Under the pieces are notes generated by a model that did not search any database, was not told where the DNA came from, and saw only the letters and a program-made list of their open reading frames with translations. The position numbers and the translations under genes were made by a program. A DNA stretch of 62,898 nt, counting the filler, from Aduncisulcus paluster (Eukaryota): NCBI GenBank assembly GCA_024181965.1. It is 9 parts of 9 records of this genome, joined end to end, with 100 filler letters (N's around TTAATTAATTAA, not from the genome) between each part and the next. Parts side by side here need not be neighbours in the genome. Positions count along the whole stretch, not along the records: positions 35,048 to 48,863 come from BQXS01000084.1; 8 more parts are not named here. One strand, given 5' to 3'. This document shows positions 1 through 62,898 of the stretch, in pieces (position 1 is the stretch's first letter; every line of letters starts with the position of its first letter).

Positions 1-612
1 GTTGTCGATACAGTAGGTCATCTCAGAGTTCTCAACCAACTGGTGGATGGAGAGGGTAGCGTTGTAAGGCTCAACAACGACATCAGACACCTTGGGGGAG
101 GGAACGACAGAGTAGGAGCTCATGACACGGTCGGGGTATTCCTCACGGATCTTGGCCATAAGAAGGGTACCCATACCGGAACCAGTACCTCCTCCGAGAG
201 AGTGGCAGAGTTGGAAACCTTGGAGGCAATCACAGCTCTCAGCTTCCTTACGGATAACATCGAGGACGGCATCAACGAGCTCAGCACCTTCAGTGTAGTG
301 ACCCTTGGCCCAGTTGTTACCAGCTCCGGTCTGACCGAAGACGAAGTTGTCAGGACGGAAAAGTTGACCGAAAGGACCAGCACGGACAGAGTCCATGGTT
401 CCGGGCTCAAGATCAACAAGAACGGCACGGGGAACGTAACGACCACCAGTGGCCTCGTTGTAGTAAACGTTGATACGCTCAAGTTGGAGATCAGAGTCAC
501 CATCGTAGGCACCAGCGGGGTCGACACCATGTTCGTCGGAAATAACTTCCCAGAACTTGGCACCAATCTGGTTACCACATTGACCGGCTTGGATGTGAAC
601 GATTTCTCTCAT
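1..612 (-). CDS. TUBB: beta-tubulin, 5' part (runs off window start)
   Basis: Manual minus-strand translation from ATG 612: [29 protein letters not shown]...[16 protein letters not shown]...[14 protein letters not shown]...[13 protein letters not shown]-track entries 43..630 and 120..578 are shadow frames of this gene. Confidence 0.98.
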
Positions 613-689
613 CTAAACAGAAGAAAATAAATAAGTATTGCCACAAAAATGCATTAAATAAGCACAAAAGAACAAAAATTTGCACATAC
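613..689 (-). other. putative 77-nt spliceosomal intron in the beta-tubulin 5' UTR, ending immediately before ATG
   Basis: Minus strand reads GTATGT (689-684), a T-rich body, then TTTTCTTCTGTTTAG|ATG. Confidence 0.6.
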
Positions 690-1068
690 TGATTAAGTGT
701 AGATCAAATAATGAACGAAATGGGAGAATTTCTTCGTCAAATTTTGTTCTATTTTAATCATTTTTTCTCATTTGTCAAGTGTTCAAAGAAATTCAAAAGA
801 AAAAATGGTAAAAAGGGCAATAACTTTGAACCAATAGATAAAATAATATTTTTTGAATTGTGCATTATTTACCAAAAGCCCAACACGAAAATCGGCAATA
901 ATAAAGAATTAAAAGAAATATTTGGAGTTTTATTGAAGATATTTCCCAAAATACAAATAAATATCTCATCATTTCTTTGCATTAATTAACAGAACTGTAG
1001 TCCACCTTGTCAGATCGATGACAATGTAATTGGAAGTTCTAGGTAATTTGTTGCGAGATTATTGAGCA

Positions 1069-3489
1069 ATGGAAAGAGTTAAACCCGAATCAGAAGGGAT
1101 TAAATGGAGAAATCTCTCATCAGATGTTGTTGAAGAGGCGAAAAGGAAAGACATGCCAATATTTGTGTATGACGGATATACTGCATGTTATTGGTGTCGT
1201 GAGATTGAAAAGAATGTATTTTCAGATCTTGATGTGATACAAAGTATTAATTCTCGTTTCATCCCCTGTAAAGTTGACAAAATAGAACACCCAGAAATTG
1301 ACTCCATATTAATCACAACTTGCACTCTTCTAAATGGTTGTGGAGGCTGGCCATTATGTGCTGTATTGGATCATCAAGGAATTCCATTCTTCTCTTTTTT
1401 ATATCAACCATTGGATCATTTTAAGAAAACTATTGATAATATTTTTAACACGTGGAATAGCAATCGCGATCAAATTCAGCAGATTTGTTCGTCTCTAAAG
1501 CGTATGCTTGAAGCTCGTCTCGGAGATCCTGTGGTGCCAAGTCCTATTATTACTGAGAAAGCTAGAAAAGAGAATTTGATTGGTGAATCTTCAATATTGA
1601 AAAGGCACAGACATTCAAGAAAACTTCCAAATGGAATGAGAACATTCATTAAGTTTAAAGAGGAGCTCGAAGGAAGATTTTCAGAAGCATGCCCCACTCT
1701 ATCTCCTATTGGCTCTCCAAATTTCCCACAAGTTAACGAGTTGCTGGCACTCATTGCATCAACCTCACCAATGGATCCGAGTATTGCCCACTTGGTTGTC
1801 CGTACGCTCGAAACAATGATGGATTCAGCCATCCACGATCGAATTGGTGGTGGTTTCTTCAGGTATACTTCAGATCGGGAATGGAAATTGCCTCATTTCG
1901 AGAAGATGTTATACTCCAATGCAGGATTGATGGCCTGTTATGCGCTTGCTGGACAACAATATGACAGACCAGATTTCGTTCGAGTAGCGGAGAGGATTTT
2001 GATGTGGATGGATGAAGAAATGAGAGTCACGGATGAAAGGGGAGATTTTGCAGGATATGCAGCTTCTCTTGATGGATTTGATGACCATGGAGAAGGTTCT
2101 TATTACATGTGGGATAGCGGTTTGTTGAAGAAAATCTTGGGCAAAGAGGATAGCGTGGATGCTTGTCTCATGTGGGGAATTGTGGCAAAGAAAGATGAAG
2201 AGGAGGAACCTTCATTGAGTCAAGGCGAAGAAGGGCAAGAAATGCCTGGAGAATTGCAGCCTTCCAAAGAAGAGGAGATTGAGATGATTAGGAAGGAAGA
2301 AAGACGAAGGAAACATCTGGCAGCTCAGAAAGATTTGATGCGATCAATGAGATTCTCAAATTATCTTCCTCACCCATTCAGCTCTCCAGCATTTGGAGTT
2401 TTATCAGCCGAAGGCAGAATGACACAGAGGACGACGGAAATATCGTGGTGTGAGAGGCTAAGAGAATGGAGGAAAACTCATCGTAAATTGCCAAACCGAG
2501 ATGACAAAACTGTAACAGCTTGGAATGCTTTGGTGCTTCGAGGTGTAGCTGCTCTTGCATGTGTTACCGGAAAAGAAGAATATACCATGAAAGTTTATGA
2601 GTTATATAACTTCTTGAACACAAGAATCGAAAGACCTTTGACAGTCATGAGGTTAGATGGTATCCCTGGACATGTTAACGACTTTGGTTGTCTTGCTGTT
2701 GGATTATTGGCTGGTTATAGAGCAACTGGAGATGTAAAATTCGTTCGAGATGCAATGGAAGTTATTGTTGAAGCATATCATCGTTTGAGAGCTCCCGATG
2801 GAGGATTTTACACGAGTTCACGTTCCCCCTTGTTGTTCTTGAGGAGCAGAGAGGTATGTGATAGTGCTATTCCATCTGGTCAGAGTAGTATTGCAATGGC
2901 CTGTATTCGTCTCTTCCAGCTCACTTCAGACTACAAGTGGCATCGAATATGTGAGGATATTCTCTTCTCTTCATTGACATTCCTTGAGACAATGCCAACT
3001 TCCACTCCCACCCTTGTAAGGGTTCTTAAGGAGATGAGTCGTCCTTCCAGTTGTGTTCTGGTCAGTGGAGAGAAAGTAGAGAAGCAACAACAAGAAATAT
3101 GCAAGATTGTTCGTTCAGTCACACCTCCAAGATATTCAATCATTTCTTTGGCCGAGGCAGACGAGATGGGTTGGGCGTTGGCTGTTCGGTATCGCCATGA
3201 ATTCTTCCCAAGAGTTATTGTAGAAGTTGGAGCCGTTGAACAATTCAGGGAGAACGCTGAAGAGATTGTGAGAGATGATGGCGCTTTCTTTAAGAGTGAA
3301 TTATGGAGAATTGAAAGAATAATGGATGACAATGAATCAATTGAAATTGATGAGAAGATGGAGAAGCCATTAGAACCAAAAGAAAGGACTCATGAAGAAA
3401 CAATTCCCGGAAAAGGTGAGATCGAAAGAGAGATTCTAACGGCAGAAGGTGTTGATGAAGCAGCTGGGCTCGATTCCCCGGTAGTTTAA
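1069..3489 (+). CDS. SPATA20/YyaL-like protein (thioredoxin-like DUF255 domain plus six-hairpin glycosidase-like domain)
   Basis: Motifs GYTACYWC, GGWPL, HDRIGGGFFRY..D..W.LPHFEKMLY.NA, RDDK..TAWNAL, D.AIPSG.S. Confidence 0.9.
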   Translation: MERVKPESEGIKWRNLSSDVVEEAKRKDMPIFVYDGYTACYWCREIEKNVFSDLDVIQSINSRFIPCKVDKIEHPEIDSILITTCTLLNGCGGWPLCAVLDHQGIPFFSFLYQPLDHFKKTIDNIFNTWNSNRDQIQQICSSLKRMLEARLGDPVVPSPIITEKARKENLIGESSILKRHRHSRKLPNGMRTFIKFKEELEGRFSEACPTLSPIGSPNFPQVNELLALIASTSPMDPSIAHLVVRTLETMMDSAIHDRIGGGFFRYTSDREWKLPHFEKMLYSNAGLMACYALAGQQYDRPDFVRVAERILMWMDEEMRVTDERGDFAGYAASLDGFDDHGEGSYYMWDSGLLKKILGKEDSVDACLMWGIVAKKDEEEEPSLSQGEEGQEMPGELQPSKEEEIEMIRKEERRRKHLAAQKDLMRSMRFSNYLPHPFSSPAFGVLSAEGRMTQRTTEISWCERLREWRKTHRKLPNRDDKTVTAWNALVLRGVAALACVTGKEEYTMKVYELYNFLNTRIERPLTVMRLDGIPGHVNDFGCLAVGLLAGYRATGDVKFVRDAMEVIVEAYHRLRAPDGGFYTSSRSPLLFLRSREVCDSAIPSGQSSIAMACIRLFQLTSDYKWHRICEDILFSSLTFLETMPTSTPTLVRVLKEMSRPSSCVLVSGEKVEKQQQEICKIVRSVTPPRYSIISLAEADEMGWALAVRYRHEFFPRVIVEVGAVEQFRENAEEIVRDDGAFFKSELWRIERIMDDNESIEIDEKMEKPLEPKERTHEETIPGKGEIEREILTAEGVDEAAGLDSPVV

Positions 3490-3994
3490 GAGAACAATGT
3501 TATATGATTATATTGTATCATCAAAATGAATTAATCTAAAACAGTAAATCTTGATAAATGCAATAAAAATATATAATATAACAACAACAATGCTACGTCG
3601 ATCCATAAAACAATCATAATGAAACAACTAAAATGACATAGAAAACATTGGAATCAACTTTAAATTATATCTAACATTAACTTGTTTAAAAATTACTGCC
3701 ACAAAAACAATTCATATATGTAAAATTGTGCGTACAATGACAAATAAATGAATACACCTGAAATCAATCTTGGCAATGATGAAATATCATTTGAAATAAA
3801 GTTTACTATATGGCTAACAGACAAATATAATATATAAATTAAAAAAATCAGACTAAAAAACACAGGTAAAAAAAAGCCCAAATAAAACCATAAAAATGGT
3901 TCGAATAGAAGAATAAAAGAATATTTATAACTAATATTCTCTAAAATATGCTTGAAAATAATTTGTGGATTTAAGATAAAAGGTGCAAAATGAC

Positions 3995-6900
3995 TTACAC
4001 TTCACCTCCCTTGATAACATAGTGTCCAAAAGCAGGATATCCGTAAGGAAAAGCACTCAATTCGATTAGAATGTTTCTCAAAGTTCCAAAATGAGCCTGT
4101 ATACCGTATCTTTCTTCGTCATCACTTCCTTGAAGCACCATATCATGTACAAGTGCACACCAAGCAGCGTGAATATGAGTTGGAGACATGGCAAAACTTG
4201 AATATATGTGTGTTTCAGGTGTGGCTCTAATCCCTCCTGGCTGTCCATCCTCCCGTTTATAATAACTTGATAAGATGGGAACAACATTCAACCATTCATT
4301 ATGATCAAAGAGACCTCCATCCCTTGAAGTGGTCGTTGAAGTTGATGTATCAGACGACTCTACACTAGTTTGGGACGAAGAGGAAGAAGATTTCATTGTT
4401 GAATGGCGTTTGGAATTCATCTTCATCTCTCTGAGTATAACACCCACTGATTCTTTATGAACACTCGCTGGAGCGACGACACACAGGAAATCATCCTGTC
4501 CATCTTGGACATACTCAATCACAGTAGCCATGTCTATTCCACTCACTTCTTCTCCGTTGAGAACACACGACACACACATGGAGAGACCAAGCCTGAGAGA
4601 GACGGTGAGAATATACGAGGTCAACGATGAGAAAGAGAGCGAACAAAGTGGTGGGATGGTCCCTGAAGATAAGCACAGTGGGAGCATCGCATCTTCCTCT
4701 TTCTGGATGGATTTGGGGAGGAGTCCAACGAATGAGGCTATAGTATCACGTAGAATCAGGGATATTCCATCATCTTCGTTCGGAATAATAACTTCATCGG
4801 AACTATCGGAGGCTATAGAGTGGATATCAATGCCTTCAGAAAAGACCTGAAGCAGAGAATCAACGTCAGAAAAAGAAGAACCGTGGTTGTATATAATGGC
4901 AAAGGCATCGTGAATGGAGCCACGCGGGTGGTGTGCACGGAAAAGGGAAGGGAAGAGGGACTTAAAGGTGCTGGCTGCCTGTAATCTCTTGGGAAATACA
5001 GAAGAGAGAGGAGGAGCATCAGACTTGAAGGGCACGGCTTTCTTCTCCAAATATTCGCAGAGTTTGCTGCTCAAATCGGAATCTATCTCGCGTAACTTAT
5101 TCAGAACAAGACAAACACACAGTGTGACACAAATAGGAAGGTCGTGAGAAAGAGTATGAGGGCTTGTAATAATTCCCGTCAGAGAGAACAAGGAAGGAGA
5201 GAGAGATTGAAGGGAAACATCGAACAAATGTGAGAATGCTGTCACTTCAGAGCAACATGAATGATTGCTATCATCTTCATCATCGTGAGGAAGATGGTTT
5301 CCTTCTTCAGAATCCAAACCGATATGGGGAGAATCGGTATGAGATCTTGAGTATTTGGGGGAAGATGGATCAGAATAATCCTCAACGACCACACGAGAAT
5401 CAACAGCTTCACTTGAAGAGCTCTTTTTCTTCTTTTCAAGGGCATTCTTTTCTGCCTCTTTCCTTTCTCTTCTCTTCTCCCTTCTGGATGCTTTTTCCTC
5501 CATTCTCTTCTGGCGGTTTTCCCGCAATGTATCCAGCTTACCTTGTTCCTTTGCATGGCAGCTCGTCGGTTCTTTCATCTCTCCACCACACACCGAGGCA
5601 GACACTCCATGTCTCTCGAGAGGATGCTGGAGAGAGCAGAGGAGGAGACTAGAATGTTGGAAAAGGGCGACCGAGTTGTGCATTCGGGCGGACAGCATGA
5701 GGGAGTCAAGACAACCTGACTGGAACAGCAGTACAAGAGAGGAAGCCAGGGAAGATGAGAGGGTCGAATAAGCAACAATAGAGGGCGATGGAGCGTAATG
5801 CTGGAATGGAACAGGTTGTTCAAGATCAGAGGATTCATCATCTTCATCATGTGTTGAGTTACTGATCTCTTCCCTGAATTTTTGATCTCCTTTCTTCTTC
5901 TTGGGACTGATGACAAGGGGAGGCAGCTGGCCTTTAAGCTTTCTCGATGGAACGTGGTTCTTTGAAGAATTCTTTGAAGAATATGTGCTCCTTTGTTTCT
6001 TATCACCGTGACGAGGAGAGGAGGAGGAAGAAGAAGAGGAGAGTTTATCTGAATCCAATTCCAAGTGATTTTGAATAATTTTCTCACCACAACTATTAGA
6101 AGCCATAATAGAGTCATCCATACTGATTATTTGTGAGAAACTTGTTCTATTTTTAGAAGAAGATGGATCAGAGTCAATGCAATTCAACAGTGAGTAATCA
6201 ACTTTCAACTCCTTATTCATGACCTTTGATTTCATTGGAAACCCAGTCGGAGGCCTTGGAAAAGAAGGAATGAAGGTGGGAAACGAGAATAGAGTTGTGA
6301 AAGTGAGAGGAAGAAGAGCACATAATATTAGAGATACGAAGGAAAGAGGAGTAAGGAGAATGGAGACAATTATCATCACTTTGTGAGTGGAGGTTTTTTC
6401 CTCAAACTTTACACACCCATGCCACACTGATACTATAAATAGAAACATCTCAATAATTCTTTGGATAGCATGTGCACAATACAAGGCCAAGAGAGGAGAC
6501 ATTGACAGTAATATTTGGAGAGCGTTGTCCGAGAGGTTGATAGATGAAGATGAATAGATTGCTGGAATAATGATCCTTGTGAAAAGTGGGGAAAGGACAA
6601 GAATCGAACTCGTAGTCTTGCATTCACGTAATGACATGTTAAAGGTCACAAACATTGAGAGAAGGGTGAGATATATCGATGTGTTTGAAGGGGTTGATTC
6701 GAATTTATCAAAATGAATGCAAGAGAAGAAGAAAACACATAAGAAAGGAAACACGATCTTGCACAGGTATGAAGCAATGTATCCAACTTTCACAACAGAA
6801 CTCAACAGAACATGAGAATCATTTCCATTATTTGAGGATGTTTTAGAAATGTTTGATAATTTGGAGATTTGGGAGAGAATTGTCAAGAAAAGCCACACTA

Positions 6901-7945
6901 TGCCACCACTAGCAACACAGAGAATGGTGGAATTGGTATCAGAACCTAGTACAAAGGGACTCCAAGTGGGAGGAGACGACATTGAATTTCTTAGTAACGC
7001 AATTCCAACAGCCGCAGCAAGCATTATGATATCAATACACCAGGACAGCACAGAAGTGTGTGATAAGGTGTGTAGGGATTGTGAGACAAGGGTAATCACA
7101 ATGGATAATGCAAGAGTATAGAAAATAAGGGTGTCGAATCTCACATCAAGTGTCGTGGCAGACACTCCAAGAAATTCAACTCCATCCGTCAGAATAATGT
7201 TTAGATAACGCCAGGGAACAATAAGGATGAGAACCAATGAGATAATAACTACAATAATTGTGCGAATAGAAGGAAAAAGTCCAGTATTTCCACTAATTCC
7301 GAGGAGAATGCAGCATGAATGAACAAAACACTGCCAACAGACATATAACGGGGGTAAGAATCCTAATTCTGAAGCAATAGATATTATAATAAGTATTAGT
7401 GGAAGGAATAAACCAGTATTAAAAGATGAAGCGGTGCCATCAAGTGAGTAATGAATTGATAAGACAATAATAGCCTGAAGGAGAGTGTAAGCAACACTAT
7501 CCCATTTGATGGGGATGTAACTTCCCAATCTGGGGAAAGATCCAAAACAAAAATTCTTAAGGGTCAAACTAGAGGAGAGGGAAAAAATCACACATGAGAA
7601 AACACACAGAACAGGATATTCTGAACGATATTCATCAATGATACCTATTACAAAAGTACATAAACCGGCAAAAATCGACGTAAACAATATATAAATTATC
7701 ATTACAGGGGTAGAATTCGGATTCTTAAAAAACAGATTCTTGAACTTGAATGAGAACGAAAAACTATCCTCATTATCTTTAATTGATTTTAAATTGAAAA
7801 TCAGAAATAAAACGGTAAAATATATAAGATTTACCAATGTTGCAATCGAAACCGACAACTCCGTTTTTAACTCTGCAAAAATAGGGATCAACAGGGTTGG
7901 AAATGGTAAAATAGCAATTATTATGGCAAGTATATATTCGAACAT
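3995..7945 (-). CDS. pecanex-like multi-pass membrane protein (PCNX4-like)
   Basis: Many N-terminal TM helices; FIPSFPRP; E..EPTSCH..E; C-terminal DDEERYGIQAH..TLRNI......PYGYP resembling the pecanex C-terminal signature. Confidence 0.8.
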   Translation of the reverse strand: MFEYILAIIIAILPFPTLLIPIFAELKTELSVSIATLVNLIYFTVLFLIFNLKSIKDNEDSFSFSFKFKNLFFKNPNSTPVMIIYILFTSIFAGLCTFVIGIIDEYRSEYPVLCVFSCVIFSLSSSLTLKNFCFGSFPRLGSYIPIKWDSVAYTLLQAIIVLSIHYSLDGTASSFNTGLFLPLILIIISIASELGFLPPLYVCWQCFVHSCCILLGISGNTGLFPSIRTIIVVIISLVLILIVPWRYLNIILTDGVEFLGVSATTLDVRFDTLIFYTLALSIVITLVSQSLHTLSHTSVLSWCIDIIMLAAAVGIALLRNSMSSPPTWSPFVLGSDTNSTILCVASGGIVWLFLTILSQISKLSNISKTSSNNGNDSHVLLSSVVKVGYIASYLCKIVFPFLCVFFFSCIHFDKFESTPSNTSIYLTLLSMFVTFNMSLRECKTTSSILVLSPLFTRIIIPAIYSSSSINLSDNALQILLSMSPLLALYCAHAIQRIIEMFLFIVSVWHGCVKFEEKTSTHKVMIIVSILLTPLSFVSLILCALLPLTFTTLFSFPTFIPSFPRPPTGFPMKSKVMNKELKVDYSLLNCIDSDPSSSKNRTSFSQIISMDDSIMASNSCGEKIIQNHLELDSDKLSSSSSSSSPRHGDKKQRSTYSSKNSSKNHVPSRKLKGQLPPLVISPKKKKGDQKFREEISNSTHDEDDESSDLEQPVPFQHYAPSPSIVAYSTLSSSLASSLVLLFQSGCLDSLMLSARMHNSVALFQHSSLLLCSLQHPLERHGVSASVCGGEMKEPTSCHAKEQGKLDTLRENRQKRMEEKASRREKRRERKEAEKNALEKKKKSSSSEAVDSRVVVEDYSDPSSPKYSRSHTDSPHIGLDSEEGNHLPHDDEDDSNHSCCSEVTAFSHLFDVSLQSLSPSLFSLTGIITSPHTLSHDLPICVTLCVCLVLNKLREIDSDLSSKLCEYLEKKAVPFKSDAPPLSSVFPKRLQAASTFKSLFPSLFRAHHPRGSIHDAFAIIYNHGSSFSDVDSLLQVFSEGIDIHSIASDSSDEVIIPNEDDGISLILRDTIASFVGLLPKSIQKEEDAMLPLCLSSGTIPPLCSLSFSSLTSYILTVSLRLGLSMCVSCVLNGEEVSGIDMATVIEYVQDGQDDFLCVVAPASVHKESVGVILREMKMNSKRHSTMKSSSSSSQTSVESSDTSTSTTTSRDGGLFDHNEWLNVVPILSSYYKREDGQPGGIRATPETHIYSSFAMSPTHIHAAWCALVHDMVLQGSDDEERYGIQAHFGTLRNILIELSAFPYGYPAFGHYVIKGGEV

Positions 7946-8154
7946 CTGTTATTATTTTCTTTGTATGGATCCAAACTGGTCAAAATGCAGTATTTTTTCC
8001 ACAAGTCGATGTATTAAAGTTATTCCATAGAAACTTGGGTGAGTTAATTAGTATTACAGAAATATGAAAATGTTGTTGTTTATTTTTCTCGAATTCAATT
8101 GGAAAAAGGAGGAAGGACCATTTCAATTGATTAGCTAAATATGTATTAAAATTC

Positions 8155-8832
8155 TTAGAATTTGCATTGGCAGACAATTGGAAAAAGTATCTTTAATAAC
8201 ATTTTATGCCCACCAGGTCCTCCTCTTCCCATCATTTTGATATATCTTTTACCGACATCGAAGGCAGGGAAAGATCTTCCAGGAAGAACACCAAAAGCCT
8301 TCATATGAACAGATTGATTTTCTTTGTCATCAATGGTGGGAAATTCACCACCAGAAGCACTTATTAATTTCGCTTTCATCCTTTCAGATGTAACTGCTTC
8401 ATAGAATGCAGCAACATTGACATCGAAGGGTAATTGTAGAGTTGATGATGAATTTGTTGTTTTAAAATTTGTGATTTGAACTTTTTCGAACTTTGGAACT
8501 GATCTAACAACAGCTGCAACAGACCGAAGTGCATATAGAGCAGTTCGAATATTTGACGTATTAATGGTACTAATTGAACCCGATGATGTCACCTCTACAA
8601 TCGGATCTCCTTCTCCAGGACGTGTTGTGCAAGGAAGCACCTTAAGAGGAACAACAACTTTTAATTTTCCACTGGATTCATCCAGAATACAATTTATGAA
8701 GTAATATGCAAGATCTTGGAGGTCAAGTTTCGAATCAGATATCCCACTTAACCTTGCAGCGACTGTATGTTTTGAAAACTTTAATTCGGGTAAAAGGGTT
8801 TCATATAAATGATCAATATGTGCTCTATCCAT
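8155..8832 (-). CDS. highly divergent TATA-binding-protein-like protein
   Basis: Colinear matches to the TBP core: KLDLQDLA, VTSSGSI, ALYALRSVAAVVRSV, ITNFKTTNSSSTLQLPFDVNV, LKILFPIV. First ATG at 8832; the ORF track starts at GTG 8910. Confidence 0.6.
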   Translation of the reverse strand: MDRAHIDHLYETLLPELKFSKHTVAARLSGISDSKLDLQDLAYYFINCILDESSGKLKVVVPLKVLPCTTRPGEGDPIVEVTSSGSISTINTSNIRTALYALRSVAAVVRSVPKFEKVQITNFKTTNSSSTLQLPFDVNVAAFYEAVTSERMKAKLISASGGEFPTIDDKENQSVHMKAFGVLPGRSFPAFDVGKRYIKMMGRGGPGGHKMLLKILFPIVCQCKF

Positions 8833-9205
8833 ATATGAGAAATTGTAAACGCTATTGAAATATATGGCAGGATCAAAGGTGCCACGAAAAAGCAAAATTG
8901 TTTTTTTCACTCACCAGAACAATGATGGGATGAGGCAATTCGAATGCCAGGTCAAATATAATTTTGACCCATTATTAGGTATTTGGATGATTAAATGAAA
9001 ATCATGGTATAAATTGATATTAATGGTTTTGAATCGAACAAAATACCCAGGGGCATGAAAGCCTTCCGTTCGACGGTGTATCATGTTATACATGGATTAT
9101 TTTTCCAGAAAAAAAATTTTAGTGGGTTGATTATTGGATATTTTGAATCTATTATAAAGGGGATTCATGTTGTTACCGCCAAAGATTATCTTGTCTTGTT
9201 GAGTG

Positions 9206-10579
9206 ATGGAGGATAATTGGGTTGATTTATTAACTGAAAAATCACGAGATTTGGATCGTGTCATTGCAGCTTGTAATGCTAATATGAAGGAAAGGCTCTC
9301 TTGTGTGGCTGACGTGAAAAAATCAATTAAAGATGCCAAGAGTTCTCTAAAAAATGTTCATTCCAAGGTCAAAAAGGGAGCTATATCATCTCCTTTGACT
9401 CATAAACAAAATGAATTGATTGATAATCTTGAAAAGAAACTCGATGTTGCTGGTCATTTATTACCTGGTGAATCTCACTTTCTTTTATCATTATTATTCG
9501 GAGGAATGAATGTAAAAATGCCTCAAATGTCTGACCGGATCAAATATAAGCGGAATTTCGAAGAATATAAAGCTAAGGGATCCTATGTCTTTTTAATTTT
9601 AGCCGCTCTATGTGTGATTTTGAATAGACCTTTCCTTGATGCTGCATCAATGGCAGCATTTGCTATATATTATATAATTATAACGGTTCGTTCTCTTATC
9701 CTTTTGGCAAATGGATCTAAAATTCGAACTTGGTGGTTGATTCATCATGTAATATCTGCTATCATTGCCATTTTGTTATGTTCATGGCCTGCAGCCGCGT
9801 CTACATATGCTTTTTCTCGAGTTTTAATGATTGGTTTCAATTCATATGCCAGTCTCATTTCTATTCTTCAGACCAAGTATCAGATGGCACGTATATACAC
9901 TTTGACAGCACTTGCTCGTGTTGATCCTATGACATTAACATCAAATGAAACTTTGTTACCTCGTAAAAAGATCACAATGCGTGGTCTTGTTCCATTCCTC
10001 GTTATTGCTCATATTTTGCAGGGACTAATTGGATTGGCACTGATTTGTCTATTTTTAGGGGCTAAAAATCTCGGTGTTGACGAGGATAAAGGTGTTAATA
10101 CCCATGGCTTTTTTGGATCTTTGTTCCAAACCTTACTTCATCTTCCCCAGCGGGTGGTTTCTCCTTCCTTTGGACAACAGAAAGAATCGTATGCTATGAA
10201 GGTTGCCAGTGCGACCATTGATGATGAGAAGTGTATTTCTGTTCTAACTGGTGAAGGATATTGCATTGAACGTATTCCTACTTTTGCTCGATGGGTGGGT
10301 TCCCTTGCCACGATGATGAAGCAACGTTTGCCTAAATTCATGATGGAGCACGCTGATCTTGATTATCTTTTCGTCGGAGAGGCTCCATACCAATGTTTCT
10401 TTGTTGGAGTGTTGATGCTTGTCGTTTCTATTGGTAATTATTCAACAGTTCTCGCTGTCACCATCAAGAGGATTGTCCAGTGGGTGAGTCGCAGGAGAGA
10501 AATGGGATTTCGAAATGGAACGATGACTATTTCAGCAGAGAATAGTGAAGATAGTGATACCCATGCCCGTATGCAATAG
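9206..10579 (+). CDS. TMEM120/TMPIT family membrane protein
   Basis: N-terminal coiled coil; LFGGMNV....DRIKYK..FE.YK; NGSKIRTWWLIHH; LQTKYQ..R.Y.L.AL. Confidence 0.88.
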   Translation: MEDNWVDLLTEKSRDLDRVIAACNANMKERLSCVADVKKSIKDAKSSLKNVHSKVKKGAISSPLTHKQNELIDNLEKKLDVAGHLLPGESHFLLSLLFGGMNVKMPQMSDRIKYKRNFEEYKAKGSYVFLILAALCVILNRPFLDAASMAAFAIYYIIITVRSLILLANGSKIRTWWLIHHVISAIIAILLCSWPAAASTYAFSRVLMIGFNSYASLISILQTKYQMARIYTLTALARVDPMTLTSNETLLPRKKITMRGLVPFLVIAHILQGLIGLALICLFLGAKNLGVDEDKGVNTHGFFGSLFQTLLHLPQRVVSPSFGQQKESYAMKVASATIDDEKCISVLTGEGYCIERIPTFARWVGSLATMMKQRLPKFMMEHADLDYLFVGEAPYQCFFVGVLMLVVSIGNYSTVLAVTIKRIVQWVSRRREMGFRNGTMTISAENSEDSDTHARMQ

Positions 10580-11043
10580 AATTATCAATCGAATAGATAT
10601 GGAAATTATTATGAAACAATATTGAAAATTCTCTATTGTACCGAATTTATATCGCTTTCTATCTGGAGTTGTCCTTCAATATAACAACTCTAAACCTTTT
10701 CAAATTCGTCCCATTTGCGTTCTCATCAAATCTCTTATCTATTCATTCGATTCATTTCATGTTTTTATATTTTTTTGAATATTATACCCGGATTTTTTGA
10801 TTTTCTTATTATTATTTACAACCTTTATTAATAGATATCTTTGTTAATGCTCTGTTCTTTTTGTTGAAAAATGGTTTACCTATACTGTATAATCTTTCGT
10901 CTCGTTCGTGAATCATCATGCAATAAAAGTACTTCATTGACAAGAATTTACTATATTGGTGTTTCACAAGAGAGGAAGGTTGTGTTCCGTCGAAAAAAAC
11001 GAACCTCATTTCATGGATAGGAAATTTGAAAAATCAATTTCAA

Positions 11044-11127
11044 GCACGGATGGCCGAGTGGTCTAAGGCGCAAGACTAAGGATCTTGTGTGGATTACCAC
11101 GCGTGGGTTCGAATCCCACTTCGTGCA
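11044..11127 (+). tRNA. tRNA-Leu (anticodon AAG)
   Basis: Acceptor stem GCACGGA/TTCGTGC; D-arm TGGCCGAGTGGTCTAAGGC; anticodon arm CAAGA-CTAAGGA-TCTTG; long variable arm; T-arm GTGGGTTCGAATCCCAC; followed by a T run. Confidence 0.97.
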
Positions 11128-11301
11128 TTTTATTGAGACTAGTTTTCTATTTTTTCAATAACTCACTTTTTCCGATATTTAATATATATATTTGATCAAA
11201 ATTTGTTTGATAAATTAAAATTAGGCACAATTAAAAGAATTTTTGGAATAGTTGATTCTTCTTTTTTCCAACCGCGATTTTCTTGTAAAACGCAAACTTC
11301 A

Positions 11302-12567
11302 ATGAGTGATTTTAATGTAGATTGTGGTGGTGTGGCTATGCCTTGTCTATTTTTTACTTCCATTGTTTTTGGAACACAACTTTTTATCGCTCTATTAATT
11401 GTTTGGTGTATTGGATGTTGTAACCGTAGTTCATTCAAGCAAAACGTTGATGAATTTGTTAATACAGTGAATTCCGTGCAAAATGAGCCATCTGAAAGCA
11501 GGTTTAAAAAATCGTTATCCTCCATGACAACAGAGATTACTGTCGCTGATCAGTTATTTTCTCTTAATTCAGGTTCATTTGAATATGTAACGAATGCGAC
11601 ATGTTCAATGACTTCCAAAGAGATGAAAGCTGTGACGAAGAAGGGTATTAGTGAAGATGCTATGAATGAATTGTATTACTATAAATTGATGAAACTTGGA
11701 TCTGATATTGATGAATCTGTCCAATATCCCGTTTTAATTGACGTTAATATGCTCCAAGGTACGACCTCTGTAGCTGATTGGACCAAAGCTTTTATTCGGG
11801 TTGAGACGGATGATACTAGCGAGTGTGATTCTGACCTTTATTGCTGGGGTTTGTGTCAAATGTTGTACTATTCCCATATTATGAACATCTATGTTAACCC
11901 AGAATCAACCACATCTTACAGCGTTGACTCTATTCAAGCCACGAATTGGAGGGAAGTTGACCCCCTGACCTTCGGATGCATGTACGTCGACTCACTTCCT
12001 ATCAGTGATCTTTCTTTCGCTATTTATGACTCCACGTTGCCCTGTGGAATATTTTACAGGGATTATCATGGCTCATTCGGGAGTACAGGGTCTGGTTGCA
12101 TGACCGCTGCAATCATCATTGGTATAGCCTTGCTTTTCTGCGTAATTGGGGTTACTATATCCCTGTGCAAAACATGCAATCCTCGATTCAAGAAGACCAA
12201 GGAACAGAGGGAACAGATTGAACGGGAAAAGATAGAGAGGATTATGGCTCAGATTCATGCACAGAGGGCTGAGAAATCTGCAAAAGAAGCCGAAAAAGAA
12301 CGCCTGAGAAAAGAAAAGGAAGAGCGAGAAAGGTTTTTACGAGAACAAAGGGACATTTACCGGAAGGAAGTCAAAGAAAAGAAAGAAGCCGAGAAGAGGA
12401 GAAAAGAGGAAGAAAGAAGGCAACGACAACAGGATAGGGAGGCCAAAAGAGGGAAACTTAGCACTACTCCAGCTCATAGTGAGCATCTAGCTGATGTATC
12501 AGCTGAGCAGCAAACATTTATGCCATTGTCTGAGTTCCTGCGACTCCAAGAGGCTGATGTATTCTGA
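11302..12567 (+). CDS. hypothetical membrane protein (two TM segments, Cys-containing loop, charged coiled-coil tail)
   Basis: Long ORF with hydrophobic segments CLFFTSIVFGTQLFIALLIVWCIG and AAIIIGIALLFCVIGVTISL; E/K/R-rich C-terminus. Start uncertain. Confidence 0.7.
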   Translation: MSDFNVDCGGVAMPCLFFTSIVFGTQLFIALLIVWCIGCCNRSSFKQNVDEFVNTVNSVQNEPSESRFKKSLSSMTTEITVADQLFSLNSGSFEYVTNATCSMTSKEMKAVTKKGISEDAMNELYYYKLMKLGSDIDESVQYPVLIDVNMLQGTTSVADWTKAFIRVETDDTSECDSDLYCWGLCQMLYYSHIMNIYVNPESTTSYSVDSIQATNWREVDPLTFGCMYVDSLPISDLSFAIYDSTLPCGIFYRDYHGSFGSTGSGCMTAAIIIGIALLFCVIGVTISLCKTCNPRFKKTKEQREQIEREKIERIMAQIHAQRAEKSAKEAEKERLRKEKEERERFLREQRDIYRKEVKEKKEAEKRRKEEERRQRQQDREAKRGKLSTTPAHSEHLADVSAEQQTFMPLSEFLRLQEADVF

Positions 12568-13155
12568 AACACCTGCACTCTCACATTTAAACTTCCCCTT
12601 CCAGGGATATAAGCTTATCTACGACTTTTGTTTGATTCTTATCCTTTATTTCGTTTATTTATGATTATAATTTTATATTTGGTGTTCCCTTTTGTTCCTT
12701 TTATTTATATTAATTTATATTAATTAATTATATCAATTCTGATTCATCATATTCTTTTGCATTTTTATATTTCATTCGTTTTAAAAACGGTTTTTAACTG
12801 TAAATCATATTTTATTTCAATAATTCTCAGCTTCATATGTTGTTTGTTGGTGCATATTTTTCAACAATGGTTGTTCTTGTTAACTTGATACTAGATAGTA
12901 TAGTATTGTTCAGGATACACTTGAGATCATGATCGGGCAGGATATTTTTAGATCTACCTTGGCCAGCCACTATTATTCAAACTTCAGATAGATACTCACC
13001 ATGGTCTATTTTTAGATCTAATAATGATGATCTGTGAGATGTAGGAGGCTGAAATAACTCCATTACAAGGACAATAAGCAAATAAACGAACGTTTTAACG
13101 GCTAATAGACTCCTGACCAATGGAGAAATGAATATTGTATGACAAAATGAACAAA

Positions 13156-13793
13156 CTATTTCCTGGATTTTTTCATCCTTTTCATGTCCATGTGACTCAT
13201 ACCATATCTTCTCTTTCCACCTTCAAATGAAGCTCCTCCATATTGTCTATCATCTCTTCTTCTATCGTCTCTTCTTCTATCGTCTCTTCTTCTATCATCT
13301 CCTCTTCCTCTCTCTTCTCTCCCTCTCCCTCTCCCTCTCCCTCTTCCTCTTCCTCTTCCTCTTCCTCTTCCTCTTCCTCTTCCTCTTCCTCTTCCTCTTC
13401 CTCTTCCTCTTCCTCTTCCTCTCTCTTCGCTTCTACCAATTCCTTTGTCAAAATCTTGAGGGGAATCAGAATCGTATTTTCTCTCTCTTTTTTGATGGAA
13501 TTGGACCTTGGATTTCTTGATGCTTGAATCCAGAGGCTCGAAACAAAAGTTTGTAACCACATATTTTTCCTTCCATTTACGAACACTTTCTTCGACCTCT
13601 ACCTTCCTTTTCTCTTGGAGTATTCCGTTGGCACAGAGCTGAACTCCAAGACAGGAATGTTTTGTCAGTGGCAAGGCAGACCATATGAAAGATCCAAGCC
13701 CATGTTTGGGGACTGTACTAAAAATAGAATATTCTCCAACTTGATCGGTATGTTCAGTGTCAAGAAGTTCATATTTCATCGGTGGATAGAGTG
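13156..13793 (-). CDS. 3' fragment of a protein with an RG/DDRRR low-complexity tail (truncated by contig end)
   Basis: Frame open to the spacer; (RG)n then (DDRRR)3; basic C-terminus. Confidence 0.55.
13317..13420. repeat. hexamer microsatellite (TCTCCC/TCTTCC)n
   Basis: Read directly; encodes the RG tract. A similar (TCTTCC)n run at ~53045-53107 encodes poly-Ser. Confidence 0.9.
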
Positions 13794-13893
13794 NNNNNNN
13801 NNNNNNNNNNNNNNNNNNNNNNNNNNNNNNNNNNNNNTTAATTAATTAANNNNNNNNNNNNNNNNNNNNNNNNNNNNNNNNNNNNNNNNNNNN
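13794..13893. other. artificial contig spacer; identical spacers at 20905-21004, 23851-23950, 34948-35047, 48864-48963, 52678-52777, 58580-58679, 60954-61053
   Basis: Exactly 100 nt: an N run with central TTAATTAATTAA, which gives stops in all six frames. Confidence 0.99.
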
Positions 13894-14517
13894 GGAACAA
13901 TTTGTTCCTCCATAATTACTAAGGCCTGCCAGATAGCCCGATGAAACGTTACATAGCTTACATAGCTTAGTTTAGCAAGCTCTTTCATATTAATTCCGCT
14001 TCTCAGCCACCTTAATGACCATAACAGAGAATCTCGTGGTGTCAATTTGGCTCTTCTGCCTCGTCTTGAAGGCATAAAGCAATCGGAACAGTTACCTTCA
14101 ATGTACCCGTATTCTGCACGGTTAACGCCAAAAAAGAACTTAAAATCTTCATCATTTGCTTCCATATAAGCTTCTCGAATGTATATACACTTACATCCAT
14201 GTTGGCTGCGTCGGCTTTGGGGTTCTAAGGGATGTGTCATCAAATGATCCATATGATCAACAATCTCAGCATCTTGTATCGCTTGAGAAGCCCTTTCTAA
14301 ATCCAATGATGCTCTAAATGACATCGATTTGCTGTACAAACCACCAATAAACTTTATTGCCGACCAATTTCAAAATTGCTGCGCAATTTCATTAATTCCC
14401 TAGCTATTTCGAAATTGGGGGTCAATTTCGAAATTGGTCGGCAATAAAGTTTATTCCTAACTAATAAAGTTTATTACCCTTTTATTTCGAAATACCCCCC
14501 CTATTCGGAAATTCCCC
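13894..14517 (-). mobile_element. left end of a PIF/Harbinger-ISL2EU-type DNA transposon with transposase N-terminus (ATG ~14324, truncated)
   Basis: HTH_Tnp_4-like pattern FKFFFGVNRAEY...RGRRAKLTPRDSLLWSLRWLRSG...ELAKLSYVSYVTFHRAI. Minus-strand terminus TTA|GGGGAATTTCCG at 14517 with a dense subterminal repeat field. Confidence 0.75.
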
Positions 14518-15535
14518 TAATGTGCCAAGAAAATGTGTGTGAAAGTGGGCAATAATGCTGTCATTTTTCTGAGTTGATATGATAGTTTTGTAACCTTAAA
14601 AATTATTTAAATTTATTATTAAACTTGTCAAGCAAGTTTGACAATGTTACTGTTGATGAAAATAAATAAAAGGAATAGTATCATTAAAGTAGTAAATTTA
14701 TAATCTCTTGAAATTCACATAAGTTAACACGTTGAAAGACTGAAGAAATATAAATATAAGTTCCTTTTCCAAAAGACATTTCACGGAAAGATTTCCCATT
14801 CATATAAATAACCATTACAGAGTGGTCACGAAAGACTTAAACTATCCTTAATTCTTCAAAGTGTTGCATTGACACAAAGAGAACAGAATTAGAGTGCTTT
14901 CTAAACATAAATATAACCATCTCAAACAGCTATTAATACAAAACAAGAAACTTTCAGGGTTGAATACAAAGAAGAAAAATGTTTTCGTTTTCAAAAATAA
15001 TAATTAAATTAAAAACGAAATTTGGAAAAAGAAAACTTGATTTCACAATCATTTCAACTTAAAATAGTCAAAATATAGAAAACAAAAGATTATCATACAC
15101 AAAAACAATACAATATCCAATCAAAAACAATTCAAAATCAACAAACGCATGAATAAAAAAAAGGAGAAAAAACAACAAAAAGATAGAGAGATTGTCGTAG
15201 AAATAGAAAATAAAAACAAATAATGTTGCCAAAAACATGTTGTACAGAAGAAAAGAGGACAGAACCGATGATATTCCACCCTAGTACACAGATATATCGG
15301 ATACAAACGAGTTAATAACTTATCTTTGGTTAAAAAAAAAAAAAGGGAGAAAAGATATTATTGATCAAAGATAACTATTAAAAAAATCTTTCGCCATGAC
15401 GATGAATATTAAATTAAATAAATTTAAATAAATAAATAATAAATTGAGTTTCAAGGTGACCTTAATAATATAAATATTTGGCTCCCTTACAAATTGATGA
15501 TGCTTCAGTATAGTAAATAAAAAGATAAAGACGAG

Positions 15536-17600
15536 TTATTTCTTCTTTTTAGAGCTTTTGGAAGTTTTGGCATTATCATCATAGGTTTTCTTAACCTTTA
15601 GATAGACAGAACGACGTTGTTCGACGTCAGGGTCTTCAATAAACATTCTGTATAGAATCTTCTTTGTTCCTCGCTTTGACTTGAGCTTGCTTTTGGCTTC
15701 CTTAACCAATGGAATGGATTCCAAGAACTCAGCCTTAGTAATGGTTAAATAATGCATGAATCGCAAGTACATCCCATCATCTCTCACACTCAGATCTTCA
15801 TTGAAGTAGAACGAATGTGGAGCAATCTCTCGATCTGAGGGTTCAGAATCCCTGGCTTTCATGTCATCCTCTACGAGTTCTTTCCATCCATAGACTAACA
15901 TATCCTCTTCGTCGGGGGAGGAAGCTCTATCTATGAAAATAGTGCGATAGATCGTCTCCATATCATGTCCTTCAAGAGCCATACGAAGAATCTCTGGCTT
16001 TCTGCCGGTGGAAGGGTTCATTCCACGCGATTTGTTGTCTGCATCTTTCTTGGCACGAATCAGACAGTTCACACAGTATCCTCTCCTCAAAAGGATGGCT
16101 CTGGTGGTGCTATTATAAGACCATTTCTCAAACCGATGGAATAACTTGAGGAGATACTCCATATCAGTGTCGCCACGCTTGGGGAGTGCCAAGGGACACT
16201 TACAGGAGTACTTGAGCTCTTTAGCTTTGGAGAGAGTCACAACACCCGGCTTACACTTGTCCTTTATGGTCTTATAAACGCTNNNNNNNNNNNNNNNNNN
16301 NNCGAATCAGACAGTTCACACAGTATCCTCTCCTCAAAAGGATGGCTCTGGTGGTGCTATTATAAGACCATTTCTCAAACCGATGGAATAACTTGAGGAG
16401 ATACTCCATATCAGTGTCGCCACGCTTGGGGAGTGCCAAGGGACACTTACAGGAGTACTTGAGCTCTTTAGCTTTGGAGAGAGTCACAACACCCGGCTTA
16501 CACTTGTCCTTTATGGTCTTATAAACGCTGGATAATTGTGCATACCGACGAAACCAGTGTTTGGACGTGTCGACAGAGAACATCTTTCCTCCAACAGAGA
16601 TTTCGAGTTCTTTGGGGCATGAGCGTCTTTTACCAAGACTAGAAGTTGAGCAATGGGAGGACGAAGACGAAGAGGAGGAAGAAGAAGATACAGTTGATGA
16701 AGATTGATAGGATTCGGTAGACGAAGAACGAGAAGGAGTCGCTGAAGAGCTCTTTGAGGCAGAAGGAGTCTCCGTTTGGGCAGTACAACTACTAGACGAT
16801 GAGCACAGGGAAGGAGAAGAGCATTGGGCTGGAGGAAGTGCAACAGATTCGCGAGGAGATAAGGAGGAAGGCACCCAGTTGACGAATTGATATGGAACAT
16901 CACGGAAAGCACCGAATAAAGGTCTTTCCAATCGACAATCTCCCATGTCACTGCCTTGGGAACCAGCAGGAACATACTCTCGGCCATTGGACGATTGGAG
17001 GCCGGTATCACGAGAAGTATCCGATGGAAATCTTTCGGGACCAGCGCTAGCATCTCCTTGAGCCAAAGAATAGCCAAGATCGCCAGACAACGATTGTCCA
17101 GCAAAAGAAAAACAGCTATCGGGTGGAAAAGAAACAGATTGATTGGGATATACTCCAGAAAATTCTCCACTTGGGTACACCAGAGCTGGAGTTGACATTG
17201 AAAAGTCACCATTTGGACATCCAGGTACTGTAGTCGGCATTTCAACGCATGTTGAACTAGCCCCGAAAGAATCAACATGTATAGGCTCGGTAACATGTTC
17301 ATATGTTCGGCAATCGCTCAAACATGGTAAAATAAAGGGAGTAGCATCATGGAGGAAGACAGGAACAGAAGTGGATTCATAGCCGATCAAAGGGGGTATT
17401 CCACGTGGAGAATATTCTTGAGTTTGAAGATTGTGGCTCAATGAATTGGGTGAAGATGATAATGTTTGGGATTGGGACTCTTTAGATGAGGCAATAGGTT
17501 GAAAATCTAAAAATGAATCGGGACAAGAAGAATCCAATAAATTTCCAATATGATCGCACTCTTCGGTATTAGGAAACAAATGATTAAATATATCGCCCAT
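15536..17600 (-). CDS. hypothetical protein (Ser/Pro-rich N-terminus, Cys-containing basic C-terminal domain), split by a gap artefact
   Basis: ORFs 16272..17600 and 15536..16240 share an identical ~230-bp overlap across the N gap at 16283-16302. Confidence 0.65.
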
Positions 17601-19149
17601 ATTTCTTTTTGAAGCTTTTCAAAAAAGGATTGGCATTTTTGCAACTGGGAAGATATTTTTGGAAATGAGGGTGAATCCGTGGGCAATCTGATCATGTATA
17701 ATTTTGTAACTTACAAAATACCAAACTTTATAATAAGCATAAGGGAACCAATGGTGTAAAGTACATTTATTTTCAATGACTTCTAGTCATTATTGGTATG
17801 ACCTTCTGGCCCAGTGGGCCTAATGAAGCTTTATTTATCTCGTGGGCCTAATAGAGGTAAATCAAGAATGGTTGCAATCTCTTTATATTAAAAACTGTTT
17901 CTTGTATTTATTTACAATAAATCCTATAATTCTTCGAGATTATCTCCCGTGACAAGTTTATCAACTGTTTTTTAACACATTTCCATCCCTGGGCTTAGAA
18001 ATCATACACTTTTAATAAAAATAACAATAACCATGATTTAATCTTTTTTAACCAATAAAATCATCAGTATTAGCAAAATTAATGCATTATCCAGAACTTC
18101 AGATTCGTCAAGTTTAGTTTTGTTGCTATATACAACTTTATTTATAGTGATTCCCACCCAAATGAATTCCTGCTGATTGCTAATAACTGAAATATTAGAT
18201 CCCAAACATCTAAATATGATGTTTTATGCTCTTTTTTGGGATGATTTTTTTATCGATGAGAATAAGAAGCTAAAACACGATAAAAGATCTAATTTAATCC
18301 CAAAAACATCTTGTGGAGCAAATGACATGCATTTATTGATTTGCTTCCCCCCTTTATACAATGCTTCATAACATCTTCATTGTACAACCTCTAAAGAATA
18401 TTTTCCCCGATATTCCTGGAATATCACGATAAAAACGGAGCTTAAACTCATTACAATTCGAAGTTCATGCCATTATTCTCTCCACAACTTGTTATTGTGG
18501 GTCAATGCTATCTGTTTGATTCTCGAACCTTTTGATACCTTACTGTTCTTTTTATTGTCATAAAACTGAACTCAAACGTTTGATATTTGCCATGCTACTC
18601 CCTAAAATGCAGCTACAAACTTAAAACACTCAACTTTCTGGTTCTGTTCGTTGCTCCTGGTTTCCACCCATTGTCTCTGAAAATAATTGAGAAATTGACA
18701 CAACTGCCCCTCGCTTAACTCATTTGAATCTCGAATAACACATCAATAACATCAATAACAACAATGCTGTTCCCCCAATCTGTGTGTCACATCATCTTAT
18801 TCTTGGATGATGATTCTCGATTCGTGATCTTTCCTTTGTTTTGCCGAATCCAAGCTTTTCTCTTCTCTTTGAATCATAAGAAGAGAACTAGAACTGGGTC
18901 TGGTCCTATGAAATCTATTCTTTTTATTCTTGACTTCACCAATCTCCTATCTATCTATGAGTAAATCATCCGTGGGGGTCCCCCCTGTACGGTGGTTGCA
19001 CTGTATATTTCTTTCATTTTTATATATATACTAACTTTTAATTCAATTTACTGTTAAGAATCAAAGTATTATCTGGTTGGACATCTTGTATCCATTGAAT
19101 GAGCGATTTCGGACTGAAAATCGAAGCAGAGTTCTCGTTTTGCTAAAAT

Positions 19150-19905
19150 TTGAAAATGCTACAGGAAGATACATATCAATTTAAGGCAAGACCTATGCCG
19201 AATTTCGATAGAAACACATTACCGCCCAAGAAATTGTTCTTTACAACTTCTTTTAAAGATTTCAAATTTTCTCTCCCAGACCGCATGAAAGATCGTAAAT
19301 TATTTGAAAAGCGCACAAAAGTATTACAAAAACGCAAAAATAAGGAGAAAAAAAGATTGGAAGAAGAAAAAATTATGCGCGAATTGGAAGAATTGAAAAA
19401 ATACCGTGAAAAATATGGATTTCATCCAAATAAGCTTAATAGAAAGATGCTTGAGAGGCCTCTTTTTGTTCCGACCCTCGGACAAACCCCAATGACCATC
19501 CCTAAATCACCTAAATTGTCTGGGTGTGGTTGGTCAAAGACTTTAAAGTTAGATCAAAGTATGAAACCAAAATCGGGTAAAATTATTAAAGAATCGGAGA
19601 AAATTGTCATCATTGGTTCGAGAAAACGAAAGGAAAGACCATCAAGTGGAGTTAGATTGATTTCGCCCAAACATCGTTTATTTTCGCAATCTCCCAACCA
19701 AGTGGAGAATATTTTCCTGTCATCAAATTATCTTTCACCAGAAGTATTAAAAAGAGTGAAACAACTCAAATTGGAAAGAAAGCGCATTAAAAAGCGTGGG
19801 GCAATGGGTTCTGAAAAACTCGCTGGTGAATCTGAAACATATGGGAAGAAGAAGAAGAAAAGAAAGGCGAGGACGCTTATTGAGGTAGTTCTCTGTCATT
19901 ATTAG
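19150..19905 (+). CDS. TPX2-like microtubule-associated protein (true start uncertain)
   Basis: FKARPMPNF, T..KDFKFSL.DR...R..FE, a charged helix, then MTIPKSPKL: the TPX2 C-terminal domain pattern. Confidence 0.7.
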   Translation: MKMLQEDTYQFKARPMPNFDRNTLPPKKLFFTTSFKDFKFSLPDRMKDRKLFEKRTKVLQKRKNKEKKRLEEEKIMRELEELKKYREKYGFHPNKLNRKMLERPLFVPTLGQTPMTIPKSPKLSGCGWSKTLKLDQSMKPKSGKIIKESEKIVIIGSRKRKERPSSGVRLISPKHRLFSQSPNQVENIFLSSNYLSPEVLKRVKQLKLERKRIKKRGAMGSEKLAGESETYGKKKKKRKARTLIEVVLCHY

Positions 19906-20294
19906 TAATAAATGATTTATTATGAGCTGTGTCAGGTAAAGTTTTGATTTTACCAATGGTAACCGGACCATTATATTGGTACTCGCTATTAGAAGGGTTT
20001 AATCTCCATCCTATATGATTTGTTGCTGACTATATGTTTTTTGCCCACTATTTTCTTTTTGTCTTTATTATTTCTTGTTCGAGCATGTCTGCTCAATAAC
20101 CGGCTAAACCGGGATTTACCGAAACGCTTTATTTTCTCCTAGCGGAGTTTGGAAGATAGTTGACACATAGGTGTAGGCGACGTAATAAAGAGGCTCATAA
20201 TCTCGGAGAACGGTATGGGAGGAGCATGAGCAGCTGATCTATAGAGACTATAGATGAAGTCGGAAGTCACCAAATAAAACCTTAAATCTGCCCA

Positions 20295-20904
20295 CTATCT
20301 ATACCAAACCACGCCTACGAGATACACACGAACGGTGAGTAAAAGGAAATAGGAGACGGTGGTTGTGGATAGTTTCTGAAGTGGCCAGTGGCCACTGCAG
20401 CGGAGCTCATAAGATTGACGATTCAAAGCACTGCCAAAGGCAAGGGAGCGAGCAAGCACTACCTTGAGTTCCTCTATGCAGCGAGATGGATGATGACGTT
20501 GAACCAAGGCAACTTGCCTTTCTTGAAGAAATTCTTGGAATGATTCACCAATAACACCTGTTGAAGAAAATATCATGGGATAAAAGTCGAACGAGTAGCG
20601 AGGGTCAATCTCACTACCAGGAGGAGGGCGGGGTGCATAGGCACTACGCTTTTTTGTCTCCCTTTTCGTAAGACACCCATGAATAATTCCCCTTCCGAGC
20701 TCAACAATAGCAGTCGCAGAGTTTCCAGTTGCAACGATTCTCCGTGTGAAGTCAAGGATGATATCCGTCGAAACAGCCTCAGTGATTTGAGCATCAAATA
20801 CAAGATTCCGAGACCAGTCACTTGTGCCAAATGCATGAGCAACAATGTCTGCTCTCAGAGTTCGAGTGTTTAGATGCCGGAAGAAGCGAGTGTCCTCTTG
20901 AGTA
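20295..20904 (-). mobile_element. 3' end of an RLE-type non-LTR retrotransposon ORF (CRE/R2-group restriction-like endonuclease)
   Basis: One open frame from the contig edge: LRADIV...LVFDAQIT...LTKRETKKRSAY...FDFYPMIFSSTGVIG, matching RxD..D..K..Y..FxP...xxG of RLE domains. Confidence 0.75.
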
Positions 20905-21004
20905 NNNNNNNNNNNNNNNNNNNNNNNNNNNNNNNNNNNNNNNNNNNNTTAATTAATTAANNNNNNNNNNNNNNNNNNNNNNNNNNNNNNNNNNNNNNNN
21001 NNNN

Positions 21005-21742
21005 CATTGAAGATTCACGACATTCTTCTTTTTTCGCATCAATTGGGGATGATTGAACTTTTGATTCCTTTCGAACATCAGATGAGGAGCTATCCTGAGA
21101 AACTTCACATTTAGGGGGAGAAGGAGTTGTTAAACCAGCAACAGCATGTTTAACTTCATCAATGAAACTATCTTCAGCGATAATACCGTGTTTTTGAGAA
21201 CTGCCAGAGATAGCATGCAATCCATCCCGAATGCTACATTTAGTTGAATCTAATCCATTTTTGTGGATGGATGCCAGAGATTTACGCGTAAAATTATCAA
21301 ATTGTTTCTTTTGCCGCAAATTAAAAATCTTACATTTGATTTGTGTTGGACTTCTCGCGATCACATCACTATAATCGTTATACTGTTTCCATTTGTTACC
21401 AAGACGAAAATGAAGGAACGTTGCCATATATATTTCGTTTAAGGTCCAAGACGTATGACGCCGAGAAGGACTTTTTTCTCCGTTTTTTGACAATGACTCA
21501 GGTAAGCCTTTGGTCATCCCTTTCGAAGACCCTGATATTTTTGATTGAAATTTTTCACGACGAGACTTTCCAAAATGTGTTTTCATTGGAGGAGTGGGAT
21601 GAAACAAAGAAGCATATAAAGCTCTACATTCTGCCTCATTTTTTTTCATTTGAAGTGCAATATTTGTCCAATCAATTAGTTCATGTTCATTATATTCAAT
21701 AATCTGTTTAAATCTAGTTATTTCAGCAACAGTCCAAGCCAT
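21005..21742 (-). CDS. Myb/SANT domain protein (C-terminus truncated)
   Basis: WTVAE...DWTNIA.QM.KNEAECRALY and SWTLNE...LGNKW.....RSPTQIK.KI. Confidence 0.8.
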
Positions 21743-22452
21743 ATTACTTTAAGGTACAATATAATCAAGATAGAAGAGAATAGATAGTTATTATTAAATA
21801 AATAGCGAGTTTTAAAAAATAATATATTTTAAAAAAGATTATGTAATTGATGGGTTGGATGCAAACCACGATTTTTACAATTTTATTGGTTTATCAGAGA
21901 AATATCAGGTAATGGGGAGTATTGATAGGGAAAACTTGCGGTTTATATAATACATATTCAATTTATCGATTCTAAATATTGTATATAATATTCAATTTGA
22001 TGATATTCAATCATAGCTCTATGAGCGAGAATATTAAGGATACTTGAAATTCATTGGCCAATTTCACAATTTAAGCACTTGGTCATGTGATAATGCGTAT
22101 ATTACTGAATAGTATTCTCCATCTAAGAATATTAGCTAGCGACTCGCAACAGTCAAACAGTCGGACTGTAGTGGGACTGACCCAGGCCTGATTACAGACT
22201 ATTTTTATTACGACGATAAATCATCAAGAAGGGATTCATATATAAGAATCCAGAAGAATTAATTTGGTATTCAAAATACGAGAATGGGAGATCAACCAAC
22301 AAAGCAAATTATTCGAATTACATGGTGACCTCAAACAATAAATCTAAATCATAAAAGTATAGTAAATGCTATATATATCACAAATATAACACGGTTTTAC
22401 AAAGTAACATAATAAGAAACAACAAAAAGGAAATAATTAACATAAAGCATCA

Positions 22453-23850
22453 TCAAGCAGAAACACTTCCAGAGCTGGGCTTGTGAAGAGTTCTCTCAGC
22501 AACAGAGAAATTCCTAATCCTAGTGAACTTGTCCAAATCCATCACGGATCCAGCGCGTGAATGCTTCTTAATCTCGTCAATGAATGTTTGTCTAAAGTCA
22601 AGCTCATGACGAAGAATAGGAACTCTGGCGAACATCTGACAAATGACACCGATAAAGACCATGGGAATGGCAGTGAGATAAGTATAGTAACCCTTAGAAT
22701 CATCAAGGGCAAAGTTTCCGAGAGTGATGTCACCATAGTTAGTGGTAACAGTGATGGGACCAACAGACTCCAAGGCATCGAAAGTGAGACCGATGAGAAG
22801 AGTAGGAACGGCACGACCAACAGAGTTACCGATCTGAGAGATACCGGTCACAGAACCACGGTTGGTGGGAAGAGAGAAGAGGGAAAGCATGTAAAGGTAG
22901 GCAGGGTGGGCGCAAGCCTCAGAGAAGGCACCAATGGCAGAGAACACAGCGGAAGCCCAAACCGTGTCAACGAGAGGAGGTGTGATACCTTGCAATATTA
23001 AGGCAAGAAGATTCATAACATGACTAACGAATGTCATATTCATCTCTCCAGCTCTACGAGTAAACCAAGGACCAACAACCAAAGCACAGAAAGCCACGAA
23101 TCCATAAATAGCCAATGCACTTACATATTGGTAGTTAGACAACCATTTAGGATAGTTTGATTTGAACTGAGCAAGATAACTGACAGGCCAGACAACGCCA
23201 TCAGTATCATAGGGCTGATCAGCATCTGTGAAGTTAGTCCAGAGATCATTAAAAGGCATGTCAGTCATCCAAGCAAGATTAAGATCTCTGACAACACTGT
23301 AGGCTCCAACACACATAGTATAGGCAATGAACAACAAAATAAAGTCCCTGTTAGTGAACAAAAACTTGAATACAGACCAGAACTTGCTGTGTTTGAACTT
23401 ATCACCTTCTTCCTTGGGCTCCTCGACTTCCTCCTTCTTGGTGACAGTCATCTCAATGGCAGCATCCTTTTTCGCAAGTTTCTTGGCAGCCTTGGCTTGA
23501 GCCTTAAGTTCACGGTTGGCAAGAATGATGGGCGAAGATTCCTTGGTGAATATCATGGCGAAAATACCGGCAAAAACACGACACAACATGGCAATGAATG
23601 CATCAACCTGGAGAACTCTAATGTAGTCATCATCTGAAGGATCATCAGGAATAACCTTTTCAACAACATAATGATTGATAACAGGACTGAACAAGCATGA
23701 AATATAGATGGCGGATGTGTAGATACAGAGGTTAAGAGTACGTGTCTTGGGAGGAGAAAGATCAGAAACACACAAGTATCCAAGGGGAGCAATAAGAGCA
23801 GCAATACCAGAAGCAGCACGAATAGCAACAATGGCCCAGTAACCTCCATC
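22453..23850 (-). CDS. major facilitator superfamily transporter (5' truncated)
   Basis: Frame open to the contig edge (…IVAIRAASGIAA…YLCVSDLSPPKTR); many TM helices; RGSVTG.SQIGNSVGRAV motif. Confidence 0.85.
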   Translation of the reverse strand, partial: DGGYWAIVAIRAASGIAALIAPLGYLCVSDLSPPKTRTLNLCIYTSAIYISCLFSPVINHYVVEKVIPDDPSDDDYIRVLQVDAFIAMLCRVFAGIFAMIFTKESSPIILANRELKAQAKAAKKLAKKDAAIEMTVTKKEEVEEPKEEGDKFKHSKFWSVFKFLFTNRDFILLFIAYTMCVGAYSVVRDLNLAWMTDMPFNDLWTNFTDADQPYDTDGVVWPVSYLAQFKSNYPKWLSNYQYVSALAIYGFVAFCALVVGPWFTRRAGEMNMTFVSHVMNLLALILQGITPPLVDTVWASAVFSAIGAFSEACAHPAYLYMLSLFSLPTNRGSVTGISQIGNSVGRAVPTLLIGLTFDALESVGPITVTTNYGDITLGNFALDDSKGYYTYLTAIPMVFIGVICQMFARVPILRHELDFRQTFIDEIKKHSRAGSVMDLDKFTRIRNFSVAERTLHKPSSGSVSA

Positions 23851-36359: not shown

Positions 36360-37283
36360 TGTACCGTCTGCCAACTCTATTTCAATGTCGGCCTCTTCTT
36401 TTTCAATACCAGCGACATCTTCTATCAATTCTTTCCTGATAATGGAGACATCTGATCCAGTATCCAAAATAAATGAAGCTCGAATGCCTTCACTTTTCTC
36501 AGGGTCTGTCAAAATTGTTAGAAAATACTTATGAGCCTGTTTACTGGTATAAGAAGCCTTTGAACCAGCTCGAACAACAGGACTAGATTTCTTAGCTGAG
36601 TTAGACGGGCAAAATCTTGTGATGTGACCCAGCTCGTGGCACTTTCTGCACTCAACATGAGAGAATTTTGAAGTTCTATCAGGAGCATGACTGTGACGTC
36701 TTTTACCGCCAGTAGGTGTCACTAACTTCACTTCCAATCCAAAAGAACTCGGATATTTCAGTACTTCATCCCTGATAGCGACCATATCTTCAATTTCACC
36801 GAAGGCCACTTTCATAACATGGGGAAGGTCATCTTTCTTTTCTGCCGTGTCAATTTCCGACTTTACACGATCACAAAGTCTTGGGATCTTCAAACCTTCA
36901 ATAAACATGTCAGCAATAACCTGTTTGTCCCCGAACGCTTCATTTGCAGCTACCTCCTCCTGAAAACGAGCAGTGTAGGTAACAAGGGCGGATTGAGATA
37001 GTTTATACAGCTTCAGCTTCTTTAATTCGTCGTAAAATCCTTGAGTGCTAGAAACAGAAAACTTTTTTGTCACCTTTGCTTTAAAGCTCTCAGGCGTCTC
37101 ATCCGGTGTACATCCAGTCGTCAAATAAAGACTCTGTAATACGAATGGATCAATTAAGGTTCTAAAGTCAGCATCGCCTCCCCTTGCGACATAAATCGCG
37201 TAATCTCGGTGAAACTTTAACCATGAGTTTCGATCGAACTTAGTAAGAAATGGAGGTTGTAGAAGAGCCATTGATCCTTCCAT
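36357..37283 (-). mobile_element. Ty3/gypsy-like element A: gag-protease, truncated
   Basis: CCHC knuckle CRKCHELGHITRFC; aspartic protease ILDTGSDVSII...IELADGT. Confidence 0.85.
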
Positions 37284-37300
37284 CGCGAGAGTATTAATAC

Positions 37301-37590
37301 TGTAATGCGTATGCAATTTACTATAATAAATGAACATCAGATTTGTGGTCTAAAAATAGATCACATCATATTTCAGACTTCTAAAGATGATAGAATTTTG
37401 GACAAAAACGTTAGAATGCCGGTACATCTTTATAAAGCGATTGCGAAATATAGACTTTTTATGATATGGAGACATGTTATAATGTCGGTCCAATCGAAAG
37501 GTGAAAAGTCTGGACTTAACCACCCAACATGCCTCGGTGGCTCACCTTTCCTTGTACTACTAGCTATAAGACACGTAGCAATATTCAACA
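37301..37590 (-). repeat. putative 5' LTR of element A
   Basis: Minus strand TGTTG...TTACA, ending 17 nt before the gag ATG. No second LTR present to confirm the outer edge. Confidence 0.5.
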
Positions 37591-37693
37591 GCACTCAAAT
37601 ATGTGAATCTGAGTCATTTGTCAAGGAAATATCAAAAAGGCTTGATCATCAAGCCTTGATGAACAGGAGCAAGAACGTAAAAAGGTACAAGAT

Positions 37694-39919
37694 GTGGCCT
37701 CAATAGATCTTACCACCCGCACGCCTACTTTTCTAGAGTACACGATCATAACACCCATTGAATCCATGAAATATGTTGGTCTGGGCCACAGTACAATCAA
37801 AAAGAGTGGAGACCGTCTCCGTGACGGTCGCAAAGACTTGTCAGAGGGTGATAATGACGATGATAATGATAATGACGATATGCATAGAAGAGATGAATTA
37901 ATCTTCGATATATTTAGTGAGATGCTGGATAGAAACCCTATGTATCATCATTGTACTCCTCTTTCCCCCCCATTGACATGCGGCATTAAACCTTCCAACA
38001 CCGCTCCTACTACTACAACTGCTACCATTAAGACGACTATTACTACTAGTGATACTAGAACTGCCGCCACTACGAGTAGTACTGCTGATACATGCGATAT
38101 GACAACGGTCTTCACCGCAGATATGAAGGCTCTCCATTCTGCGGCACCTCTATCTCTTGCTGGTACTCTGTCTTCCTCTTCTTCTTCTTCTTCTTCGTCT
38201 TCTTCTGCCTCTACTTTATCATCTTCTTCTTCCTCCTCCTCCATGCCAAATTATATTGATGAGATATCTTGGGGAAGAGCAACAAAAGGTGGGGTAAAGG
38301 AAAATACGATATGTTATGGCATGACGAGCGTCTGCCATGGGTAATTGTACACAATCTCGTCGGAATGTTCAAGAGGAAACCTATCAAGATGAGAAATGGG
38401 AAAACTAGAGCAGCCCCGACTAGTAGCAAAGGAAGACTAACCCAGAAAATGCTACTAAAGATACTTGATAAGCTGGACCACATGTACGAGGTTAAATTTA
38501 AACACGTCAAAACGAAAAACCCCCTTGCATCTGCTAAAACAGTGCTCGCCCTGAGAATGGGAACAATGTTACTCCAATGCAAAGACATGCCTTATAACAC
38601 TGATTGTGGATGTCACACTATCCCGAATGATCAAGGAGTAAGTTATCCAATACACTCACAACTACAGCACTCAATGTTGGGCAATCAATCAGAGATAGTC
38701 AAAGAGGGTTCAAAAATTACATGCCAACCAGTAACGTCAACTTCTATAGCATCAGCTTCAGCCTCAGCTCTAGCTGTAACTCCAGCTCAGGATTGTGCGC
38801 CTACTCTGTCCTCAGATCATGCTATTTCGTCAGCATCAGCATCAGAATCCAATTCATCATCACGGCTCCCGTCTTACTCACCCCAAGAGCTGGCAGATCC
38901 ATTCAAATCAATGAGTGAATTTAGCCATAATGAAGGAATGACTTTATCACAAGCGATTAAAGCAGTCCGGAAGAAGATAGTTGTAAGGAAATTAAGGCGT
39001 AAGAGGGTAAGAGTACCCCGGACACCTGATACTGTAGCGCGCTTATCAACAACATCCCTTGATATACGCTCTCCAACTTCTCCAACTTCTCCAACTTGTC
39101 CACAAGCTCAAAAAAAGAAGAAGTTAATGATAAGAAGAAACCAATAGGTTACTTCCCTGACAGCTCTAATCAGACAATACATGAGAACCACAGCGAACGT
39201 CATGGAATGTCTGGAATGAATGTTTCTGAACTCGAAATTCCTGCCTGCAGTGCTGTCGAGGGCGCCCCAAGACATGAAAATGACGTTCTCAAGGTCTCCT
39301 TGACATGAGCGCCAGACTGAATGTTATTGTTGATAAGGTGAAATTGCATAAAGCTAATCCATCTACAACTCTGTCACTTACAGAAGAAGAAGTGCTGGAT
39401 ATGGTAGCTGCTGACATCTACATCCCCATAGACTGCCAAGTTCCACCTAGTGTTGAACAATGGAAAGGATTTGGACTAACACTTTCAGAACGTGTAAAGA
39501 ATATCACACAATCAGTTGTCTCTCCACCTAGAACTATGCAATCATCAAGAGAGGCGACGACTAACTCGGAAACCCCACTGTCCCCGCCCCCTCGTGCCCC
39601 TTCTATCCTGTCCATTCCAGAAAGTCCGGAAAATCCACGCTTGATTGAATCAATGGGATCTAGCTCTGAACCAGCAGCGCCGCTGCATGAGCATGAGAAA
39701 TCCCATAAACCCCCCAATCCTACTCCAAATCATGTCAAAACATCACCTCATCCAACTACTGCGATGCACGGCAGACAGCTTAAGAACCATCGTCCTTCTC
39801 CCATAGGTCATAAGGATACTCCGGACCCACTTGAGATACAAGACAGTCCAATAGTGTCATTCTCACCTTTAGTGACGTCTATTCCATCTTCGTCTCCATC
39901 AGTTTCAAAACAAATTTAA
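37694..39919 (+). pseudogene. string of fragmented Ser/Thr/Pro-rich ORFs of unknown origin
   Basis: Consecutive same-strand ORFs (37694, 38269, 39096, 39305) separated by frameshifts or stops; coding-like GC. Confidence 0.4.
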
Positions 39920-40274
39920 ACCTAGTGACACTAGGGCACCTGTTTCAAAAGGTGATGTGATTAAGAAGGAATCGNNNNNNNNNNNNNNNNNNNNGCGCCG
40001 CTGCATGAGCATGAGAAATCCCATAAACCCCCCAATCCTACTCCAAATCATGTCAAAACATCACCTCATCCAACTACTGCGATGCACGGCAGACAGCTTA
40101 AGAACCATCGTCCTTCTCCCATAGGTCATAAGGATACTCCGGACCCACTTGAGATACAAGACAGTCCAATAGTGTCATTCTCACCTTTAGTGACGTCTAT
40201 TCCATCTTCGTCTCCATCAGTTTCAAAACAAATTTAAACCTAGTGACACTAGGGCACCTGTTTCAAAAGGTGAT

Positions 40275-41440
40275 GTGATTAAGAAGGAATCGTATGTAAA
40301 AAAAGAAACACTTAAGGCTCTTTCTGTATCTTCGGGTGGATTACCTACGCTGGATGTTTCTGTGTGGGGTTCAAAAGGGGATGATTTTCTTAATACTATT
40401 GCCCTTTTGGATACCGGTTGTTCTCATTCTGTGATTTCAGACTCTTTATTGGCTAGACTCCAAGAGACACAACATATCTTCACAAAGCCTGAATATGCTG
40501 AGATACGATTGGCATCAGGAAAGATAGAATCCAAAAAGTCTGTATTACTTACGCTTAAGATAGACCAAGCAGCTTTTAAAGCCCCTCTGACATTTACTGA
40601 GGAGTTTTTAGTTATTAATATGGAACCAGAAACGCAACACAATTTGATTCTGAGTTACACGATTATTAATGAATTGAAGCTTATGGATCTATTGGAATTG
40701 GACTCTAAAGAGCCTAAATATGATGAAGATGATGAACCTGAAATAGAAGAAGATGAAGAAGAAGACCACCTGAACGAAGGTACGCTATTTTGTGAAAGCC
40801 CACTTTTGAGACCGGAAATTCAGCCGATACTTGAGGGCCTCAAGTCACTTGAGGATTATTGAAGAAAAGGAAAAGGGGTTTGAGCTTGGGGAAGCCAGAG
40901 TGGAAGAATTTCATATTACTCTGGAGGACGAATCTAAAACAATCCGCATTCCCCCTCGCTGATTGTCCTATGCGTTGAGGAAACAGGTTCAAGAGATAAT
41001 TGCGGATCTACTTGAACAGGGAAAGATTATTGAATCTCATAGCTCTTTTTCCAGTCCGATTGTAATGGATAAAAAGAAAGAAGGATCATGGAGATTATGT
41101 TATTGGCCTTCTGAACTATTTTCGAGAGTTCATCCCGAATTATTCTTTGTTGACTTCACCTATTACGTCACTAATTGATAAAACAATTAGTTTTGAATGG
41201 ACTGAGGAATGCCAACAATCATTCGATAAGATCAAGACCTGGCTGAAAGATAGTATAATACTAGCATATCCTGATCCTGAAGCTACTTTTATTCTCAAAA
41301 CTGATGCTTCTGATGTTGCTGTTGGAGGCGTATTGTCACAAATAATTGAAGGAAAAGAGAGATTTATTTCTTTCTCTTTTCAGAAGAAACTGACGAAACA
41401 ACAACAAAGATGGACGACCGGAGATAAGGAGTCTTTTTCG
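40275..41440 (+). mobile_element. Ty3/gypsy-like element B relic: protease, deleted RT, RNase H fragment
   Basis: LLDTGCSHSVIS; SSFSSPIVM.KKKEGSWRLC; FEWTEECQQSFDKIK; LKTDASDVAVGGVLSQ; stops and internal deletion. Confidence 0.85.
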
Positions 41441-42156
41441 GCGCGAGAGCACAAAAATCACATAAAATCAAAAAGATTAAAATAAAGAACAAATTTCACA
41501 TCACGCAGTACGATAATTGTCAATCATATCTCTTTATAATAGTTTTTTTTTTCATTTCCCTTTCTTATTCTAAGGGTGTTGACCATTTTCACAACATTTT
41601 TCAAGTCCTTCATTAAGAAGACATATTATACAATATATTTCAAGATATTTCTTTCGTTAGGATATAAACAAAAACATAACAAATAATTAACAAAACAAAG
41701 CAAAAAAATGTACTACATTTGTAAAAAAATGACCGATTCATACATTATAGAAGTTTTTATCGTCGTTCCCTATAGATCTAATGATTTATATAGTTGTTGT
41801 CCGATAAATTCTGAAATGTGGCGTTTTCTTGTTTTTCATTAGAGGAAATATATGAAATATTATGAATTTTGAATTAAGAATATAATTATAAGAATTTTTT
41901 AAGTGTTTTATTAAAATTTATAATGAGTTTACTCGAAAAATTAAGGAAAAGTGGTCTTAAGTAAGGAGATGATAATAGAAAGGAAGTTTTTAGAGGAGTT
42001 TATGGTTTAATAACCTCTTATTGCTCTTTTCCTTGTAAACGGAGGAGCCGAGGAGGGAGTAGGAAGTAACTTTAAACAAAACGTTACAAAATCACTCGAA
42101 AGGGAATAATTCAAGAAGAGGGAGTTCATAACAAGAAGAAAACACCAATTTGGCTC

Positions 42157-42388
42157 TGTTATATTCTAATGAATATAATATCTGAAAACTAACAACCATG
42201 TTGTGTTAGCTCAATGGGAAAGGCGCCATGCTTTGACGCCCAAGGTTATGGGTTCAAACGCCACCATATTTTTGTACTATTCGTGACCGTTGAGTCTGTG
42301 GCATATGGGACATTGCCGGATTATAATGATAGAGATTAGATTTAATAAATTGGCTTACGATATAGAGTACATTGCTCATAAGACTACA
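42157..42388 (+). repeat. putative 5' LTR of element C, containing a tRNA-like A/B-box segment
   Basis: TGTTA...CTACA; AATAAA near 42344; directly followed by GTATTAATACT as in element A. Outer edge inferred. Confidence 0.5.
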
Positions 42389-42459
42389 GTATTAATACTT
42401 ATAGGATTATAGCTTGCTATAATACATCAAATTTTTCGTAACCTTTTTATTCTAAAATC

Positions 42460-43542
42460 ATGTTAGCGTTGGAAGTTAAAACACCCGTATTAGGCAAATT
42501 ATCGAAGGATAATTGGCTCAAGTTCACTTCAAAACTTAAGACTTATCACAACCGCGGAAAAGAGTCTTGGGCAAGTTTAATTGAACCAAAAAGATTAGAG
42601 TCACTTAAAGCTCTATATTTGGATAACTGCGACGCCTTAGATAAAAAGAAGCGAGAAATTAAGAAGTCCTATGCCGACATGGCAGAAAAATGATAGTTTA
42701 GACGAAATTGTTATCGAACTCACCAGAATTGTCGCGAAAACCGAAAAGCTACAATTCGATCAATTATCAAAATCATTTGGGTCATCACCAAAAGATTTTA
42801 TTGATTCGGTTAAAGATTTGACTATGAGTGAAGATTCATGGACGCTGCACAACTTCACAGACTATGCGACGGAATTCTATTCAAGGATAGAAGAGACGGC
42901 AGTAACACTTCCGGATATCAAAAAGCGATTCTTAAAGGGTCTAAGGCCTATCAGATTCGCTGAAAGAGTGTCACTGGATCCGGATGTTGACAAGGCTGAA
43001 AACGATCGCTCTGGGATTAAAACCATAATGAGAAAAGGAAATGTTGTTTGGGCTAACATTCTGGAGACATTCGAGGAAGCAAAAGCCCTCGGAATGATCA
43101 AGGACGCTGAAAAGAAAAGTTCTGAACCCGTACAAAAGACGAAATCTGAAAAGCCGTGTCACGGAAAGAAGAAACAGGAAGGAAAGAAGGAAGCTGAAGA
43201 AAAGAAACCCAGAAAGAAGACACCTTACTGTGCTATTTGCAAGATGAAGGACCTGGACCTCAAAATGCAGGAAAATCAAAACAGTAAACTAGTGAATATC
43301 TGAAATCGAAATACTTTACACAAATAGACTTGAAAAGCGGATACCATAATGTGGCTATTGTAACGGATATAGATTTAAAAACTTATAACCTAAGCAAGTT
43401 TATTAGAAATATTAACATCCAATGGTTCTATAAATAGAACTGAGAACCATTACACTATCGAAGAAGACAGCAAAGATTTAACATCATTCGCAGTACCATG
43501 GGGAGTATACAGATGGAATGGAGTTCTTTCCGGCACTCCAGA
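42460..43542 (+). mobile_element. Ty3/gypsy-like element C relic: frameshifted gag plus RT fragment
   Basis: Gag N-terminus PVLGKLSKDNWLKF...Y..RG...W.SLIEP resembles element A. RT piece KYFTQIDLKSGYHNVAI|EEDSKDLTSFAVPWGVYRW at 43309-43542. Confidence 0.8.
43359..43454. mobile_element. 96-bp solo-LTR-like insertion with 4-bp TSD (CTAT)
   Basis: TGTAA...TTACA termini; CTAT at 43355-43358 and 43455-43458; removing it restores the RT frame. Confidence 0.85.
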
Positions 43543-46500
43543 TGTAATACTGACTCTTATCCTAATTCCTTAACCTGATATCTTATATCGAAAAACCATA
43601 TATACATTTATTCTCCCGCTAGCAATTCTGTCCGCCGATGCTTGCTCATCTGGAGGAGCTTGTACTTCTTCCTTTGACTCTTCTTGTTCTTCCTTCTTGT
43701 CCTCCATTTCTTCTTCATTTCTGATCGTTTTGGCCTTATGTCTTCTTGGTGGCATGTAGATTTTGTGAGCGTTAGAATTAATGTGAACAGTCTTAAAGAG
43801 TATTCTTTAGAAAATTTGAATGATTTTTTTCTAAGATATGAAGCGTACGCCACGGATAAGACCGTGAAGAAACCAGCGTATTGGTTTAAGTTAATTGACG
43901 CTCCTTTACGTGTTGCTTTATTGGATGTGACCGGAACGAAGAAAGTTAGGACTGATGAGGAAGCTAAAAAGTTTAAGAAAGATCTTTTCTCACTGCAAGG
44001 CCCTCACCAGTGACGACCAGGTCGTCACCGGTCGTCACCTTCATCGAAATTTTGATTTGAGTCGTCACCGGTCGTCACCTTGCCCCATTTTCATCGTAAA
44101 ATCAAGTCACATTTTCATCTGATTTTCATCACATTTTGGACTTGATCCATGAAAATACTCATTCCTTGTGTTATCACATATCCTCCAAATCTTCTTTAAC
44201 ATCTGATCATGCATTTTTATTGGCAATGGGAATGTATAATTCTGAATAATAGTAAAATTAAAACAAAAAAAAACATATTTTACTGAAATTTGATGGTTTT
44301 CAAGGGAGGTCGTCACCGGTCGTCACCTTGGACATTTTTGGGTCGTCACTGGTGAGGGCCTTGTCTCACTGGATGCTCCTGCTACGTCCTATGATTTGCA
44401 CACCGAACTTTTTACAGTGGTTATGGAGAAGTCATTGTCAGTGACATCATTTATTAAGTATGTCACCAACTTTAAAAGAATTGTAAGTCAGGCACAGGAC
44501 ACTAAAACAACTGTAGCACCCGAAGAAAAGCCTAGACAAGACAACCCTTATAGGAAGCGAAAACGATGCCCGTATTGCCATAAATACGGACATGGAATTA
44601 GGGACTGCCGTAAGAAGAAGGAAGCAGATGCTAAGAAAGGACAAGTTAAAAGTATACGTACGATAGCTGAAACGAAAGTTCAAGATAGCTGCGAGGTGGA
44701 ATTAACATTAAAAGATAATCAATTACCAAAGGTAATGTGTCTCCTGGATACAGGAGCTTCGGTTTCATGTATTATGAAGGCGTTCTTGCAGCAAAACAAG
44801 AATATTTGGGATCAGCGAAATCAAGTCCCAGTTCCATACGTTTTGGCCGATGGAACTAAACGTAAATCATTGGGATCTATAACCTTAAATTTTAAATTAA
44901 GGAAGCCAGAAGGTAATTTATTGGAAGATATGGAGAATTTTATGATCATTGATGATCAGGCTGATACAGAGGATATGGTTATCCTTGGAGCAAGATGATC
45001 CATAAACATGCGCTTTTTGAACGTGAATCAAGTATGTGGGGCCATCAGAGAGATGAGGAAGAGGATGTGGAAATCATAGATGACGATGTTTTGAAGAAAG
45101 CTATCTTTGATGAAAAAAGTTTATCTTCGACGAAAAAAGCTTAAAAGTAGCACCTGAATTGAGGGAAGAAGTCGTGAGACTCCTAAAGGAGTACTGGTCA
45201 ACTGTTAACGTTGAACTGGCAGCGAAAGTACCTCCCCTAAAATTGACATTGGTAGATGAATCGAAGATCTCACATCAAAACCCACGTCCCATCCCACATA
45301 AAAGGAAGGAGTTTGTGGAAGAACACCTGGAGGAGCTTTTGAGCAAGGGGTTCATAAAGATTTCAGAGAGCCCAATTGCAGCTCCCATTCATGTAGTTCC
45401 AAAAGGAAAAGATGGCTGCCGCATGGTAATATACTATAGAGGTCTAAATAATAATCTTGTCGGAGATTCTTTTCCGTTGCCTCGAACGGATGACCTATTT
45501 CTAAATTTGCAAGGTCACCAGTATTATGCGGCATTAGACCTGAGAAATGGTTATTATAATGTTCCGATGGCAAAAGAAAGTAGCCATATTACTGCGTTTT
45601 GTACACTTACAGGCTTATATGAATGAACACGAGTTCCATTTAGGTTAAATACGGCGCCGGCACATTTTCAAAGAAGTATGGCGTTAGTATTGGGCGATTT
45701 AAGAACCAAAGGATGCTTAACGTACCTTGATGATGTGCTGATTGTGGGTAAAACACGCAAAGAATTTATTGAAAGATTATCTGAAGTTATAAAAAGGTTT
45801 AAAGATCATAACTTCATCTTTATGGATAAATCCATATTTGCTGCAAAGGAAATCCGATATTTGGGTTTCCAGTTTACAAAGGAAGGGAAGCAAATCACTG
45901 CTGAAAGACAGCAGGCGATTGATTCTATTGCTTTACCTGAAAACAAAAGGGCCTTGAGACGATTTTTGGGAATTATAAACTATGTAAAGGACTTTATTCC
46001 GAATTTAAGCGTTGAGGCTTCTCCTTTGTATGAGATGTTGAAAAATAAGACTTCAGCACTCCAGTGGTCACAAGAACAGAGAAAAGCATTCTTTCATAAA
46101 AGATTTGATTAATAATTCAACTTCCCTGTCCTTGTTTGACCCGGCGGCACCCTTAGCATTATTTACCGATGCATCATGTGTCGGTATCGGTGCTGTCCTG
46201 AAACAGCAAATTCAAGGCGTTTGGTATCCTGTACAGTATATTTCTAAGAAGTTTTCGGCTGTACAAAGACGTTGGTCCACGTTGGAACAAGAGGCCTATG
46301 GCATTGTTTATGCAGTAAGTACGCTCAGACAGTTTCTGTTAGACAAACATTTCGTCATTAATACGGATCATCGAAACTTACTGTATATGCAAAAGAATCT
46401 CATTAACGGGACTGAATCCTTTAGAAAATTTGGATAGACCTACAGAATTGGATTTGACTAGGTTTAAAGGAACCCCAACAAGCCGTGAAGCAAGGGATTA

Positions 46501-46891
46501 TGTATTGGAGTTGACGGATCAGTTAAAATCGAGGCACGAATTTGTTAGAAAACACTGGGAAGAGAAGGTTAGGAAAAAGGAAAAGGATCTGAAGGAAGGT
46601 ATTCCGGTCGAAAAGGGCGACTTTGCGTGGTTAAGTCCGCTAATGAAAGACAAGCGAAAAGAATCTCTGAAGTTTCGAGGGCCTGTGTTGATTAAGGAAA
46701 TTATCTCACCGTCATTAGCAAGGATAATGTACCTTAATAACAATTATTATGAAGACATGCCCATGTCGAGACTCAAAAGAGTGGAAGGAGAGGTTAACTT
46801 GCAAATTGCCACCGATATGGCAACTCGAGATCAAGATAAATATGAAGTTGAAGCAGTAATAGACTGTAGACGAGATGAAGAGGGAGATTGG
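43543..46891 (+). mobile_element. Ty3/gypsy-like element D (chromovirus-like), degenerate: gag-PR-RT-RH, integrase core deleted, chromodomain start
   Basis: CPYCHKYGHGIRDC; LLDTGAS; LDLRNGYY; YLDD at 45723-45734; FTDAS; TDHRNL; KFRGP (GPY/F-like); YEVEAVID. 5' edge TGTAATAC at 43543 is inferred. Confidence 0.88.
43996..44363. mobile_element. 368-bp MITE with perfect 23-bp TIRs and 8-bp TSD (hAT- or P-type)
   Basis: TIR CAAGGCCCTCACCAGTGACGACC; TSD TCTCACTG at 43988-43995 and 44364-44371; subterminal GGTCGTCACC repeats; excision restores gag (…DLFSL|DAPATS…). Confidence 0.95.
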
Positions 46892-48179
46892 CACAAAGCT
46901 ACTAGCTTCCATTAGTAATGGAAACCTCAAACCTTCTAGTGTCACAGCAATAGTAAATTTGTTAACGGTATATAACTTTTATTATTATTTTACCACAATT
47001 TATCAATTCTTAAAAGAATAATGGAAGAATTAGAGGAAACAGAGCTTGTTTTTCGCGAGGATCGAGCCCCATTTCTAGACTCAGCAACGGCAGAGAAATG
47101 GCGAGTTTTGTGGGAAGCTGGGGCAATCGGAAAACACATTAAAATGCGCCAAAACAAATTTACGTACCACCAAACGACAAGATGGGCGCCAGACGAGCTC
47201 GAAAGAGGGCTCACTAGATTACAATCTAAAACTACTCCAGAACAGATATTACGACACCAATAGACACCTTAAATATTCTTCTCAAGAAACTATAATAAGA
47301 CAAAAGCACAAAGCAAGGGTAGAAGAGCCCGGAAGAGAAGTCCATCGAAAGGCAATGGGAATCAAAAACAAAACAAACAAGATTAACGACTTTGAAGCTC
47401 AAATACACACTGGAACACAAGTAGCACAGTCACAGCTTGTATATAATATCGCGTAAGGGCACAAGAGCCCGGGAGGTACATGCAGCATCGCTGGTTTTCC
47501 TCCTTGAAAGAACAACAAGATTTACGCAGCATAAACAACGGTTATAAGATCGTAATATACCAAGCCTAATAATTTGGTATCAATTATAATTCCGAAAAGA
47601 ACATCTAGAACGAAAAAGGCGAAAATTGGACGAAAATAAATAGGCTACTACGGATCAGACATCTTACAAGCATATCGCCTCTACATCGCCCAGGAATGAT
47701 TCCAGGATCTGGATTACTGAATATAATAAAAGTATCGTAGCTGGCCCAGATCTAGGTGGTAATCTTTCTCACAAGCCAGGAAAGGAATTATAATGATTTT
47801 ATATGAAAATTTAAAATACTATTTTGATTATTATATTATAATCGGTTCTATTTCGGTTTTGAAACAGGTTTTCCAGTTTCACGGGATGGAACTAGGTTTT
47901 GTGCTTTTTTAGCTTTTGTCGAGAGCTAAGTTCGTCCAAATATATATTTTATTATTATGCCTACTAATGAAATTGAAAAATCGTCAGAAGAATATTCGAG
48001 CTTGTCCGCACAACAACAAACCGTCCCGCTCCAATTGGAACCATGTCACAGCCCAGCGGCACAGAAGAATCTCAGTTATCAGAGATACAAAAACTCCGAG
48101 CAGAACTTGCCTTACTCAGACAAGAAACACAGAGGAGAAACGAGAGGGAGAAGCGACGGGAGTGTTCCAGCCGAGGATG

Positions 48180-60335: not shown

Positions 60336-61053
60336 TTGAATAGAGATAGAATTTCTTATCTAAAAAATAATAAAAACAAGCAGAATAATGAATGAATCCG
60401 GTTAAAATATTTCTTAATATACATTTAATAAAAGATATGACATATAGTAAACATACAATTTGCTTGTACGACGAGAAAAAATGGAGGACTGAACAAGCAA
60501 CCCTTCAATAGATAAGATTGGAAAATTAAAAAAACACATATAAACGAGTTAAATGCTGGTAAATGCTAAAAACATGTTTTATTTTCATTTCCATGCCATG
60601 GTGTTTATTCTCGATATCTCAGGCTTTTGGAGACAATACCCTTTAATATTCTTCAATGCCTTTCTTCCCTTTTTTATTTCTGTCTTTTTAGTATCTCCCT
60701 TTCTCAAATGAATGCATCCGCTTCTCAGGCTTTTGGAGAACCCTCAGGACTGGATATACTTCCATTTCACGCGTTAAGAACATTTATGAACGATTTCAAT
60801 GCTATTCAATAACATGGATATATTTCCATTTCATTTCTATCCTTATCCTTGCCTTTCTGTTTCATTTTCACTTGCTTTTGCTTACAATCAAAAATATCAA
60901 GAACCCGGAATACGATGGTATACATATGTCTGTATACTGCTACGAATCTAATCNNNNNNNNNNNNNNNNNNNNNNNNNNNNNNNNNNNNNNNNNNNNTTA
61001 ATTAATTAANNNNNNNNNNNNNNNNNNNNNNNNNNNNNNNNNNNNNNNNNNNN

Positions 61054-62898
61054 TATAAACATCCACTCTTCATAATACTCTATATCTCCATATATTCTCA
61101 TCCAATCTTTGGCATATGGTTTGATGAGGGTGAAAATGGATGATCGAGTGGAGGAAGATTTGGAGATATTTCTGAGGGTAGTCAACAACCACTTTGGAAT
61201 ATTCCCTTTCAACTTTTCCTTGCTTCCTCTGTCAAGAATGCGGTGGAAAGTGGGAGATATCTTGGGGAAGAAGGAATCCCATTTATCTTGAACTTTGAAA
61301 GTATAACTGAGACAAATGCTACAATACTCTTCATCAACAGCTGCTCCCAATATACTCTCAACTCTTGATAGATGATCAATGAAAGTGTCAATGAGATCAT
61401 TCATATCAGAAATAGGGAGATAGATAGTTTCAGAGAAATCATGACAAACAAACCATCTTAAACATTGACAACACAAAACAATCTCCCTTTTGTGTTCTTC
61501 TATTTCACCTCTCGATTGGCATGCAAGGAAGACAGAGAGAATGGATGCTCGATGTTCGTGGTATAATTTAGAAGTTGACTCTGAGTCTGGACATTTCTTA
61601 ATAGTATCAATCAAATCACCCCATTTCTTGAGGTGAGGATAACAATTTGTGAAAAACTTTGAACAAAAACTCTCCCAACCTCCATTATTTTTACACCACT
61701 CCATGTGGGTGTCATATTTAGGAGATAAGAGAGGAACAAGAGATGGAGAAGTGGATAGCATGGAAATGAGTTGTGACCAGTATTTGATTCCCCATTCATG
61801 TCTCTTCTTCTTCACAGCTTCATACCAACCATCGAGAAGATCCTTGATGTTGTCATATATTTCTTGAACATGGGAGGGATCAGAACACAGGTTTGAGAAG
61901 AAATCTAAAACATCAGCATAATCTTTTTCAACAATCTTATCTCCAGAACACTCTCTCTTAACAAAATCAAGAATAGGGTGGAAGAATGGCCATGATTCGG
62001 AACAGATAGCTTTGTTTGGAGAATCATCTTCTGGTGACCAAGTAAGGTTTTTCAATATGACAAACCACTGTTTATAATACTCTGTATCCCCATATATTCT
62101 CATCCAATCTTTGACATATGGTTTGATGAGGGTGAAGATGGATGATAGAGTGGAAGAAGAAGAAGAATTGGAAATATTTTTGAAGGTCATTAATAGCCAC
62201 TTTGGAACATTCCCTTCCAACTTTTCCTTGCTTCCTCTTTCGAGAATGCGGTGGAAAGTGGGTGATATCTTGGGGAGGAATGGATTCCTTTTATCTCGAA
62301 CTTCGAAAGTATAATTAGTACAAATCCAACAATACTCTTCATCAACAGCTCCTTCCAATATACTCTCAACTCTTGATATATGATCAATGAAAGTGTCAAT
62401 GAGATCATTTAGATCAGGAATAGGGAGAAAGATACTCTTTCCAGAAATAGAATGTCTAACAAACCATCTTAAACATTGACAACACAGAACAATCTCCCTT
62501 TTATGTTCTTCTATTTCACCTCTCGATTGGCATGCAAGGAAGACAGAGAGAATGGATGCTCGATGTTCGTGGTAAATTTTTGAAGTTGACTCTGAGTCTG
62601 AACATTTCTTAATAGTATCAACCAAAGTTTTATGATCAAATTCATCAACAACCCGCATCAATACAGAAGATATTTGAGGAATCAGTTTGGACTTGAAATC
62701 ATCAACTGTCTCTTCAGCAATCAACACAATATGAACCAATGCTCTTTCAATAACAATAAGACCTTCATTACCTTTTCCTTCGGTATCTTCATCCAGCTTT
62801 CTCAGAGAAGATACAACTCGAATCATGGGTGCTAAAAAGGTCTCAATCAAATCTTTGAAAGACTCTTCATCAAGTGTCAATGTGCTCACACTTCCAGC
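61054..62898 (-). CDS. alpha-helical (ARM/HEAT-like) long-repeat protein, partial at both ends
   Basis: DTIKKC.DSESTSK.YHEHRASILSVFLACQSRGEIEEHKREIVLCCQCLRWFV recurs with ~1011-bp period. Confidence 0.75.

Follow-up and report, generated by a model that had tools for sequence, protein, structure and literature searches.

LTR retroelements normally bind a tRNA to start reverse transcription, and each of their lineages is marked out by its choice of primer. Three priming modes are established: from the 3' end of a tRNA, from a half tRNA, and by self-priming in cis, as in Tf1, whose primer site is a complement of the opening bases of the element's own RNA; in Ty1 the primer site lies inside gag, into which the LTR runs on. 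Skipper and a small number of other protist lineages fit no explained mode. Across diverged families of LTR elements, the primer binding site (PBS) and the LTR tips are typically the only non-coding letters that are conserved, TACA being a typical 3' tip.

The type of PBS is lineage-specific in plants, and half-tRNA priming (copia, Ty5, and the plant elements Osser and Bianca) uses a site without TGG and a primer other than the 3' end of a tRNA (PMC6317226). The Skipper chromoviruses of dictyostelids are described as missing the TGG signature at a site after the left LTR, with an unknown primer (PMC5006619). Short palindromes near the 5' end of the RNA, and near the primer site, are likewise described for HIV-1 (DIS), Ty1 (PAL1/PAL2) and Ty3 (PAL6) in a further source (PMC11381356).

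Here we analyse a 62,898-nt stretch of DNA (the window) from Aduncisulcus paluster, a free-living relative of Giardia, in which two diverged fragments, probably of Ty3/gypsy type, carry one and the same palindrome where a primer site would be expected; the published draft assembly of the genome has an N50 of 4.6 kb. The fragments, element A and fragment C1, offer an initial view of the LTR elements that free-living fornicates carry. If conserved, a palindrome in this slot would either represent a fourth way of priming or link two RNAs from an unusual position, and in that second case the real primer site would have to lie elsewhere. As the evidence consists of two broken copies, the present value of the observation is that of a sharply testable lead.

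Results and discussion

A shared 15-mer with a 12-nt palindrome ahead of two diverged gag genes

An initial annotation of this DNA had reported one 15-mer common to two LTR elements, and this was borne out: TACAGTATTAATACT occurs exactly twice in the whole window, at 37290-37304 on the minus strand (element A) and at 42385-42399 on the plus strand (C1). With up to two mismatches there are three matches against 0.05 expected, the third being the palindrome overlapping itself, and none of 100 shuffles reaches three. The reported self-complementarity is indeed perfect, although it extends over 12 nt and not 10: AGTATTAATACT, at 37290-37301 in A and 42388-42399 in C1, has these two exact copies in the window and no further one, and at this length it takes in the last letter of the CA that presumably ends the LTR. 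TACA precedes the motif in both elements, and gag follows it as the annotation had it, the ATG lying 6 nt downstream of the 15-mer in A and 60 nt in C1. A supposed degenerate third copy at 47712 was rejected, being outside the top 15 gapped matches and without significant similarity.

Element A comprises a gag frame of 308 codons (36360-37283, minus strand), open throughout, with a CCHC knuckle (CRKCHELGHITRFC) and the start of a protease (LDTGSD), and without reverse transcriptase (RT); it is cut off near 36362, the point from which contigs that cover other copies continue with sequence unlike the window's. Its relative P0023 (E 3.5e-10 against gag A) is full-length, with RT and an integrase after the RT, and has Ty3 Gag-Pol as its best match among solved structures (E 4e-83). 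Translation of the motif is found in only 1 of the 49 proteins compared, the window's own P0004. The other partner had been annotated as a single element C, which turned out to be composite: its leader and gag (42460-43303, plus strand) form a fragment separate from the downstream pol, and it is this fragment, a degenerate, single-copy one that ends at 43303, that we call C1. The C1 gag has decayed, with stops, a frameshift and a degraded knuckle, and lacks RT.

The two gags are, as had been proposed, related at the protein level only (35.6% identity over 45 aa, E 0.001). That the LTR and gag DNA of the two elements cannot be aligned holds for most of their length and fails for one block of 36-38 nt, the only alignable DNA, which at 38 nt shows 81.6% identity (E 3.7e-4 in a restricted search). 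The block consists of the 15-mer, a diverged spacer of 8-9 nt, and upstream of it a second conserved island, TA[T/G]AGTA[A/C]ATTGC, in which 11 of 13 letters are the same: TATAGTAAATTGC in A (37313-37325, minus strand, 8 nt ahead of the 15-mer) and TAGAGTACATTGC in C1 (42363-42375, plus strand, 9 nt ahead).

Two conserved islands around a diverged spacer argue for selection rather than for a recent recombination or conversion patch, and judging from this pattern the block looks like a product of selection. We regard it as highly improbable that the block has no function, having arisen by chance or been exchanged between families through recombination; such an origin would suit the fact that only two copies were seen, both degenerate or truncated and 5 kb apart in one contig, but it is opposed by the spacer pattern and the shuffles just described, by the homologous place of both copies ahead of gag, and by their standing in the genome, A belonging to a family of roughly 20-45 copies and C1 being an old single-copy relic.

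The presumed LTR boundary

The LTR end at the CA ahead of the motif is an assumption, because neither an LTR pair (by direct-repeat search, self-BLAST, word-7 BLAST and Smith-Waterman alignment with shuffles) nor a polypurine tract or target-site duplication was found for A or C1 in the window. Both are 5' fragments, and loss of their 3' LTRs may explain the missing repeat pair. A candidate short LTR of the form TGTAC...TACA (126 and 116 nt) was discarded: TGTAC is present four times upstream of A, and outside these ends the two segments show no significant likeness, the score being reached by 54 of 500 shuffles.

Upstream of the motif in A (37305-37700, minus strand, the presumed 5' LTR), summed contig depth in the bin 37263-37683 is 20.8k against a baseline of about 1.2k, and climbs towards the 5' part of gag to 33k and then 55k, these figures being sums over contigs and, by the tool's own caveat, a poor measure. 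Some of what lies upstream of the motif is therefore repeated in the genome, as expected of an LTR. One contig of single-copy depth joins 37301, the outer edge of A's palindrome, to 47721 on the opposite strand (far side 47688-47721, plus strand), so that a different upstream sequence is combined with the palindrome and the start of gag; this fits a structural boundary at the edge of the palindrome. No contig of X2, a sequencing run taken by guess to be RNA, covers 37263-37683, which has no bearing on expression.

The same observations bear on a role at the level of DNA, in which the block would be a core promoter, an initiator or a site for a dimeric protein within the LTR, at the U3/R border, with the LTR extending into gag. 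Proteins that bind DNA as dimers typically do so at palindromes, and recognition by the host's transcription machinery would account for the two-fold symmetry as well as for the same sequence recurring in different families; the upstream island starts with TATAG 24-27 nt ahead of the palindrome, a spacing like that from TATA box to start, the depth increases on approaching the 5' part of gag, as it would in an LTR, and the A-like part of the joining contig begins exactly at the palindrome. However, the 12-mer is found nowhere else in the window and so is no general host promoter word, as a TATA box TATAG is weak, the ATG lies ten times as far away in C1 (60 nt) as in A (6 nt), and depth, as said, is a poor measure. 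We consider this role unlikely.

Comparison with known primer sites

That a TGG-type primer site is missing near the motif, as initially suggested, agrees with our finding that the first TGG after the CA comes at +19 in A, where it is part of the start codon's ATGG, and at +82 in C1, with none in the 18 and 81 nt before it, respectively. In A only 17 nt separate the CA from the gag ATG, which leaves room for no other primer site in the leader. TGGAAG, the only TGG-containing word that the two elements share, was dismissed, since the agreement is limited to 6 nt at non-homologous codons. The window's single tRNA, a tRNA-Leu(AAG), contains no word of at least 6 nt complementary to the motif, and an Rfam scan of 36000-48600 gave seven weak matches, none of which reached its gathering score, and no tRNA among them; the tRNA-like look of a stretch at about 42195-42270 accordingly has no support. 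An AU-rich palindrome would be an unlikely match to an arm of a nuclear tRNA.

Tf1 and sushi elements resemble the present ones, which are probably of Ty3/gypsy type like them, in having no tRNA-CCA site by the 5' LTR and in that priming by their own RNA has been proposed. They differ in that here no complement of at least 7 nt to the 26 nt after TAC exists in the approximately 600 nt upstream, in A or in C1, and the site is complementary only to itself; the best duplexes between motif and upstream sequence (-12.5 and -9.1 kcal/mol) lie at unrelated distances. Skipper is likewise a Ty3/gypsy element of protists without a TGG signature and with an unknown primer, and thus a precedent for protist chromoviruses that lack a TGG site; its site is a polypyrimidine stretch, whereas the sequence after the CA here (GTATTAATACT) is not pyrimidine-rich and forms an AT-rich perfect palindrome. 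With the half-tRNA-primed elements the present ones share a primer-site slot without TGG.

A proposed annealing site at the level of RNA

Starting from the position of the 15-mer, its palindromy, its identity across families, and the absence of both a TGG and a cis complement, we tentatively hypothesize that the 15-mer and its island are a selected cis-acting leader block of Ty3/gypsy elements that occupies the PBS slot and acts by RNA-RNA pairing, a reading to which we give somewhat less than even weight. The 15-mer block would take the place that the U5 end and the primer binding site have in Ty3/gypsy-type elements, and the palindrome would be the annealing site at which minus-strand DNA starts, from a primer other than the CCA end of a tRNA. 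Its self-complementarity would let two genomic RNAs pair there; candidate primers are the genomic RNA of the partner, a small RNA of the host, or part of the interior of a tRNA. Both the use of the palindrome for priming and the identity of the primer are what we infer from these features. The letter-for-letter preservation of the 15-mer between elements whose gags are only about 36% identical and whose remaining DNA cannot be aligned counts for the primer-slot reading. Set against it, a host primer would leave the perfect palindrome unexplained, and only two copies are seen, both of them dead fragments.

A more specific and improbable form of this proposal is self-priming in trans, in which co-packaged genomic RNAs paired through the 12-mer would make dimerisation and priming one putative interaction. 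The element's RNase H would cut one strand after ...AAUAC, as the RT of Tf1 does on its own duplex, and the 5' piece of the cut RNA would then prime the minus strand on the partner, exactly at the LTR edge. If so, a site common to several families would permit plus-strand transfer between elements and yield LTR-swapped chimeras, of which the 37301/47721 contig, with its foreign upstream sequence and palindrome, would be an example.

The initial annotation named a dimerisation signal as its own alternative, and these data suit it about as well as cleavage and trans-priming. The block could serve in dimerisation or packaging only, with the primer binding at another place, such as a Ty1-like site within gag; we hold this to be a possible, if somewhat unlikely, account. 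Short 5' palindromes are an accepted paradigm of dimerisation in retroelements (PMC11381356; PMC6844567), and the motif here is a perfect 12-nt palindrome, with a chance of 1 in 4096 at a given site. The predicted 12-bp RNA homoduplex has -11.4 kcal/mol, and in context the predicted leader dimers (-24.4 against 2 x -6.1 kcal/mol in A, -31.4 against 2 x -9.6 kcal/mol in C1) have an advantage of about 12 kcal/mol over the same leaders as monomers. One mutation in the palindrome would cost two pairs, which could freeze the sequence; but any palindrome would do, so that identity letter for letter across such divergence is unexpected. Nor do the leaders resemble known dimerisation sites in structure: HIV-1 DIS and the Ty1 and Ty3 PAL sites are likewise short self-complementary sequences of the 5' leader, but are mostly of about 6 nt, often GC-rich, exposed in hairpin loops and distinct from the primer site, whereas the palindrome here has 12 nt, with two G/C pairs per half, and takes up the slot of the primer site. 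A conserved hairpin is not predicted (z-scores of -0.17 to 0.71, no better than shuffles), the consensus fold of the two leaders reaches -0.35 kcal/mol, and no alternative primer site was found.

Relatives and the surrounding mosaic

Scans with the gag alignment returned 13 stretches in the viral_contigs collection and 332 in the metagenome_contigs collection, none of them confirmed. The DNA pattern of ATTGC, 7-11 nt of any sequence and the 15-mer has 13 loci in the metagenome contigs, none with gag or pol (best E 0.029), and these were set aside as chance matches. A scan of the viral contigs with the pol alignment gave 66 loci, of which 62 look, from their size and layout, like records of pararetrovirus type (7-10 kb); the four gypsy-like ones (L014-L017) are without a gag N-terminus of the A/C1 type. 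In the literature searched, the 12-mer and the 13-mer do not occur, the 10-mer occurs in 17 papers, of which the 10 listed have unrelated titles, and 'LTR retrotransposon' alongside fornicate terms is absent from the 12 listed of 153 papers.

C1 is embedded in a mosaic of other elements. Joined to it is an RT fragment of a different, high-copy family (43304-43590, plus strand, depth 18k), within which loose contig ends fall at 43304-43454. Upstream, element B (40194-41485, plus strand), a remnant consisting of protease and RNase H from yet another family, with the gag relative P0033, has neither a gag N-terminus nor the motif. Element D (43738-47000, plus strand) is degenerate and has a gag N-terminus of its own at 43738, a CCHC knuckle, and protease, RT, RNase H and the C-terminal part of an integrase spanning 44366 to about 47000; its RT matches best that of Ty3 (E 7.5e-19). 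The palindrome is absent upstream of D's gag, the third related gag in the segment, an absence that is ambiguous as D's 5' end may be truncated. D's gag is interrupted at 43996-44363 by a small element, about 370 bp long and ending in terminal inverted repeats of 23 nt; one contig of another copy is without it (joint 43987->44364). By eye, chromodomain-like C-termini are seen in P0023, P0027, P0032 and P0034, with a remnant in D near 46800-46915.

Occurrence and conservation of the shared motif

In the whole 62,898-nt window the 15-mer TACAGTATTAATACT has two exact copies, at the positions given by the initial annotation, 37290-37304 (minus strand) and 42385-42399 (plus strand), upstream of the gag start codons of two retrotransposon fragments, here called element A and C1. 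When up to two mismatches are allowed, the only further match is the palindrome overlapping itself; 0.05 matches are expected, and three were reached in none of 100 shuffles. The self-complementary core, AGTATTAATACT, also present in two exact copies, is a perfect palindrome, but of 12 nt rather than the 10 first described, so that the A of the presumed LTR-terminal CA falls within it. The motif lies 6 nt from the gag ATG in A and 60 nt from it in C1. In C1 alone the motif is followed, after 7 nt, by another hairpin or near-palindrome (ATTATAGC-TT-GCTATAAT, 42406-42423), and a near-perfect inverted repeat (37632-37662, core AAGGCTTGAT C ATCAAGCCTT) is found ~330-360 nt upstream of the motif of A.

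Over 45 residues, the gag proteins of A and C1 are 35.6% identical (E 0.001), in keeping with the protein-level kinship claimed initially; the DNA, which had been called unalignable, can be aligned along one 36-38-nt block (81.6%; E 3.7e-4 when the search was restricted), the sole DNA similarity between the two. This block comprises an island, TA[T/G]AGTA[A/C]ATTGC (identical at 11 of 13 positions), then 8-9 nt of diverged spacer, and the identical 15-mer. Because a diverged spacer parts two conserved islands, these look like the product of selection on two motifs and not of recent exchange; that the block is a chance or neutral patch seems very improbable. Relatives of A and C1 were not found in viral and metagenome contigs by gag and DNA-pattern scans. 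The database protein P0004 (326 aa, 37337-36360, minus strand) begins at an upstream ATG and translates the leader and palindrome (YSINT); this start is probably a mis-annotation, since relatives begin near MALLQPPFL or its equivalent, and none of the other relative proteins compared carries the translated leader.

The elements that carry the motif

The motif, A, C1 and the neighboring element D all lie within one contig segment (35048-48863, 13,816 nt). Element A (36360-37283) is an open minus-strand frame of 308 codons, with its ATG at 37283, a CCHC knuckle and the beginning of an aspartic protease; element-like sequence ends near 36362, where the contigs of other copies diverge. Over A the contig depths sum to 20,000-55,000, far above the ~1,200 of unique sequence, which makes A a member of a family with, as a very rough estimate, 20-45 copies, summed contig depths being a crude measure. 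Among 1.84 billion proteins its gag has 47 representative relatives (E up to 1e-3), several of which are polyproteins of 1283-1350 aa, and the same gag is 98% identical to a 124-aa protein entered for Aduncisulcus paluster as partial and hypothetical. The best solved match of one relative, P0023, is Ty3 Gag-Pol (E 4e-83), and its integrase follows the reverse transcriptase (RT), which suggests that the gag family of A is part of the Ty3/gypsy-type elements. The gag knuckle is also matched by P0005, a 1434-aa protein encoded outside the window with 26 tandem CCHC-knuckle units.

What had been described as a single "element C" proved to be a mosaic of C1, a single-copy, decayed leader and gag (plus strand, ATG at 42460, to 43303), an RT fragment of a high-copy family (43304-43590), and element D, which starts at 43738 with a gag N-terminus of its own. 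Element D contains a CCHC motif, protease, RT (best match Ty3 RT, E 7.5e-19), RNase H and the integrase end, and no palindrome was found upstream of it. Its gag is interrupted by a MITE-like insertion of ~370 bp (43996-44363), which ends in perfect terminal inverted repeats of 23 nt, contains GGTCGTCACC repeats internally and is absent from one contig of another flank copy (joint 43987 to 44364). Both motif carriers, A and C1, are thus 5' fragments lacking pol, and the support for the motif comes from two dead fragments. The resemblance by eye of 42195-42275, just upstream of C1, to a tRNA gene followed by TTTTT was supported by neither ARAGORN nor Rfam.

The presumed LTR edge

No LTR pair for A or C1 was detected in the window by repeat search, self-BLAST or word-7 BLAST, nor by Smith-Waterman alignment against shuffles. 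A short LTR candidate, TGTAC...TACA (126 and 116 nt), was unconvincing: four copies of TGTAC lie upstream of A, and the likeness score of the segments outside the known block was reached by 54 of 500 shuffles. Depth is 20.8k in the bin 37263-37683 and 1.2k in the next, so some sequence upstream of the motif of A is repeated in the genome; depth shows no more than this.

In one contig, whose depth is that of single-copy sequence, the palindrome's outer edge (37301) is joined to position 47721 of the opposite strand, with a shorter side of 34 nt and zero shared letters. On a plain reading, sequence like 47688-47721 leads, elsewhere in the genome, directly into the palindrome, then CTCGCG, then a gag start like that of A, while in the window something else follows 47721. 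Depth over 46100-47787 is ~1.6-1.8 times baseline, making a paralogue plausible, and the joint may be a paralogous LTR/leader junction, an inversion breakpoint or an artefact. If the region were an LTR end, the joint would provide direct evidence for a palindrome that abuts a 5' LTR and is absent after another copy of that LTR; the region is not significantly similar to what lies upstream of A, C1 or D.

Priming, dimerization and other readings of the palindrome

Any explanation must cover the two-fold symmetry of the palindrome, its exact identity across deep divergence, and its site directly before gag. The motif stands in the presumed primer-site slot, where a TGG would pair with the CCA end of a tRNA. 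No TGG is near it: counted from the CA, the first stands at +19 in A, within the start-codon ATGG, and at +82 in C1, and the 17-nt leader of A between CA and gag holds no other primer site. The only tRNA in the window, tRNA-Leu(AAG), has no word of at least 6 nt complementary to the motif, and Rfam yielded no tRNA or other credible RNA over 36000-48600. Cis self-priming of the Tf1 type requires a complement of the post-LTR sequence within the 5' LTR; none of at least 7 nt exists across ~600 nt upstream, and the best of the predicted cis duplexes are weak, their distances in A and C1 being unrelated.

Because of this location and the missing TGG, we tentatively lean toward the palindrome being an element in the primer-site slot that acts through RNA pairing, with both LTR edge and primer putative; priming may be by a partner genomic RNA or by some host RNA. 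Trans-priming between genomic RNAs, the scheme of the initial annotation, would be a bold sub-case and is improbable on its own. Priming without tRNA is not rare. Dictyostelid Skipper chromoviruses lack the TGG and have a polypyrimidine stretch, their primer being unknown (PMC5006619). A perfect palindrome in the primer slot common to diverged families is not described in the titles and abstract openings that the literature searches listed, and the 12-mer sequence occurs in none of the papers searched for it.

The leaders of A and C1 are predicted to dimerize through the 12-mer, whose RNA homoduplex is predicted at -11.4 kcal/mol: the predicted dimer reaches -24.4 kcal/mol for A, against 2 x -6.1 for monomers, and -31.4 for C1, against 2 x -9.6. 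No conserved hairpin surrounds the motif; folds of the single leaders do not surpass those of shuffled sequence, and the consensus fold of the two leaders is -0.35 kcal/mol. A palindrome serving for dimer linkage only would account for the symmetry and has good precedent in Ty3 PAL6, Ty1 PAL and the HIV-1 DIS, likewise palindromic RNA pairing sites (PMC11381356); such a role would, however, not explain why the sequence is exactly identical or why a primer site is missing, and we consider it rather unlikely. Symmetry and identity would also follow from a host factor if the palindrome were a promoter, initiator or protein-binding site in an LTR continuing into gag, as in Ty1, and a TATAG island sits 24-27 nt upstream; yet the 12-mer is found nowhere else in the window, and we judge such a site distinctly unlikely.

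Assembly context

Eight linkers (44 N, TTAATTAATTAA, 44 N; 13794-13893, 20905-21004, 23851-23950, 34948-35047, 48864-48963, 52678-52777, 58580-58679 and 60954-61053) divide the window into nine contig segments, so genes across a linker need not be neighbors. The fornicate Aduncisulcus paluster is free-living, its draft assembly has an N50 of 4.6 kb, and the G+C content of the window (38%) is near the published 39.1% (PMC9933649). Gaps of 20 N at 16283, 25822, 28904, 31084, 39975 and 51031 are each flanked by a repeat of ~210-310 nt with 99-100% identity (99% at 31084). The repeats are most likely assembler scaffolding artefacts and not real tandem duplications. A gene family has two copies on different contig segments (49698-50798 and 58635-60359, minus strand), 86% identical over ~1.3 kb of DNA, with a product starting MS(C)SSTDA(I/V)IQTVEP.
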